DNA of 62,915 bases, from assembly GCA_049965555.1 (NCBI GenBank), contig JBMFWF010000005.1, forward strand, positions 1-62,915. The letters are read 5' to 3'. The DNA is from Candidatus Parvarchaeum sp. (GTDB lineage: Archaea > Nanobdellota > Nanobdellia > Parvarchaeales > Parvarchaeaceae). The notes beneath the pieces are model-generated. The model was not told where the DNA came from and did no database searches. It saw only the letters and a list, made by a program, of their open reading frames with translations. This document shows positions 1 through 62,915 of the stretch, in pieces (positions within the stretch are counted from its first letter, which is position 1; every line of letters starts with the position of its first letter). A program made the position numbers and the translations under genes.

Positions 1-111
1 CTTTACAATGAGATAAAAAAAATGCGTGCTTCCTACAAGGACAATAATGACAAGGAAGATAAGGAATTTGGTAAAACCTGGGTTTCTTACTTGATTAACC
101 ACAATAGATAA
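1..111 (+). CDS. 3' end of an unknown CDS running in from the left edge
   Basis: Frame 1 is open from base 1 (LYNEIKKMRASYKDNNDKEDKEFGKTWVSYLINHNR) to TAA at 109-111. Confidence 0.5.
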   Translation, partial: LYNEIKKMRASYKDNNDKEDKEFGKTWVSYLINHNR

Positions 112-112
112 G

Positions 113-120
113 TTTATAAA
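113..120 (+). promoter_or_regulatory. TATA box for the zinc-ribbon gene
   Basis: TTTATAAA preceded by purine-rich BRE-like GATAAG, about 25 nt upstream of the leader hairpin. Confidence 0.55.
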
Positions 121-146
121 TAGACCTGTTCTTATACATAAGGTAG

Positions 147-226
147 AGGAATGATGTTAGGGGGTTCTAGTAGGAGTTTATTGTTTATTCAAACTTTCTC
201 TTATTGGATTTCTAAGCTTCATTCTT
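147..226 (+). promoter_or_regulatory. Long G-U-rich stem-loop in the putative 5' UTR
   Basis: AGGAATGA(147-154) pairs with TCATTCTT(219-226); TTAGGGG(157-163) with TTTCTAA(209-215); TCTAGTAGGAG(166-176) with CTCTTATTGGA(198-208); directly followed by SD AAGGAGG (227-233). Confidence 0.55.
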
Positions 227-236
227 AAGGAGGAAT

Positions 237-374
237 ATGGCAAAATTCGAAAGAAGAATGTATAAAGCTGTATGCTCCGATTGTGGGAAAGAGACAGAGG
301 TTCCTTTCCAGCCACAAGAGGGCAGACCAGTTTACTGCAGAGACTGCTATAACAAGAGAAAAGGAACACAGTAA
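237..374 (+). CDS. CxxC-x17-CxxC zinc-ribbon small protein (45 aa)
   Basis: Not in the ORF track; MAKFERRMYKAVCSDCGKETEVPFQPQEGRPVYCRDCYNKRKGTQ matches the family signature C-x2-C-G...VPF.P...RPVYCRDC; strong SD upstream. Confidence 0.9.
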   Translation: MAKFERRMYKAVCSDCGKETEVPFQPQEGRPVYCRDCYNKRKGTQ

Positions 375-433
375 TTCCTATTTTTAGTTAAATAGCAAAA
401 CATTAATTATTTATATTTTTTTATTTATATTTT

Positions 434-1867
434 TTATTGATCTTCGAGTGTTCTAAGTTGCGGGAAAGGTATAACTTCCTTTATGCTTTTTGAATCTGTC
501 CCCAGCATCTGCAGCCTATCGATTCCAATGCCGACGCCGCCTGCAGGAGGCATACCATAACCCATAGCTTCTATGAAATCCATGTCAAATTCCTGCGTTT
601 CATCTATTCCTCTGTTCTTTCTTTTCGCTTCTTCCTCAAACCTGCTTATCTGGTCTATTGGATCATTTAATTCTGAAAATGCATTTGCTATCTCCATGCC
701 AGCTATATAAAGCTCGAATCTGTATACAAATCTTGGATCATCAGGCGTTCTCTTAGCCAATGGCGATACTTCAACCGGGAATCTGGTGACGAATACCGGG
801 TCCATTATATTATCGGAGATCTTTGCCTCAAATATTGCGTTTACCGCCTCCCCGTATGAGCTTACCTTGCTGTCAAGTTGTTTTCCTCTCTTTATAATCT
901 CACCTTCACTATCTGTTCCTGTGTTTTCTTTTACCATCTCTTCCATTGTTTTTATCTGGAATTTCGACAGGTCTATTGTTTTTTCTCCGAATTTGACCTT
1001 GTAGGTCTTATTCGCTGCATAGACAGATTCCTTTACTATTTCTTCAGTAAGTTCAAGCATTGTGCTTAGATCGCCATATGCTTGATACGCCTCTAGCATC
1101 ATGAATTCAGGGTTATGCCTAGTATCTACACCCTCGTTTCTAAAGTTCTTGCTTATATCGAATACCCTCTCGAAACCACCCACAAGAAGGCGTTTAAGGT
1201 AAAGTTCTGACGCTATCTTCAGGTAAAAATCTCTGTCCAAGGAATTATAATGCGTTATAAACGGCTTTGCGTTTGCACCTCCCGGTATAGGCTGAAGTAT
1301 TGGCACTGTAACCTCTGTGAAGCGTTTCCTTTCCATTATTTCTCTTATCCTGGACAGCATAATGCTGCCCTTCTTTATCTTTTGCAGCGATTCCCTGTTT
1401 ATTATGAAATCCAAATACCTTTTTCGGTATCTTTTCTCAGTGTCTTCAAGGCCATACCATCTAGACGGCATTGGAAGCAATGACTTGCTAAGCATCGTTA
1501 TTTTCTTTGCATCTATTGATATCTCATTTGTCTTGGTCTTTATTATCGTTCCATTAACTCCAATTATATCCCCAGTATCAAGTTCCTCTGCAATCTTTAT
1601 TGTTTCTTCATCAGCATGTTTTTCCGAGAAGTATACCTGTATGCTGCCTTCTTCATCCTGAATGTCTATGAACTTTATCTTTCCATGGTCTCTCTTTGCC
1701 ATTATCCTGCCGGCTATTGCAGCTTCTTTTCCCTCAAGTTTTTCAAAGTTTTCTTTTATGTCAATGGAATGCAGAGTTATGTCAAATCTGCTGCCATACG
1801 GATCTATACCTTCTCTTTTAAGCTTTTCCAGCTTTTCCAGTCTTTCCTTGTCGAATTTAAATTCCAT
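434..1867 (-). CDS. lysS: Lysyl-tRNA synthetase, class II
   Basis: OB-fold anticodon domain, YRKRYLD, GGANAKPF, FRNEG..HNPEF (motif 2), GMPPAGGVGIGIDRL (motif 3); start taken at MEFKF (ATG 1867). Confidence 0.96.
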   Translation of the reverse strand: MEFKFDKERLEKLEKLKREGIDPYGSRFDITLHSIDIKENFEKLEGKEAAIAGRIMAKRDHGKIKFIDIQDEEGSIQVYFSEKHADEETIKIAEELDTGDIIGVNGTIIKTKTNEISIDAKKITMLSKSLLPMPSRWYGLEDTEKRYRKRYLDFIINRESLQKIKKGSIMLSRIREIMERKRFTEVTVPILQPIPGGANAKPFITHYNSLDRDFYLKIASELYLKRLLVGGFERVFDISKNFRNEGVDTRHNPEFMMLEAYQAYGDLSTMLELTEEIVKESVYAANKTYKVKFGEKTIDLSKFQIKTMEEMVKENTGTDSEGEIIKRGKQLDSKVSSYGEAVNAIFEAKISDNIMDPVFVTRFPVEVSPLAKRTPDDPRFVYRFELYIAGMEIANAFSELNDPIDQISRFEEEAKRKNRGIDETQEFDMDFIEAMGYGMPPAGGVGIGIDRLQMLGTDSKSIKEVIPFPQLRTLEDQ

Positions 1868-3113
1868 GGTATTGCACAAATAGGGTCACCAAAAGAAGGA
1901 GGCCAACAATCATGGAATAACCGAATATCCCTTTTCTTGTGCTCTTATCCTTTGAGATTAACCCTATGAATCCCTTTTCTATTATCGCTGCGAATATCGA
2001 TATGCCTAAAAGCATTGCAGTGTAGCTTGCACTTATCTCGTGGTTAAGGAGAAGCGTGCCCAATGCAAATGCAGCGCCCACTATATTTGCAAGTGCAGAC
2101 AAGAACATGTCAACTATTAGCAGGTTCGGTGCTACGACTGCAACTATCCTTGAAACTGAAAGAACTACGAAAAATACAGCAGCAAACTCCAGTGTCTTTA
2201 CAAGAGGAAACGGATTGCTTGGTCTTTCTGCTTTCTTATTTATGTCTTCTTTCCCAATTAAGTATATTATTAAAAGGCTAATCATAGAGACCGCAGTTAC
2301 AGGTATCATGTAGTATAATACTTTTGACGAAAGAGTTACTATATATATTATAAGCAAGGCCTGGATAAGGACCATAGGTATATTTGCTGCAACTACTACA
2401 TTGTAAACGATTGTTTTTCCAAGTTTTTTGAACCTGTTACCCAAATTTATAAGGGCAAATGTTATAGTAGTGCCTGTTATCAAGCTCCCTATTACTGTTG
2501 AAACGAGAAGGCCCGATTTTGAAACTCTAAGTATGGCATACTGGAGAAAAAAGACGGTTCCTACAAGTGCCACAAGAAGCCAGAATTGGAAAGGATTGAA
2601 GAAATCATAGGGGCCCATGTATGTGTTTGGAAGCAGCGGAAGTATAACAAATGATATTATCAAAAGGTTTATGGCCGCTATCATCTCGCTTTTCTTTATT
2701 GATGTTATGAAATAAAGAAATTCTCTTTTATAGAAACTTATCGCGGTTATAAGTATAACTATAACTATTGCATATTGATAGTAACCTAAACCTACAAGCA
2801 TTCCGGACAAAAAAAGTATCATTGAACTTATGTATGTCGTTGCACCAGGGTTCCTCGTCTTAGCATTCTTTTCAAAATAAATCGCACTTGAGAATGCGAT
2901 CATGACTGCGAACCCGGCTATTATAACAGGCATATACTTGAAAATTTCGTAGAATAAGGCAAAAATATCTCCAAGAAGGGCTATAAATATTGATGTTCTG
3001 AAGCCCATGAATATCTTTACGCCCTTTTGCATTCTATATTCATTTTCAAGGCCAAATACTGCACCCAATGCTATCGAAAGCACTATGAATTCAAAAGTCA
3101 AATCTATATTCAT
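1857..3113 (-). CDS. MgtC/SapB family membrane protein with DUF4010 domain
   Basis: N-terminal LGAVFGLE...GFRT, G.TT motif, many TM helices, ILPLLPN...FNP..FW. Confidence 0.8.
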   Translation of the reverse strand: MNIDLTFEFIVLSIALGAVFGLENEYRMQKGVKIFMGFRTSIFIALLGDIFALFYEIFKYMPVIIAGFAVMIAFSSAIYFEKNAKTRNPGATTYISSMILFLSGMLVGLGYYQYAIVIVILITAISFYKREFLYFITSIKKSEMIAAINLLIISFVILPLLPNTYMGPYDFFNPFQFWLLVALVGTVFFLQYAILRVSKSGLLVSTVIGSLITGTTITFALINLGNRFKKLGKTIVYNVVVAANIPMVLIQALLIIYIVTLSSKVLYYMIPVTAVSMISLLIIYLIGKEDINKKAERPSNPFPLVKTLEFAAVFFVVLSVSRIVAVVAPNLLIVDMFLSALANIVGAAFALGTLLLNHEISASYTAMLLGISIFAAIIEKGFIGLISKDKSTRKGIFGYSMIVGLLLLVTLFVQYHGI

Positions 3114-3158
3114 TATTATTCTAAGAAATAACTATTAATAAAGTTTGTTTAGAGTGTT

Positions 3159-4298
3159 TTATCCATTGTATGTTTCAATGAATTTTTCCGCTGCTTTCTC
3201 CCAGGTAATGCTGTCAAGCTCTTTGTATGCGTTTTTTGCAATTTCTTTGTCTATTTCACTGTAATCCAGCAATCCCAGTATCAAATCAGCCATCTGTTCT
3301 GTGTCCCAGAAATCCACTGTAAGTGTGTTTTTTATTATTTCAGAAACTCCAGACTGAGACGACACTATGGTTGGAACATTGGAAGCAATGGCTTCAAGAG
3401 CTACTATACCGAACGGTTCTGATACAGATGGCATTACAAACACGTTCGCAATCGAATAAAGTATCTCCATTTCTGCGTCGGGAACTCTTCCCAAAAAGAT
3501 TACTTTGTCGGAAAGATCAAGGTTTATTGAGAGGTTTATCAAATTTGAAAGTTCTGGTCCTTCTCCTATTATGTACAGCAGGGCATCGTCATTTTTCTTA
3601 GATACTATTTTGAATGCCTTTATAAGATTGTCTATTCCTTTCTGTACAGACAGCCTTCCGACATAGAGCACTACTTTTCTGTTGCTGTCCCTTCTTATCC
3701 CGTTGAATTTTTCTTTATTGATAGCGTTGTATATAACATTTATTTTCCTTTCATCTGCGTTGTACAGTCTAATAATCTCTTCCTTAAGTCTTCTGCTTAC
3801 AGTTACAATAGAATCCGCATTATCTATAAGTTCTTTTTCTTCCTTGGCTATTTTTTCCCAAGGTTTGCCTGCAGTTCTGTCATATTCAGTGCTGTGTATA
3901 GTCGCCACTAGTTTTTTACCAGTTCTCTTTTTTATTTCAATTGCAGCTCTCCCAGTTACCCAATCATTTGCATGTATGACATCAAACTCTACTTTAGAAG
4001 AAAGATCCAATGCTTTGTTTTTGTACTCCTCTACTTCATTTAAAACGTCCCTATAAAGGTTTTTTTCACCCGTTTCATTTGAATCTTTTTTAGTGCTTAA
4101 GCTATACATGCTTTCAAAAAGCTCGCTTTCAAAGGTCAAGAACTTCACCCCTTTTATTTCACTATGCTCCTTAAATGGAAGTATTACATTTACCATTACT
4201 CCCTTCTCAGAAAGTGCCTTTACAATATTATAAGAATGAGTACCTAAACCCCCTACTGAGTGCGGGGGAAACTCCCATCCTAAGAAAAGAACTTTCAT
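3159..4298 (-). CDS. Glycosyltransferase family 4
   Basis: MKVLFLGWEFPPHSVGGLG, HANDW, VGRL..QKG, EPFGIVALEA; start at ATG 4298. Confidence 0.92.
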   Translation of the reverse strand: MKVLFLGWEFPPHSVGGLGTHSYNIVKALSEKGVMVNVILPFKEHSEIKGVKFLTFESELFESMYSLSTKKDSNETGEKNLYRDVLNEVEEYKNKALDLSSKVEFDVIHANDWVTGRAAIEIKKRTGKKLVATIHSTEYDRTAGKPWEKIAKEEKELIDNADSIVTVSRRLKEEIIRLYNADERKINVIYNAINKEKFNGIRRDSNRKVVLYVGRLSVQKGIDNLIKAFKIVSKKNDDALLYIIGEGPELSNLINLSINLDLSDKVIFLGRVPDAEMEILYSIANVFVMPSVSEPFGIVALEAIASNVPTIVSSQSGVSEIIKNTLTVDFWDTEQMADLILGLLDYSEIDKEIAKNAYKELDSITWEKAAEKFIETYNG

Positions 4299-4369
4299 GT
4301 TATTTCTGCGATTTTGTGTATTATTACTAATAATAATATGTTTTTTATTCTTTAAATACAATAAGATTA

Positions 4370-6505
4370 ATGGACAAATTAAGTGAGCTCCGGAGTTACA
4401 TACCCGCTGATATATACAAAAGACTGGAGAAAAAGATAGAATATTTCATGCCGCCGCAGTCAGATGCGGTAAAAAAAGGGCTTTTTACAGGAAAGAACTT
4501 AATAGTTTCTGCACCCACTGCTTCTGGTAAAACGCTGATAGCAGAGATGGCAATACTTAATTCCTTCTTGTCAGGCAAAAAATCAATTTACCTTGCGCCT
4601 CTAAGGGCGTTGATCTCAGAAAAATACGAGGATTTTGTGAATGAGAACAGAGATGTAAAAGCAATACTTTCAATCGGAGATTACAATGAAAAGGATTACA
4701 ACATAGACAAGTATGATGTGATTTTCGCTTCCACTGAAAAGTTCGACAGCATAATAAGGAACTCACTGCATAAGGTAGGCAATATAGGCTGCATAGTCTA
4801 TGACGAAGTGCATCTTTTGTCAGATATAGGTAGAGGCCCGACTCTAGAGTTTCTTGTGACATTAAACAAGCTTCTGTTTCCGAATGCACAGATAATAGGT
4901 TTAAGCGCTACAATAGGCAATGCAGAAGATGTGGCAGAGTGGCTAAAAGCAGAGCTTATAAAGAGCGATTTCAGGCCAGTTAAACTCTCAAAGAAAAAAT
5001 ACTTCGAAGGGGAGCTCATAAATGGAAACGTTGAAAAATTAAACAGCGGTTATGAAGACCCACTTTCAAATATAGCTTCTTGGCTTTTTAAGAACAATAA
5101 ACAGGCTTTGGTTTTTTCGCAGAATAAAAGGACAGTAGTTGCGAATGCAAAGACGATAGGGTCTTTGATAGGGAAAAAGCTATCGGATGAAGACAAGAGG
5201 AGCTTGCTGTCAGTTTCAAAGGAAGTTTTGAATGTTCTTGAAAGGCCGACAACGCAGTGCGAAATTCTAAGTGACCTTGTAAAGCAAGGAGTAGCATTCC
5301 ACCATGCAGGTTTGGTAAACAAGCAGAGAAAGTTGATTGAGGATAACTTTAAAAAAGGATTAATAAAATTCATAGTGGCTACTCCAACGCTTGCCATGGG
5401 CGTGAATCTGCCGGCCAATACCGTTATAATAAATTCAATACGCAGATACGGAGATTACGGTATGGAGCTTCTTCCAACAATAGAAGTGGAACAAATGATG
5501 GGGCGTGCAGGCAGGCCAAAATATGATAAAGAGGGCAATGCAATAATCGTTGCCAGGAATGAAGGGGATCTGGACATAATAGATAATAAGTACTTCAGCG
5601 GAGAGATAGAACCTATAACTTCCAAATTTAACAGCGAGATAGCAATAAGAAAGTACACACTTAATCTTTTCTGTCTTGGGATATACGACAATCAAGACAA
5701 CATTTCAAATTTCTTTGATGAAACTTTTATGCATTTCAGTGGAATTGATGTATACGATAAGATAGAAGACGCAATATCCTTCTTGGAAGAGAATCATTTT
5801 ATAGAGTTAAAGGGAGATAAAGTTGAGGTCACAAGGATGGGGAAGCTCGTAAACTCCCTTTATATAGATCCATTGACCGGTTCTTTGTTCATAAAATTCA
5901 TTGAAAGAATAAAGAAAAAAGGGAAAATAGAAGAATTGGACCTATTGCACGTGATATTCTGTAGCGAGGAATTCAGGAATATACATGTAAACCAGAAGGA
6001 ATTTCAGAAATACGAGGAAGAAAGCTATGAGCTTGACCTTTCTGCAGACGAGAACATTGTAGATTATGATAGGTTTGTATCTGCCATAAAGATGGCCCAT
6101 GTTATGCAGGATTGGATTTCAGAGAAGAATGAAAAATATATGGAGGAGGAATATGGCCTTCTACCAGGGGAGTTCTACAACATACTTGAGAACACAAAAT
6201 GGCTTGTTTATTCTTTAAGCGAGATCAGCAAGGCAATACAGCTAAGAAGAAGAGAGATTAATGAGATAAGTATAAGAATCAAAAACGGCATAAAGGCAGA
6301 GCTGATACCTTTGGTGTCTGTGCCAGAAATAGGGAGAGTCAGGGCGAGAAAACTTTATTCAGCAGGGATAACTTCATTGAATTCTTTAAAGGAAACAGGG
6401 CTTGAACGCTTAAGCTCTCTTTTAGGAAGAGGCGTTGCACAGAAGGTTTACGCATACCTTCATAAAAATGAAAATACTCTGCTAGATAGAAAGATATTTG
6501 TTTAA
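4370..6505 (+). CDS. hel308: Ski2-like SF2 helicase Hel308/Hjm
   Basis: APTASGKT, DEVH, SAT, HHAGL, TLAMGVNLPA, QMMGRAGRP, C-terminal HhH IGRVRARKLY. Confidence 0.93.
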   Translation: MDKLSELRSYIPADIYKRLEKKIEYFMPPQSDAVKKGLFTGKNLIVSAPTASGKTLIAEMAILNSFLSGKKSIYLAPLRALISEKYEDFVNENRDVKAILSIGDYNEKDYNIDKYDVIFASTEKFDSIIRNSLHKVGNIGCIVYDEVHLLSDIGRGPTLEFLVTLNKLLFPNAQIIGLSATIGNAEDVAEWLKAELIKSDFRPVKLSKKKYFEGELINGNVEKLNSGYEDPLSNIASWLFKNNKQALVFSQNKRTVVANAKTIGSLIGKKLSDEDKRSLLSVSKEVLNVLERPTTQCEILSDLVKQGVAFHHAGLVNKQRKLIEDNFKKGLIKFIVATPTLAMGVNLPANTVIINSIRRYGDYGMELLPTIEVEQMMGRAGRPKYDKEGNAIIVARNEGDLDIIDNKYFSGEIEPITSKFNSEIAIRKYTLNLFCLGIYDNQDNISNFFDETFMHFSGIDVYDKIEDAISFLEENHFIELKGDKVEVTRMGKLVNSLYIDPLTGSLFIKFIERIKKKGKIEELDLLHVIFCSEEFRNIHVNQKEFQKYEEESYELDLSADENIVDYDRFVSAIKMAHVMQDWISEKNEKYMEEEYGLLPGEFYNILENTKWLVYSLSEISKAIQLRRREINEISIRIKNGIKAELIPLVSVPEIGRVRARKLYSAGITSLNSLKETGLERLSSLLGRGVAQKVYAYLHKNENTLLDRKIFV

Positions 6506-6523
6506 AGGCTGCATGAATAGATT

Positions 6524-7135
6524 ATGAAAATACTAGCCGCTTCAGATATTCACGGAGATTTACAGGCTGCAGAGGCTCTTGCAAGGAAAGCAAAAAAGGA
6601 AAAGGCAGATTTGATAATACTTGCAGGTGACCTTTCGATATTTGGAAACGGCTTAGAAGGCCTTCTAAAGCCTTTCAAAGATGCAGATAAGAAAGTTGCA
6701 TTGATACCCGGCAATCACGACAGCGAAGCAGATATCTTCATGCTAAAGAAACGCTATCCTGACACAATCTACGATTTGCATAATTATTCCTTTAAGATCG
6801 GAGATGTTGGCTTCTTTGGCTGTGGACTAGCAAATATCGGTCCGAATGAACTTTCGGAAGATGAGCTTTATAAGAAGATACAGTCCTCTTATAACTACAT
6901 AAAAAACTCAAAGAAAAAGATAATGGTAGTACACGTTCCACCTTATAATACCAAGCTTGATAAAATAGGAAATAACATGAAGATAGGAAGCACTGCAGTT
7001 AGAGATATGATAGAAAAAACAAAGCCGGATGCTTGCATATGCGGACATGTTCATGAAACATTTGGACTTGAAGACAAGCTAGGTAAAACAAACATAATAA
7101 ATGCCGGACCAAAGGGCAAGATAATTGAGATATAA
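6524..7135 (+). CDS. Calcineurin-like metallophosphoesterase
   Basis: SDIHG, AGDLS, GNHD, HVPP, CGHVHE motifs. Confidence 0.9.
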   Translation: MKILAASDIHGDLQAAEALARKAKKEKADLIILAGDLSIFGNGLEGLLKPFKDADKKVALIPGNHDSEADIFMLKKRYPDTIYDLHNYSFKIGDVGFFGCGLANIGPNELSEDELYKKIQSSYNYIKNSKKKIMVVHVPPYNTKLDKIGNNMKIGSTAVRDMIEKTKPDACICGHVHETFGLEDKLGKTNIINAGPKGKIIEI

Positions 7136-7172
7136 TTGATAATATTAATATAATAAATGTCAGTTTAAACAA

Positions 7173-7418
7173 ATGAAAACAACACTAGTCTATAGTTTAT
7201 TTGTATTTTTCATAATAGCTATACCTATTACAATATACGCAAATTTTACTTTTTCTTTAGGATTAGCAGGTCAATTTGCATTAGGGCTGCTCTATTTAAT
7301 TATTTTGGCCTGTTTGTTTTACTATACTTCATCGAGTAGTGTTTATAAGAAGCACAGTTGGATTCTAACTGTAAGTTTGTTCTTGTTAATTTTGTTATTG
7401 GCTCTTCTTATCTTTTGA
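7173..7418 (+). CDS. Small membrane protein (about 3 TM)
   Basis: 81 aa almost wholly hydrophobic ORF filling the gap. Confidence 0.6.
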   Translation: MKTTLVYSLFVFFIIAIPITIYANFTFSLGLAGQFALGLLYLIILACLFYYTSSSSVYKKHSWILTVSLFLLILLLALLIF

Positions 7419-7470
7419 TGAGTATTTAAATAATACTAAGATAAATATCGTGCTTTTCTTAAGATATAAT

Positions 7471-7563
7471 GGGCCCATAGTCTAGTCCGGATAGGACTGA
7501 TGGCTTCGAATGCCTTCAGTTGGAAGTAACCATCTGACAGGGGTTCAAATCCCCTTGGGCCCT
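7471..7563 (+). tRNA. tRNA-Arg(TCG) with 19-nt intron at 37/38 (7510-7528)
   Basis: Acceptor GGGCCCA/TGGGCCC, anticodon stem GATGG/CCATC, T-arm AGGGG-TTCAAAT-CCCCT; BHB helix CTTC/GAAG with bulges GA|A and TA|A. Confidence 0.93.
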
Positions 7564-7643
7564 TTTTGTTTATAAATAGGAGGAAAAAAGAAATTATTAA
7601 TCTTATTGCTTAATCTTTTATATTTGAATTAATTGAATTCACT

Positions 7644-8174
7644 ATGGAAGATGAACTAAAACTTTGGATAAGGAGGGACCTATCAGATATATTAAAATTG
7701 ATTTTGAACAATAAGAAAGAAGGTTTGGCGTATGTACATGCAATAATAGATAGCGGTGACTTTGATTACAAAACTTTAGACAGGAACAATATTGACAACA
7801 GAAAATACGGGCTAGAGCATGTACTTCTGAATATTTCTAAAGTTCTGCACGAATACACTGATGAATGTGATCGAATGTCCTTTGGATACAAAAAATCTGG
7901 AGAAACAAGGGAATACTTTGTAAGACCCTTTATGCAATATGAGGTCTATGAAGCATTATCTTCTGTTATAGATGACATATCTGAAATGTACCAGGTAGGT
8001 TTTGAAAATAACGACCTTTATCCTGTCAGAAAAAAGAATAGAAAAGATATTGAGAGGCAAAGGATAAAGAGGTTAGTGCAGGATATAATTGACACAGAGG
8101 CAGAGTATGACTTTGTTTCAAATTTGGAAGACACAGTAAATTACAATAAAACGGTCCGTAGTATCGATTCATAA
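7644..8174 (+). CDS. Hypothetical protein
   Basis: 176-aa ORF, normal composition, no recognised motif. Confidence 0.7.
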   Translation: MEDELKLWIRRDLSDILKLILNNKKEGLAYVHAIIDSGDFDYKTLDRNNIDNRKYGLEHVLLNISKVLHEYTDECDRMSFGYKKSGETREYFVRPFMQYEVYEALSSVIDDISEMYQVGFENNDLYPVRKKNRKDIERQRIKRLVQDIIDTEAEYDFVSNLEDTVNYNKTVRSIDS

Positions 8175-8210
8175 AAATATAAATACTTGTCCCTACAATC
8201 TGATAATTAT

Positions 8211-8483
8211 ATGGTTTTAGATGAATCAAAAATAAGTATAAGTAAACTTTTCTTACACGACAAGCCTTTCCTTCTTCTCAAAGCTATAAGTGAAAGCCGG
8301 CAGCCAGTCTACGCTACTATGATATCTAAGAAAATAGACTGCAGCTATGCTTACATAGTAAGACTAATAAAGATAATGAAAAGGATGGATCTTGTTTATT
8401 TTGACGGAAGCAATCACAAGAAAATAATAAACCTAACGCAGAAAGGCAAGAAAATATTCAAGCTTCTTTCAGAACTAGATTAG
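8211..8483 (+). CDS. Winged helix-turn-helix (MarR-like) protein
   Basis: ATMISKKIDCSYAYIVRLIKIMKRMDLV...INLTQKGKK; ATG at 8211. Confidence 0.75.
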   Translation: MVLDESKISISKLFLHDKPFLLLKAISESRQPVYATMISKKIDCSYAYIVRLIKIMKRMDLVYFDGSNHKKIINLTQKGKKIFKLLSELD

Positions 8484-8951
8484 TCAGTCTGTTTTGTCGA
8501 TTGACTTGGCGTATTCCTCTATTTTGCTGAGCATCCTGTCTATTATATAAGGCTTTATAAAACTCGATATTATTTCATTGAGTTTCATGTTTTCCTTTAT
8601 TCTGTAAAAGCTGTTCCTTTTTTCAACCAATCCAACTGCCATTAGTTTCCTTAAATCCCTAAGTATATTCGCATAAACTATCTTTACCTTTCTCTTGTAA
8701 AGTTCCTTGATTATCTCATAGCTGTCCAAGCCTTCCGGCCTCTTTTTTCTTGCTTTAAGAAGTATATCGAGCAGATAAACTATGGCTATTCTGCTTTCTC
8801 CAGGGTTTATAAGCCCTAACGAAATACAGAATCTTCTAAGGTTTGTGTTGTAATCATTTGTTGGCCTCTCAAATTCATTTAATGATATTCCGCTTAATGG
8901 CCGGTCTCTGAAAAGTCTCTCTCTTAATTTTTTATTTCCTTTATTGTCCAT
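8484..8951 (-). CDS. Hypothetical protein with probable winged-helix domain
   Basis: LDSYEIIKEL...YANILRDLRKLMAVGLVEKRNSFYRI. Confidence 0.65.
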   Translation of the reverse strand: MDNKGNKKLRERLFRDRPLSGISLNEFERPTNDYNTNLRRFCISLGLINPGESRIAIVYLLDILLKARKKRPEGLDSYEIIKELYKRKVKIVYANILRDLRKLMAVGLVEKRNSFYRIKENMKLNEIISSFIKPYIIDRMLSKIEEYAKSIDKTD

Positions 8952-8957
8952 GGATCT

Positions 8958-10247
8958 TTATTTCTTCGCGTCTTGTGAGTATAACTTATTCTGTAGTTCT
9001 ACTACATCGTCCTTTGTTGCGAATAGTGAAAGACCGCTGTTTATCTTGTTTACAGTACCTTCCATTTCCGATAGTCTTTTATTTAATTCGTTTATTTTGT
9101 TGCTTAAATCCATGAACTTATTCATGTTTGAATTTATTTGATTGAACATCACCTCTATCTTAGAAGTCTGAGAATTGACCCTGTTTTCGCTTTCTTCTAC
9201 GTTTTTATATACGTTCTCTACGTTTTCAAACAGCTTTGCTGCATTCTTTACTACTGAAAGCGAATTTACCCTGTTGGAAAGCTCGGTAATTGATTTTGAA
9301 AGGCTGTTGTTTGTATCTACTATTTTTTCGATTTCCCCCGACATAACCTCTGTTTTGTCCTGAGTTTTTCTAAGCTCTATGACAAGCTCTGCCGGGTTGT
9401 AAGAGGTTATTGTTGACAGAGTAGACCTTGCGCTGTTCATGAAATCGTTAATGTGGTTTTGAGTGTCATTTATCCCTTTTTGTATGTTTTCGAATTCGCT
9501 GCTAACAGTCTCCATTTTTAGATTAAGGCCGTTTATTTCTACGGTTAGAGAGTTAACTGTATTAATCACTTTGTCAAACTTGCTTTCCGACTCTACCTTG
9601 TATTTTTTAAGCTCATTTATGTCATCAGAGAATGAATTTATGCTGGGCAGTGAAGAGTATAGTGTTTCATTCATTTTATCCAGCTTCTCCTGCAGTTCAT
9701 TGTCTACCGCTGATAAGTTTGAGGCAGTTTCCTTTATATTGCTCATAGCCACTTCATATTGGCGTGAAATTGCTGCGATTCCTTCTTCTATCCTCTTTAT
9801 ATTGTCATTATAATCCTTGTCTTTTAGGTTTATTGCCCTTGCTACGCCGTTAAAGTTCTCTATCGCCTTGTTGACGTTGTCAGAAAGCTCCTCCATGTTA
9901 GAGTGTATGAAGTTAAAGGAGTCGTTTAATTTGTTTATTTTTGCCGCCGAATCATTGTAAGCGTCATTCATCTTCTCTATCGAAGAATTAAAAGCTGATA
10001 TCGCGCTGTTTAAGGCATTTGAAAGGGCAGATACATCAGAACTTATCTTTGAAATCTTGCCCTCAATCTCTGCAGTGTTGTCAATTCTGCTTATTTTATT
10101 GTCCAACATTATATTTTGCTGGTTAAGCATATCAATCTTTTTGTATAAATCAGAAATTAATGTGCTTATTGAACTATTGAATTTATCAATTCCCGTAAGA
10201 TAAGATTCATAGTCTTTTGCCGTGTTTTGATCGTTATCGCTTTCCAT
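8958..10247 (-). CDS. Long coiled-coil protein
   Basis: About 430 aa of continuous heptad-like N/S/I/K/E sequence, no TM or ATPase motif; start at MESDND (ATG 10247). Confidence 0.8.
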   Translation of the reverse strand: MESDNDQNTAKDYESYLTGIDKFNSSISTLISDLYKKIDMLNQQNIMLDNKISRIDNTAEIEGKISKISSDVSALSNALNSAISAFNSSIEKMNDAYNDSAAKINKLNDSFNFIHSNMEELSDNVNKAIENFNGVARAINLKDKDYNDNIKRIEEGIAAISRQYEVAMSNIKETASNLSAVDNELQEKLDKMNETLYSSLPSINSFSDDINELKKYKVESESKFDKVINTVNSLTVEINGLNLKMETVSSEFENIQKGINDTQNHINDFMNSARSTLSTITSYNPAELVIELRKTQDKTEVMSGEIEKIVDTNNSLSKSITELSNRVNSLSVVKNAAKLFENVENVYKNVEESENRVNSQTSKIEVMFNQINSNMNKFMDLSNKINELNKRLSEMEGTVNKINSGLSLFATKDDVVELQNKLYSQDAKK

Positions 10248-10281
10248 ATAAAGCTTACTGCTCTTTTTTATATTTAAACTT

Positions 10282-11193
10282 TTAAATCGTAGTGCTTTTT
10301 GCAAGCTCTTCCTTTAGCTTACATGCTTCACAAACATCATTTGTGGAAGGGAAGCCGCAGTATTTGCATCTATTCATTTTTATAGCGGTTTTTGTGCTAT
10401 GTGTTCTCTTTATTTCCAGCATTGCGTCTATTACATTCCTTTTTGACCCGATGAATTCGCTTTCAATTTCCTTTATCTTTCTAGAGATTAATCCTCTAAA
10501 GCCCATGCCAGCGTATGGACAAGGGGTATGCATCGCATTTATCCCGTTTAACATCGAAAATAGCATTGTCTCCTTCTCGCTGAGGAAAAGGAAGGGTTTT
10601 ATCCTTGGGACAAATCCCTCACCTTTTATAATACCTGAGTAAGCCCCAAGCCTTATCATTTTATCTATGTCATTCTGCACAAGATTCATTATTACATTCT
10701 CTGCTTCATCATCCATGTTGTGCGCTGTTGCAACTTTATCTGCATGAACTTCGGAAGCCGCGTAATTTATAAGATACCTTCTAAGCACACCGCATGCAGA
10801 ACAGGGTATGCCTGCCCTTGTTTTTGTTATTGAGTCCATTGTACGGCCAGCAAAATCCTTATAAGAGTATATTTTGTATTCTACTCCGTATTTATTGCAG
10901 TAATCCTTCATTATTTCTATTGTTTTGTCCCTGTAGCCCTTTATGCCCTCATCTATGGTTATTGAAACGATTTCATTTGATTTTTTGAAGTATTTTGAAA
11001 GAATGTAGAGAAGAGATAAGGAGTCCTTTCCGCCCGAATTTGCAACTGCTATTCTTTCCCCTCTTTCAATAAGCTTGTATTTTTTAATTGTAGAGAGAGT
11101 TATATCCTCAAATCTTTGCTTGAAATGCTCAGCGCAGAGTGTGCCGTTGTTAGTTGATATAACTGCCTCTGAGCCGCATATTTCGCATTCCAT
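10282..11193 (-). CDS. ttuA: tRNA 2-thiolation protein TtuA/NcsA (PP-loop, zinc fingers)
   Basis: CxxC...CxxH N-terminus, SGGKDS, CSACGVLRR, TAHNMDD, CPY, C-terminal CxxC..CxxC. Confidence 0.9.
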   Translation of the reverse strand: MECEICGSEAVISTNNGTLCAEHFKQRFEDITLSTIKKYKLIERGERIAVANSGGKDSLSLLYILSKYFKKSNEIVSITIDEGIKGYRDKTIEIMKDYCNKYGVEYKIYSYKDFAGRTMDSITKTRAGIPCSACGVLRRYLINYAASEVHADKVATAHNMDDEAENVIMNLVQNDIDKMIRLGAYSGIIKGEGFVPRIKPFLFLSEKETMLFSMLNGINAMHTPCPYAGMGFRGLISRKIKEIESEFIGSKRNVIDAMLEIKRTHSTKTAIKMNRCKYCGFPSTNDVCEACKLKEELAKSTTI

Positions 11194-11396
11194 TACCCTC
11201 CTGAAAAAACCTCAACCACTGTTATTTCATCACCCTCTTTTATCGTTTGGTCTTTTGTATATACCCTGCCTCCTTTTCCTACAAGTATTACTGAATCATC
11301 GTTAAGTGAAAGCTTTTTAAGTAGCTCTACTACAGAGCCGTTGTCAATTTCTACGAGTTTTTCTCCGAAATTTATATTATTTAGCTTTATTTCCAT
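11193..11396 (-). CDS. Ubiquitin-like sulfur carrier (SAMP/TtuB/ThiS-MoaD family)
   Basis: 67 aa beta-grasp pattern ending in VFSGG, translationally coupled to ttuA. Confidence 0.88.
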   Translation of the reverse strand: MEIKLNNINFGEKLVEIDNGSVVELLKKLSLNDDSVILVGKGGRVYTKDQTIKEGDEITVVEVFSGG

Positions 11397-13745
11397 TTAA
11401 TCTATTATGTTATGCATGCTCTTTAAGTCCTTCTTAAACAGTTCCAATTCCTGGGGAATTTCCATTTTTATCGCATCACGCAGGGAAAGCTTCTTATCCT
11501 TTTTAGCATTCCAAACCTTGCTGTTGAATTCCATTATTTTATCTCCTATAAGCAAAAGCTTTTCATCATAGGCTTTTGCCTCTGGTATCTCCTGGTAATG
11601 TATGGGGTCCTGGCTATAAATTGCATCCCATATTGTTTGTGTTATAAACGGTGTTATTGGTGCCATCAGCAATAGCAACCTCTTAAGAACATAATTAAGC
11701 GTATAAATCGCGGATTTTTTTTCATTCTCCGAAAAGCCCTCGCCGTAAGCTCTTGCCTTTACCAATTCTATATAATGCGGCGCGAAAACGTTCCATATAA
11801 ACTCTCTTATTCTATTTGCAGGAATAAATGGGTTCAGATCTTTATAGCCTTTTCTGCATTCCTCTGTAAGTTTTTCCGTATAATTGATAATCCATTTATC
11901 GCTTTCGTTAAGCTGCATATCTTCATTTTCATCTGGCTTTCCAAATTGGTTTATAAGCCTTGCAACATTCCACAGTTTTGTTAAGAATTTAGCGCTTCCC
12001 TGCAACCTGCTTTCAGAGAAGAGAAAATTGCTTCCAGGCAAAGCCTCTGAAGCAGCCCAGAATCTAAATGCATCTGCCCCATATTTTTCTATTACAACAG
12101 TTGGGTCTATCCCGTTTCCTTTTGATTTGGACATTTTCTCTCCATGCTCATCCAAGCCCATTCCGTCTATCCAAGCCTTCTCCCATGGCAGCTTATCTGT
12201 TAGAAGATAACAGCGCAGTATGCTGTAATTAAGCCAGGTTCTTATTATGTCGATTCCCTGGGTCCTTAGGCTAAGTGGGTATGTTCTCTCATAGAAATTC
12301 TTGTCAGATAAGTATTTTGTAACATACAGAGCAGATACGCTTGAGTCCATCCAGGTGTCAAAAGTCCTATCATCTCCAACGAATTCTTTTCCCCCGCATT
12401 TTTTGCACACAGCGCCTTCCGGAGGGTTCTCTTTCCAAGGTTGGTAATACTTCCCTTCTTCAGGTACATAGGGTTCATTACATTTTGTGCAATACCATAA
12501 AGGAATCTCCGTCCCATAATACCTCCTTCTGGAAATTGGCCAGTCTGTAGATACTTTAAGCCAGTTTATAAGTATTTGCTTATGCTGTTCAGGAATCATT
12601 GTGAGTTCGTTCGCCAGTTCTTCTAGTTTATTTTTTATGTCGGTAACTTTAAGGTAATATTCATCAAGAGGTATTATCTCTATTGGTGTTTTACTTCTTT
12701 CACACATCGGCGTCCTGTGCTGAATGTTTTCAATCTTTTCTACGTAGCCTGCTTCTTGAAGCATTGAAATCATCTGTTTTCTCGCTTCCTTCACTTTCAT
12801 GCCATTGAGTTTTTCTCCAGCATTTTCATTCATTCTTCCATTTGTGTCTATAATTATAATTTCAGGGAGCTGGAGCTCTTTTATTATCATAACATCATTG
12901 TAATCCCCATAACTACATATCATAACAGCCCCGCTTCCAAATTCCGCTTTCGCGTAGCTGTGTGCAATTATTTTTACTTCTTTATTATATATGGGTGTTA
13001 TAGCCGTTTTGCCGACTAAATCCTTAAATCTTTCATCTTCAGGATTTACAAGTATCGCAGAGCATGCTCCTAAGAGCTCTGGTCGTGTGCTTGCAACAAG
13101 TATTTTTTTATCAGAATCCTTTATCTTAAAGTAGAAGTATACCAAGTTGGTGTCCATCTCCTTGTATTCTATCTCTGCATCTGCTATTGTAGTGCCGCAA
13201 TCTATGCAGTAATTGCTTGGTCTTGTGCCCCTCACTATTCTGCCCTTATTCCACATCTCTATGAACGTGCTTTGTGTAAGCTTCCTATAATCTTTTGAAT
13301 CGGTCCTGTAAACGTGGTCAAAATCCGCCGAATATGCGAATGATCTCAGTATGTCAAACATCTCCTTTTCCAGTTCATCGAGAGATTCTCTGCAAAGGTC
13401 TATGAATTTCTCCCGAGGAGTATCTCTCATTTTTATATCATATTTTTTCTCAGCGTATCTTTCTACAGGTATTCCGTTTCTGTCCATTCCAACCGGAAAT
13501 AGAACTTCTTTCCCAAGCATTCTTTGAGATCTTGCAATTGCGTCTATTTTTGAATACTGGGCCGCTGCGCCAAGATGCCATGGCCTTCCAGACGTGTAAG
13601 GCGGAGGAGTATCAATTGAGAATATCTTTTTTGGAGATGACGGAGAGAAAGCCCATTTAAGAGAATTTACCCTTAGCTCTGCTTCTTTTTCTAGCTTTCT
13701 GTTCCAATTCTTATTTTCTTCAAATATCTTTATACTTTCAGCCAT
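11397..13745 (-). CDS. valS: Valyl-tRNA synthetase
   Basis: IDTPPPYTSG..HLG (HIGH), STRPEL, DWPISRRR, DTWMDSS, KMSKS. Confidence 0.95.
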   Translation of the reverse strand: MAESIKIFEENKNWNRKLEKEAELRVNSLKWAFSPSSPKKIFSIDTPPPYTSGRPWHLGAAAQYSKIDAIARSQRMLGKEVLFPVGMDRNGIPVERYAEKKYDIKMRDTPREKFIDLCRESLDELEKEMFDILRSFAYSADFDHVYRTDSKDYRKLTQSTFIEMWNKGRIVRGTRPSNYCIDCGTTIADAEIEYKEMDTNLVYFYFKIKDSDKKILVASTRPELLGACSAILVNPEDERFKDLVGKTAITPIYNKEVKIIAHSYAKAEFGSGAVMICSYGDYNDVMIIKELQLPEIIIIDTNGRMNENAGEKLNGMKVKEARKQMISMLQEAGYVEKIENIQHRTPMCERSKTPIEIIPLDEYYLKVTDIKNKLEELANELTMIPEQHKQILINWLKVSTDWPISRRRYYGTEIPLWYCTKCNEPYVPEEGKYYQPWKENPPEGAVCKKCGGKEFVGDDRTFDTWMDSSVSALYVTKYLSDKNFYERTYPLSLRTQGIDIIRTWLNYSILRCYLLTDKLPWEKAWIDGMGLDEHGEKMSKSKGNGIDPTVVIEKYGADAFRFWAASEALPGSNFLFSESRLQGSAKFLTKLWNVARLINQFGKPDENEDMQLNESDKWIINYTEKLTEECRKGYKDLNPFIPANRIREFIWNVFAPHYIELVKARAYGEGFSENEKKSAIYTLNYVLKRLLLLMAPITPFITQTIWDAIYSQDPIHYQEIPEAKAYDEKLLLIGDKIMEFNSKVWNAKKDKKLSLRDAIKMEIPQELELFKKDLKSMHNIID

Positions 13746-13776
13746 TCTAATACAAGATTGTTCTTGTTTTTATCCT

Positions 13777-15108
13777 TTACTTAAAAGTTATTTCCTGGCC
13801 ATCAAGTATTATGTGCGAGTTCTTATTAAGCTCATATCCGAACTCTCTTGCAAGTTCTATGTTTGCGCTTAGCTTTTCTATCCCGCCGTGCGATGGTATC
13901 AAATGTTGTGGCATCAACATCTTTATAAGCAATTTATGGTCGTTCTTTGATGCATGACCTGATACATGTACATCATCTGCAACATTGACATTTAGGCTTT
14001 CAAGGGCGCTTTTCAGCATTCCTTTATTTGCTTCATTTATCGGCGTCGGTATTGTTCTGGAAGAGAATATAACTGCATCTTCATTTGAAAGGTGATACTG
14101 GTACTGACCGGTTACAAGCTTGTCCAAGAATGCTCCCTTTTCACCTTGGTGACCTGTACATATAATTACATATTTCCCAGGCCTGTCTGCAACGTATTTA
14201 AGTGCGCTATTTATCTGCTCTCTCCTTACAGTGACTTCTGGCAAGGTTCCTTTGTTTATTATCCCAGTGTTTATTGCCGCTTTTATGTACATGTCCATGC
14301 TTCTGCCGAATATCATCACGTTTCTATTCATTTTCTTGCTTATCTCAACAATATTCTTTATTCTTGCTATATGCGAAGAGAATGTCGATATAAATATTGT
14401 TTTATTGTTCAAGCTTTTCTTGATTACATCTTCAAGCATTATTTTTACTACGCTCTCTGAAAAAGTATATCCATCTACTTCTGCGTTTGTTGAATCAGAT
14501 ATTAAAATGAATACTCCCTCCTTTCTGAGTTCCTCTAGTCTTTCATAATCAGGTTTCTTTCCAAGTGTTGGCGTGTTGTCAAATTTCCAGTCATTTGCAT
14601 ACACTATTACTCCATACTTAGTATGCAGCGCTATCATTGAACTGTTTGGTATGGAATGTGTTATATTCACAAGTTCCAATTTTATGCTCTCAGATATCTT
14701 ATACATTGTTCCTGTGTTTAGCTGCACAAGATTAAGAGACCTTACCTTGAAATTCTTCATGAGGTTCTCTATTACTTTTATTGTAAAGGGAGTGGCTATA
14801 ACAGGGCATTTGTACTTTTGACTAAGAAAAGGGACAGCCCAGATGTGGTCTAAGTGACCGTGTGTAAGCACAATTGCCTTCACTTTTTTGCCCTCTTCTA
14901 GAAAGAAGCTCCTGTCATCAGGTATTACTCCATTGTCTATAAGTGCTGTAAGGTCATTTACGGTTATGTCATTTTTATCCTCCTCAAAATTGACCAGTTT
15001 TTCTATGTCTGCACCCATGTCGGTCAATATTATTTCGCCGTCAACCTCTATTGCAGTCATGCTTTTTCCTATTTTACTATATCCTCCAAATGCTTTTACC
15101 TTTATCAT
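13777..15108 (-). CDS. rnj: Ribonuclease J (beta-CASP metallo-beta-lactamase)
   Basis: THGHLDH, HSIP, DSTNA, FSSHIAR, HVSGHA, PSHG. Confidence 0.92.
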   Translation of the reverse strand: MIKVKAFGGYSKIGKSMTAIEVDGEIILTDMGADIEKLVNFEEDKNDITVNDLTALIDNGVIPDDRSFFLEEGKKVKAIVLTHGHLDHIWAVPFLSQKYKCPVIATPFTIKVIENLMKNFKVRSLNLVQLNTGTMYKISESIKLELVNITHSIPNSSMIALHTKYGVIVYANDWKFDNTPTLGKKPDYERLEELRKEGVFILISDSTNAEVDGYTFSESVVKIMLEDVIKKSLNNKTIFISTFSSHIARIKNIVEISKKMNRNVMIFGRSMDMYIKAAINTGIINKGTLPEVTVRREQINSALKYVADRPGKYVIICTGHQGEKGAFLDKLVTGQYQYHLSNEDAVIFSSRTIPTPINEANKGMLKSALESLNVNVADDVHVSGHASKNDHKLLIKMLMPQHLIPSHGGIEKLSANIELAREFGYELNKNSHIILDGQEITFK

Positions 15109-16019
15109 ATTTCTTTTATAAACTCACCTACGTTTTCATATTTCTTTTTTTTGGAAAGATTCCTAAGAAGTTTGACAGTTCCGCTGCCATACTGCATAGC
15201 TTTTTTCCTTCTTTCCGTTATTTTTCCGCTTAGTCCGAGCGATTTACCGATCGAACGCACCGGAAATTTATCATAATTCTTTGCAATTTCTTCTATGTCT
15301 TTTGAAATTGCGGCTTCTATAACTTTATCATCCAAGTAAGGGAATCCGATCGATATCTTTAATTTGTTGCCAATCGAATTTAATCGCCATAAATCCAGTG
15401 CAGGCATATAAAAAAGCCTGTATTCTCTGAATTCTCCCAGTTCTTCTTTTTTCATTGTTTTATGCCTATGGAATCCGAAGAACAATTCGTCACTTCCTAT
15501 TCCGCTTATTATCCTCTTAAGCCCCATCTCTTTTGCCTTTTCAATAGACAGGAATTCGGTTATACCCATAATTACATTGTATACATCAAGCCCAAGCGCT
15601 TTTAGCTCTTTAACTGCATGAACTAAGTTTTCCTCATTTATTGTTACGTTATACAAAGTGCTGTTCAATTCATCGCTTAAAATGCCTGCGTAATAAATAT
15701 CCTCGCTGCCAAAAGTGCCTGCAGATATCAATTTTACATTTCCAAGCTTTTTGACAGCTATAGCAGCAAGAACAGAAGAATCAATCCCTCCCGAAACAAG
15801 AACAGAATCTGGTTTAAATTTCAGAATATTCTCTTCTAAAGACTTTTCTATACTATATTTTTTAATTTTTTCCTCCTTTTTCAACTTTACTTTTATAGTG
15901 TTGCCGAGAAGATTTACGGCTGCACCACCAGGAAATATAAATCTGAAATCAAATACCTTTTCGTTTTTTGAGTCTGAATTTATTTTGTTAATAAGTAATG
16001 TTTCGTTTCTATTTTTCAT
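15105..16019 (-). CDS. Asparagine synthase-like PP-loop ATPase (synthetase domain only)
   Basis: SGGIDSS, SGIGSDELFFG, PYLD, RRKKAMQYGSG; no N-terminal Cys/Ntn glutaminase domain. Confidence 0.82.
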   Translation of the reverse strand: MKNRNETLLINKINSDSKNEKVFDFRFIFPGGAAVNLLGNTIKVKLKKEEKIKKYSIEKSLEENILKFKPDSVLVSGGIDSSVLAAIAVKKLGNVKLISAGTFGSEDIYYAGILSDELNSTLYNVTINEENLVHAVKELKALGLDVYNVIMGITEFLSIEKAKEMGLKRIISGIGSDELFFGFHRHKTMKKEELGEFREYRLFYMPALDLWRLNSIGNKLKISIGFPYLDDKVIEAAISKDIEEIAKNYDKFPVRSIGKSLGLSGKITERRKKAMQYGSGTVKLLRNLSKKKKYENVGEFIKEI

Positions 16020-16353
16020 ATATTCTCATCTGCAGCTTGTCTCCCACCTTTATTTCATATTTTTTGTCAGCGGGTAGTTCTAAAACATGCTGTGCATCTT
16101 CAGGCCCATTATAAAGCCTCCATTTCCTCGCTATTGTTTGATGTAATACTTTCAGGTTCTTGTCGAGCCAAATGACTCTTAGTTCAAATCTTACGAAATT
16201 CATGTGTATATCCTTTACGTCTGGCAGAAAGGCGCCTGAACCTGGGCTTGAAACAAACATTAATCCTAAAATCTTGCTTGAAAGTGTTCTGCAGTATTTA
16301 ACATCTTTTGCTATTAGCTTTCCTTTTTTGTAGAATTCACATTTCTCTTTCAT
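16009..16353 (-). CDS. DUF192 family protein
   Basis: GLMF, IHMNFVRFELRVIWLD, VLELPA...IKVGD. Confidence 0.85.
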   Translation of the reverse strand: MKEKCEFYKKGKLIAKDVKYCRTLSSKILGLMFVSSPGSGAFLPDVKDIHMNFVRFELRVIWLDKNLKVLHQTIARKWRLYNGPEDAQHVLELPADKKYEIKVGDKLQMRIYEK

Positions 16354-16424
16354 TGTTTTTTCTCCAATTCATGTGCAGTATATCATTGTTTTCAGTTGGT
16401 CTTTCGCTGTCCATATTACCGTGT

Positions 16425-17024
16425 TTAAAATTCAAGCTCTTTTGATACAAAATCTTCAAGACTTACTTTTTCAAGTTTTTCCTTCTCCTCTTTCTTTGCC
16501 ATGTTCATCGCAAGCAAGAATAATATCAACCCTATGCTGTTTCCGCTTTTGTTGTTGCCAGGTATTATCAAATCAATAAAGGCTGTGCTGTTGTCTGTGT
16601 TTGTTATCCCGACTATCGGTATATTTATCTTTTTAGCGTCATTTATCGCTCTCTTATTTGATTTTGGATCGGTTATCAATAGAACTTTCGGTTCAAAGAA
16701 ATTTTTATAGCTTATATTTGTAAGCGATCCGGCAAGGTATCTACCGAAATTTACACTTATTCCCATCAGCTTGGAAAAATTGTAAACAGAGTAATAAGCG
16801 CTGTCAAGCGTGGATACAAGAAGTATGCTTTTCCTTTTATAGCCATTCAGGAATTTTGCAGCAAGCTTTATTCTTTCATCTATAAGCTTTATATTCAGTA
16901 TAGTAAATTTGTTTGGGATCTTCTTGAAAACGAACCTTTCAAACTCCTTGTTGTTGGCGTTCGCCCCTATCCTTGTTCCGTACGTCTTATACGCTTCCAA
17001 TTTGTCTATTTTTTTAAATACCAT
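16425..17024 (-). CDS. rps2: 30S ribosomal protein S2 (uS2)
   Basis: GRYLAGSLTN, EPKVLLITDP, NTD...DLIIPGNNKS; follows enolase as in the archaeal operon. Confidence 0.92.
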   Translation of the reverse strand: MVFKKIDKLEAYKTYGTRIGANANNKEFERFVFKKIPNKFTILNIKLIDERIKLAAKFLNGYKRKSILLVSTLDSAYYSVYNFSKLMGISVNFGRYLAGSLTNISYKNFFEPKVLLITDPKSNKRAINDAKKINIPIVGITNTDNSTAFIDLIIPGNNKSGNSIGLILFLLAMNMAKKEEKEKLEKVSLEDFVSKELEF

Positions 17025-17026
17025 GT

Positions 17027-18193
17027 TTAATTCAATTCAATTAGCCTATTTATTTTCTCTATCCTTTCTCCTCTATTGATTCCAACTTTTAAATACTTTG
17101 CGTTTAGGCCTGTTGCTAGGTCTGCTATTATTGGTATAGATGTTTCCTCCGATCTGTGTGAAACTACCTTGTCTATCTTAAATTTATCAGCAAGTTCCGA
17201 ATATTCCTTTACTTTGTACATAAGCCCCACTTGATTTGGCTTAATAAGCGTAGAATTTATGTACTGATGAACTTTTTCAAGCCTTTCAGGCGTAGTTGCA
17301 GTAAGGTCATCTCCCACTATAATGGAACTATTAAGTAGTTTAAGCACTTCCCCGTAATCCTCAGCAAGCGTTTCATCGACAGGATCCTCTATATAGAATA
17401 TGTCAAACTCATCTGCCAGTTTTTTAGTTAAATCTATCTGCTCTCCTCTGTCAACTTCTTTCTTTCCGTATATCGGTCTTTTATAGATATATCTTCCATT
17501 TTTGTAAAATGTAGACGCGGCAAAGTCTAAGCCAAGTCTTATGTCCTCCCCGCTTTCCTTTATCGTGCTTTCTATTGCTTCCCTAACAATTTTTATTGAC
17601 TCATAGTTATCCAATCCGCTTATGAATCCGCCCTCTGGATCAACTCCTCCTATAAAACTGTCTGTTCTGTTTTCAAGGAGTTCTTTTACCTTTTTGTATA
17701 CTTTTAAGGTGGTGTTTATGCTTTCTAAGTTACTTTCAGTGATCGTTGTAACTAGTATCTCTTGTATATCCATCCCTAAACCAGAGGCATGCATACCCCC
17801 CCCTATCATTTTGCACACAGGCATGACCCTGTTTTTGCTGCCAAAAAGCTCGTAGGGTTCCTTATTAATGTCTGCACTTAAGCCATATATCAAAGCATAA
17901 GAAAGCGAAAGCGACGGCCCACCTATAAATTCTTGTGGGATTTCTTTTTCGATTGAAAATATGTCCTCCAATGCATTTATCTTCTTGCCTACTAACTTTT
18001 TCAAGTATTCATTGAAATTTTTTATCTCATCATCTATGCCTTTACTGAATTGGTTTACTTCGTATTTGCTGTTGCTTTCTCCAGCAGGTGAAGAACCACG
18101 GAATTTACCTTTCTCAGTTGTAAGCATGACTTCAACCGTGAAGTTTGAATTCGCATTCAGTATCTTAAGCGCCTTTATCTCTTTTATTTCCAT
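17027..18193 (-). CDS. eno: Enolase (divergent)
   Basis: GGGMHA, IQE, EGGF, LDFAAS, IEDP, VGDDL, IKPNQ, SHRS.ET, K..RGER.EK.NRL. Confidence 0.92.
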   Translation of the reverse strand: MEIKEIKALKILNANSNFTVEVMLTTEKGKFRGSSPAGESNSKYEVNQFSKGIDDEIKNFNEYLKKLVGKKINALEDIFSIEKEIPQEFIGGPSLSLSYALIYGLSADINKEPYELFGSKNRVMPVCKMIGGGMHASGLGMDIQEILVTTITESNLESINTTLKVYKKVKELLENRTDSFIGGVDPEGGFISGLDNYESIKIVREAIESTIKESGEDIRLGLDFAASTFYKNGRYIYKRPIYGKKEVDRGEQIDLTKKLADEFDIFYIEDPVDETLAEDYGEVLKLLNSSIIVGDDLTATTPERLEKVHQYINSTLIKPNQVGLMYKVKEYSELADKFKIDKVVSHRSEETSIPIIADLATGLNAKYLKVGINRGERIEKINRLIELN

Positions 18194-18213
18194 TTTTATT
18201 GTATAAGTTCATT

Positions 18214-18723
18214 TTATTTAAACATTTTTTCTACTTTTAATATCTTATCGGAAAAATCAATTTTTTCCCCCTTTCCCTTGCCCTGGATTATAGCGATTGC
18301 TTTTTTTACAGTATTCTTTATGCTTTTTGTGTTGTCTATTTGGAAAACTTTCTTTTTCAATTGTAAGGCCTCTGCATACGTTCCGTTCATGGCCTCAAAT
18401 ATAGCATTATCATGTATCTTTTCTTTATTATAGCCTCTCTCTTCAAGTCTTTTTACAAGAATAAGGGGATCTGTTCTAAGCACTATGACAAAGCTTATCC
18501 TTTTCGACTTTATGAAGTGGGACAAGTGTGAAACCACAAGCAAATTGTCTTTTTTGTTTTTTTGAAATGCCTGATTAACTTCTTTAAGAGTCACCTCCCT
18601 TTCTTTACTTCCCCTTTTAAGAATCTGATTTAAGTCTAACACTTCATAATTAATCTTTCTTGCGAGCTCTTTTGCTAGCGTGTGTTTGCCAGTCCCAGGC
18701 GTGCCAGATATTGCTATTATCAT
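18214..18723 (-). CDS. Adenylate kinase AK6/Fap7 family
   Basis: GTPGTGK P-loop, VVSHLSH, VLRTDP..L..RL..RGY...KI. Confidence 0.85.
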   Translation of the reverse strand: MIIAISGTPGTGKHTLAKELARKINYEVLDLNQILKRGSKEREVTLKEVNQAFQKNKKDNLLVVSHLSHFIKSKRISFVIVLRTDPLILVKRLEERGYNKEKIHDNAIFEAMNGTYAEALQLKKKVFQIDNTKSIKNTVKKAIAIIQGKGKGEKIDFSDKILKVEKMFK

Positions 18724-18774
18724 AGACTATGGAAATTTTTAATATATTTATATTGGCATCTTTCATAAAATAAG

Positions 18775-20148
18775 ATGGACTCTGTGGAAAACAGATCAAA
18801 ACTTTATTCCATCTTATCAAGTTTAGATGCAGGAGATAACAAGTCAATAACCCGCATATTAAAAGATAACACAGACAAATCGACATTAAAGGCCATCAAA
18901 AGACTTAACAGAGATTTTATATACGAAAAATATGGAAAGGAAGGCCTAGAAAGGTACCTTAGGAGCGTTCTTGATTATTGGGATGATTATGGCAGTAATA
19001 ACTCTGCAAACAATCAGTACACTAAACAAAAGCATCTTTTATCAGAAATACTTATGTCTCCTGCAAAATTAGTTGCAAAAGCATACGATTACATACTTAG
19101 AAAGACAAACAGTCACTTTATATCAACAACCTCAATGGGAACGATGATGGGAGCCGTTGCCGGATTTTCAATGTTTATTGGAGAAACAGCCTATTTCTCA
19201 TATTCTTTGCGTATCCCCTTTGCAAGTCTTTTTGCAGAAGAATTCATGATAAACCTGCCTACTTTTATACAAGTGCCGGTCATAACTGGTTTGATATCTG
19301 CACTGTCCGTCGGTCTTATAGTTGGCGGGCCTTCAAAGGTATTCAATCCTAAAAGGTTGACAATAGAAGAAATAGAAGACGACATAAAGAAGTACAGTAA
19401 AGAGTTCCGTGATACCTTCGAAAATTACAATAAAGCCTTATTTACATCAAAGATAGAGCCATCGATGGAGAACATAAACGCAATTTACATGCTAGCTTCC
19501 AGCAGGGCATATGTTAGTGCAAGTAATTCAGATGAAAGTTTAAGGAAATATGAAAAAGAAATGTTGCCTTACATCTCAAATGTACTTAAAAAAAGGATAA
19601 ATTACAGATTAATAGTCCATCACTCTCCAAAAGGGGTCGGCGGGTTTACCTTAATTTATAACTCACTCATCGGCAAACTTATAAAAAATAATTCATACAG
19701 CCCAGTTTTCCTTAACACTGAAAGATTAAACGCAGTTCCCGAATACCTTTTTGCTCTTTTCCATGAATTGGCTCACGGTGCAGGCGCAACTACTGAGCAG
19801 ATGGCAAGCTACTATGCTGAAAAAGCTATGGACTCTGTGAAAGATGATTTTCCATTAGAGGGCTATGATCTTTTCCTTTCAGTTAACAGGCTAGAATCTG
19901 CGATTTCCGCTCTTGCCAGAAAATTTAAGTCTACAGATGATTTTGTTTCCGAACTTGAAAAATTAAATCTTCCGCGTTTTGTAAAAGAATCTTTGAATTA
20001 CAGTTTTAATCCCATTTTCTCTGTAGCATTTCCTGTAAATGAAGCAATATACGGAGGTTTAATTGAATCAAAATTCTCTGGACTTTATGCCTCGGGTCCA
20101 TACCTTGCTAAAAAGATGGTCGAAAAAGGCTTAATTAAAACCTTTTAA
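18775..20148 (+). CDS. Membrane-anchored zincin-like putative metallopeptidase (DUF3810-like C-terminus)
   Basis: Two hydrophobic segments around aa 120-185, then HELAHGAGATTEQMA (HExxH + downstream E). Confidence 0.65.
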   Translation: MDSVENRSKLYSILSSLDAGDNKSITRILKDNTDKSTLKAIKRLNRDFIYEKYGKEGLERYLRSVLDYWDDYGSNNSANNQYTKQKHLLSEILMSPAKLVAKAYDYILRKTNSHFISTTSMGTMMGAVAGFSMFIGETAYFSYSLRIPFASLFAEEFMINLPTFIQVPVITGLISALSVGLIVGGPSKVFNPKRLTIEEIEDDIKKYSKEFRDTFENYNKALFTSKIEPSMENINAIYMLASSRAYVSASNSDESLRKYEKEMLPYISNVLKKRINYRLIVHHSPKGVGGFTLIYNSLIGKLIKNNSYSPVFLNTERLNAVPEYLFALFHELAHGAGATTEQMASYYAEKAMDSVKDDFPLEGYDLFLSVNRLESAISALARKFKSTDDFVSELEKLNLPRFVKESLNYSFNPIFSVAFPVNEAIYGGLIESKFSGLYASGPYLAKKMVEKGLIKTF

Positions 20149-20175
20149 TTTATACAAGATTTATTTTTATCGTAG

Positions 20176-21702
20176 ATGGAAGAGGAAGATATTATTAGAA
20201 TGCTTAACAAGACTGACAAGATTGTATTATCCTCTCTTCAAAAAGGAGAGATGTTTTCAAGTGAAATAGAAATAAAATACGCCTTGGAAAGAGCAGCGGT
20301 TATAAACTCCGCCAGAAAGCTTTTTTCTCTAGGGCTGGTAAAAATCGACAACATAGCTACAAATGGACTAAGGCTTACTGCCCTGGGACAAAAATATCTT
20401 AAAGAAGGCCTTCCAGAATACAGGGTTTTTGAATTTCTAAGGCATAATAAAATTGTGGAATATAAGCAGCTATTCTCCAGTGTTCCAATGGAAAAAAATG
20501 AATTAAATGCAGCTGTAGGTGTATTGAAGAGAATGCTTGCAATAAATATTGAAGGGGGTAAAATAACAGTAAATCTTGATAAATCCGAAAAGGTTGAACA
20601 GCAGAACAGCGTTTTGCAAATGGTAGAGAAAGAACAGAATGTAAACTATGATGGCATAAATGATCTCATAAGACGTGGAATAGTTGAACAGGTGAATGAA
20701 ATAAAGGAAAAATTCTCCATAACACGTACGGGGATAAATGTGCTGAAAAACAGCGAATTCAAGACAGATTATGTGGATAAACTCTCTCCAAACAACATTA
20801 AAAATTGGGAGAGGTTGAAATTTAGGGAATACAGCGAAAAACCGGAGATATTTGATTCATTATCGGGGAAACTGAACGTGAAGACTAAATTTATCTCTTT
20901 TATAAAAGATGCAATGGTTTCAATGGGTTTCTCAGAAATGCACAGTAATTATGTTGAGTCTACTTTTTGGAACTTTGATGTTATGATGTTCAGGCAAGAT
21001 CACCCTGATAGAGACATACAGGATACCGTTTACTTAAATGGAGGAAAGGCCAGTATACCTGCAAAGCTAATCAAAAACGTAAAGGATGTTTATGAGCATG
21101 GGTTTTTTTCTTCCAAGTACAACGAATCGATAGGGTACAGAAGAAATTTTGATAAGTCTAAAAGTGATTCACTTATAATGAGGGGGCATACTACTGCAAC
21201 GACATTTAGGTATATCTATGAGTTAATATCTAAAAACAAAGATAAACCGGCCAAGTTCTTTTCAGTTGACAAGGGATTCAGGAATGAAACAATGGACAAT
21301 ACCCATTTACTAGAACTTTACCAGATAGAAGGAATAGTATATGATGACAACCTTTCCGTCTCGGATCTTATTGGCTACATAAAACAATTTTACAAAAAAA
21401 TAGGAATAGAGAAAATAAGGCTTAAGCCGACTTACAATCCTTATACAGAGCCTAGCTTGGAGATACAGGCTTTCAGTCCAAAGCTCAAAAGATGGCTTGA
21501 AGTCGGCAATTCGGGTGTTTTTAGGCCAGAAACTCTTAGGCCGTTTGGAATAAGCAAAAACATAATCGCATGGGGTTTTGGCATGGAAAGAATGCTGAAT
21601 CTTAAATTAGGTATGGCGGATATAAGGGACCTTTACGGCGCTTATACCGACTTAGATTTACTTAGGGATATAGAATCTGCTAAGGTATTTGGTGAATTCT
21701 AA
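20176..21702 (+). CDS. pheS: Phenylalanyl-tRNA synthetase alpha subunit
   Basis: FWNFD...QDHPDRD.QDT, RGHTT, FRNE, PYTEPS, GNSGVFRPE, AWGFGMER. Confidence 0.96.
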   Translation: MEEEDIIRMLNKTDKIVLSSLQKGEMFSSEIEIKYALERAAVINSARKLFSLGLVKIDNIATNGLRLTALGQKYLKEGLPEYRVFEFLRHNKIVEYKQLFSSVPMEKNELNAAVGVLKRMLAINIEGGKITVNLDKSEKVEQQNSVLQMVEKEQNVNYDGINDLIRRGIVEQVNEIKEKFSITRTGINVLKNSEFKTDYVDKLSPNNIKNWERLKFREYSEKPEIFDSLSGKLNVKTKFISFIKDAMVSMGFSEMHSNYVESTFWNFDVMMFRQDHPDRDIQDTVYLNGGKASIPAKLIKNVKDVYEHGFFSSKYNESIGYRRNFDKSKSDSLIMRGHTTATTFRYIYELISKNKDKPAKFFSVDKGFRNETMDNTHLLELYQIEGIVYDDNLSVSDLIGYIKQFYKKIGIEKIRLKPTYNPYTEPSLEIQAFSPKLKRWLEVGNSGVFRPETLRPFGISKNIIAWGFGMERMLNLKLGMADIRDLYGAYTDLDLLRDIESAKVFGEF

Positions 21703-23339
21703 TGGTAATGCTCAATTACAGCCTTGATGAAATGAACAAAGCGATCGGGAAAAAACTCAAGCTTGAAGATTACGAGAAAATATCACTTAAGTTCGGATTG
21801 GATTTAGAGGAAGGCGAGAACGTACTTAATTTCGAGCTTACATCCGACAGGACAGACATAGTTTCAAAGTATTCGCTCGCACATGTCTTTGCCAGCCAGC
21901 TTGGAATAAGTATGAAAAGAAACCTAATAATTGGAAGAGAAAGACCAGGAGTTTATGTCGAGAATACAGAAAGAAGATTTGTTAATGTTCTGCATGTGGT
22001 TCTTTATGGCAAAGTAGGAGATAACCTGAATGAGATCCTGGCTATTCAAGATAGGCTGGACAGGAATGTTGGAAGAAACAGGAAAAAAGCTGCAATAGGA
22101 TTTTTTGATTATGAAAAGATATCTTTCCCTTTAAGATATTGCGAAATTCCAAGAGATGATGTAAACTTTGTACCTCTTGGAAGCTCTTCTTCAAAAAGAT
22201 ATGATGAGATAATAACAGAAGTCAAACAGGCAATAGAGTATAAGGATTTAATACCTAAGAAACCAATAGTGTGGGTTGACAGCTCTAACAAGATAATTGC
22301 TATGCCTCCGATAATAAACGCAGATAACTATTCTATAAATGAGAACACAAAAGAATTGTTCATAGATGTCACTGGGACAGAAAAGGAAACTGTAAATGCA
22401 GTGACTAAGATATTAATATATAATCTGCAGTTCCTCGGCAAAGTATCAATAATCGAAGCAAAATACAAAAGCAATGCAATATCTACCGATCTTTCACTAA
22501 AAATGCATGGCTTTTACTTGAATGAAGATTCAATAGAATCTCTGTTAGGCATAAGAATAGGGAAAGGGCAGGCAGTGAAAATGCTTTCAGCCATGGATTA
22601 CAGCGTTAAGCCGCTTGGAAAGGACCTTTTCGTTGTCCCGCCTTTTTACAGGCAAGACATTATGCATCAGGTTGATATAATCGATGATATGATGCGGTCA
22701 TTAGGGGTCGATAATATAAATGAGAAAGCTCCTCATTCCTATACAGAAGGGGCTTTTCTATCGAATCATTACATGCTGCAGAATATAAAAGAGGTACTTG
22801 TTGGTTTTGGTTATCAGGAAATAGACATAAATTCGCTTACAAATGAAAAATACCAATTTTTAAATACGTACATAGAAGGAGAGGACTATGTTAGTCTGCT
22901 GCAGCTGAAAAGCGGTGACGTTACTATGGTCAGCAAGTACCTCTTTCCTGAACTGCTGAGGCTTATTTCAAACAATCTTCACAAGAAATTCCCCCAGAAA
23001 ATATTCTCATTGTCAGAAGTAGTGGAGGAAGGAAACTCCGATGTAACCTTCGAAAACAGGCTAAAACTTTCATTTGTCTCGTGCGAAAAAGATGCGAATG
23101 TAACTGATACGTTGTCAATAATAAAGAAAGTTCTTTCGGATGCATTCTCTATTAAAGAAGTCTCTACTAATTACATAGACGATAAGTATGCCAAGACATT
23201 TATAAAAGGCAGGGCTTACAATTTGCTGGCCAACGGAAAGAAGATAGGGTTTGCTGGAGAGCTTCACCCTAGAGTTATGAACTCTTTTGGAATCGAATTG
23301 CCAGTTTCATTGGCAGAAATATACCTTGGAGGGTTTTAA
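21702..23339 (+). CDS. pheT: Phenylalanyl-tRNA synthetase beta subunit
   Basis: DRTD, GRNRKK.AIG, MPPIIN, VPP.YRQDIMHQVD, GELHP; coupled to pheS. Confidence 0.95.
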   Translation: MVMLNYSLDEMNKAIGKKLKLEDYEKISLKFGLDLEEGENVLNFELTSDRTDIVSKYSLAHVFASQLGISMKRNLIIGRERPGVYVENTERRFVNVLHVVLYGKVGDNLNEILAIQDRLDRNVGRNRKKAAIGFFDYEKISFPLRYCEIPRDDVNFVPLGSSSSKRYDEIITEVKQAIEYKDLIPKKPIVWVDSSNKIIAMPPIINADNYSINENTKELFIDVTGTEKETVNAVTKILIYNLQFLGKVSIIEAKYKSNAISTDLSLKMHGFYLNEDSIESLLGIRIGKGQAVKMLSAMDYSVKPLGKDLFVVPPFYRQDIMHQVDIIDDMMRSLGVDNINEKAPHSYTEGAFLSNHYMLQNIKEVLVGFGYQEIDINSLTNEKYQFLNTYIEGEDYVSLLQLKSGDVTMVSKYLFPELLRLISNNLHKKFPQKIFSLSEVVEEGNSDVTFENRLKLSFVSCEKDANVTDTLSIIKKVLSDAFSIKEVSTNYIDDKYAKTFIKGRAYNLLANGKKIGFAGELHPRVMNSFGIELPVSLAEIYLGGF

Positions 23340-23340
23340 A

Positions 23341-23781
23341 ATGAATTGCGAAATATGCGGAGCATTTGAGGAGAACCTTTTAAAGACTGAAGTAGAGGGC
23401 GCTGTAATGAACCTCTGCAAAAGCTGTTCTAAATATGGCAGAGTGATTGAAGCCCCAGTTAATAATGTCAAACGAATAGAGAGCAAGGTAGACAGCGAAA
23501 GGGAATTAAGATACGATTATTTAAATGAGATAAAGCGCGGATTGCAGGAAAATGGCCTTTCAATCGAAGAAGCGGCAGAGAAGATAAACTGCTCACCAAA
23601 GGAATTGAAAAAGGTGGTTAATGGCGAGATACTTCCGGATATAAAAATAGCAGAGAGGCTTGAGAGGTTATTCAATATTTCATTATATGAAATCAATTTA
23701 GTTTCTGATTCAACCTTCAAAAAAGACACTGCAGAACTGTCCTTTGGGGATGTGGTTGATATAAAGAGAGTAAAAAAATAA
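23341..23781 (+). CDS. mbf1: Multiprotein-bridging factor 1 (Zn ribbon + Cro-like HTH)
   Basis: MNCEICG...VEGAVMNLCKSCSKYG then HTH and C-terminal SFGDVV. Confidence 0.88.
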   Translation: MNCEICGAFEENLLKTEVEGAVMNLCKSCSKYGRVIEAPVNNVKRIESKVDSERELRYDYLNEIKRGLQENGLSIEEAAEKINCSPKELKKVVNGEILPDIKIAERLERLFNISLYEINLVSDSTFKKDTAELSFGDVVDIKRVKK

Positions 23782-23785
23782 TATA

Positions 23786-23868
23786 GCAGAGGTAACGAAG
23801 CGGTCAAACGTGTAAGGCTTAGGACCTTATGGCTTAGGCCTTCGAGGGTTCAAATCCCTCCCTCTGCA
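23786..23868 (+). tRNA. tRNA-Leu(TAG)
   Basis: GCAGAGG/CCTCTGC acceptor, TAAGG-CTTAGGA-CCTTA anticodon arm, long variable arm GGC-TTAG-GCC, discriminator A. Confidence 0.95.
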
Positions 23869-23970
23869 TTTCTTTTGTTTATTTAATCAAAAAAGCTTAA
23901 TGATAAACTTAAATACTAAAATTTGCTTATCTTCTTATATAGCATTAAAATTAAGTTGTGAGGTGTGAAC

Positions 23971-24375
23971 ATGGTAAATCTTCCGTTTGATAATTTCTTG
24001 AACATATTCAAGAAGAATGTAAATGTGGATTCCTCTAATCAAGGCAGCGATTACGTTGAACTAGAGGTTGAGCAGGGCGATAAGCCGATGGCTAAAATAT
24101 ATGTAAAGTACTATAATCTTAATAAGTTTGAGGATGCCAGCGCAATACTAAATGACATACGTTCAGGATATACTTTGTCTTTCATAAAAGTTAAGGAGAT
24201 AAGAGAGAAAGGAGGAGTGGATGAATTAAAAAGAACAATCTCCAAATTAAAGAAAAGCGCTGATGCGGCAGAGGCCCAAATAATAGGCGTAGATGAGGAT
24301 TACCTCTTAGTTGTACCTGATTTCGTAAAGGTTGAAAAAGGAGAGGTATTAAGCAGCCAAGACAACAAAGTCTGA
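23971..24375 (+). CDS. sepF: Cell division protein SepF (archaeal type)
   Basis: ILNDIRSG....IKV...DELKRTISKLKK......IIGVDEDYLLVVP..VKV; GAGGTG SD before ATG 23971. Confidence 0.85.
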   Translation: MVNLPFDNFLNIFKKNVNVDSSNQGSDYVELEVEQGDKPMAKIYVKYYNLNKFEDASAILNDIRSGYTLSFIKVKEIREKGGVDELKRTISKLKKSADAAEAQIIGVDEDYLLVVPDFVKVEKGEVLSSQDNKV

Positions 24376-24376
24376 T

Positions 24377-24703
24377 TCAATCGCTGTTATCCGCTTCTTT
24401 AGAATAATAAGCCGAGTTTATAGCTCCTCTATCCGAATCTTTTGTTATACTCAGCATAGTAAGCGACTTTATGGGGTTGTCGTCTTCCTTTTCCCCGTCT
24501 ATTTTTACCGTATTAAATGAAAATGAAAGGTCTTCAAAGAATTCTGCGGCACTTTTATCGACTCCGACCACATTTGGCTTTGCGGTATTAAGTATGTCTT
24601 TAACTTCGCTTAAGCTCTTTACTCTGTGTACTTGCACTGAGTTATTTATGATTACTGCGACTATAATCCTGCCCTGATTTATCGCTATTCCCGCTCTCGT
24701 CAT
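24377..24703 (-). CDS. Hypothetical protein, possible RNase H-like fold
   Basis: N-terminal beta-strands AGIAI...IIVAVI and KPNVVGVD resemble DUF429/DUF460-type domains. Confidence 0.5.
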   Translation of the reverse strand: MTRAGIAINQGRIIVAVIINNSVQVHRVKSLSEVKDILNTAKPNVVGVDKSAAEFFEDLSFSFNTVKIDGEKEDDNPIKSLTMLSITKDSDRGAINSAYYSKEADNSD

Positions 24704-25259
24704 ATATTTTTATAAGGATAAGCTCCTCGAAGAAAAAATTAACTGAAGATAACTTCTCAAAGCTAAGTCTTAGACGCTTTATCTCCTTATATACTTTATC
24801 CACGTCGTAAACACTAGATAGAATAATAAATGCAATTCCTCCCGCTTTAAGATGTGTTTTCAGAGACCGTATAAATCTTAAGGTTAGCTCACTGCCCTCT
24901 TTTCCGCCGCTCAACGCCTTTTTTATCCATTTACTTTCCTTATTTTCAGGCAAGTATGGAGGATTGGCGTATATGACATCGAATTTTCTGTTGCTTAATG
25001 AAGAGAATAAATCTGAAACTACGCATTCAAAGTTTCTAATTCCGTTCTTTCTTGCGTTGTAATTTATTGCCTTTATTGCATTTGGATTTATATCAACAAA
25101 GGTAACTCTTTCTGATTTTTCAGCTGCATTCAACCCTATTATACCGCTACCAGCAAACATGTCGAGCACTTCACCATGTGCATATTTTACCGCGCTTAAA
25201 AGAAGAAAGCTGTCCTCCGCAGGGGGATAAACATCCTTGAATTCCTTTATATTTACCAT
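24642..25259 (-). CDS. HemK2/Mtq2-like N5-glutamine methyltransferase
   Basis: VYPPAEDSFLL, VLDMFAGSG, NPPYLP, ALSGG.EG. Confidence 0.9.
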   Translation of the reverse strand: MVNIKEFKDVYPPAEDSFLLLSAVKYAHGEVLDMFAGSGIIGLNAAEKSERVTFVDINPNAIKAINYNARKNGIRNFECVVSDLFSSLSNRKFDVIYANPPYLPENKESKWIKKALSGGKEGSELTLRFIRSLKTHLKAGGIAFIILSSVYDVDKVYKEIKRLRLSFEKLSSVNFFFEELILIKIYDESGNSDKSGQDYSRSNHK

Positions 25260-25292
25260 ATCGAAACACTTATTAACAATCAACTAGATTAA

Positions 25293-25760
25293 ATGATAAA
25301 TATGAAAGGCATCAGAAACTATTTATTGCTTGCTTTGCTGATAGTGCTTTTAATCGGCTTTATCGTCGCTGGAAAGACTTCTCCAGTTTATAAAGCGCCT
25401 GTTGTTAAGACAATAAACTGCAATTCTGTTAATTTGGGTTTTAATTACTCCGCAAGCACGAAGGTAAAGGCGCCTGAAAACACAAACACGTTTTTCACAA
25501 TAGGAGTAAATAATACAGGCAATGTGACCGAGGATCTTTCCCTGGCCGTAAAGCCTGTAGGAAGTGTGCCGTTTTTAGTCCAAGTTGCCAATTCTACCGA
25601 GCTAAATACTAGTACAAAGGGATATACTAGTTTTGGAATTTATTCCCCGTCAAAAACCGGAAATTACTCTGTTGTTGCAAACCTGTCGGTAAGTTATCTC
25701 AACTGCGTAAATTACAAGGTAATACCTATAAATGTAACCGTGGTAAACTCCACCAGTTAA
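25293..25760 (+). CDS. Secreted/membrane-anchored Ig-like protein
   Basis: N-terminal hydrophobic helix, beta-rich body (VNNTGN..E), many N-x-S/T sequons; start may be 25302. Confidence 0.7.
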   Translation: MINMKGIRNYLLLALLIVLLIGFIVAGKTSPVYKAPVVKTINCNSVNLGFNYSASTKVKAPENTNTFFTIGVNNTGNVTEDLSLAVKPVGSVPFLVQVANSTELNTSTKGYTSFGIYSPSKTGNYSVVANLSVSYLNCVNYKVIPINVTVVNSTS

Positions 25761-26095
25761 TGGAAAATCAGGTAATAAAAGACACTGAAATCAAGGATAT
25801 AAAAGAAGACGGTGCCAGAGTTAGGTTCGTTGGAAAAGTTTTTTCATACGATGATAAAACAGGCATATTCGAATTAGAGAATGAAGGCCAAAAGATGACC
25901 TGCCTCCCCAATTATCAGGAAAATGTAAAGTTAGAACCGACGGAACTTGTCCTTGTTACTGGAAGAGGCATAGCTGCAGATTCCTCCTTTGAGGTTAGAG
26001 CAGACAAGGTGGAAAAGATAAGTATAAATGATTATAATAATTATAAAAAGTATTTAATAATAAGAAATAATCTATTAAATAGCAATGGAAGCTGA
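25760..26095 (+). CDS. Small OB-fold protein (RPA small-subunit-like)
   Basis: IKDI....RVRFVGKV......FEL...G....C........LVLVTGR; coupled to PCNA. Confidence 0.65.
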   Translation: MENQVIKDTEIKDIKEDGARVRFVGKVFSYDDKTGIFELENEGQKMTCLPNYQENVKLEPTELVLVTGRGIAADSSFEVRADKVEKISINDYNNYKKYLIIRNNLLNSNGS

Positions 26096-26825
26096 ATTCA
26101 AGGACGCAGAAGTTTTTAAGAAGATGATGGACACAGTAGGCAGTTTGATGTCCGATGTTTCCATAGATTTTAATGAAGAAGGGTTTGCCATAAAGGCCAT
26201 GGATCCCGCTAACATAGCAATGGTCCTTTTTGAGGCTAAGAAATCGATTTTTTCAAATTTCAACATAGAAAAGCCTGTGAAAATATCAGTTTCACTTGAT
26301 GACCTGAATGGCATACTCAGGCTGGCAAAGAAAGAGGACAAGATAAAGATGTCGGATTCAAAGAACCGCTTAATCATAGACATAAATGGTAAGAACAAGC
26401 AGCATTTTGGCATACCTTTAATAGATGAGAATTACACTGCACAAAAGGTGCCTCAGCTAAAGTTTACTTCAGAAGTCACCGTCTTGAGTTCGCTTATAAA
26501 GGATTCAGTAAAGGCAGCATCTTTAGTTGATGATTCAATCTACTTCACAGTCGATAGGCCCAGGTTCATAATAAGTTCAAAGAGCGAAGAAAAGGAGTTT
26601 TCGCAGGAATTGTCTATAAATGAAAATAAAGAGATATTTGATCTAAAGTCAGAATCTACGACAAGGTCGAAATATTCAATAGACTACCTCTCAAAGTTCA
26701 TGTATGCAGTTGATCCTGAAAAACCGATAAAACTTTCATTTTCAAACAATTATCCACTTAAGATAGATTACGAGATAAATTCCGATGCAGTCATGTCCTT
26801 TATTCTTGCAAATAGGCTTGAGTAA
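26085..26825 (+). CDS. pcn: DNA polymerase sliding clamp PCNA
   Basis: AMDPANIAMV, SKYSIDYL, YPLKIDY...FILANR; 246 aa. Confidence 0.95.
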   Translation: MEAEFKDAEVFKKMMDTVGSLMSDVSIDFNEEGFAIKAMDPANIAMVLFEAKKSIFSNFNIEKPVKISVSLDDLNGILRLAKKEDKIKMSDSKNRLIIDINGKNKQHFGIPLIDENYTAQKVPQLKFTSEVTVLSSLIKDSVKAASLVDDSIYFTVDRPRFIISSKSEEKEFSQELSINENKEIFDLKSESTTRSKYSIDYLSKFMYAVDPEKPIKLSFSNNYPLKIDYEINSDAVMSFILANRLE

Positions 26826-27263
26826 TCAAAAGGTGTAAAGCTCGTCTTCATAAATGTCTATGTTTTTAAGAAGCGCCGGCAGCGAATCAAAGTCTACCGC
26901 AAGTACCTTGTCCCCTCCTTCTTTGTGTATTAGCAAAGAATTAGTTTTGTTCCTTGTAACCAACAATATTATGTCCTTTTTCCTCTTTTCGCCTTCTTTG
27001 TCTATAAAGTTGTAAGCTCTAGTCAACTGGTTCTTAACAAATTCTCTTTCTTTTTCAGGAGGGATATAGGAATGGTTCTTGCAGTCTACAAAAAACCTCC
27101 TGCTTTTGTCCTGTGCTATAAAATCAATTTGGAACCACCGGTATGTTTTGAACCTTACATCTCTATTTACAGTGTAATCAAATTTTTCAAATATATCTGC
27201 TGTGTCGTTTTCAAATTTTTTCCATTGATTCTTGTCTTTCTTAAATCCAGTTCCAAAATACAT
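26826..27263 (-). CDS. PD-(D/E)xK restriction endonuclease-like (Mrr-type) protein
   Basis: WKKFE...IF....Y, QIDFIA, FVDCK catalytic pattern. Confidence 0.75.
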   Translation of the reverse strand: MYFGTGFKKDKNQWKKFENDTADIFEKFDYTVNRDVRFKTYRWFQIDFIAQDKSRRFFVDCKNHSYIPPEKEREFVKNQLTRAYNFIDKEGEKRKKDIILLVTRNKTNSLLIHKEGGDKVLAVDFDSLPALLKNIDIYEDELYTF

Positions 27264-27301
27264 AAGATATATAAAAGAGGCCTATTAATAAATTGTATTA
27301 A

Positions 27302-27372
27302 GCATCGGTAGTCCAGTGGTAAGACACTACCCTGCCACGGTGGAGACCCGGGTTCGAATCCCGGCCGATGCA
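27302..27372 (+). tRNA. tRNA-Gly(GCC)
   Basis: GCATCGG/CCGATGC acceptor, CTACC-CTGCCAC-GGTGG, CCGGG-TTCGAAT-CCCGG. Confidence 0.96.
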
Positions 27373-27693
27373 TTACTTTTTCTGTTTTCTTAGCATCATC
27401 TTTATGTAAATCCAGCTCTCAAGGTTATTTATCGGCCTAGTTATTGACCCTCCTCCCAATAAAGACAGAAAAAGAAGGATTGCACATGCTCCTGTTATTA
27501 TGTAAACAAAAGGGTAGAATATGCCCATGTAACCGATTATAGCGGAGATTATTACTGTAATAATTAATCCCGCCTCTTTTCTATAAAAATAGGTTATTCC
27601 GACTCCCGCTATTATCATTGCAAAGAATAAATAAGCTAAGTATGGGTCAGTCTGCATCATTGAATTAAACATTATGTATAGTATATTTGTCAT
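27373..27693 (-). CDS. Small membrane protein
   Basis: Three hydrophobic segments; overlaps the pth2 stop by 4 nt. Confidence 0.7.
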   Translation of the reverse strand: MTNILYIMFNSMMQTDPYLAYLFFAMIIAGVGITYFYRKEAGLIITVIISAIIGYMGIFYPFVYIITGACAILLFLSLLGGGSITRPINNLESWIYIKMMLRKQKK

Positions 27694-28049
27694 AAAAGTT
27701 TTAGTTTTCCTGTTATTTTATTTATTTCATCCGTGTAGTAAGGCCCTATGCCTATTGCAGTTTCAGTTCCGGGAGGAACCTGTGTCTGCCCCGCGTCTTT
27801 TACGACTTGGAAGGGCATGCCGCTCCTTTTGAGTTTGTTTTTCAGTTCTTCGAATTCTTCCGGTTTGTTTACTTTTAAAACGATCTTTGTTTCTCCTTCC
27901 TCCAGCCATTTTCTTGCGATTTCAGGATGTTTTTTTTCAGTGTTAAGAAAGCTCATAAGACTCGCGTGAGAGCCCTGTGCAACCAATTTTCCGGTTCCCA
28001 TCTTCACGTCTTTTCTTAGTATTATAACCTGCTTTATATCTTTTTCCAT
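27690..28049 (-). CDS. pth2: Peptidyl-tRNA hydrolase Pth2
   Basis: KQVIILRKD..MG.GKL.AQ.SHA, KIVLKV, DAG.TQVPPGT.TAIGIGP. Confidence 0.95.
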   Translation of the reverse strand: MEKDIKQVIILRKDVKMGTGKLVAQGSHASLMSFLNTEKKHPEIARKWLEEGETKIVLKVNKPEEFEELKNKLKRSGMPFQVVKDAGQTQVPPGTETAIGIGPYYTDEINKITGKLKLL

Positions 28050-28101
28050 ATATTATCTATAACAGAAACATATAAATATGAATCTGATAATAAACTAACA
28101 A

Positions 28102-28287
28102 ATGGCAGAAGAGTTAGTTCAGGCTGAAAAGAATTTCTGTATATCCTGCGAGAGAGACATATCCATAATAGACGATTCAGTGGTATTCAACTGCCCTAAT
28201 TGTGGCACTAAAATTTCAAGGTGCGGAAAATGCAGAGGAAGAGGAGTAAATTACACCTGCAAAGTGTGCGGTTTTGTGGGGCCTTAA
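28102..28287 (+). CDS. Zinc-finger protein (DUF1610/HVO_2753 family)
   Basis: CISC...FNCPNCG..I.RC.KCR....Y.C..CGFVGP; conserved position upstream of EF-1beta. Confidence 0.9.
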   Translation: MAEELVQAEKNFCISCERDISIIDDSVVFNCPNCGTKISRCGKCRGRGVNYTCKVCGFVGP

Positions 28288-28288
28288 T

Positions 28289-28558
28289 ATGGGAAAAGTA
28301 GTTATAAAAATAAAGGCACTTCCTAAGGATACCTCTTCTAATTTAGATGAGACGTCGGAGAAAATAAAGGCATTCCTTTCAAAATATGGATCTGTATACA
28401 AGGTGGAGGTGCAGCCTCTGGCTTTTGGCTTAACAGTTATAATGGTGACTTTGGTAGCAGACGAAGATGAAGGAACTTCAAAGATCGAAGAGGCATTTTC
28501 TTCGTTTCATGATGCCAGCCTTAGTATATCTGAGGTAAGCAGAGCGCCGGATTTCTAG
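28289..28558 (+). CDS. ef1b: Translation elongation factor 1-beta
   Basis: MGKVVIKIKALP, PLAFGL. Confidence 0.9.
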   Translation: MGKVVIKIKALPKDTSSNLDETSEKIKAFLSKYGSVYKVEVQPLAFGLTVIMVTLVADEDEGTSKIEEAFSSFHDASLSISEVSRAPDF

Positions 28559-29617
28559 TCATTTTAGACTACTTGCTTCCTCCAAAAACAGCTTTTTGAA
28601 TTTTTCCCTGTCTTTGTAATCTATAGAGCCGCCGGAAGCTTTATCGTGCCCTCCTCCTTCTCCTTTCATTTTTTTGAATATATTGTTAAGCATCGCCGGC
28701 AGTTTTATCTCTACACCATTTGCTCTTAAGTTAAGGCGCATAGTTCTCGCATTTATCTTTGTCATGAACACAAGCACATTGCCGTAGTATTCCTTGTCAA
28801 AGCTCAGTTCTGTTACAAGAGTAGAGGAATACCTTTTCTTTTTCTGGTCCAATTCATAAAAGTATATCTTTCCATACTTCTGTGCGTTTTCTTTGAAATC
28901 TTTTTTAAGTTTTTCAAGTTCTTCTCTTACCTTTTTGTCCGCAAAAACAAGTTTTTGGTTGCCAAGAACCTCAGAAATTGAATTGCTGTTGATCAATATA
29001 CCTAACGCTTCATCCGCTCCTTCTCTGTTGTATAAGGTTGTCATTGCACCTATCATACTGGCGGCCTTTCCAAAATCATTATCATACATGAACTCATCTT
29101 TTCCTATCTTTATTCCGTATTTCTCCGCTGTTTTTTTCACGAATTCGGAATTTTCCTTTCCACCCGAATCTCCAACAAGGCCTATTGCAGAAGCCCAGTC
29201 AAGTTCCTTTATTTCCTGTTCAAATATCCTGTAAATCAATAATGAACAAGGAGTATAGGTATTGTCTCCCCATATTTTTGGATTTGCGTAGGCCTTTAAA
29301 TCTGCGTTTATTATTTGATGATGGTCTATTATGCAGAGGTTCTTGTCCTTAAACAGCGGCAATTGTTCTTCTCTTATCTGCATGTCGCAAATGATTATAT
29401 TTTTGCTGTATTCCTGCATGTCAATGTCTTTGTAGTCTTCATAGTTTGTAGGCCTGTAGTAATAAACTCCTTTATTTATCTTTTTAAGAGCTGCAGTAAG
29501 CAATGCAGCACTTACTATGCCATCAGTATCAAGGTGGTAAAAGACAGTGAAATCGTTGTTTTTTGATACAAATTCTCTTACACTTTCTATGCTTTCTTTC
29601 TTCTTTATTTCATCCAT
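28559..29617 (-). CDS. DHH/DHHA1 phosphoesterase (RecJ/NrnA-like)
   Basis: H.DTDG, ICD, IDHH, GGGH..ASG. Confidence 0.9.
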   Translation of the reverse strand: MDEIKKKESIESVREFVSKNNDFTVFYHLDTDGIVSAALLTAALKKINKGVYYYRPTNYEDYKDIDMQEYSKNIIICDMQIREEQLPLFKDKNLCIIDHHQIINADLKAYANPKIWGDNTYTPCSLLIYRIFEQEIKELDWASAIGLVGDSGGKENSEFVKKTAEKYGIKIGKDEFMYDNDFGKAASMIGAMTTLYNREGADEALGILINSNSISEVLGNQKLVFADKKVREELEKLKKDFKENAQKYGKIYFYELDQKKKRYSSTLVTELSFDKEYYGNVLVFMTKINARTMRLNLRANGVEIKLPAMLNNIFKKMKGEGGGHDKASGGSIDYKDREKFKKLFLEEASSLK

Positions 29618-29656
29618 AAGAATATCTAAGGGTTATACTACTAATATTTATTGTAT

Positions 29657-31837
29657 TTAATTGCTGAACTTTTTAAGCAGGTTGTCAAGTAAACGGTTGT
29701 ATCTAGATCCTCCCTCTGCTTCCATAGCAGTTCTTATCCCCTGCAGAGGTATTAATCTATATTTTAAGTATGAAGTTCCTATAGTTGTATCTGTAGGTAT
29801 ATAAATTTCACTTATTCCTTTTGTATAGTTCGGTTTGTGTATTATGTAGCTTTCAAAGTATGTTTCATTCTCGAGAGCAGGCACTGTGATTGCGGCCATA
29901 GTCCTCCACTCATCGTCCTTCTTTTTTAATGCGAATTTTATACCAGGCTCGTGGCAGTCTCCTGCCATTGCTATGTCAACTAAGTCTTTTCCGGTGTTCT
30001 TCACAGTATTCATAAGGGAGGTTCTTGCATCTGCTCCTCCCCTGTAACCTGCACTGTGCATCTGCAACAGCCCATAACTGTCAAGATATGGGGTTTCCCC
30101 TCTTAAAAGATAATCATCTACGTAAACTACCTCTTTGGTACCGTTGTTTTCAAGCTTTGGCCCTATCATCCTGCCCTCGCTTCCATTTCCTGTGGCTCTT
30201 TCAAAGTGGTTTCCTCCAACGACATAGGCTTTTTCAAATAATGGGCCCAAGGGCCTTAGATATTTGTCAAGTCTCTTTTCTTGCTGTCCAAGGTCTATAT
30301 CTGAATTGCCATATACTATTTTATGCAATTCCGACATGAAATTGCTCTTTGCTCTTTCTTTGTCATTATCATTTAGAATGTCTTCAAGCTTTCCCAGAAA
30401 TTCTTCTGGGCTAGGGGCCCTCGGCAATGACATTTTTGTTCTCTGTGCCTTGTCGTTTCCGCCATCAACCATGTCTCCGCCTACAAACAAGATTCTTTTG
30501 TCCTTTGGCACTTGGCTCTTGTTTATTATCTCAGGAACTTTTTCCATCGCTTCATAATCCGATGCAGCATTGCCCACATGCCAATCAGATACTTGGACCA
30601 TTTCGTACAAAGATCCTTTTGTCTTTTCTTTGTTTATTTTGTATGGGTTTATTCCTTTTTTGATTCCGCCTATGTCAATATGCTCTATCTCAACGCTTTT
30701 GTCGTTGTAAACCGATAATAAGGATATGCCGCTGTCTTCAAACTGCGACAATCTTTTTGATACATCTGTCTTGTTAAGGCTAGCCCTCAGTTTGAACTGC
30801 TTGTCTATATCCATTAACGGCCCTTGATTTAATACTAATACAGGGTCTTTTCTGCTTTGGTAATCTAAAGCAGTGAATTCTGTAGCAGACCCTCTGCCGG
30901 TTATATAGATATCTGCAAGTCTTCCATACTGTGCATCCAGATTGGCGTAATCTATTATCATGTTTATATTTCTGTCGCTTGGTTTTCCTTCATTTAATCC
31001 GGCAGTAAGCGCGTTTATTGCATGGAAAACTTTAACTTTTAAGCCATTTATCATTATTTCTGCATCCGGGGTGTTCTCTTCCTTTTCTCCTAAGAAGTTC
31101 TCAAATCTCTTGTACACCTTTATATTATTCTCATTTTTACCGTCATTAAGTACCATGTTGATTAAGTGTAGGTAAATATCATTTGCTTTGTCTTTTATGC
31201 CTTTTTTATCAGAGGTCTTCCACTGCGAAGCCTTGAATTTATAGCTTTCAGGTATTATCGACATTATCCTTTCTATCTCATCGGGTGTTTTATTATCAAG
31301 CTTATTCTGCTTTTTGTTTTTCTTATTTACTTTCATTCTCTCTTCTTCTTTGTTGTTTCTTCTGCTTAGCCTTTCAAGGGCTTCTATTATCATCTTTACG
31401 TTCTTGTAATCTGTAACACCGTAAATGTAGTATATCGGTATATTCCTTTTCTTTGCCTCATAAGCAATGTTTTTCATCTGGATCTTTGCAAGTCTTGCAG
31501 CCTCTGTTAAGTCATCAACAGAATCAGAGCCGTCTTTACCACGTTTTACTTCGTTATATACCTCTTCTCCATATTTTTCCTTTAATCTGTCTTCAACTAA
31601 ATCAAGTCTTTCTCCACGCAGTCTGCTGTATTTGTCAGGTATGTACGCCAATCCACCGTTTATCACAATCCCATCGATTTTTCCTTCATAGCTCTTTATT
31701 ATCTGGCCGACATTATCCAGCAAGTCTTTACTGCTTAATTTAGTCGCAAGTTCCAATTCTGACATAACAAGAAGCCTTAATTTTGAATCAGAAGCGTCAT
31801 TTGGTTTTATTATTTCCTCAAGAGTTTTATTTCCCAT
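29657..31837 (-). CDS. Large protein with C-terminal calcineurin-like metallophosphoesterase and degenerate N-terminal copy
   Basis: C-half SDWHVG, GGDMVDG, GGNH, MH, GDCHE; GGAGG SD upstream. Confidence 0.75.
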   Translation of the reverse strand: MGNKTLEEIIKPNDASDSKLRLLVMSELELATKLSSKDLLDNVGQIIKSYEGKIDGIVINGGLAYIPDKYSRLRGERLDLVEDRLKEKYGEEVYNEVKRGKDGSDSVDDLTEAARLAKIQMKNIAYEAKKRNIPIYYIYGVTDYKNVKMIIEALERLSRRNNKEEERMKVNKKNKKQNKLDNKTPDEIERIMSIIPESYKFKASQWKTSDKKGIKDKANDIYLHLINMVLNDGKNENNIKVYKRFENFLGEKEENTPDAEIMINGLKVKVFHAINALTAGLNEGKPSDRNINMIIDYANLDAQYGRLADIYITGRGSATEFTALDYQSRKDPVLVLNQGPLMDIDKQFKLRASLNKTDVSKRLSQFEDSGISLLSVYNDKSVEIEHIDIGGIKKGINPYKINKEKTKGSLYEMVQVSDWHVGNAASDYEAMEKVPEIINKSQVPKDKRILFVGGDMVDGGNDKAQRTKMSLPRAPSPEEFLGKLEDILNDNDKERAKSNFMSELHKIVYGNSDIDLGQQEKRLDKYLRPLGPLFEKAYVVGGNHFERATGNGSEGRMIGPKLENNGTKEVVYVDDYLLRGETPYLDSYGLLQMHSAGYRGGADARTSLMNTVKNTGKDLVDIAMAGDCHEPGIKFALKKKDDEWRTMAAITVPALENETYFESYIIHKPNYTKGISEIYIPTDTTIGTSYLKYRLIPLQGIRTAMEAEGGSRYNRLLDNLLKKFSN

Positions 31838-31910
31838 AATTTCATCCCCCTCCTGTTAATAAATTGATTTTCTCTTTTATAAATTAAAGGTGAGTATTAC
31901 TATGGTATTA

Positions 31911-33203
31911 CTATATTTCGCTGAAGCCTGTGTATTTTCTAAGTACCTCTGGAATAACTATCGTTCCATCCCTCTGCTGATAAGTATCGATTATTGCTAT
32001 CATAGTTCTTTGTATCGGCAACCCTGTTCCGTCCAAAGTATAAACATAATCTTTGTTTCCTCTTTTATCAACATATTTTATGTTTAATCTTCTGGATATC
32101 CAGTCAGTAGTATTGTCAAATGAGCCTACCTCCCTGTATTTTCCCTGCGAGTAAAGGTAAGCTTCTATGTCATACTGTTTTACATCTCTAACCCCCATAT
32201 CACCTGTAGAACAGCTCACAACTCTATAAGGTATGTTTAACTCTTGCCATATCTCCTCAATATTTCCTAACATTTCTTCATGGAAGCGTTTTGAGTCTTC
32301 AGGTTTGCAAAGTACTATCTGCTCGGTCTGGTCGAATTGGTGTAGCCTAAATATCCCCTTCGTGTCTTTTCCATGTGCTCCCGCTTCTTTTCTGAAAGCA
32401 GGGCTTACCCCGACCATTTTTATAGGAAGTTCCTCTTCAGGTATTGCTTCATTCGAATACTGAGCTATCATCGGATGCTCAGTTGTAGAGATAAGAAAAC
32501 GTTCCTCTTCTCCTTCTTCTTCAATGCCTGTAACCTTGTAGAGAGCATCTTCAAATGTAGCCATGTGCGCTATCCCGCTGTAAATGTCTCTTTTTATCAT
32601 AAACGGCGGTAATATTGGTGTATAGCCTTTTGAAGCGATTTTTTGAATCGAGTACATCTCTAACGCAAGTTCCAGCTGTACAAGCTTGCCTCTTATAAAC
32701 ACGAATCTACTTCCTGCAATCTTTGCGGCCTTTTCCACGTCTAAAAGTTTTCTTTCCTGCCCAAGATCAATGTGGTTTTTTGTTGTGAAATCTCTTTTTT
32801 TGATTTCTCCGAATTTTCTTATCTCTACATTGTCATTATCATCCTTTCCTTCTGGAGCTTCAGGGCTTACCACATTGGGCAACCATAAAAACAGATTTTT
32901 AGCTTCTTCTTCGTATTTTGCTATCTCCTCTTCCATTGTTTTTATTTGTTGCATCAGCTCTCTTACGTTTTTCCTGTCGCTTTCCTTTTCTTCTGCATTG
33001 TCTTTGTTTTCAGCGAATTCTCTGCTTATTGTATTTCTTTTGTGCCTTAGTTCGTCTACGCTGCTTCTGGTCTTCTTTATCAGTTCATTTAATTCTATCA
33101 ATCTGTCGACAGGATTCTCTATCGGTGGTGTTAAAAATCTCTTCTTTATAGAGGAAATAAGCTCATCCCTGTGATCCTTTACGTAATTCAAATCATAATT
33201 CAT
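31911..33203 (-). CDS. serS: Seryl-tRNA synthetase (bacterial/standard type)
   Basis: N-terminal coiled arm, LPN, FRKEAG.HGKDTKGIFRLHQF, YREVGS, YTLDGT, IPEVLR. Confidence 0.96.
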   Translation of the reverse strand: MNYDLNYVKDHRDELISSIKKRFLTPPIENPVDRLIELNELIKKTRSSVDELRHKRNTISREFAENKDNAEEKESDRKNVRELMQQIKTMEEEIAKYEEEAKNLFLWLPNVVSPEAPEGKDDNDNVEIRKFGEIKKRDFTTKNHIDLGQERKLLDVEKAAKIAGSRFVFIRGKLVQLELALEMYSIQKIASKGYTPILPPFMIKRDIYSGIAHMATFEDALYKVTGIEEEGEEERFLISTTEHPMIAQYSNEAIPEEELPIKMVGVSPAFRKEAGAHGKDTKGIFRLHQFDQTEQIVLCKPEDSKRFHEEMLGNIEEIWQELNIPYRVVSCSTGDMGVRDVKQYDIEAYLYSQGKYREVGSFDNTTDWISRRLNIKYVDKRGNKDYVYTLDGTGLPIQRTMIAIIDTYQQRDGTIVIPEVLRKYTGFSEI

Positions 33204-33290
33204 ATTGAAATATTATAATTTATCAATAAAAGCTTTTTTATTTCATTTTAAATAAGCTTTTATATTTTATCTGTAGTTGTTAGTAATTAT

Positions 33291-33363
33291 GGGCCCGTGG
33301 TCCAGCGGTTATGACGTCTGCTTGACGTGCAGAAGACCAAGGGTTCGAATCCCTTCGGGCCCA
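33291..33363 (+). tRNA. tRNA-Val(GAC)
   Basis: GGGCCCG/CGGGCCC acceptor, TCTGC-TTGACGT-GCAGA, AAGGG-TTCGAAT-CCCTT. Confidence 0.96.
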
Positions 33364-33400
33364 TCTATCCTTTTTTAATTCTTCAGGCCCTAAAAAATTA

Positions 33401-34500
33401 CTATATAAAATACATTATAACTGCAGAGATAGTCGCATTAATGATCAAAAATAGGAATGATATCTTAAAAAATGAGGAGTATCTCCCTCTCTCTTTTGTC
33501 TGCCTTATCCCTATGATGTTTGCAAGTGAAGCAACAATAGTACCATTCCCCCCTATATTTACGCCCCATAATAAGGGAATAAAGTTAAAAGTCTTCAAAA
33601 GAACAGATGCAGGGACATTGCTTATAATCTGAGAGATTAAAATTGCGTATATGAATTGATAAAGCGTTGAATTGCTCTTTGGTAAGGGGATTATAGAACT
33701 GAGCGAACCGAATACCATAAAGATAATGAAAAAAATAAGGATAAGGAAGGTATCTACCCTTCCCAGGATTACCAACCTTTTTGATCCCGGTATCCTTATC
33801 AATGCAAGTATGGAAATAGAGATTGCAATCATCGCTATGAAAAAATATTCACTATAATTTAGAAGCATAGCTATAACATCTATTATGAAAATTACAAGTG
33901 AAGAATAAAAAAGTGGCAAGTGCGGTCTCTTTTCTTTATATCTTACTTTTAATTCGCCGTCGTTTACTAAGAAGAAAGTGAATACAAAAAGGAGGATGGT
34001 GGATATTAGGAAAGCAGGCAATACCCCCATAATAAAACTAATAGGATTTTGGTGGTAGCGCAAAAATATTATTATGTTCTGCGGATTGCCAAAAGGTGTC
34101 AACATAGAACCTACATTCGCAGCTATAATTTGCATTATTATAGTGTTTAAAAGGCTCCTTTTCGATATTACTCCTATCTCCACTGTTATTGGTATAAGGA
34201 TTAGAAGAGAAGCGTCGTTTGTCATCGCAATCGATACAAGGAATGTTATCGCAACTAAAAGTATGGATATCTTCTTGACTCTTTTTAATCTTTTAGCGAG
34301 TTTTGCCGCATAAAATCTACTTCTCTAGATGCGAGTATACCTGTGTTTGCTATCAAAAGCGATGTTATTATTATGAAGGCTCTTGTGTAAGTTTGTTTTA
34401 ATACAACTTTGCCTGAAAATATCAAATATACAGATAATACTATTATAACAGTATAAATCAACCCTCTAATCAGAGCTGTCCGGCTTTTTAGCATATACAT
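33401..34500 (-). pseudogene. ArsB/NhaD/SLC13 (YbiR-like) anion permease split by a 1-nt frameshift near 34312-34315
   Basis: ORF 34285-34500 joins the frame of 33401-34225 if one T is added at GAT TTT (T)AT, giving ...VDFYAAKLAKRL...TNDA; motifs AANVGSMLTPFGNPQN, SNVPA, GGNGT..ASLAN. Confidence 0.8.
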
Positions 34501-34501
34501 T

Positions 34502-35002
34502 TCAAGTTAAGTCTGCCAATGCTCTCATGCTTTTAATAACATTTTTATAGCTGTAACCGAATTCCTCAGCGAATGCGCAAAGCTGGAAGAAGGACTTTAC
34601 ATCGCTAGCGTTTTCAGATCCAGAGGAATACAAGCAATTTACTCCATAGTCATTGCAAAGTTTTCCATTTATCAAAAGGTTCTTGTAAACCTTGAACATG
34701 TTTTCACTTTTTTCAAGCGCTGAAAAGCTGAATATAACCACCATATCATTTTCCTTAAGCTTGCTGCATAAGCCTTTGTTCAGAAGGAAGCCGTTTAACT
34801 CCAAATCATATATGAATTTCGCTTTTCCTTTCCTAATCACAAAGTCATAGTCTTTTCCAGAATAGGCTTTGAATTCAAAGTTTTCATCTTTTGTAATATT
34901 CTTTATGCTCTGGTCTTTTAGAAGTAATATGTTGTCAAAGCCTAGTTGCCTTAACCTTTCTACAATCTCTTTTGAATCTTTTCTTATAACGTCAATTTTC
35001 AT
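34502..35002 (-). CDS. rnp3: Shortened RNase P protein subunit Rpp30-like
   Basis: LCSKLKENDMVVIFSF...KLCNDYGV.CLYSSGS....DVKS...L.AFA..FG resembles the C-terminal half of the Rpp30 PHP barrel. Confidence 0.65.
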   Translation of the reverse strand: MKIDVIRKDSKEIVERLRQLGFDNILLLKDQSIKNITKDENFEFKAYSGKDYDFVIRKGKAKFIYDLELNGFLLNKGLCSKLKENDMVVIFSFSALEKSENMFKVYKNLLINGKLCNDYGVNCLYSSGSENASDVKSFFQLCAFAEEFGYSYKNVIKSMRALADLT

Positions 35003-35065
35003 TAACTATACTAATTATGCACTAAATAAAACTTTATATATAAGTAAATAGAAACCTATAAGATT

Positions 35066-35254
35066 ATGGCAGAAAGATCTAATCCAGTTGCTGATAGCAG
35101 GCTGTTCTATAACGTATACGTATGCAGAAATTGCAATGCAAAGATACGCGTTTCAAGCCAAAAAGTCCTTAGGAGGAATGAAGTAAGGTGCAGAAACTGC
35201 GGTTCTTCAGCATTAAGGCCTAAACACAAAGAATTAAGAAAGCTGAAGGTGTAG
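35066..35254 (+). CDS. rpl40e: 50S ribosomal protein L40e
   Basis: P.A..RL...YVCRNCNAK......CRNCG...LRPK.KE. Confidence 0.85.
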   Translation: MAERSNPVADSRLFYNVYVCRNCNAKIRVSSQKVLRRNEVRCRNCGSSALRPKHKELRKLKV

Positions 35255-35261
35255 GTATATA

Positions 35262-36515
35262 ATGTCAGTTTTAAGCGTGCTCTTAGCAAATGGAGATAAC
35301 TTACTTTTAACAATAATAATACTTGCAATATTCGGATTATTTGTAATAGTAAAAAGAAAAAGGTTTGATGTAGAAGGGAAGGTGGTGTTTCTTTACAAAA
35401 CGAAGATCGGACTTAAAGCAATGAAAAAGCTGGCAAGGTTCAAACGGCTGATAAACATTTATTCAACAATAGGCGTGTTTGTTGCGCTCGCAGGCATAGG
35501 CTTTGTGCTTTATCTTTTCCTGCCTTACCTTTACCTTATGATAACAAGTCCAAAGACTACTTTTCCAGCTGTAGCACCTTTGTTTCCGGTTTCTATATCT
35601 GTGGGAGGGATTCCGGTTTTAATAGGGGTCCCTATACTTTATATATTAATATCCATAATCGTACTTGCGGCTTTACATGAAGCTTCTCATGGCGTTGTTG
35701 CCCTCTCTAAAAACATAAAGATAAAATCCACTGGTTTCGGCTTCCTATTTGGAGTTCTTCCCTTGGCCTTTGTAGAGCCAGATGAAAAGAAAGTAGTGAA
35801 GGCAAAGAGGATTGACCGTTTGAGAATATTCGCCGCAGGCGCATTTACGAATGTGGTTTTAGGCTTTGTCTTTTTTGGCGCGTATTTACTGCTTTCCCAT
35901 TTCATGGTTTCTGCCAATTTAGTTTCATACTCTCCGTATTATCTCGACGTTTCAACGGTTGTAAATAACAGCCCTGCCAGTCTTGTTTCTTTGCCGGTAA
36001 ACTCGACCGTTTCAGAGATAAATGGCCATCAGTTCTATTCAGAACAACAGGCTTTATCTGATCTTAATGTCAAACCGGGGCAGTATGTTAATTTCACATT
36101 AACTAATGGGAAGGTTTATTCAATGAAAACAACGTATAACTCATCAATAAATAATACCTATCATAGTTACATTGGAGTTGGCGGGTTTTTCTCACTTGCA
36201 AAGCCTCCTGCTTTTATAATAGAGCCAATCTCTGTCACTGCCTTCCCAAATAATTCTTTTACTTCGCAGTCCCTCTACTGGATAGACGGGCTTTTTCTAT
36301 GGTTATGGGTAATCTCGTTTAGCCTTGCAATAGTTAACATACTCCCTCTGTCTTATCTTGTAGACGGAGGAAAGATATTCTTTGATGCTTTGGGCTACGT
36401 CGTGAAAAATGAAAAGAAAGCGCTTGCAATCCTTAATATAGTTGCCTTTCTTTTTATTCTGCTTTTGGTTCTTTTGAGCCCTATCGGCTCAATAATATTT
36501 ACGGCCTTGAAATAA
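35262..36515 (+). CDS. Site-2 protease (M50) with PDZ-like insert
   Basis: LHEASHG, AFVEPDE, AAGAFTN, NILP...DGG. Confidence 0.92.
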   Translation: MSVLSVLLANGDNLLLTIIILAIFGLFVIVKRKRFDVEGKVVFLYKTKIGLKAMKKLARFKRLINIYSTIGVFVALAGIGFVLYLFLPYLYLMITSPKTTFPAVAPLFPVSISVGGIPVLIGVPILYILISIIVLAALHEASHGVVALSKNIKIKSTGFGFLFGVLPLAFVEPDEKKVVKAKRIDRLRIFAAGAFTNVVLGFVFFGAYLLLSHFMVSANLVSYSPYYLDVSTVVNNSPASLVSLPVNSTVSEINGHQFYSEQQALSDLNVKPGQYVNFTLTNGKVYSMKTTYNSSINNTYHSYIGVGGFFSLAKPPAFIIEPISVTAFPNNSFTSQSLYWIDGLFLWLWVISFSLAIVNILPLSYLVDGGKIFFDALGYVVKNEKKALAILNIVAFLFILLLVLLSPIGSIIFTALK

Positions 36516-36567
36516 GATTTTACATTTAAATCGAAAAGGTTAAATCTTTGATTTACTATATAAAAAA

Positions 36568-37206
36568 ATGGCTACAAAAAAAATTAAGAATAAAGTGAAA
36601 AAAGTAAAGGCTAAGCCTAAGATAAAAAAGACAAAAAAAGCGACTGTAAAAAGGGAAAAGAAGATAGTAATCGATACTAATAAACTTTTGAAACTTGAAG
36701 AGGCAAGAAAATACGTTGTTGATGTTGCAGGCGAAAAAGGCCTGGAAGTCTTTGAGTTCCTTATTTCCAAGGGAGAAATGGAAGAGAATTTGCTTGCAAA
36801 GAAGCTTAAGTTTGAAAAGGCAAATGCAATAAGAAAGTTCCTTTATAGGCTTTACAACAAGAATCTTGTTTCATACAGAAAGGTGAGAAAGAACAACAAA
36901 GCATGGTATACATACTTCTGGAGCGCTAATCCGGAAAAACTTGTATTCATAATAAGAGAGATGTATGAAGAAGAGATAAAACAGACTAAAAAATCAATGG
37001 AATTGAACAAAGCAGAGGACTTCTATGTGTGTGACATATGCAACAGAAGATATGACGTAAATGAAGCCCTTCAAAATGACTTTAGGTGCAGAAATGACGG
37101 CGGCGTGCTTACGCATATAGAGTCAGGAAAAATACTTGAAGACAAGCAGAGCAGGATAGACTTTCTTAACAAGAAATTGCATGCATTAGACCAGCTTGTT
37201 AAGTAA
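36568..37206 (+). CDS. tfe: Transcription factor E alpha
   Basis: wHTH IRKFLYRLY...LVSY.......WYTYFW, Zn ribbon FYVC..C...EA....FRC..DG..L. Confidence 0.9.
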   Translation: MATKKIKNKVKKVKAKPKIKKTKKATVKREKKIVIDTNKLLKLEEARKYVVDVAGEKGLEVFEFLISKGEMEENLLAKKLKFEKANAIRKFLYRLYNKNLVSYRKVRKNNKAWYTYFWSANPEKLVFIIREMYEEEIKQTKKSMELNKAEDFYVCDICNRRYDVNEALQNDFRCRNDGGVLTHIESGKILEDKQSRIDFLNKKLHALDQLVK

Positions 37207-37208
37207 AC

Positions 37209-37499
37209 TTATTTCACATTTTCCAGGACACAGTTGTAATTAAGGTTTATCTCATTGCTATTTGAGCAGACAGTAGACGCAGTTGAATTAACAGCTGCAC
37301 AAGAATAACCGAAACTTGCATTCTCTTTTATGCAAGTGTTGCTTGTTAATGTGTGGTTGGCTATTATGTTATGGCATTCCAATTCACATATCCCAATTGC
37401 AATCTGTCTATGATTTTCATATGGATTTGTGTAGAATATGGCAGCGCCTACTACAAGCGCCAGGATGACGATTAACACAGCATAATATCCTTTGTCCAT
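37209..37499 (-). CDS. Small membrane-anchored Cys-rich secreted protein
   Basis: N-terminal TM helix, six Cys, N-glycosylation sequons. Confidence 0.7.
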   Translation of the reverse strand: MDKGYYAVLIVILALVVGAAIFYTNPYENHRQIAIGICELECHNIIANHTLTSNTCIKENASFGYSCAAVNSTASTVCSNSNEINLNYNCVLENVK

Positions 37500-37570
37500 A
37501 CTTTTTTAATAATATTATGTATAACTTAATATAAAAAAGCGTTTAAAATGTAAAAACTGTTAATAATCAT

Positions 37571-37975
37571 ATGGCGAAAAGAGTGTCTGCATTAGTAATA
37601 AGGGGAAACAAAGTATTGATGGTAAAACTCAAAGAGCAAGATAAATATATGCCCAGAGCAACATGGGTCTTCCCTTTTATTGATTTAGATGAGGAGAAAA
37701 GCCCTAGAAGGGAAATCCTTTCACTTATGGAAAAATTCAACATAACAGTTAATCTTACGGGCAAGGTATTCAAGTATTACCCAAGCGAAAATCCAAAATT
37801 ATTGTATTTCCTGTACGTAATGGAGCATGTCAATGGAGAACCGGAGGTTCTATCTTTTTTCCAAAGCTATAGATGGGTACCTATGACCGATATAACTGCT
37901 TATTCCACCTCTTTTATGGACAACAATGTTTCTAGGTTTTTGGAAGAAAAAGCAAAAGAATACGATGAAAATTAA
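37571..37975 (+). CDS. Nudix-fold protein with degenerate Nudix box
   Basis: RVSALVIRGNKVLMVK....W.FP...LDEEKSP..., YRWV; lacks the GG and REUxEE residues. Confidence 0.6.
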   Translation: MAKRVSALVIRGNKVLMVKLKEQDKYMPRATWVFPFIDLDEEKSPRREILSLMEKFNITVNLTGKVFKYYPSENPKLLYFLYVMEHVNGEPEVLSFFQSYRWVPMTDITAYSTSFMDNNVSRFLEEKAKEYDEN

Positions 37976-38646
37976 ACGTACATGTTTTGTTCTTCTTTCT
38001 CTTTAGGCGCTTGACTTATTCTTTTTAGTAGGCTGTTTATCTGTCCAAGCGTTTTCTTGTATTCAGATATAAGTTCAGAGGTATCTACATGTATATCAAG
38101 CATTCCTTCTAAAACAGAAATTAGCGCTGCTGCCGCTATGCCGTCTGGTATCTCAGCATGCGTTTCTGCCATCAAAACTACAAAAGGGATCTTGCTTTTT
38201 CTTGCTTTGTGTGCAAAGTAGGAATTAAAGCCCATCATTGCGCCCTCAGGCAGTCTTTTGCAGTTTTTTATCTCCTTTTCATTGTAAGTGCTTGCAAAGT
38301 ACACATCACTTTTGTCTTTTGCTTCATCAACTGCAAGCCCATCCAATGCTATTATCTGTTCTGCCTTCTTTTCTTTGTAGATCAGCATTATCTTGTCTGC
38401 CAGCTCGTTTATTGATTTTAAAGGAAGCGGTATCTGCGATGTTATCATTGTAAACCCTTTTCCTTCCAACAATCTTATCGGAGAGAGAAGGTTTCCGTCT
38501 TTGACTACTGCAAATTGCGCAAGTTCATCAATGTCTATCCCGCCAACATCTTTTACGACTCCTTTCTCTTCAAGGAACCTTGCTGCTAATATTGATATGT
38601 AACCCGCAGTTTGAAAAGCAGTTATTATTTTGTTTTTTTCTGCCAT
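37972..38646 (-). CDS. Proteasome assembly chaperone PAC2/PbaA-B family
   Basis: AF..AG....LAARFL, IIALDG, PD..AAA, VDTSEL, C-terminal MYV (HbYX). Confidence 0.82.
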   Translation of the reverse strand: MAEKNKIITAFQTAGYISILAARFLEEKGVVKDVGGIDIDELAQFAVVKDGNLLSPIRLLEGKGFTMITSQIPLPLKSINELADKIMLIYKEKKAEQIIALDGLAVDEAKDKSDVYFASTYNEKEIKNCKRLPEGAMMGFNSYFAHKARKSKIPFVVLMAETHAEIPDGIAAAALISVLEGMLDIHVDTSELISEYKKTLGQINSLLKRISQAPKEKEEQNMYV

Positions 38647-38688
38647 AAATATTATTAAACATATTCCTTTAAATAGCTGCCACAGTGA

Positions 38689-39513
38689 TTACAGCCCTAT
38701 AACAGAGAGAACAGGTATGTAACCAATATAGATTAAAGCAGTCATTGCAACTGGCAATACAAAGAAAATAGCCCAGTAAACTTTATTCCATCTCCACACT
38801 TTGTAACCGTCTAAACCTATAAAAGATGCCGATCCCAAAGGCAGCATGTTAAATGCTGCAAGGTAAAAGCTTATGAATGTTCCCAAGCCTGTTACGATAT
38901 AGCCGAAAGCCGTAAGCAGGCTAGTTACATGCGATCCAACGAATACATATATAAGCAAAAATAAAGCCAAGAATATAAAACCGAATGCTATGTCAATCAA
39001 AGGCCCGGCAAGAGATATTTTACCGTATCTCTCAGTAAATCCTTTTGGATCCATGTAAGGCTCTCTTGGATCAGGTTCAAATATAGTCGCGCCAGGCAGT
39101 GCGAATACAAATCCTATAAGCAACGCCATTACTACAGCAAGTATCAAAAAGAACGGAAACATCCTAAATTGCGCTTCATAGCCATAGCTTTGTGCGACAA
39201 ACTTATGCATCAATTCATGCATTATAAATGCTGCTCCAAGCACTATAAAAGAAGCTAAGAAGTATAGAAGGAAACCCGTGTTTTCTATCGGGTAAAGAAC
39301 AACTGCAAATGCGAAGCTTAATGCCAGCCATGCAAGAATTATATCTTCAATTTCCTTGAGAGAAAACCTGGATGCAAAATTTTTGAACCTTTTTCGTTTG
39401 TTCTGGTTATAACCCAAGTTAGATTTAAAAGGTATGAATTCCCATGCTTTTTTCTTCCTATATATCCTAACTGATGGGTTCCCCCTCTTAATCACCTTTA
39501 CTTCTTTTTGCAT
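38689..39513 (-). CDS. Site-2 protease family (M50) membrane metalloprotease
   Basis: HELMHKFVA, FALPGA, ISLAGP, FNMLP...LDG.KV. Confidence 0.88.
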   Translation of the reverse strand: MQKEVKVIKRGNPSVRIYRKKKAWEFIPFKSNLGYNQNKRKRFKNFASRFSLKEIEDIILAWLALSFAFAVVLYPIENTGFLLYFLASFIVLGAAFIMHELMHKFVAQSYGYEAQFRMFPFFLILAVVMALLIGFVFALPGATIFEPDPREPYMDPKGFTERYGKISLAGPLIDIAFGFIFLALFLLIYVFVGSHVTSLLTAFGYIVTGLGTFISFYLAAFNMLPLGSASFIGLDGYKVWRWNKVYWAIFFVLPVAMTALIYIGYIPVLSVIGL

Positions 39514-40292
39514 ATTCCTAACCTTAGCATCTCATCATATATATCCTCTAGCTCCTTTATATCTAAATAGAATACTTTCTGTTTTAGTTTATCCTTTTCT
39601 TTGAATCCCTGAAGTTTTTCTCTTATCTCCTCCTTTGATTTGACATTTAATTTTCCACGGCTGTCCATTACAGCAGAATAGAGGTTTTTCTTCTTGTGCT
39701 GGAAGAGAAGCCTAGCAAAGGCAAGAAAATCTTCGTTTATTTGTATGTTTTTCGGCTTTATCTTTAGTATTATCGATTCAACAGCAGGCCTTGGCCGAAA
39801 TGCATTCTTGCTTACTCTAGAAACAAGCTCTATGTTGCAGGTATATTGCGTGAACACCGATATCATTGAGTAATCCCTTATACCTGGGAATGCAAGCATC
39901 CTCTCTCCGAATTCCAACTGATACATCAATACAGCCAAAGAGTCTTTTCTGCCATTTAAAAAGTATATTATTTTTTCTGTTATTGGAGAAGAGATGGCAT
40001 ATGGCAAGTTCGATATTATTTTGTTTGCATCACTTGGGAAATCTATTGATAATGCGTCATCATTTATGAATTCTACGTTTTTCAATCCTTCAAGCATTGT
40101 TCTTGCAGAATCAAAAAGATTTGTATCTATCTCTACAGCGTAAACTTTTTTTACATGCGGCGCTATCCGTTTTGTCAGCCGGCCGTCTCCGCTTCCTATC
40201 TCTATGACTATGTCGTCTTTTTTGAGATCCGAAGCTTCTATTATCTTTTCAAACGTCTTTTCATCCTTTAGGAACACTTTTGTATTATTCAT
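39498..40292 (-). CDS. rsmA: 16S rRNA dimethyladenosine transferase KsgA/Dim1
   Basis: VIEIGSG.G.LT, NLPY.ISSP, MYQ.EF..R, F.PRP.VES. Confidence 0.93.
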   Translation of the reverse strand: MNNTKVFLKDEKTFEKIIEASDLKKDDIVIEIGSGDGRLTKRIAPHVKKVYAVEIDTNLFDSARTMLEGLKNVEFINDDALSIDFPSDANKIISNLPYAISSPITEKIIYFLNGRKDSLAVLMYQLEFGERMLAFPGIRDYSMISVFTQYTCNIELVSRVSKNAFRPRPAVESIILKIKPKNIQINEDFLAFARLLFQHKKKNLYSAVMDSRGKLNVKSKEEIREKLQGFKEKDKLKQKVFYLDIKELEDIYDEMLRLGICKKK

Positions 40293-41428
40293 ACCAATAT
40301 CTTAAGAACCTGCCCGTTTTTAACAGGAGAATCATTCTTTACTTTAAGTCCAGTTTTGCAGTCTATAGCTCCTTTGTAGTTTTTAGCTATGTCGCTGTGT
40401 ATCATTGCTGCCACATCCTTGGGAGTTGCATCCCTCTCTACAAGGTATGCATCTGGCAGGACTCTTCCAAAACCGTCAGTGAGCTTCTTTTCGTCTTCCA
40501 CAGGGAAAACAACCTTGTAACCCTTTAATTCAAATACCAGCCGGTTTAAAGCCTCTTTCACCCCTGTGCTGCCGTATTTTTTGATTATGTTCTCTATTAT
40601 TCCTATGGCTTTTTCCTGGTCACCGCTTAGATCCTTTAATCTTTCAATTTTTCCGTCTTTAACGCGTATAAATCCATTTTTCTCTGCTTCTCTTATTGTA
40701 AGCTCGGCTGCTGCGGAGCATGCCATAAAATTGTAGTCAAATCTTTCCTTAAGTTTTTTAATCCTTTCATCCAGGTCATCAACAGAATCCATCTTATTGC
40801 ATAAAATAAGCATCGGCTTGTCTTTTTTCATCATTAAGGAAGCCATCTTTAATGCAGTTTCATCGTTTATTTCTTTTATGCCAAGCTCCTTCACAACTTC
40901 TTTTACAGTCGAGTACTTTATGTTTATTCCTGATACATTTTTGAATATTACATCCGAGATATCCTCCTTCCCTACATACTTTGATCTGGAGATTATTGAA
41001 GCTATCCACTTCTTTATCTCTTTATCGACCATCTCTATATCAATAGCAGGGTCAAAGCCCTTCGTTTTATTTCCACTGCTGTCAGTATTACCGGATATAT
41101 CTATCACTTCTATTATTGCATCGGCTTCCATTATATCGCTCAGGAATTTGTTACCAAGGCCTTTTCCTTCGCTTGCATCTTCGACAAGACCGGCAACGTC
41201 TATTATATTTATGGGCACAAACCTTGTGCCATCAACGCAAGGCGCGTTGTGAGGGTTACATTTAACCTTGAAGTATTTCTCAGGGCATTCAAAACTAACA
41301 TATCCAACGCCTTTGTTGGGCTCTATGGTCGTAAAAGGCCTATCCTCTATATCCACTTCTTCAAGTGTAAGCGCCTTGAAAAGCGTACTTTTTCCCACGT
41401 TTGTTCTTCCTATTATCCCTATTTTCAT
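40289..41428 (-). CDS. YchF-related Obg-family GTPase/ATPase with TGS domain
   Basis: GRTNVGKST, PFTTIEPN.G, DVAGLV, GLGNKFL, NKMD, LPDA. Confidence 0.92.
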   Translation of the reverse strand: MKIGIIGRTNVGKSTLFKALTLEEVDIEDRPFTTIEPNKGVGYVSFECPEKYFKVKCNPHNAPCVDGTRFVPINIIDVAGLVEDASEGKGLGNKFLSDIMEADAIIEVIDISGNTDSSGNKTKGFDPAIDIEMVDKEIKKWIASIISRSKYVGKEDISDVIFKNVSGINIKYSTVKEVVKELGIKEINDETALKMASLMMKKDKPMLILCNKMDSVDDLDERIKKLKERFDYNFMACSAAAELTIREAEKNGFIRVKDGKIERLKDLSGDQEKAIGIIENIIKKYGSTGVKEALNRLVFELKGYKVVFPVEDEKKLTDGFGRVLPDAYLVERDATPKDVAAMIHSDIAKNYKGAIDCKTGLKVKNDSPVKNGQVLKILV

Positions 41429-41778
41429 AAGATAATTATTAAAGTCCCTATTATTAATGATGGGACTAAAAAGCTAATTACATAGCTTATGGTTCTTTGT
41501 AAATCAGATTTTTCTGCGTTATAAAGCGTTGAAAAGCAAAGGTTAAAAAGCATTATTACCGCAGAAACTGCAAAATAGTAAACACTGTGCAAATACAATA
41601 ATAAAGAGATAACTGCAATTTCTATTATTATCAGAGGATAAGAAAATATTTTTTCTGCCTTGATTCTTTTTGCTATGCTCTCTACTTCTTCTTGCGTAGA
41701 TATCCCTATAATATATCCTATAAAGATTGCTAAAGCAATTATTACATACAATCCAGTTTCTTGTGTGAGCAAAACCAT
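41425..41778 (-). CDS. Hypothetical membrane protein
   Basis: Four hydrophobic segments; overlaps the next gene by 4 nt. Confidence 0.7.
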   Translation of the reverse strand: MVLLTQETGLYVIIALAIFIGYIIGISTQEEVESIAKRIKAEKIFSYPLIIIEIAVISLLLYLHSVYYFAVSAVIMLFNLCFSTLYNAEKSDLQRTISYVISFLVPSLIIGTLIIIL

Positions 41779-41862
41779 ATTTAATTACTATTGCTTAATT
41801 ATTATTTATTTAAATACATAAATTGAGTGCATTATAATGCTGGTTAGTAAAGTAGCATCTTA

Positions 41863-43407
41863 ATGGAACAGCCTATCAACAATGAAGAAATAAACATAGA
41901 AGAGGAACAGGGATTAGTGGCTTCAAATAGTGTGTATGGCTTTCTCCGTTCCGGCTCAAAATTCTTTGTTTCTTTTCTGATTAGTGTCCTTCTTGTTAGG
42001 TTTCTTGGCCCCACAAATTATGGTTATTATACCGTAGTCGTCCTTTATTGGGGATTCGCTTCCACTATTGCAGGCTTAGGTATAAGTTCGGCAGTCCAGT
42101 ATGCAATATCCAAATATCGTGCACAGAATTCTGCGTCTAAACTAATGTGGGCAGTCAGGCATTATTTTATTATAGTAATACTTTCATCTCTTGCTGCTTC
42201 AATAGTCTTGTTTTCTCTTTCAGGAGTAATTGCATCGGTATACCACTCACAAGAAGTCGGTTACCTTATAAAGATACTTGCCTTCGGCCTTGTATTCTAT
42301 TCTCTTTCAGGAAATTTCACAGAGCCTTCATTTATTGGATTCCAGAAGATGAACAATAGCTTTATTACGGGAGTTTTGTATGATTTTCTGCGCATAATCC
42401 AGCTTATAGTAGTTTATTTAGGGTTCGGTTTAATAGGGGCAATTAAGTTCTATGATGTAGTATATCTTGTAACTGCAACAGTAGGCCTTTTTCTCTTGTA
42501 CCGTTCGATTAAAGGTTTTTCAAGTCCTGTCAGGCCAGAAAAAGAAGATCTGGTTCATTTTTACAGTTATAGGAACTTTTCTTACGTTATTGCAATAATA
42601 TCACTTTCTTATGGGCCAGTAATCGCTTTGTTTTTAGGGGCAGTCTCCCCAAATATATCGGCAGTTAGTTTTTACAGAGTTGGGTTGATAATGGCAGGAA
42701 TGCTTGGGTTACCCGCTGCGGCTGTCGGATCTGCATTCTTTGCATCTATAACGAAGTTTTTTGAAAGAAAGCAGTTCGATGGTTTTTACAGGCTTCAGCA
42801 CAGTCTTGTAAAGTATTCTTTTATGCTTACTTTGCCCCTGGTTACCGCTTCTATAATATCCGCACCCAGACTGATTTCTTATCTTTATAAATCCAGTTTT
42901 ATAGGTGCTGAAACTCCTTTTATAATCCTTCTTATTCCTGTTCTTATATCCAGTATATTCGGGCCGATTACCCAGGTTTTAAGTGCAACAGGAAAACAGA
43001 AATATGCAATGTACTCCGTTGTAACCGGAGCAGCAGTAGGCATAACGCTTACAGTTATCTTAGTCCCGCTTCTGTATTCTGTAGGTGCAGCAATTGCATA
43101 TCTTGCGGTTACAATGTCTACTTTGGCAGTAAATCTTATTTTGGTGTCGAGGTATATCAAAATAAAATTGCCTTATAAAGAACTAGTTAAGGCTACATTA
43201 TCTGTTTTGTTAATGGGCCTTCTACTATACTTCCTTTTAAAGTTTGTTACAACACTTGCATACCTTCCATTGCTTCTGATTGCTGCTTTAGTTTTCTATG
43301 TTTTAATGTTGTATATCACAAAGACAGTTAGCAATAAAGAACTTAGATTTATAATACGGCTGTTTAAAGCAGACAAGTTTGTCAGGATGCTATATAAAAA
43401 GTATTAA
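41863..43407 (+). CDS. MOP-superfamily oligosaccharide flippase (Wzx/AglR-like)
   Basis: About 14 TM, RFLGP.NYG, LGI..A...ISKY; near aglB. Confidence 0.88.
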   Translation: MEQPINNEEINIEEEQGLVASNSVYGFLRSGSKFFVSFLISVLLVRFLGPTNYGYYTVVVLYWGFASTIAGLGISSAVQYAISKYRAQNSASKLMWAVRHYFIIVILSSLAASIVLFSLSGVIASVYHSQEVGYLIKILAFGLVFYSLSGNFTEPSFIGFQKMNNSFITGVLYDFLRIIQLIVVYLGFGLIGAIKFYDVVYLVTATVGLFLLYRSIKGFSSPVRPEKEDLVHFYSYRNFSYVIAIISLSYGPVIALFLGAVSPNISAVSFYRVGLIMAGMLGLPAAAVGSAFFASITKFFERKQFDGFYRLQHSLVKYSFMLTLPLVTASIISAPRLISYLYKSSFIGAETPFIILLIPVLISSIFGPITQVLSATGKQKYAMYSVVTGAAVGITLTVILVPLLYSVGAAIAYLAVTMSTLAVNLILVSRYIKIKLPYKELVKATLSVLLMGLLLYFLLKFVTTLAYLPLLLIAALVFYVLMLYITKTVSNKELRFIIRLFKADKFVRMLYKKY

Positions 43408-43431
43408 ATTTAGCAAAGCTTTAATAAAATC

Positions 43432-44211
43432 ATGAAACTTAATGTTAAAGCAGTTGACTTAGAGTTTGATGAAAAAGAGAGGAAGTTGTTTGCTGACGGT
43501 AAGGAAGTTCCATTCTCCGTACGCAAGGTAAGCGAAATGAAGGATGTACTGTTTAATAAAGAATTCATAAACAGTAAAAACAGAAACGATATACTATACA
43601 GAATGTACAGGGCAGCAGGAGTTGCAAAAAATGCAACTGTTTTCTCTGCGCACAATATAAGATACGATGTTACTGTAATTGAGAATTATGATCTGGGCGG
43701 AGAGTTCACAAAGACTCTTGGACATTACCATCCCTTAGTCGAAAAGGGGCTGGCTTATCCAGAACTATATGAAATAATAAGCGGAGAGGCAGTTTATCTC
43801 TTACAAAAAAGAAATGATGATGGCAGCTTTGATTTAGAATTAGTACATGCGAAAGCCGGTGATAAGGTTATAATGCCGCCTAATTATGGCCATTTCTCAA
43901 TCAATGTCGGAAAAGGCCTTTTGATAGAGGCTAATTTGGTAAATTCTACGTTTGATTCCGATTATAAGTCGGTACAGGCAATGGGCGGCGGCGCTCTTTT
44001 TCTGCTAAGGAATGGAAACATAGTCTTAAACAGGAATTATAAGGAGACTACACTCAAACACAGCGAAGCAGAAAAGCTACCTTTCCTTGATTACTCAAAG
44101 AGCATATATGACGAGTACATAGCCCATCCAGAGCATTTTATTTTCTTGAATAAGCCTGAATTTCTGCTTTGGAAGCACGATTCATGGGATATAGAATCCC
44201 AGGATTTTTGA
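43432..44211 (+). CDS. Cupin-type glucose-6-phosphate isomerase family
   Basis: RYDVTVI, EF.KTLGHYH, YPELYE, PPNYGH..IN. Confidence 0.88.
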   Translation: MKLNVKAVDLEFDEKERKLFADGKEVPFSVRKVSEMKDVLFNKEFINSKNRNDILYRMYRAAGVAKNATVFSAHNIRYDVTVIENYDLGGEFTKTLGHYHPLVEKGLAYPELYEIISGEAVYLLQKRNDDGSFDLELVHAKAGDKVIMPPNYGHFSINVGKGLLIEANLVNSTFDSDYKSVQAMGGGALFLLRNGNIVLNRNYKETTLKHSEAEKLPFLDYSKSIYDEYIAHPEHFIFLNKPEFLLWKHDSWDIESQDF

Positions 44212-44258
44212 TTAGAAAGGTTTAATAATTAGTAGTAGTTTCTTTATATATTTGAATT

Positions 44259-47200
44259 ATGGCCGAAGATGATGAACTTAAGAGAATTGAGCAGGATGCT
44301 TCCAAAGAGGAAAGAAAGATAGAGCAGGAAATAAAAAAAGAGGAGGTCCAGATAAAGAAAGAGGAAATGGCTCTTAAAAAGGAGGAAGAGAAGATAAAAT
44401 CACTAAAAGAAGAGTCTGAAAAAATAGAGCATGTAAAAGAGGAAGTATCCAGAAAGAAGGTAAGCGAAGTAGAGATAGAGCTGAATTTATCAGGTTTCAA
44501 GACCTTCGGTAATGCTGCTTACAACATTCTTATAAAGAAGAAAGTCCTTTTCTATTTGATTCTTATACTGGCTGTGACAGTTGGCTGGTACGTACACACA
44601 GCTAGCATTCCGGCTTTGCTGAATCCAATACAGCCAAATTCTTCGATTATAGGAAATAATTACTTAGGCATGGGCGGTTCTCTTTCAGGCTTGGATCCAT
44701 ATATATTTTATATACAAATGGAGAATATCCTTAAAACAGGTAATGTTCCAGTGGTGAATCATCTGGAGTATCTGCCTTTAGGTCTGCCGTCTAGAACGGA
44801 TGAGCTTATGGTATCCTTCTTCGGTGCATATTCTGCAAGACTTATCGATCCGATAGTAAAAGGCGCAGTTCCTATGACTTCTTTCATGTTTCTACCTGCA
44901 TTCTTTGCCATTTTTTCGGCCTTGCTTCTTTTCCTTATAGCATTGGAATTGTTTGGGGATTACTGGATAGCGAGCATAAGCGCATTTATCCTGCCGGCTT
45001 TCCTTACCTTTTTAAGCCGTTCTACTGCAGGCTTTACTCAGAAAACCTCACTTGGTTTTATGTTTATACTGCTGACAATTTTCTTCCTTTCAAAATCCCT
45101 CAAATCTAAAAGAACCAGGAGCAAAATGATCTATGGACTGGCTACTGGAATAGCCACAGGGTTGGCGACTGCAGCTAGCGGTTACAGCAACTACCCTATA
45201 CTACTGATACCTATAGTCTACATAGCAATCGTTTTGCTTGGCTATGCCAAAAAAGGAGATTTGCTGGCATACATAATGTTTGCAATCTGGGTTCCTATCA
45301 AGGTAAGCTTTGTTACGTTTACTTTCTCGGATGTTATACACAATGTTCTTTACTACCCAATGCTGTTCTCTTACGTGCTAGTTCTCTTTAAATTGATAAT
45401 TTATGACAGATACAAGAACAAACTGAAGATACCTCTTATAAATAACGGCTTTTCAGTCGCGATATACAGCGTTGTAATCTCTTTGGTTCTGGTAGCTATT
45501 ACCGGCTTGGATACATTAAAGCATGCCTTCTCAAGGATTGCATCCGAGTTCATCCACCCGTTAGGAGTAGGAATAATAAACCCTGTAAGCCAAACTATTG
45601 CAGAGTACGCTCCATTGAATTTAACCCAAAGGGCACAGGATTTCAATTTCCTTATAGGTTCATTAGGTATAAATTTCCTTTTATTCTGTGCAGGAGCAGT
45701 ATTCCTTCTTTATATTGTACTGAAAAGGTTTAAGCATTGGTATATACCTTTTCTTTTAAGCGTTCCATTTATACTAATGCTTAATGGAGGAACGTTCAGT
45801 TATAATGCAACCTCTTACTCATTTTTGTTTATATTCATAGCTTTGGATTTTATACCTTTGGGTTATTTGTTCATGCATAAAAACGAGGCAGGATCAAAAA
45901 GAGTGCTAAGCTTTGTACTGTTCCTCACCCTGCTTTCACTTATAATGTTGATAGTCGTATGGACAATGAATTCATCTGCGAACAACTACAAATACGGTGC
46001 TGTTGCCCTTGTTGTAATATTTATACTTGAGTTCGCCTTTGATAAGCAAGAAGATGCAAATTTAATCTCTTTGCTGGCGATAATACCATTCTTTTTCTTT
46101 GTGGTCACAGTTATACTTTCAAATGTCGAAAGTAGGCTTCTAGAACCAACTGAATTAGCCGCCGCAATAATAATACCTTTTGCAATAGTTTATTTCTTCA
46201 GAGGTTCAATAGACATTACGAATAGTTTCTTCAAGAACTCTTTAAGGAATATGACAGTTGTTTCTGCAGTAATAATCATAATAGCAATAGCTTTTGTCGC
46301 TGCAGATCTTCATTCAAGTCTTTTGCTGTCATACCAGACTGCACAATCTAGTGGCAGCGGATTGTTGCTTTGGGGGCCCACTTTACAGTGGGTAAGCCAG
46401 AATACCCCTGTCAATACCTCTATAATATCTTGGTGGGATTACGGTTATTGGGAGGAAGCAATAGCCAATAGAACAGCTGTAGCCGATGGAAGCAATGCTT
46501 ATGGTTATCAGTCAATGATTGCAAAGTACTTCTTTGAAGCAACCTCTCCTTACGTTTATTCGACTTATCTTCACTTTATACACCAGCCAACTTACGCAGT
46601 GATAAGCGGCAGCGAAGTAGAGAAATTCTCTGCTATATCCACAATTGCTTTGAAACCAACTTCATTTACGCCTATGTCAGAAACTAATGTTACTCTAAAC
46701 AGTCAGAATGTAGGGAATAAAAGTTACAAGTATTTATTGGACTTTGGAGATGTAAATGGTCAGATAGCTCCTTTATACTCAAATGCAACAATACCCGGTT
46801 TACCCGGAAATGCAAATAACGATCTTCTTGTAGAAATTTTAATACCGCTGAATGCAAGCAGTACTGGTGTAATAACAAGTATGGGTAACCCATACGGTAT
46901 AATATATAATGAGCTTACAACACAATTTTCTAGCCCGCTGCCTTTAGATTACAATTGTGTTTACAGCGTAGGATGCAAAGAAATAACAAATAAAGGGATA
47001 CCTGGCGGCATGATGCTTTTGAATGCTACAAATTCAGTTGATCTTCATATTGGAGGCATACCTCAAGCACCGGGTGGATATGAGGTTCTTCCAATAAACA
47101 TGTCGCAATTCGGAAATGGCCCAGGCTTATTGTATATGCCGAATGAAACTCTGGATACTTTATTTGATAAGCTTTATTTACTAAATGAAAGCATACCAGG

Positions 47201-47441
47201 TTTTAAGTTGCTTTACACGGATAACATGCCAGTAAATTCCTTGCTTAGCATAGAAAACCAGGTGCTTACAAATGTAAATGTTTATCAGATAAACTATACT
47301 GCTTTAAGCAAGTACATGCTTACTGGAGAATGTTCAGTTTCCCCTTCTGCTCAGAATTACTGTGATAATTTAAGTTATCTGCCTGCAGTATTTGCAAACT
47401 ACAGTAAACTTATAAATAATACGCCCATTAATCAATCATGA
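44259..47441 (+). CDS. aglB: Oligosaccharyltransferase AglB (STT3 family)
   Basis: DPY, RS.AGF, TIAE, WWDYGYW, ADG; multi-TM N-half and soluble C-half. Confidence 0.93.
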   Translation: MAEDDELKRIEQDASKEERKIEQEIKKEEVQIKKEEMALKKEEEKIKSLKEESEKIEHVKEEVSRKKVSEVEIELNLSGFKTFGNAAYNILIKKKVLFYLILILAVTVGWYVHTASIPALLNPIQPNSSIIGNNYLGMGGSLSGLDPYIFYIQMENILKTGNVPVVNHLEYLPLGLPSRTDELMVSFFGAYSARLIDPIVKGAVPMTSFMFLPAFFAIFSALLLFLIALELFGDYWIASISAFILPAFLTFLSRSTAGFTQKTSLGFMFILLTIFFLSKSLKSKRTRSKMIYGLATGIATGLATAASGYSNYPILLIPIVYIAIVLLGYAKKGDLLAYIMFAIWVPIKVSFVTFTFSDVIHNVLYYPMLFSYVLVLFKLIIYDRYKNKLKIPLINNGFSVAIYSVVISLVLVAITGLDTLKHAFSRIASEFIHPLGVGIINPVSQTIAEYAPLNLTQRAQDFNFLIGSLGINFLLFCAGAVFLLYIVLKRFKHWYIPFLLSVPFILMLNGGTFSYNATSYSFLFIFIALDFIPLGYLFMHKNEAGSKRVLSFVLFLTLLSLIMLIVVWTMNSSANNYKYGAVALVVIFILEFAFDKQEDANLISLLAIIPFFFFVVTVILSNVESRLLEPTELAAAIIIPFAIVYFFRGSIDITNSFFKNSLRNMTVVSAVIIIIAIAFVAADLHSSLLLSYQTAQSSGSGLLLWGPTLQWVSQNTPVNTSIISWWDYGYWEEAIANRTAVADGSNAYGYQSMIAKYFFEATSPYVYSTYLHFIHQPTYAVISGSEVEKFSAISTIALKPTSFTPMSETNVTLNSQNVGNKSYKYLLDFGDVNGQIAPLYSNATIPGLPGNANNDLLVEILIPLNASSTGVITSMGNPYGIIYNELTTQFSSPLPLDYNCVYSVGCKEITNKGIPGGMMLLNATNSVDLHIGGIPQAPGGYEVLPINMSQFGNGPGLLYMPNETLDTLFDKLYLLNESIPGFKLLYTDNMPVNSLLSIENQVLTNVNVYQINYTALSKYMLTGECSVSPSAQNYCDNLSYLPAVFANYSKLINNTPINQS

Positions 47442-48007
47442 AAGTCATAGTTTCAGGGCTAACAGCTTCAGGTAAATCAAGTGTTGCTACAAGCCTGGCC
47501 CTTAATTTTGGTATTGAGTATTTTTCAGCTAGTTCTAAATTAAAGACTCTCCTACCTAAAAAAGATTTTATGGTTTGGGAATCAAAAAAAGGCATAGAAG
47601 CAGTAAAATTTAGGTTAAAAAATCCTCAGTATGACAAGAGGCTAGATTCGTTCATTCTTTCATTTTTCAGGACAAAAAAGGACATCGTAATAGACAGCTG
47701 GGTAGCTCCCTGGAAGATAAAGGATAAGGAGACGGTAAAAATATACATAAAGGCGGATGAAAATATTAGGGCAAAGAGAGTAAGCATACGGGATAAAATA
47801 AGTTTTAGCGAAGCTCTGCGATTCATGAAGCAAAAGGATCTGCTTACAAAAAAGATCTACAAAAAAATATACGGAATAGAGATAGACAAGGATTTAACTC
47901 CATTTAATTTAGTGATCGATTCTTCAGAGCTAGACTTAGAAAGCGTAGTTAGGATATGCTCTGATTACATAATGCATAAGCAGGATAAAGATAGCAGAAA
48001 GACTTAG
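47438..48007 (+). CDS. cmk: Cytidylate kinase (archaeal type)
   Basis: SGLTASGKSS, DKRLD, RAKRV..RD, Y..IYGI.I. Confidence 0.88.
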   Translation: MKVIVSGLTASGKSSVATSLALNFGIEYFSASSKLKTLLPKKDFMVWESKKGIEAVKFRLKNPQYDKRLDSFILSFFRTKKDIVIDSWVAPWKIKDKETVKIYIKADENIRAKRVSIRDKISFSEALRFMKQKDLLTKKIYKKIYGIEIDKDLTPFNLVIDSSELDLESVVRICSDYIMHKQDKDSRKT

Positions 48008-48084
48008 TATTTACCGACGCTTTAAATTTACCTATTTCAGGGTAAAAAGCAAAGCTTTAATCTTTGAACTTATGATTAAATGAA

Positions 48085-49095
48085 ATGAAACTGCCTTTGG
48101 AGGATTTCAAGCATGAAATCTTTTCCTTGAGAGAGGAAGAAACCGATAGCAGATACGGCAAAGCTCCAAAGGACAGAAGCATAGAGGAGAAGATAAACTA
48201 CGGTTTTATACTGCTGGACAAACCGGCAGGTATAAGGTCTAAGACCGCAGCTTACATAGCAAAGAACCTTATGGCAGTATTAGGTGTCAAGAAGATGGGT
48301 TACTCAGGGACTTTAGAAGATTGAAGAAATCCCAATGTAACAGGTCTTTTGCCACTGGCCGTAAACAACGCTACGAAGGTTCTCCCAGTGCTTCTTTTTG
48401 GAGGGAAGGAATACATCGCTCTGATGCATCTGCATAGTGAAGTTGATGAGCAAGTACTTAGAGGTACGTTCAACAAATTTACAGGGAAGATAATGCAATT
48501 GCCTCCTGTTAGATCGCACGTTAAGAGGCAGTACCGGCAGAGGGAGATATACTATTCTGAAATACTGGAGATAGAAGGTAAAAACGTACTTTTTAAAGTA
48601 GGAGTCGAATCTGGAACTTATATAAGAAAGCTCATACATGACATAGGGGAAGAACTGAAAGTGGGCGCGCACATGACAGAATTGAGAAGAACAAAAGTTT
48701 CAACCTTATCTGAAAAAGACAACTTGGTCACATTGCAGGATCTAGATGACGCAGTTTATTTTTATGAAAAAGAAAATGATGCCAGGCTGTTAAATAACTG
48801 CCTTGGAAATATAGAGTCAGCAATAGACTTTTTACCAAAAGTTTTCGTTTCAGATACGGCTGTAGACCCAATATGCCATGGCTCACCTCTTGCAGTTCCA
48901 GGCATAGTCAAACTTACTGATTTTGATAAGGATCAAGTTGTAGGTATAATGACATTGAAAGGAGAAATCATAGCACTTGGTAAATCCGTGCTTTCAGCAG
49001 AAGAGATAAAAACCGTTAACAAAGGGGTTGCAGTTAAAACTGATAGTGTAATAATGGATATAGGCACATATCCCCAATACAAAAAGATTAATTAG
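48085..49095 (+). CDS. cbf5: H/ACA RNA-guided pseudouridine synthase Cbf5 (TruB family + PUA); exons 48085-48316 and 48329-49095, 332 aa after splicing
   Basis: LDKPAG, G.SGTL[D]PNVTG.LP, KEY, Q.PP.RS.VKR..R.R, GTYIRKL.HD.G, ELRRT, C-terminal PUA domain. Confidence 0.93.
48317..48328 (+). other. 12-nt BHB-type mRNA intron in cbf5 (AAGATTGAAGAA)
   Basis: Outer helix GGGA/TCCC, central helix CTTT/GAAG, bulges AG|A and AA|A; excision restores G|AT = catalytic Asp and removes the in-frame TGA. Confidence 0.88.
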
Positions 49096-49117
49096 AACTA
49101 CATATTAATTATTTTGA

Positions 49118-49191
49118 GGGGTGGTGATCTAGCTTGGTATGATGCTAGCTTCGGGGGTTAGTTGACCTGGGTTCAAATCCCAGCCACCCCA
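49118..49191 (+). tRNA. tRNA-Pro(CGG)
   Basis: GGGGTGG/CCACCCC acceptor, CTAGC-TTCGGGG-GTTAG, CTGGG-TTCAAAT-CCCAG. Confidence 0.94.
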
Positions 49192-49412
49192 ATTATTTAG
49201 TTTTGCATCTATCAAAAGACCTTAAAATATGTTTTAAATCTGCAGTACATCTCTAGATCTAACTAGCTCGTTTATGATGTTTTATGTAAAGTTTTCAATA
49301 TAAATTTATAGATATCCCCCTGAAATAACTGTATAAAAAATTATTATAGACAAATAGAAATAGTGCAAGAAGTCAAGCCAAAACATTTAAATAAAAAAAA
49401 CATAAATTAGAC

Positions 49413-50900
49413 ATGCATAAACTCTCAAAAAGCAGGCGTTCCCAGTCAGCATTGGAATACATGATGACCTACGGCTGGGCTATTCTAATTATAGTAATAG
49501 TAGCAGTTATCCTATACAGCATGGGTATCTTCAACCCAAGTTCCAGTGTAACATTCACAAGCAGTGGCTTTAGTCCATTTACAGTATCCTCTACGATATG
49601 TAGCCAGGCAGGATTAAAAATAGCAGTAAAGTTAGGGGGTTTGCCAGATACCGCGTCAGCAGCTACAATAACTGCAATATACTTTTCATCTAATACAGGA
49701 ACTACAGCTTCTACAGGAAAGCTATATAATATAACTCCTGTGACTTTATCTCCCGGTGACTCAGCCGTAATAATAGTCCCCACAGTTGCCTGTACATCAG
49801 CAGGTTCTTCATTTTCCTTATCTGCTAAATTACAGTACAGTTTTTCAACAGCGGCAGGAAATGTAATTACAAATTCTAGTGGTACTGTTACAGGCAAATC
49901 ATCCTCACAACCAATAACCGCATATGTTCCATTAACAATAACTTCTTCCTCCAGTACTTCAAACCCCTTCCAGCAAATGGTAATAGTTAATATGAGCAAA
50001 TACAATACATATGCTTCTTCCAATCTGGATAACATAGAGTTTACCTACCAAAACGGTACAATAATCCCAAGTTGGAGAGAAAATGGCACAAGCAACAATC
50101 AAGTTGTTGTTTACTGGCTTAAATTAGGCAGTTTTAACAGTGTAACAGCCCATATGGACTTCTTCTCCCCATCTTCTAATGTACTAAATACAGTAAACAC
50201 GGGAGAAGCACCACAACTATCATGTCCTAATCCAAATAATGTAGTAACTTGTTCAACTTACGCAGAGTATGATAACGGTATGAATATTTTCAATTACTAC
50301 CAAAATTTTAAAGGAGATTATTACCCTGCTGGATGGACCACTAATGATTCTGATACAACTAAATATGTTCAAGTGCATAATGGTTTTACAATAGATTACA
50401 GTCCGAATGGAGTTGGGGTTGAATTTTATTACAATAAAGAAAATTTTTCTTTACCTGCTGTTCTTGATTGGAATGGGAATTATATTTCAAATCCTACTCG
50501 TTATTGTGGATGGACAATATTAGGATGGTATAACATTACTCCTAGTTATGGCGAAAGTGCTGGATGGGCTCAATGGCAAAATTCTCCAATTTCCTGGAAG
50601 TATTATCAATATGGAAACGTTAGTCAGGCGGCTAGCAATTTTTATAATAGCACTGCATTAATAGGAGGTACAGATGTTTTTTCTCTTATCAATACCTTGA
50701 CAAAAATGAGCTACTTGCTTAATTACACTCCGGAATTAAATGTGAATCCTGAGAGTACACCTTTAAAAACAATCCTTTTTAGAAATGGAGGAGGTTGCGG
50801 CCCCGTAAGTGGAAGCGAAGTGAATGTAACTTGGGTGGATATACGAACATATCCGCCAAACGGGGTTATGCCATCAGTGACATTTGGCAGTGTTTCTTAG
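49413..50900 (+). CDS. Type IV pilin-like surface protein (class III signal peptide) with DUF2341-like domain
   Basis: RRS|QSALEYMMTYGWAILIIVIV; S/T-rich pilin domain; PFQQM...NIEF...G..IPSW.E...YWLK; C-terminal R.YPPNGVMP. Confidence 0.85.
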   Translation: MHKLSKSRRSQSALEYMMTYGWAILIIVIVAVILYSMGIFNPSSSVTFTSSGFSPFTVSSTICSQAGLKIAVKLGGLPDTASAATITAIYFSSNTGTTASTGKLYNITPVTLSPGDSAVIIVPTVACTSAGSSFSLSAKLQYSFSTAAGNVITNSSGTVTGKSSSQPITAYVPLTITSSSSTSNPFQQMVIVNMSKYNTYASSNLDNIEFTYQNGTIIPSWRENGTSNNQVVVYWLKLGSFNSVTAHMDFFSPSSNVLNTVNTGEAPQLSCPNPNNVVTCSTYAEYDNGMNIFNYYQNFKGDYYPAGWTTNDSDTTKYVQVHNGFTIDYSPNGVGVEFYYNKENFSLPAVLDWNGNYISNPTRYCGWTILGWYNITPSYGESAGWAQWQNSPISWKYYQYGNVSQAASNFYNSTALIGGTDVFSLINTLTKMSYLLNYTPELNVNPESTPLKTILFRNGGGCGPVSGSEVNVTWVDIRTYPPNGVMPSVTFGSVS

Positions 50901-50954
50901 TCTTAATCCAATTATTCTATTGATTTTACCTGGTACGCCAACTTTAAAATTATT

Positions 50955-52115
50955 TTAGGCATTACGTAGGAGCGAAGTAGCAACTATTGATATTATTATG
51001 GTAGCTAGTATTGCTACAGAGTAAACAGCGTTAGTTATAACCCCTATTTCAAATGCAACAGTTGCAATTGCTATCCCCACTGCCCCTCTGCCGTTTATTA
51101 TAGCACTGATTTTTATCCTCCACTGTTTTTTCTTCGTCTTCATAATTTTTTCGGAAGAGAAGTAATTCAGTACTATTGAAAAAGCTATGATTCCAAGCGC
51201 TATAATTATTATTACTGGTAGAAAATTTTCAAGAGAATGGAATGACGCGACATCTATTCCTGCTATGCTGAAGAAAAGAGGTATGAAGAAGCCGTCGTTC
51301 ATTCTTTTTATCGTCTTTCTTACTTTTCTGAACAAAGTCCTTCCTATAAGCCCTTCATGTATTATTAATCCAGCAAAGAAAACACCTATTATGTAGTTTA
51401 TCCCTATCAACTGAGATACTCCTCCAATAAGTAAACCCAGTATTATTATCATTGCATATCCGAAGTGTTCGCTTTTTAGTATCTTTCTTGATTTTTTAAG
51501 CTGAGTTCTCAGCTTCTTTTTTCCTTTGTTAAGTATCTTGTCTACGTTTAAGAATATCAGGAGGAATATTATGAAGTAGATCACCACTAATATTGCATTC
51601 AATGCGCTTTTGTAGGTTAATCCAAGTAGAAGAAATGCTATTACATCTGTGGTGACAACAGAGCCTATGATAGTTACTCCTTTTGGATCTCTTTCAAGTC
51701 TGTATCTCATAACAAGAACCGAAACTATTGATATTGATGGCACTGCTATTGAAAGCGAAACGATGAAATCCTGCCTTAATCCAAAGTGCAATAGAAAAAC
51801 TGAAAGTAATGTGGAAAGAAAAAGAGGCAGTATAAAGCTTGTAATTGACATTTTAATAGAAGGCTTTAGATATTTTATAACCGATTCAGTTTTCATTTCT
51901 ATGCCTAATAAAAAGATTATAAAGAAAAGAGAAAGGGAGGAAAGTGCTTGCAATTCTGTGTTATTTTGTATAAAATTGAAAACAAAAGGACCTACAAGCA
52001 AACCTGCAATAAGGTAACCTACAACCGCTGGAAATTTAAGCTGTTCAAAAAGCTCTCCTACCAGTATTGATACCGATAATACAATTAAAATCTCTATTAT
52101 TATATTTAGTGCCAT
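50955..52115 (-). CDS. Cation:proton antiporter (CPA2/Kef family)
   Basis: P.VVGYLIAGLLVGP, FLLGIE, TD, GFFIPLFF..AG, RG. Confidence 0.9.
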   Translation of the reverse strand: MALNIIIEILIVLSVSILVGELFEQLKFPAVVGYLIAGLLVGPFVFNFIQNNTELQALSSLSLFFIIFLLGIEMKTESVIKYLKPSIKMSITSFILPLFLSTLLSVFLLHFGLRQDFIVSLSIAVPSISIVSVLVMRYRLERDPKGVTIIGSVVTTDVIAFLLLGLTYKSALNAILVVIYFIIFLLIFLNVDKILNKGKKKLRTQLKKSRKILKSEHFGYAMIIILGLLIGGVSQLIGINYIIGVFFAGLIIHEGLIGRTLFRKVRKTIKRMNDGFFIPLFFSIAGIDVASFHSLENFLPVIIIIALGIIAFSIVLNYFSSEKIMKTKKKQWRIKISAIINGRGAVGIAIATVAFEIGVITNAVYSVAILATIIISIVATSLLRNA

Positions 52116-52212
52116 GGTTTTAAATTGTTTTAAACGTATAAAACTATTTTTATACTATTAATAGATTATCAAATAGTAAGCGTTTTATTATAAGCTTATT
52201 TTAAACTATCAT

Positions 52213-52295
52213 GCAGAGGTAGCGAAGCGGTCAAACGTGTAAGGCTAAGGACCTTATGGCTTAGGCCTTCGAGGGTTCAAATCCCTCCCTCTGCA
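52213..52295 (+). tRNA. tRNA-Leu(AAG)
   Basis: Anticodon arm TAAGG-CT AAG GA-CCTTA; 81/83 nt identical to tRNA-Leu(TAG) at 23786-23868. Confidence 0.92.
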
Positions 52296-52344
52296 TTTGT
52301 AATTAAAAAAGTATAAATACTAAGCATCTTTATAAAATAGAATT

Positions 52345-52638
52345 ATGTCAATAACAGGAAACGGTTTGCATAAAAGATCAAGGAAAAGGCTGAAGCTTGA
52401 TATAAAGGAGAGAGGAAAAGTAGATATAAAGAAAGCTTTACAGTCCTTTGAGATAGGGGATAAGGTCATAGTAGACCCGGATTCAAGGGTGCAGAGGAAC
52501 CTCCCGCAGAGGAGCTTTTTTGGTTCAGTTGGAAAAATAGTGGACAAGAAGGGAAAAGCTTATACAGTAGAAGTAAAACAGCAGGGCAAAAACCTTAAAA
52601 GGATAGACCTTTTACCAGTCCATATGAAAAGGCTCTAA
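52345..52638 (+). CDS. rpl21e: 50S ribosomal protein L21e
   Basis: G....SR..L......RG......LQ.F..GDKV.V..D.......P...F.G..G, PVHMK. Confidence 0.93.
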   Translation: MSITGNGLHKRSRKRLKLDIKERGKVDIKKALQSFEIGDKVIVDPDSRVQRNLPQRSFFGSVGKIVDKKGKAYTVEVKQQGKNLKRIDLLPVHMKRL

Positions 52639-52639
52639 T

Positions 52640-52963
52640 ATGGAATACCAAATAATTGATGAAAAGTTTTTAAGTGAAACGGAAGTAAAGGAGAAATACT
52701 TGGATTTTGTAGACAAAGGGTCTGAAATAGGCAAAAAATTACTGGATCATGCACAGAAGAACATAAAAATAGACAATTTCGATAGCGCATTTGAAGAGCT
52801 TTCTGCTTTAAACCTTAACATAAGGGATGATTATTTAAGAATGATAATCGATGTTTCCCCCACTTCTATTGATCAGATAAGGGCAATTATATCCCCTTTA
52901 AAGCTTAATGTTAAGGAAGAGGACTTAAAAGCTATTCTAGCGGTGCTAAAAAAGCATTTATAA
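52640..52963 (+). CDS. rpo4: RNA polymerase subunit Rpo4 (F)
   Basis: IIDEKFLS..EVK, IID..P....IRAI; conserved rpl21e-rpoF-DUF655 synteny. Confidence 0.85.
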   Translation: MEYQIIDEKFLSETEVKEKYLDFVDKGSEIGKKLLDHAQKNIKIDNFDSAFEELSALNLNIRDDYLRMIIDVSPTSIDQIRAIISPLKLNVKEEDLKAILAVLKKHL

Positions 52964-52985
52964 CTTTGAAATAATTCTTTATACT

Positions 52986-53516
52986 ATGGGAAAAGACGAA
53001 TATGCTTATGTTTTAGAATACCTTCCTTTTGGCCTACAGGACTCAAAGGATAGGAAAGCTACTGCTATAGTTCTTACGGATTCATTGGGTCTTTTACTGG
53101 TAGCTCTTAAAAAAGACGTTAAAGTAGAGCCAGGGATGAAGGTCTACATAGGGGAAAACAAGAGAGATGAAGTACATCATATAATTCAGAGGATAACTCC
53201 TGATAAACTGAATGGAAATGGCTTGCAAATGCTTAAAGACAGGATACATGAGATTGTTAGCCAGAACGAATCAAATTACATAAATATAATAAATCGGCTA
53301 GGTCCGATAAACGTTAGACTTCATTCTCTTGCACTTATACCTGGGGCCGGTAAAAAAATGGTCCAAAAAATCATGGAAGAGAGAAGCAAGGGCGAGTTTA
53401 AATCCTATAGTGATTTCGATGATAGAGTAGGCTTTACCTCCGGTATAGCAAAAAGCATAGAAGCAAGAATAGAAGAGGAACTTGAGAATAAGGATAAATA
53501 TAAAATATTCACTTAA
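52986..53516 (+). CDS. DUF655 family RNA-binding protein
   Basis: EYAYVLEYLP.G, VYIG...R, RLHSL.LIPG.GKK, IMEER....F.S..D. Confidence 0.92.
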   Translation: MGKDEYAYVLEYLPFGLQDSKDRKATAIVLTDSLGLLLVALKKDVKVEPGMKVYIGENKRDEVHHIIQRITPDKLNGNGLQMLKDRIHEIVSQNESNYINIINRLGPINVRLHSLALIPGAGKKMVQKIMEERSKGEFKSYSDFDDRVGFTSGIAKSIEARIEEELENKDKYKIFT

Positions 53517-53628
53517 GGGGTTGTAGTCTAACCAGGCAGAATAGGCGGCTCCAGCTTGTCTGGAAAAATGACGCTAAGGATGATTAAGAAGAAACCGCTT
53601 GACCCAGGTTCAAATCCTGGCAACCCCA
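53517..53628 (+). tRNA. tRNA-Trp(CCA) with 39-nt intron at 37/38 (53555-53593)
   Basis: GGGGTTG/CAACCCC acceptor, GGCGG-CT CCA G..A-CCGCT, CCAGG-TTCAAAT-CCTGG; relaxed BHB (CTCC/GAAG, one C-A mismatch). Confidence 0.9.
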
Positions 53629-53764
53629 GGTTTTTATGTCACTGTAAATTTTTGTATTTTTAATACTGAAAAGTTCAATTATTTGCAGATTAAAGATTTA
53701 AATATAAGTTATCTTCTTTAATTAATTTTTAGCAGTTGCTAGATTGTTTGCTTAGAAACTGCAA

Positions 53765-54745
53765 ATGGAAGAAAAAGCATTGACTAACAATGTGATGATG
53801 ATAAGGCCGCATAACTTCGGCTTCAATGAACAGACTGCAAAGACAAACAAATTCCAGAAGAAAACCAATTTTTCAGTTAATTCTCAAGCTTTAAAGGAGT
53901 TTAACAATGCAGTGGAGACACTCCGTGTTAATGGCATAAATGTGTTTGTTTTTGATGATTTAAAGGAAGTCGAAACTCCAGATTCAATATTCCCTAACAA
54001 CTGGATATCCTTTCATTCCGATGGAACTGTAGTTGTTTACCCTATGCTTGCTTTAAATAGGAGAAATGAAAGAAGGGCAGATATAATTAGCAATCTTTCA
54101 ACCATTTATGGTTTCTCCTGTTCAAGAATAATAGATCTTACCAATTACGAAAACGAGAATAAATTCCTAGAAGGCACTGGCAGCTTGGTCCTTGACCGTG
54201 AGAACAGGATAGCTTATTCTTGCCTTTCTGAGAGAACCAATGAGGAGGTATTGAAAAAGTTCTGCAGCGAGATGAAATACAAATCTGTGAAGTTTCATGC
54301 TTATGATGAATCAGGATTCCCAATATACCATACGAATGTAATGATGGCTTTAGGACAAAAATTTGCTATGATCTGTTTAGATTCAATAAAAGACGAAGAA
54401 GAGAGAAAAGCTGTTATCTCGGCCATTAAAGGCTCTGGTAAAACAATAATTGATTTAACTTTTAAACAGATGCTTAATTTTGCAGGAAATGCTTTAGAAT
54501 TATTAGATTCAAACGGAAATAAAAAGTTAGTAATCTCCAAAAAAGCCGCGGATTGCTTATCCGATCAACAGAAAATGGAAATAGAAAAACACTGTGACAT
54601 AATAAGCATAGATGTAAGCACCATTGAGGAATGTGGCGGTGGCAGCATAAGATGCATGCTTGCTGAGATATTCCTGCCTCAGAAAAAAGGGATAAAAACG
54701 ACTGCTAAGAATCCATTTAGGAAAGGCAGATTGAAGCTAAAATAA
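53765..54745 (+). CDS. Amidinotransferase/arginine deiminase-superfamily hydrolase (CtlX-like)
   Basis: MMIRP..FGFN.QTA..N.FQ, TPDSIFPNNW, LEGTGS, YHTNV, GGGSIRCM. Confidence 0.9.
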   Translation: MEEKALTNNVMMIRPHNFGFNEQTAKTNKFQKKTNFSVNSQALKEFNNAVETLRVNGINVFVFDDLKEVETPDSIFPNNWISFHSDGTVVVYPMLALNRRNERRADIISNLSTIYGFSCSRIIDLTNYENENKFLEGTGSLVLDRENRIAYSCLSERTNEEVLKKFCSEMKYKSVKFHAYDESGFPIYHTNVMMALGQKFAMICLDSIKDEEERKAVISAIKGSGKTIIDLTFKQMLNFAGNALELLDSNGNKKLVISKKAADCLSDQQKMEIEKHCDIISIDVSTIEECGGGSIRCMLAEIFLPQKKGIKTTAKNPFRKGRLKLK

Positions 54746-54752
54746 TCTCTAG

Positions 54753-55243
54753 CTATTTCAGTTTTATTCTGCACTTAGTAAAAACCTCCAATGATCTTTT
54801 ATAGAAAATATATATTATAACTATCGATATCAATATTATAAAAGGATCATAATATACAAGTAAAATCTGTGCACTATCATATATTGGTGAGAATGCTGCA
54901 GATCCAAATATAAAAGCAATAAACAAAGGGATCAATACATTACAGCAAAAAGGAGTAACAATAAACTGAAGAATATCGCCCATGTAGTGTTCTTTTTGTT
55001 TCCGTTCTTTCTTGCTTTTATTATGTAATAATTTATTGCTATTATAAAGCTTATCGTGTAGCTGAGCAAAAATGCGCAGATGACATCGAATAAAGGATAA
55101 AAAGAATAGAATAATGCTATGCCTACTTTGTCATGTATAAAAAGGTAAGCGTAAGCAGAGAATATTATAACAGGTATTATTGCAAAAAATTTGTTTTGTT
55201 TTAAAAGGCTATCAAAAATTTTCACTCCTTTAGTATTTTCCAC
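54753..55243 (-). pseudogene. Membrane protein with CC motif, apparently split by a 1-nt frameshift near 54993-54997
   Basis: ORFs 54932-55243 and 54753-54983 overlap in adjacent frames; adding one A to the A5 run gives one 163-aa 4-TM protein containing PFCCNVLIP. Confidence 0.55.
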
Positions 55244-55330
55244 TTCTTTTTATAGTAACAGATTCATAAAAACTTTTTATTTTTGTATTAAATTATTCAA
55301 ATATAAAGGATAACTAATTAATTATCGCAT

Positions 55331-56461
55331 ATGCCAGGAATAGCAGACTTACCATTGCATTATGGCCACGTGCCGGATTACCTATTGAAGACTATGAAGG
55401 CAATGTGCGATTCAATAGTGCATACAATGCTTTATGAATTTGGAGAGGATAAGCTGCTTGAAAGACTTTCGAATCCAATGTGGTTTCAAGCATTAAACAA
55501 TGCCATAGGCATGGATTGGGATTCCAGCGGCTCTACTACTGTTTTGCTTTCTATTTTAAAACAGATAGTAAAGCCGGAAGACGGGATTGCGGTTTTTGGC
55601 GGAAAAGGCAGGGCTTCTCTGTCGATAAAGGACGAGCTTGCAAGCATTAATTCATTCAACATAGAGGCAAATAAACTGATTGAATACAGTACTCTATCAG
55701 CGAAGACAGATTCCGTGCTCCTGCAAGATGGTTATAACTTGTATATACATTATCTTTTAGTATCAAAAAACGGCAAATTGCTTGTTATACAACAGGGCAT
55801 GAACCCCTATACAAAATATGCTAGGAGATATCATTTATTAAATGTGGATAATTTTGAATGCGAGCCCAACTCTGCAATAATAGGCGTAAATGGAACAGCT
55901 TTAAATCTTTTAGACAGAAATGTAATCGAGACAAGGAAAGTCGTACTTGAAGAGATAAACAAGGATAAAGACAAAATAACAAGAGATTACAGCAATGCTA
56001 TTAATGCTTTAAATGGCAATTCAACACTTGAGCTTTTTGAAAATAATGCCGCAGTGTATGGATTTGACCGGTCAAAAAGAATCGATTATTACAAGCCAAT
56101 AAGCATACAACGGCTTAAAAGAAATTTAGACAGGATAAAAAATGAGAGTTTCTCTAGCTTGTCTGATTCGCTTTTAAGCGGATTGACGGCCTCAACCGCA
56201 AGAGGGCTTTACTTAATAGCAGATTTGATTTACAATGAACCTCCCTCTTTTCTAGACCCTGTAAATTATCCTTATGATCCTTTCAAATATGCATTTACAA
56301 TAGGGGGCAAAGACGGTGTGCCATTTCCAGTGAACAAGAAAGTGGCTGAAGAGGTTATAGAGAGCATGAAAAGAATAGTTGTAAATTCAAGAGTAGACGA
56401 TAAAAACAAGAAAAAATCAGTTTATAAATTAGAAAAATTACGTAAACTTACAAATATTTAA
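55331..56461 (+). CDS. DUF763 family protein
   Basis: G.ADLPLH.GHVP, RLS.P.WFQA, GMDWDSSGSTT, QDGY.LY.H, QQGMN....ARRYH, GGKDGVPFPV. Confidence 0.92.
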   Translation: MPGIADLPLHYGHVPDYLLKTMKAMCDSIVHTMLYEFGEDKLLERLSNPMWFQALNNAIGMDWDSSGSTTVLLSILKQIVKPEDGIAVFGGKGRASLSIKDELASINSFNIEANKLIEYSTLSAKTDSVLLQDGYNLYIHYLLVSKNGKLLVIQQGMNPYTKYARRYHLLNVDNFECEPNSAIIGVNGTALNLLDRNVIETRKVVLEEINKDKDKITRDYSNAINALNGNSTLELFENNAAVYGFDRSKRIDYYKPISIQRLKRNLDRIKNESFSSLSDSLLSGLTASTARGLYLIADLIYNEPPSFLDPVNYPYDPFKYAFTIGGKDGVPFPVNKKVAEEVIESMKRIVVNSRVDDKNKKKSVYKLEKLRKLTNI

Positions 56462-56485
56462 ATATAATAAAATTTCAAATATCGG

Positions 56486-58162
56486 ATGCAGTATAAATGG
56501 ACCGTTCTAGCAAATACAACGATGGGCGGATTGATGGCTTCTATAAACGCTACAATAATACTTATTTCTTTGCCTTCAATTTTCCGTGGTTTAAATGTAA
56601 ATCCAATAGCACCGGGCAATTTTACATTACTTCTATGGGTCCTTTTAGGTTACATGGTCGTGACTGCCTCCCTTCTTGTTACTTTTGGCAGGTTATCTGA
56701 TGATTATGGAAGAAAGAGATTTTATACTATAGGATTTGCAATTTTTGCTGCAGCCTCCATAGCTTTATCCTTTACTCCTTATAACTCTGGTACAAATGGC
56801 GTTTTGTTCATAATAATATTTAGACTAGTGCAAGGAGTTGGCGGCGGATTTATAATGGTTAACAGCACAGCCTTGCTTACTGATGCATTTCCCGACAATG
56901 AAAGAGGGAAAGCATTGGGAACTAATCAGGTAGCTTTTCTTGCAGGGTCGTTTATAGGTCTTATCGCCGGAGGCTTGTTGGCCCCATTTGATTTTCATTT
57001 AATATTCATAGTAAACATTCCTTTTGCAGTTTTGGGTGCTTTTTGGTCTTATTATAAGTTAAAGGAGGAAAAAACTGGCGGCAAGAAGAAAGGATTAGAC
57101 TGGAAAGGTAACCTGGCTCTTTCTTTGGGCCTTATTTTAGTTGCACTTGGCTTTACGTACGCTCTTACTCCGTACAAAACAAATCCATTGGGCTGGGCAA
57201 ATCCCTGGGTTATTGCAAGTTTAATAATTGGAGTTTTTCTTATGGTAATGTTTGTGCCTATAGAGAAAAAGATTAAGAACCCCCTGTTTAAGCCGTCTTT
57301 ATTTAGAAACATACAGTTTCTTTTTAGTTCTCTTGCATTGTTTTTAAGCGCTTTAGCAAGAGGTGCAGTAATGTTTTTGGTCATAATCTGGCTGCAAGGC
57401 GTTTATCTGCCGCTGCATAATTTTACAATCGCTCAAACACCCTTTTGGGCAGGCATCTACATGATACCTTTGATGGTTGGATTTATAGGTTTGGGCCCGA
57501 TAAGCGGTGTTTTAACAGACAGATTTGGCGCAAGAATATTTAGTACACTTGGGCTTTTAATCACAGCAGTGGGGCTGTTCTTCTTAACTACTTTTTCAGC
57601 TAATTTCTCGTATCTGCCTTTTGGTATAGTTCTTTTTGTGATAGGTGCGGGAAATGGAATGTTTGCGGCACCGAATACTAAGAGAGCAATGGATGCATTG
57701 CCTTGGAAGGACCGTGGGGTAGGCAATGGAATAAGAACCACATTCGCTAATATAGGGCAGATGATAAGCATGGCAATCTTCTTTACTATAGCCATAACTG
57801 TGTTTTCATACGCATTGCCTTCTATAATTTCCACAGAGCTGACGTCCTTAAATGTTCCATCCACATTGACTTCACAGTTCTCTGCGATACCTGCTTCTTC
57901 TTTTCTTTTTTCAGCGTTTTTAGGCATAAATCCTGTATCTACTTTTTTATCTAGCGTACCATCTTCATTAACCTCTCTTATACCAAGTTCATCGTTAAAG
58001 ATTATGAATGAAAGTAGTTTCATTCCTAAGTTGATATCCTCTCCGTTTATGCAGGGTTTAAGGACTGCATTATACATTGGTATAATTATACTGATAATAG
58101 CGGCGATACTTTCTGCTTTTACAAAACACAAGGTTGCAAAGGGTGCAGAAAAAGTCAGGTAG
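56486..58162 (+). CDS. MFS drug:H+ antiporter (DHA2, 14 TM)
   Basis: GRLSD.YGRKR motif A, RLVQGVGG, ERGKALG, G.LTDRFG.R. Confidence 0.93.
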   Translation: MQYKWTVLANTTMGGLMASINATIILISLPSIFRGLNVNPIAPGNFTLLLWVLLGYMVVTASLLVTFGRLSDDYGRKRFYTIGFAIFAAASIALSFTPYNSGTNGVLFIIIFRLVQGVGGGFIMVNSTALLTDAFPDNERGKALGTNQVAFLAGSFIGLIAGGLLAPFDFHLIFIVNIPFAVLGAFWSYYKLKEEKTGGKKKGLDWKGNLALSLGLILVALGFTYALTPYKTNPLGWANPWVIASLIIGVFLMVMFVPIEKKIKNPLFKPSLFRNIQFLFSSLALFLSALARGAVMFLVIIWLQGVYLPLHNFTIAQTPFWAGIYMIPLMVGFIGLGPISGVLTDRFGARIFSTLGLLITAVGLFFLTTFSANFSYLPFGIVLFVIGAGNGMFAAPNTKRAMDALPWKDRGVGNGIRTTFANIGQMISMAIFFTIAITVFSYALPSIISTELTSLNVPSTLTSQFSAIPASSFLFSAFLGINPVSTFLSSVPSSLTSLIPSSSLKIMNESSFIPKLISSPFMQGLRTALYIGIIILIIAAILSAFTKHKVAKGAEKVR

Positions 58163-58165
58163 ACA

Positions 58166-59383
58166 TTATTTTATGTTTATTATATTGAGCATTTCTTTCT
58201 TTAATGTGTAATTTTCACTGTAAACTCTCTTCTCATTAGAATATGCATTTATTAAGTAATTCCCCGATTCAAGTGTGAATTCTCCTTTTCCATTTCTTAA
58301 GCTTTGATTAAAAGAATTTCCATTTTTATTAAAGGATATCGTCAAATTATTGAAAGAGCTATTTATGTAAAGTGTCCCTATATTAGAGGAATTTATTGAC
58401 CATAAGCTTCCAAGATAAACGTTTTTTCCGCTACTTATATTGGCATATATTAATCCATTACCATAGAATAAGGGGAATACTATTGCATTATTTACTCCCT
58501 CCTCCGTGTCGCAGCCAAAATCATATGTATCAGGTGCATTTTGAAAATTATCCCCGTTCCAATAACTTAAGGTCAATTGTGTAGAGCCACTTACAAGTGT
58601 TGTGTTTGAGCCGTCACCCGGGCCACCTACTATTATGCCCGCATCGTAAAAGTTGTAGCTGGGGGTGTAATTGAATCCGCTTATTAATATGGAATAGTTT
58701 TTTATGCTTTTATTGATTAGTAAGCTTACCTTATCATATTCTATCCATCCGTAACCATCATTGTATAAAAAAATTATTTCTGGCTTACCGTCTTTTGAAA
58801 GACTGGAATTTATTCTAAGGTAAATGGTTTGATTGTTTCTCAAAGTTATATTGTCTCCTGTTTGATTTACTGCCTGATAAAAATAATATGTAGAATTCTT
58901 AATAGACGGTGAGACAGTGCCATTACCCTCTATCAAACTGCTGTTTAAACTTGCATTTATTCTAGAGTCATTCCACACGTTGTCTATGAAGCTTATTCTC
59001 TTTGTTTGTGTATCCATAAGAATAACATTCTGCGCAAAATACGCCTGTGTTCTATTCCCATATTTTAAAAAAAGGTTTACATTCAGCTGAATAGATGCGT
59101 TGTAATCCCCGCTTAAGTTAGTAAGCAAATTGTTTGTTGTTACGCTGCTTTGTATCGAATCTGTAGAAATATTATATACATTACCGTAGCTGCTTACTCC
59201 ATAATCTACTATCCCCATCGGCGCCGGCTCAGAATACTTACATGAATAAAGATTAACTCCGCTGCTTATTCCTAAAGTTGTAAATTGGTAATTTTTGTAA
59301 GGATAAAGCATTGCCACTGCTATAATAAGGACAGCAAATACCCACCCAAAAAGCATTAACATCTCTGACTTTTGATCATCCAT
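58166..59383 (-). CDS. Thermopsin family (A5) acid protease
   Basis: PAPMGIVDYG, SIQLN, QNV, FIDNVWN, GGPG.G, YDFG.DT.E; many sequons. Confidence 0.88.
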   Translation of the reverse strand: MDDQKSEMLMLFGWVFAVLIIAVAMLYPYKNYQFTTLGISSGVNLYSCKYSEPAPMGIVDYGVSSYGNVYNISTDSIQSSVTTNNLLTNLSGDYNASIQLNVNLFLKYGNRTQAYFAQNVILMDTQTKRISFIDNVWNDSRINASLNSSLIEGNGTVSPSIKNSTYYFYQAVNQTGDNITLRNNQTIYLRINSSLSKDGKPEIIFLYNDGYGWIEYDKVSLLINKSIKNYSILISGFNYTPSYNFYDAGIIVGGPGDGSNTTLVSGSTQLTLSYWNGDNFQNAPDTYDFGCDTEEGVNNAIVFPLFYGNGLIYANISSGKNVYLGSLWSINSSNIGTLYINSSFNNLTISFNKNGNSFNQSLRNGKGEFTLESGNYLINAYSNEKRVYSENYTLKKEMLNIINIK

Positions 59384-59716
59384 ACAGTAGATAAGTATAC
59401 TAAAATTTAAGTACCTTTATAATTAGAGAACAGAAAAATGGTTTAAATGATATAGTGTAAAATAACAGTAATTAGAAATATTTAAAGATAAATATATTGT
59501 ATTAATTCAGAAAAAACTTAAGTTTTAGTGATCTTAATAATTTACAATAATTCTGTAAAAGTCAATATATAGCTTTATTTTCACTGAAAATTTCAATGAC
59601 TTTGAATAGAAACTTTTATATATGATATTTGATTACTTATAAATACTTAAAATGATTAAGAAAATTTACAATTTAAGCATAAAAAAGTATAAATATTGCA
59701 TTGGATTATTTAAGAT

Positions 59717-60358
59717 ATGATGAAGTATAGGATTTTATCTAAAAAAAGAAGTGAAAATAACAGAATTATAGCATTAGCTGTAAATTATATTTCCCCTTCA
59801 ATGGTAAAAATTTTACTAAACAAAAAATTAAAAGTAAATTCTATAGTGCAGATAGATGATGACATTGCATACTACAGAAAGAAGTGCATAGGAAAGGTCA
59901 TAGAAACAAGGAATGCGGACGAAATAACTATAAACACAGACTATTCTATAAAATACACCGGCGGTTATTCAGTCGATGGTAGGCGTGTTTTTCTTGATAA
60001 AAATTTCCCAAGGCTAGTGGTAGTAAACAATAAAATTGTCGATACTGTAGAGAGCATAGCCAGACATCACGAGATCACAGAAAAATGGCTTGTAGACTTT
60101 GGCCATTCTTACGCTTATTCACATAAATTAGCAACGTCCATAGAAAAAGCCTTCATAAGGTTTTTGGGAATAAACTGGGAAGATTACGATAAAGAAATTG
60201 CAAAGTACCTGCGTGAAAACTATAATAGAAAACTTGAAAACACTCCTTTGGATTTGGATCTTTTGCCTTACATAGAATCTAGGGATTCTAAGGCGCTTAA
60301 AGAAATAAAAGAGAGCATCAATACTGCGATACTGGATATAGCGCAGTATGAAAGATGA
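59717..60358 (+). CDS. Conserved hypothetical protein with putative metal-binding HE..E..H motif
   Basis: Y.GGYS.DG..V..D...P, HHEITEK.L...G..Y..SH..A, P.DLDL.PY. Confidence 0.7.
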   Translation: MMKYRILSKKRSENNRIIALAVNYISPSMVKILLNKKLKVNSIVQIDDDIAYYRKKCIGKVIETRNADEITINTDYSIKYTGGYSVDGRRVFLDKNFPRLVVVNNKIVDTVESIARHHEITEKWLVDFGHSYAYSHKLATSIEKAFIRFLGINWEDYDKEIAKYLRENYNRKLENTPLDLDLLPYIESRDSKALKEIKESINTAILDIAQYER

Positions 60359-60392
60359 AAAATTTTTTATAACTGTGCATCCTAAAAACTAA

Positions 60393-60815
60393 GTGGAAGA
60401 GTGTATATTCTGTAAAATAGTCAATAAAGAAGTAAAAGCAAGTTTAGTTTTTGAGAATGAAAATTTCATCGCTTTTCTGGACAAAAGCCCAATATTCAAA
60501 GGCCACACATTGCTTATACCAAAAAAGCACATTGAAACATTATTTGATTTTTCTGAAGATTATCTAAAAGAGTTTGCAGTTGAAACTAAACGTATAGCAA
60601 ATGGCGTAAAGAAAGGATTAGATTGCGATGGCATACTTCTTATAAATAACAATGTTGTCAGTCAAAGCGTTCCTCATTTCCATGTCCATATAATACCAAG
60701 AGAAAAAGGAAAGCCGTTAAAGGGTTTCATGTGGCCTAGGACAAGATATAAAGATGAAAGTGAGGAAGAGTCTTTCAGAGAAAAGATTGGAAAGGCGATA
60801 GAAAGCCTTAAATAA
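60393..60815 (+). CDS. HIT family hydrolase
   Basis: CIFCKI, GHTLLIPKKH, QSVPHFHVHIIPR; GTG start. Confidence 0.93.
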   Translation: MEECIFCKIVNKEVKASLVFENENFIAFLDKSPIFKGHTLLIPKKHIETLFDFSEDYLKEFAVETKRIANGVKKGLDCDGILLINNNVVSQSVPHFHVHIIPREKGKPLKGFMWPRTRYKDESEEESFREKIGKAIESLK

Positions 60816-60836
60816 GATACTATCCTTGAGGTTATT

Positions 60837-61811
60837 ATGCAAGCTAAGAAAACGATTATAGCTTCAATTGTTTTTATTTTTCTAGTAATTCTTGCCTTTA
60901 ATGCTGTTCATGCAGTAGGCTATGGTTATTCAAAAGTTACTTTAACTCAATATTCAGTGAATATCTCTCAAGGAAGTTCTGCCAACATAGGTTTTACTAT
61001 CTCATTGTTTAATGGAAGTTACTGGGGAACTTCTATTGCAGAGAGCCCTTCTAATAATTATATAACATTTACGCCAAGTGTTTCAAATCAGGATCCAACT
61101 TATAGCGGGACTTTAACCATAAGTGTAGCAAAGGGGGCACCGAAAGGAACATATACGTTTAATATCTCAGCTGTAGGCGATGATCCATCTGTTTCTCCTG
61201 TTCAATTAACCGTAAATGTTTTGAACTCAACAAGCAGTACTCCTCCAAGCGTAATTCCTCCTGTTAGTAGTACCCCCAAACCAATGAATTACTTTGATTA
61301 TGTGGGCAGTATCTTCTTAGTGTTAATTATTGTACTTTTAGGACTTGGCCTTTCAATGAAAAAGAAGTTTGCAAAAGCAGCGAAATATACAATGCTTGTC
61401 TCGATTGTTTTAAGTCTAGCAGCAGCAGTTTACCTTTTAGCTTATGATAGTCTATTAAGGATATCAGGAATGCTGCATTATGATATTCTGATAGTTTTCT
61501 TTATTCTTACAATAATACTTGCATACTTGATTTATGGCAACAAGAAAATGCATAGAAATGCTCTGCTTGTTTTGGGCAGCCTGTCTGCACTTTTTGTGCT
61601 AGCAATGTTTTTGGATGCGATTTTGGGTTTGCCTTTAACACAAATTTCTGGTTCATTATCCTATGGCTTCAACTATCTATTTGGATTTGGTGCAGCTGGT
61701 ACATACTCTTCATACAGCATTTCATTAGCATTCAGTATTTTGCTCTTATCAGTAACTGCGACTTCTATTCTTAGTCTGTTTTCATATCTTTTTGAAAACA
61801 GGAAAAAGTAG
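60837..61811 (+). CDS. Surface/membrane protein (signal peptide, Ig-like domain, P/S/T linker, about 5 TM)
   Basis: Signal ending AVHA, beta-rich domain with GTYTF.I, STSSTPPSVIPPVSSTP linker, C-terminal TM bundle; GAGGT SD. Confidence 0.75.
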   Translation: MQAKKTIIASIVFIFLVILAFNAVHAVGYGYSKVTLTQYSVNISQGSSANIGFTISLFNGSYWGTSIAESPSNNYITFTPSVSNQDPTYSGTLTISVAKGAPKGTYTFNISAVGDDPSVSPVQLTVNVLNSTSSTPPSVIPPVSSTPKPMNYFDYVGSIFLVLIIVLLGLGLSMKKKFAKAAKYTMLVSIVLSLAAAVYLLAYDSLLRISGMLHYDILIVFFILTIILAYLIYGNKKMHRNALLVLGSLSALFVLAMFLDAILGLPLTQISGSLSYGFNYLFGFGAAGTYSSYSISLAFSILLLSVTATSILSLFSYLFENRKK

Positions 61812-62093
61812 CTAATCTTTATTTCATTTTAATTTATCTACAAAAAATAAATTCAATTTTTTATCAAAAAATTTGATATTATGCCTTTTTAGCGGTTTTA
61901 AAGTGCAAAAAGTATTTAAATTAGAATATGCAAATAAAGTAATTATCTGTATATCCCGGATACGCAGGAGTGCTGCATCGCAGTGCTGTGATTGCATCTT
62001 TTCATATGCAGATATATTCGATGCTTTAAAAAGCAGATGAAGAATAGTGAGTGCGTGAATTTCATATTTATGCATGATGATGTTAATGCACCA

Positions 62094-62915
62094 ATTCCAG
62101 TTGATCCTGCTGGAGGTCACTGCTATTGGGATTCGAATGAGACATGCAAGTTCATCTGTTAGGTAATAACAGATTGCGTACGGCTGAGGCAACACATAGA
62201 TAACGTAACGTTAGGAGGAGGATACCCTCGGGAAACTGAGGTTAATACTCCATAGCAATAATTTCTGAAACGATTTTATTGTGAAATGGTTATTTCTAAT
62301 ACCGGAATAATGCGCCTAACGATCGGTCTATGCCTGATTAGACTGTTGGTGAGGTAACGGCTCACCAAATCTCAGATCAGTAGGGGCCATGGAAGTGGTT
62401 TCCCCCAGAAGGGTACTGAGACAAGGACCCTAGCACTACGGTGTGCAGCAGTCCCGAAAACTCCACAATGCGCGAAAGCGTGATGAGGGAATCCCAAGTG
62501 TTCTTTCCGTTTCGGAAGGAACTTTTGCCACGTTTTGAAATGGCGTGGCGAATAAGGGCTGGGCAAGCGGGTGCCAGCAGCCGCGGTAATACCTGCGGCC
62601 CGAGTTGTGACCATTATTATTGAGTCTAAAGCGTTCGTAGCTGGTTTGGATAGTTTGTGCTTAAATCTTTTCGTTTAACGGAAAGGCATGGTATAAATAC
62701 TTCTAGACTAGAGGCCGGGAGGGGAGATGGGAACTTTTCGGGTAGGAGTAAAATCCTTTAATCCGAAAAAGACCACCAATAGCGAAGGCACATCTCCAGA
62801 ACGGACCTGACGGTGAGGGACGAAGGCTAGGAGAACAAACCGGATTAGATACCCGGGTAGCCCTAGCAGTAAACGCTGCTTACTATACGTTGCATTTCCT
62901 TGAGGAAATGCAGTG
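62094..62915 (+). rRNA. rrs: 16S rRNA, 5' part (runs off the window)
   Basis: ATTCCAGTTGATCCTGCTGGA start, CATGCAAGT, GTGCCAGCAGCCGCGGTAA, GGATTAGATACCC; archaeal signature. Confidence 0.98.

Follow-up and report, generated by a model that had tools for sequence, protein, structure and literature searches.

Putative 12-nt bulge-helix-bulge intron at the catalytic aspartate codon of cbf5 in a DPANN archaeon, Candidatus Parvarchaeum

The analysis of a 62,915-nt stretch of contig JBMFWF010000005.1 (hereafter the window, with the cbf5 features below on its forward strand) reveals a 12-nt insert within the catalytic Asp codon of cbf5, and positions 48317-48328 are very probably a bulge-helix-bulge (BHB) intron of the cbf5 pre-mRNA whose splicing is deduced from sequence and its conservation. 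By sequence criteria, the insert is no artefact and the gene no pseudogene. The host is a tiny acid-mine archaeon, Candidatus Parvarchaeum, whose nearest named relatives are Candidatus Parvarchaeum ARMAN-4 and ARMAN-5, bearing out an earlier note on this DNA that had placed it within DPANN. Introns are very rare in archaeal protein genes. A crenarchaeal cbf5 intron at the same site is already known, and what is new here is the DPANN lineage, the 12-nt size and the strict-type endonuclease; no published DPANN cbf5 intron was found in the literature searched, largely by title and abstract. Occupation of the same site in ARMAN-type and other DPANN archaea extends the phenomenon to a second superphylum.

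Translation table 11 breaks cbf5 into two ORFs that share a frame, one at 48085-48324 (79 aa, ending in GTLED-stop) and one at 48349-49095 (248 aa). The segment 48307-48333 (GGGACTTTAGAAGATTGAAGAAATCCC) comprises the insert and both cbf5 flanks, and the insert itself (AAGATTGAAGAA, 48317..48328) splits the Asp codon as the earlier note had proposed: its excision restores GAT and the frame and gives the motif GTLDPNVTG in a 999-nt CDS of 332 aa. Exon 1 (48085..48316) would then run from ATG to the G of the catalytic Asp codon and exon 2 (48329..49095) from the AT of that codon to the TAG stop in the exon 1 frame, while ORF calls and frame reading place the interrupting TGA at 48322..48324, inside the putative intron. 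Excising 48318-48329 instead leaves the same product, with G|AT encoding Asp either way, and the two junctions are equally valid because the spliced product is identical.

Both halves carry recognizable parts of the enzyme, with Pfam family DKCLD in the 79-aa ORF and TruB_N (starting at profile position 23), TruB_C_2 and PUA in the 248-aa ORF. The unspliced translation, with the stop written as X, aligned over its whole length with the archaeal Cbf5 structure 2aus_C (E 4.6e-85) and showed a 4-residue insertion exactly at GTLD. Comparison with relatives gave dN/dS values of 0.10-0.22 for exon 1 where dS was computable and of 0.06-0.22 across both cbf5 halves in the 7 of 14 comparisons with computable dS, indicating purifying selection. 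The stretch 48329-48348, located before any codon at which translation could restart, is likewise conserved at the protein level with synonymous variation among relatives. The gene is preceded by a cytidylate kinase and followed by a tRNA-Pro and a 495-aa ORF without a Pfam family, with no homing endonuclease as neighbour, and the tRNA-Pro was the only Rfam match above the gathering score in 47000-50000. A search for RNA sequencing runs containing 48085-49100 listed none.

The BHB fold drawn for this site in the earlier note was recovered in part by minimum free energy (MFE) prediction. The outer helix h, in which GGGA (48307..48310) pairs with UCCC of exon 2 (48330..48333), the central 4-bp helix H, in which CUUU of exon 1 (48311..48314) pairs with GAAG within the intron (48323..48326), and the 3' bulge A A|A (48327..48329) all appear in the MFE fold of the 27-mer. 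The 5' bulge A G|A (48315..48317) and the inner helix h' (48318..48322), proposed as a single A48318-U48322 pair closing a 3-nt loop at 48319-48321, are absent from it; A48315 pairs there with U48322 and leaves a 6-nt loop at -5.7 kcal/mol. When the eight pairs and both bulges were enforced, the energy was -4.4 kcal/mol and the A48318-U48322 pair did not form. Folding of the 27-mer was only marginally better than that of shuffled sequences (z = -1.79), 11 of 200 of which folded as well, and the beyond-chance status of the site rests on comparison with relatives and not on folding energy.

The bulge geometry itself, with two 3-nt bulges on opposite strands 4 bp apart, fits the window and all 20 distinct variants found by pattern search. 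The 3' bulge and the 4-bp helix were present in the MFE fold of 18 of these 20 variants, and the 5' bulge was mostly absent, being dependent on the pair that closes the inner helix. The outer helix h spans 4 bp; the inner helix h' consists of one A-U pair at this site and of 1-4 bp in relatives. According to PMC2738675, the archaeal endonuclease cuts after the second bulge nucleotide, which predicts cleavage at 48316|48317 and 48328|48329 and, as had been claimed for this site, restores GAT and a single 332-aa frame; the predicted cuts restore the Asp codon and the frame for every variant length.

Inserts at the same codon, for which the earlier note had suggested a search across DPANN, were found well beyond this genome. 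Among Parvarchaeales, an insert of 12, 15 or 16 nt at the G|AT phase is present in 29 of the 39 genomes with a cbf5 match, 10 genomes have an uninterrupted GTLDP and 1 of 40 gave no cbf5 match. The 12-nt form occurs in 24 of 33 Parvarchaeum genomes, which differ within the insert only at 48319-48321 (the loop), a 16-nt form in 4 of 5 genomes of the sister genus and a 15-nt form in one genome of a third genus. The class was searched with the pattern GGGACYYTAGN{5,35}GAAATCC, which matched 36 of 401 genomes, once per genome, against 6 matches for the reversed pattern used as control, and all 20 distinct matched sequences examined fall in cbf5 between G[YH]SGTL and PxVTG. Other Nanoarchaeia carry the insert in 7 of 361 genomes and Aenigmatarchaeota in one genome (G401), in versions of 13-21 nt. 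A generalised pattern applied to the 101 genomes of the class of G401 returned only G401 and a doubtful match in G442, where the strands of the central helix fail to pair in the corresponding register, with one match in the control.

Observed insert lengths are 12, 13, 14, 15, 16, 18, 19 and 21 nt, multiples of three not being favoured. On the tree, the insert requires at least 8 state changes, a pattern that does not separate ancestry, transfer and recurrent insertion, and the 9 insert-less Parvarchaeum genomes form one clade (SH-aLRT 93). Separately, in-frame cbf5 stops located away from the Asp codon were seen in other Nanoarchaeia (G028, G038, G122, G133, G214, G226, G244 and G318).

The proposed helices, together with the single inner closing pair, were further strengthened by covariation in relatives, which comes from the more distant relatives only because the helices are invariant within Parvarchaeum. 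Across the 20 distinct variants, which are mutually related and not independent of one another, 160 of 160 modelled helix cells hold standard pairs. The outer helix forms in all 20, with pair h1 being G-C in 13 and G-U in 7, and the central helix varies at H2 (U-A in 13, C-G in 7), H3 (U-A in 17, C-G in 3) and H4 (U-G in 11, U-A in 9), including double compensatory changes at two central-helix pairs. The nucleotides at the two ends of the inner segment can pair with each other in 19 of 20 variants (A-U in 10, G-C in 6, C-G in 2 and U-A in 1). The 3' bulge AAA is invariant in 21 of 21 variants, although the search pattern itself prescribes AAA and the opening two nucleotides of the 5' bulge.

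A comparable constraint was found in codon use, where exon synonymous sites are frozen in insert-bearing genes only. Gly is encoded by GGG in 37 of 38 genes with the insert versus 5 of 61 without it, the adjoining codons being free to vary in both; Asp is encoded by GAT in 38 of 38 versus 39 of 61; and Pro by CCY in 38 of 38 versus 19 of 61, counts in which 7 of the 38 insert-bearing genes came from the pattern search that fixes some of the letters counted. In 24 unique 12-nt genes, 73 columns hold one unchanging amino acid that can be encoded by four or more codons, and only 2 of these columns use a single codon, namely the GGG and TTA of the structure. Stops in the inserts fall in one frame: all 21 variants contain a stop in the upstream (exon 1) frame and none of the 21 in either of the other two frames, the mean chance of an upstream-frame stop with shuffled letters being 0.35 per variant.

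The genome encodes the enzymes that such an intron would need, EndA and RtcB, both of which had been presumed and both of which were found. The EndA gene (G000:C7:14376-14861), the only one found, has no internal stops, and its 177-aa product can be aligned along its entire length, without an insert, to the M. jannaschii alpha4 enzyme 1a79; RtcB (G000:C2:86688-88016) is one open frame of 489 aa without stops, and rtcB carries no intron here. Nop10 is encoded as well, and Gar1 gave no match to Pfam PF04410 in this 92 %-complete genome. Intron-containing tRNA genes are present, e.g. tRNA-Trp(CCA) at 53517-53628 of the window with a predicted 39-nt intron. Alpha4-type splicing endonucleases are described as strict and may or may not accept an inner helix of a single pair. 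The EndA enzymes of ARMAN-4 and ARMAN-5 have been classed as alpha4 without the L3 loop, and according to Kaneta et al. ARMAN-4 EndA is devoid of the loop associated with broad specificity (PMC5829648).

A genome-wide scan for BHB motifs, also suggested in the earlier note, recovered the cbf5 site and brought no other candidate to prominence. With a loose filter it was uninformative, giving 985 ORF-restoring matches among 63,221 motif candidates; a strict filter that called for a closing pair, an intron of 11-40 nt and 75 open codons both before and after it left 46 matches, while control junctions displaced by 1-3 nt left 42-48, so that no excess was seen.

From these observations we infer cleavage and ligation of the cbf5 transcript and a role for the stop codon within the intron. 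The transcript would fold into the GGGA/UCCC helix, the AAA bulge, the CUUU/GAAG helix, the AGA bulge and one A-U pair with a 3-nt loop, the single alpha4-type EndA would cut after the second nucleotide of each bulge, and RtcB would join the exons into an mRNA with the catalytic Asp GAU codon for the 332-aa Cbf5. Translation of the unspliced mRNA would stop at the intron UGA, and no full-length, catalytically dead protein would be made, leaving Cbf5 output dependent on splicing. The inserts as a group cannot be translated through, because lengths without a preference for multiples of three shift the frame. The upstream-frame stop retained by all variants points to a fail-safe or regulatory function of the intron in Cbf5 synthesis.

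Other explanations for the interruption were weighed against splicing. The TGA might be read through or recoded (as Trp, Gly or Sec, or by a suppressor), leaving a 4-residue insertion (GTLE-D-x-R-N-PNV). TGA recoding exists in other small-genome lineages, and a 12-nt insert does preserve the frame, but its homologues of 13, 14, 16 and 19 nt, found at the same phase, do not, and the insertion would fall on the catalytic Asp. Among close relatives the "codon" before the TGA can be D, N, H, Y or A, with invariant flanks. In this genome 115 of 375 long ORFs terminate in TGA, none of the 45 tRNAs found has a UCA anticodon and the EndA and RtcB genes are free of internal stops, which makes read-through unlikely; recoding of the cbf5 TGA is accordingly given almost no credence here. 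It is also highly improbable that cbf5 is split into polypeptides of 79 and 248 aa or is a pseudogene in a cell without catalytic Cbf5, even though table 11 yields two ORFs, split genes are known in Nanoarchaeota and the Gar1 family was not detected. Against this stand the retention of the interruption in 29 genomes of the order with both halves under purifying selection, the loss of the catalytic motif that a split would entail and the presence of Nop10. Moreover, the stretch from the stop to the first possible restart is conserved as protein with synonymous changes, and TTG 48349 is not kept as a start, being CTG or TTA in L011, L012, L013, L015 and L017.

Some other route, for instance ribosomal bypassing, frameshifting or EndA-independent RNA cleavage, might instead skip or remove the insert, since an in-frame Asp codon needs only that 12 nt be ignored and the BHB is weak in its 5' half. 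The sequence has no matched pair of take-off and landing codons able to restore the frame, however, and a single mechanism would have to cope with 12-21 nt. What is conserved is the exact BHB geometry (AAA bulge, 4-bp helix and AGN bulge in all 20 pattern-found variants, the pattern fixing AAA and the first two 5'-bulge letters), and we consider such a route very unlikely. The preferred reading therefore remains a BHB intron that would be removed by EndA and sealed by RtcB.

A broader joint reading is offered tentatively, as a possibility rather than an expectation, namely that the Asp-codon site has been recurrently or anciently occupied across TACK and DPANN archaea, that the intron is kept as a switch and that a plain alpha4 EndA cuts the smallest workable BHB, of 12 nt. 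On this reading, the stop in the upstream frame of every variant would end unspliced translation early, and a pseudouridine synthase for rRNA and tRNA would be gated by the cell's tRNA-splicing capacity, EndA plus RtcB. The single alpha4-like endonuclease of these lineages makes them a test of the idea that mRNA splicing arose with relaxed-specificity heterotetramers, and cleavage of this site by a plain alpha4 EndA, if true, would overturn the proposed need of archaeal mRNA splicing for such enzymes. A natural substrate of 12 nt would also set how little RNA EndA requires. Gene calling under table 11 yields two ORFs here, and studies of genome reduction in DPANN could therefore count an essential RNA-modification enzyme as absent or defective.

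A BHB intron in crenarchaeal cbf5 pre-mRNA was reportedly described by Watanabe in 2002 and by Yoshinari in 2006. In PMC2738675 (Yokobori 2009), such introns are placed in Desulfurococcales and Sulfolobales and lie between letters 1 and 2 of the same Asp codon, so that the site and phase agree with the correspondence claimed in the earlier note. The two groups of introns share the cleavage rule, a length too short for any coding capacity and a patchy distribution with lineage-specific loss. They differ in host, the present ones belonging to DPANN archaea (Parvarchaeales, other Nanoarchaeia and one Aenigmatarchaeota genome), and in size, with 12 nt here and 12-21 nt in relatives versus the 16-44 bp given in PMC2738675. 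The suggestion that the intron is near the physical minimum for a BHB is therefore reasonable, 12 nt being the shortest of the inserts and below the published range. Crenarchaeal cbf5 introns are, in the same paper, mostly relaxed motifs linked to the (alpha-beta)2 endonuclease, whereas Parvarchaeum has both 3-nt bulges, 4 bp apart, and a single alpha4-like EndA. The proposed link to a relaxed-specificity (alpha-beta)2 enzyme does not extend to this genome, with its one 177-aa EndA gene.

Archaeal tRNA BHB introns, processed by EndA and RtcB, have the same helix-bulge-helix-bulge-helix geometry, and the cbf5 intron is near the lower end of their size range (11-175 nt in PMC2738675); unlike them, it would lie in an mRNA without a tRNA body and has an inner helix of one pair. 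The BHB intron in the 5' UTR of Haloferax volcanii HVO_1309 is a further mRNA substrate of EndA beyond Crenarchaeota, and PMC7714728 gives the crenarchaeal cbf5 intron as the only other such BHB intron reported before it and as the sole coding-sequence case named. The HVO_1309 intron, as described there, occupies an untranslated region, whereas the intron proposed here falls within a codon of cbf5.

The analysis of the contig under translation table 11 reveals cbf5 as two ORFs sharing one frame, the first at 48085-48324 (79 aa, ending GTLED-stop, Pfam DKCLD) and the second at 48349-49095 (248 aa, Pfam TruB_N from profile position 23, TruB_C_2, and PUA). The site sequence, at window positions 48307-48333, is GGGACTTTAGAAGATTGAAGAAATCCC. 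When read through as a 336-residue product (X at the TGA), the gene aligns over its full length to solved archaeal Cbf5 (best 2aus_C, E 4.6e-85), with a single 4-residue insertion precisely at the GTLD motif. Deletion of 48317-48328 restores GAT and yields a single CDS of 999 nt (332 aa), as the earlier note had correctly observed. The source assembly comprises 783,591 bases in 28 contigs (92 % completeness, 36 % G+C), and its placement as a DPANN archaeon is borne out by the closest named records, Candidatus Parvarchaeum acidiphilum ARMAN-4 (C-terminal ORF 84 % identical) and ARMAN-5 (79 %), and by other near records, which are MAGs labelled Parvarchaeota or Nanoarchaeota. Elsewhere in the window, a 495-aa ORF (49413-50900) gave no family in a Pfam search; at the N-terminus, a charged stretch and then a hydrophobic helix resemble an archaeal type IV pilin-like signal. 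With introns allowed, ARAGORN predicts at 53517-53628 a tRNA-Trp(CCA) whose 39-nt intron occupies the canonical position; the gene is absent from the default tRNA run on the window. Features at window positions 52212-52296 and at 45205-45279 of contig 4 of the same genome agree with the findings of Fujishima et al. (2011) on ARMAN-4 and ARMAN-5 (PMC3239211).

The insert recurs across the order Parvarchaeales, which was sampled in 40 genomes. Among 33 Parvarchaeum genomes, 24 carry the same 12-nt insert including the TGA and nine have a plain GTLDP; the sister genus has a 16-nt insert in four of five genomes and none in the fifth, while in the third genus one genome carries a 15-nt insert and the other gave no cbf5 match. 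All Parvarchaeum copies share the same flanks, and within the insert they differ only at 48319-48321. A search pattern derived from the order's sequences (GGGACYYTAGN{5,35}GAAATCC) matched once each in 36 of 401 genomes of the class Nanoarchaeia, 29/40 inside the order and 7/361 outside, against six matches for the reversed-pattern control, and all 20 distinct matched sequences examined fall within cbf5, between G[YH]SGTL and PxVTG. A different 12-nt insert was found at locus L052 and a 13-nt insert in an Aenigmatarchaeota MAG (L069), in which the exon letters differ and the intron letters match. Insert lengths across relatives are 12, 13, 14, 15, 16, 18, 19, and 21 nt, and the cbf5 site is occupied in several lineages. 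A generalised pattern also matched in an Aenigmatarchaeota-class genome (G442:C4:56111-56154), with a 24-nt gap after GGAACACTGG and the central helix unpaired in the same register; the match may be accidental or reflect another form of intron. Eight Nanoarchaeia genomes, G028 (L032), G038 (L121), G122, G133, G214, G226, G244, and G318 (L111-L120), have one in-frame TAA/TGA within the cbf5 match and no insert at the Asp codon, which could mean that cbf5 is interrupted elsewhere too, or could be an effect of match edges.

The 27-mer has a minimum free energy (MFE) of -5.7 kcal/mol (z = -1.79), and 11 of 200 shuffles fold equally well; folding energy by itself says little, and the case for more than chance rests on the relatives. 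The MFE fold retains the outer helix (48307-48310/48330-48333), the AAA bulge, and the central helix (48311-48314/48323-48326) proposed in the earlier note, but pairs A48315 with U48322 around a 6-nt loop in place of the proposed 3-nt 5' bulge and single A-U pair. A model of four outer pairs, a 3-nt 3' bulge, four central pairs, and a 3-nt 5' bulge gave standard pairs in 160/160 cells (20 variants by eight pairs). These pairs covary, with U-A in 13 and C-G in 7 variants at the second central pair, U-A in 17 and C-G in 3 at the third, U-G in 11 and U-A in 9 at the fourth, and G-C in 13 and G-U in 7 at the first outer pair. In one genome (G048), an exon change from ACT to ACC is compensated by an insert change from GAAG to GAGG. 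In 19/20 variants the inner part begins and ends with complementary nucleotides (A-U 10, G-C 6, C-G 2, U-A 1; L052 is the exception), lending support to A48318-U48322 as a lone closing pair. Two to four inner pairs occur in longer relatives; the 16-nt form, for example, pairs GUG with CAC around a 3-nt loop, a textbook hBHBh' motif. All eight modelled pairs are kept by the MFE fold in 18/20 variants, and the 5' bulge is seldom reproduced.

Constraint on the exon codons was examined by comparing 38 unique insert-bearing genes with 61 unique insert-less genes. Gly is GGG in 37/38 versus 5/61, Asp is GAT in 38/38 versus 39/61, Pro is CCY in 38/38 versus 19/61, and Leu is NTA in 37/38 versus 19/61, where seven of the 38 were found via a pattern fixing these letters and the genes are mutually related; the three codons after the site vary freely in both sets. 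Free of this pattern bias, 24 unique Parvarchaeum-type genes hold 73 columns with an invariant amino acid of a four-or-more-codon family, and only two use one codon throughout; these are the structure's GGG and TTA codons. Elsewhere in these genes synonymous sites are saturated (dS > 1.2 wherever computable; NG86 failed by saturation in 7/14 comparisons), and dN/dS, in comparisons with computable dS, is 0.06-0.22 on either side of the insert. Thus cbf5 is functional, and constraint on the RNA keeps the 27-nt block unchanged.

An in-frame stop relative to exon 1 (TGA, TAA, or TAG) is present in 21/21 insert variants, at 48322-48324 and at equivalent sites in loci L051, L052, L069, L102, L103, L107, L112, L116, L119, and L151-L154, while the two other frames hold stops in 0/21. 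With the insert letters shuffled, the chance averages 0.35 per variant, and the pattern search yielding 20 of the 21 was independent of stops. This conserved stop may reflect selection for early termination on the unspliced message, as a fail-safe.

Translation of the TGA by read-through cannot explain the inserts, since frame-shifting lengths occur at the same phase. TGA also ends 115 of 375 long ORFs, a UCA anticodon is found in 0/45 tRNAs (ARAGORN), and neither EndA nor RtcB contains an internal stop; moreover, close relatives have D, N, H, Y, or A at the triplet preceding TGA, and a translated insert would leave many species without Asp in the motif. A split gene, expressed as two polypeptides, is argued against by the stretch from the stop to the first possible restart, which is conserved as protein with synonymous changes, and by the TTG at 48349, which reads CTG or TTA in several relatives. 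For ribosome hopping over the insert, a reading of the site sequence revealed no frame-restoring take-off and landing pair.

Splicing of the message would draw on one EndA gene in the source genome (contig C7, 177 aa), whose residues 12-176 align without insert to 7-170 of the M. jannaschii alpha4 enzyme 1a79 (E 8e-32). Fujishima et al. assign the EndAs of ARMAN-4 and ARMAN-5 to the typical alpha4 type (PMC3239211), and Kaneta et al. describe the L3 loop, tied to broad specificity in DPANN EndAs, as missing from ARMAN-4 (PMC5829648). RtcB is intact, Nop10 is present, and Gar1 was not found by its Pfam model in this 92 % complete genome; the genomes of L069 and L052 have a single EndA match each. 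EndA, a 241-aa S1-domain ORF, and Nop10 lie within about 1.5 kb (G000:C7:14376-15820, L001), which makes the splicing enzyme a neighbour of a Cbf5 partner. Overall, the 12 nt are very probably removed from the cbf5 mRNA by EndA and RtcB; the relatives' inserts, covariation, exon-codon constraint, and presence of both enzymes support the interpretation of the earlier note, whose observation was confirmed.

A quick IQ-TREE (LG+G4, SH-aLRT only) was built from 99 unique cbf5 proteins out of 150 loci with the site located by script, dropping sequences <200 aa and merging identical ones, with seven rows chosen for carrying the pattern. All Parvarchaeales group together (support 99), and inside this clade the nine insert-less Parvarchaeum form one of their own (support 93), which fits one loss there and another in genome G042. 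Insert-bearing genes of other Nanoarchaeia are placed among insert-less relatives. At least eight changes of state are needed, five forced by well-supported branches, and the tree is compatible with both old ancestry with many losses and repeated gain or transfer, without separating them.

According to PMC2738675, crenarchaeal cbf5 introns measure 16-44 bp, tRNA introns are quoted as 11-175 nt, cleavage follows the second bulge nucleotide, mostly relaxed cbf5 motifs are linked to a heterotetrameric endonuclease, and Nanoarchaeum cbf5 is called intron-less. Schwarz et al. (2020) name the crenarchaeal cbf5 intron as the only other such BHB intron reported besides their own 5'-UTR case (PMC7714728). 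Literature searches found nothing on a DPANN cbf5 intron, and a 2026 splicing review leaves cbf5 unmentioned. The Parvarchaeum element is the same kind as the crenarchaeal intron at the same site, but at 12 nt it falls below the size of every published cbf5 intron, and its endonuclease type is not the one expected by the published hypothesis. The insert is thus a known kind at a known site, in a lineage unreported for it.
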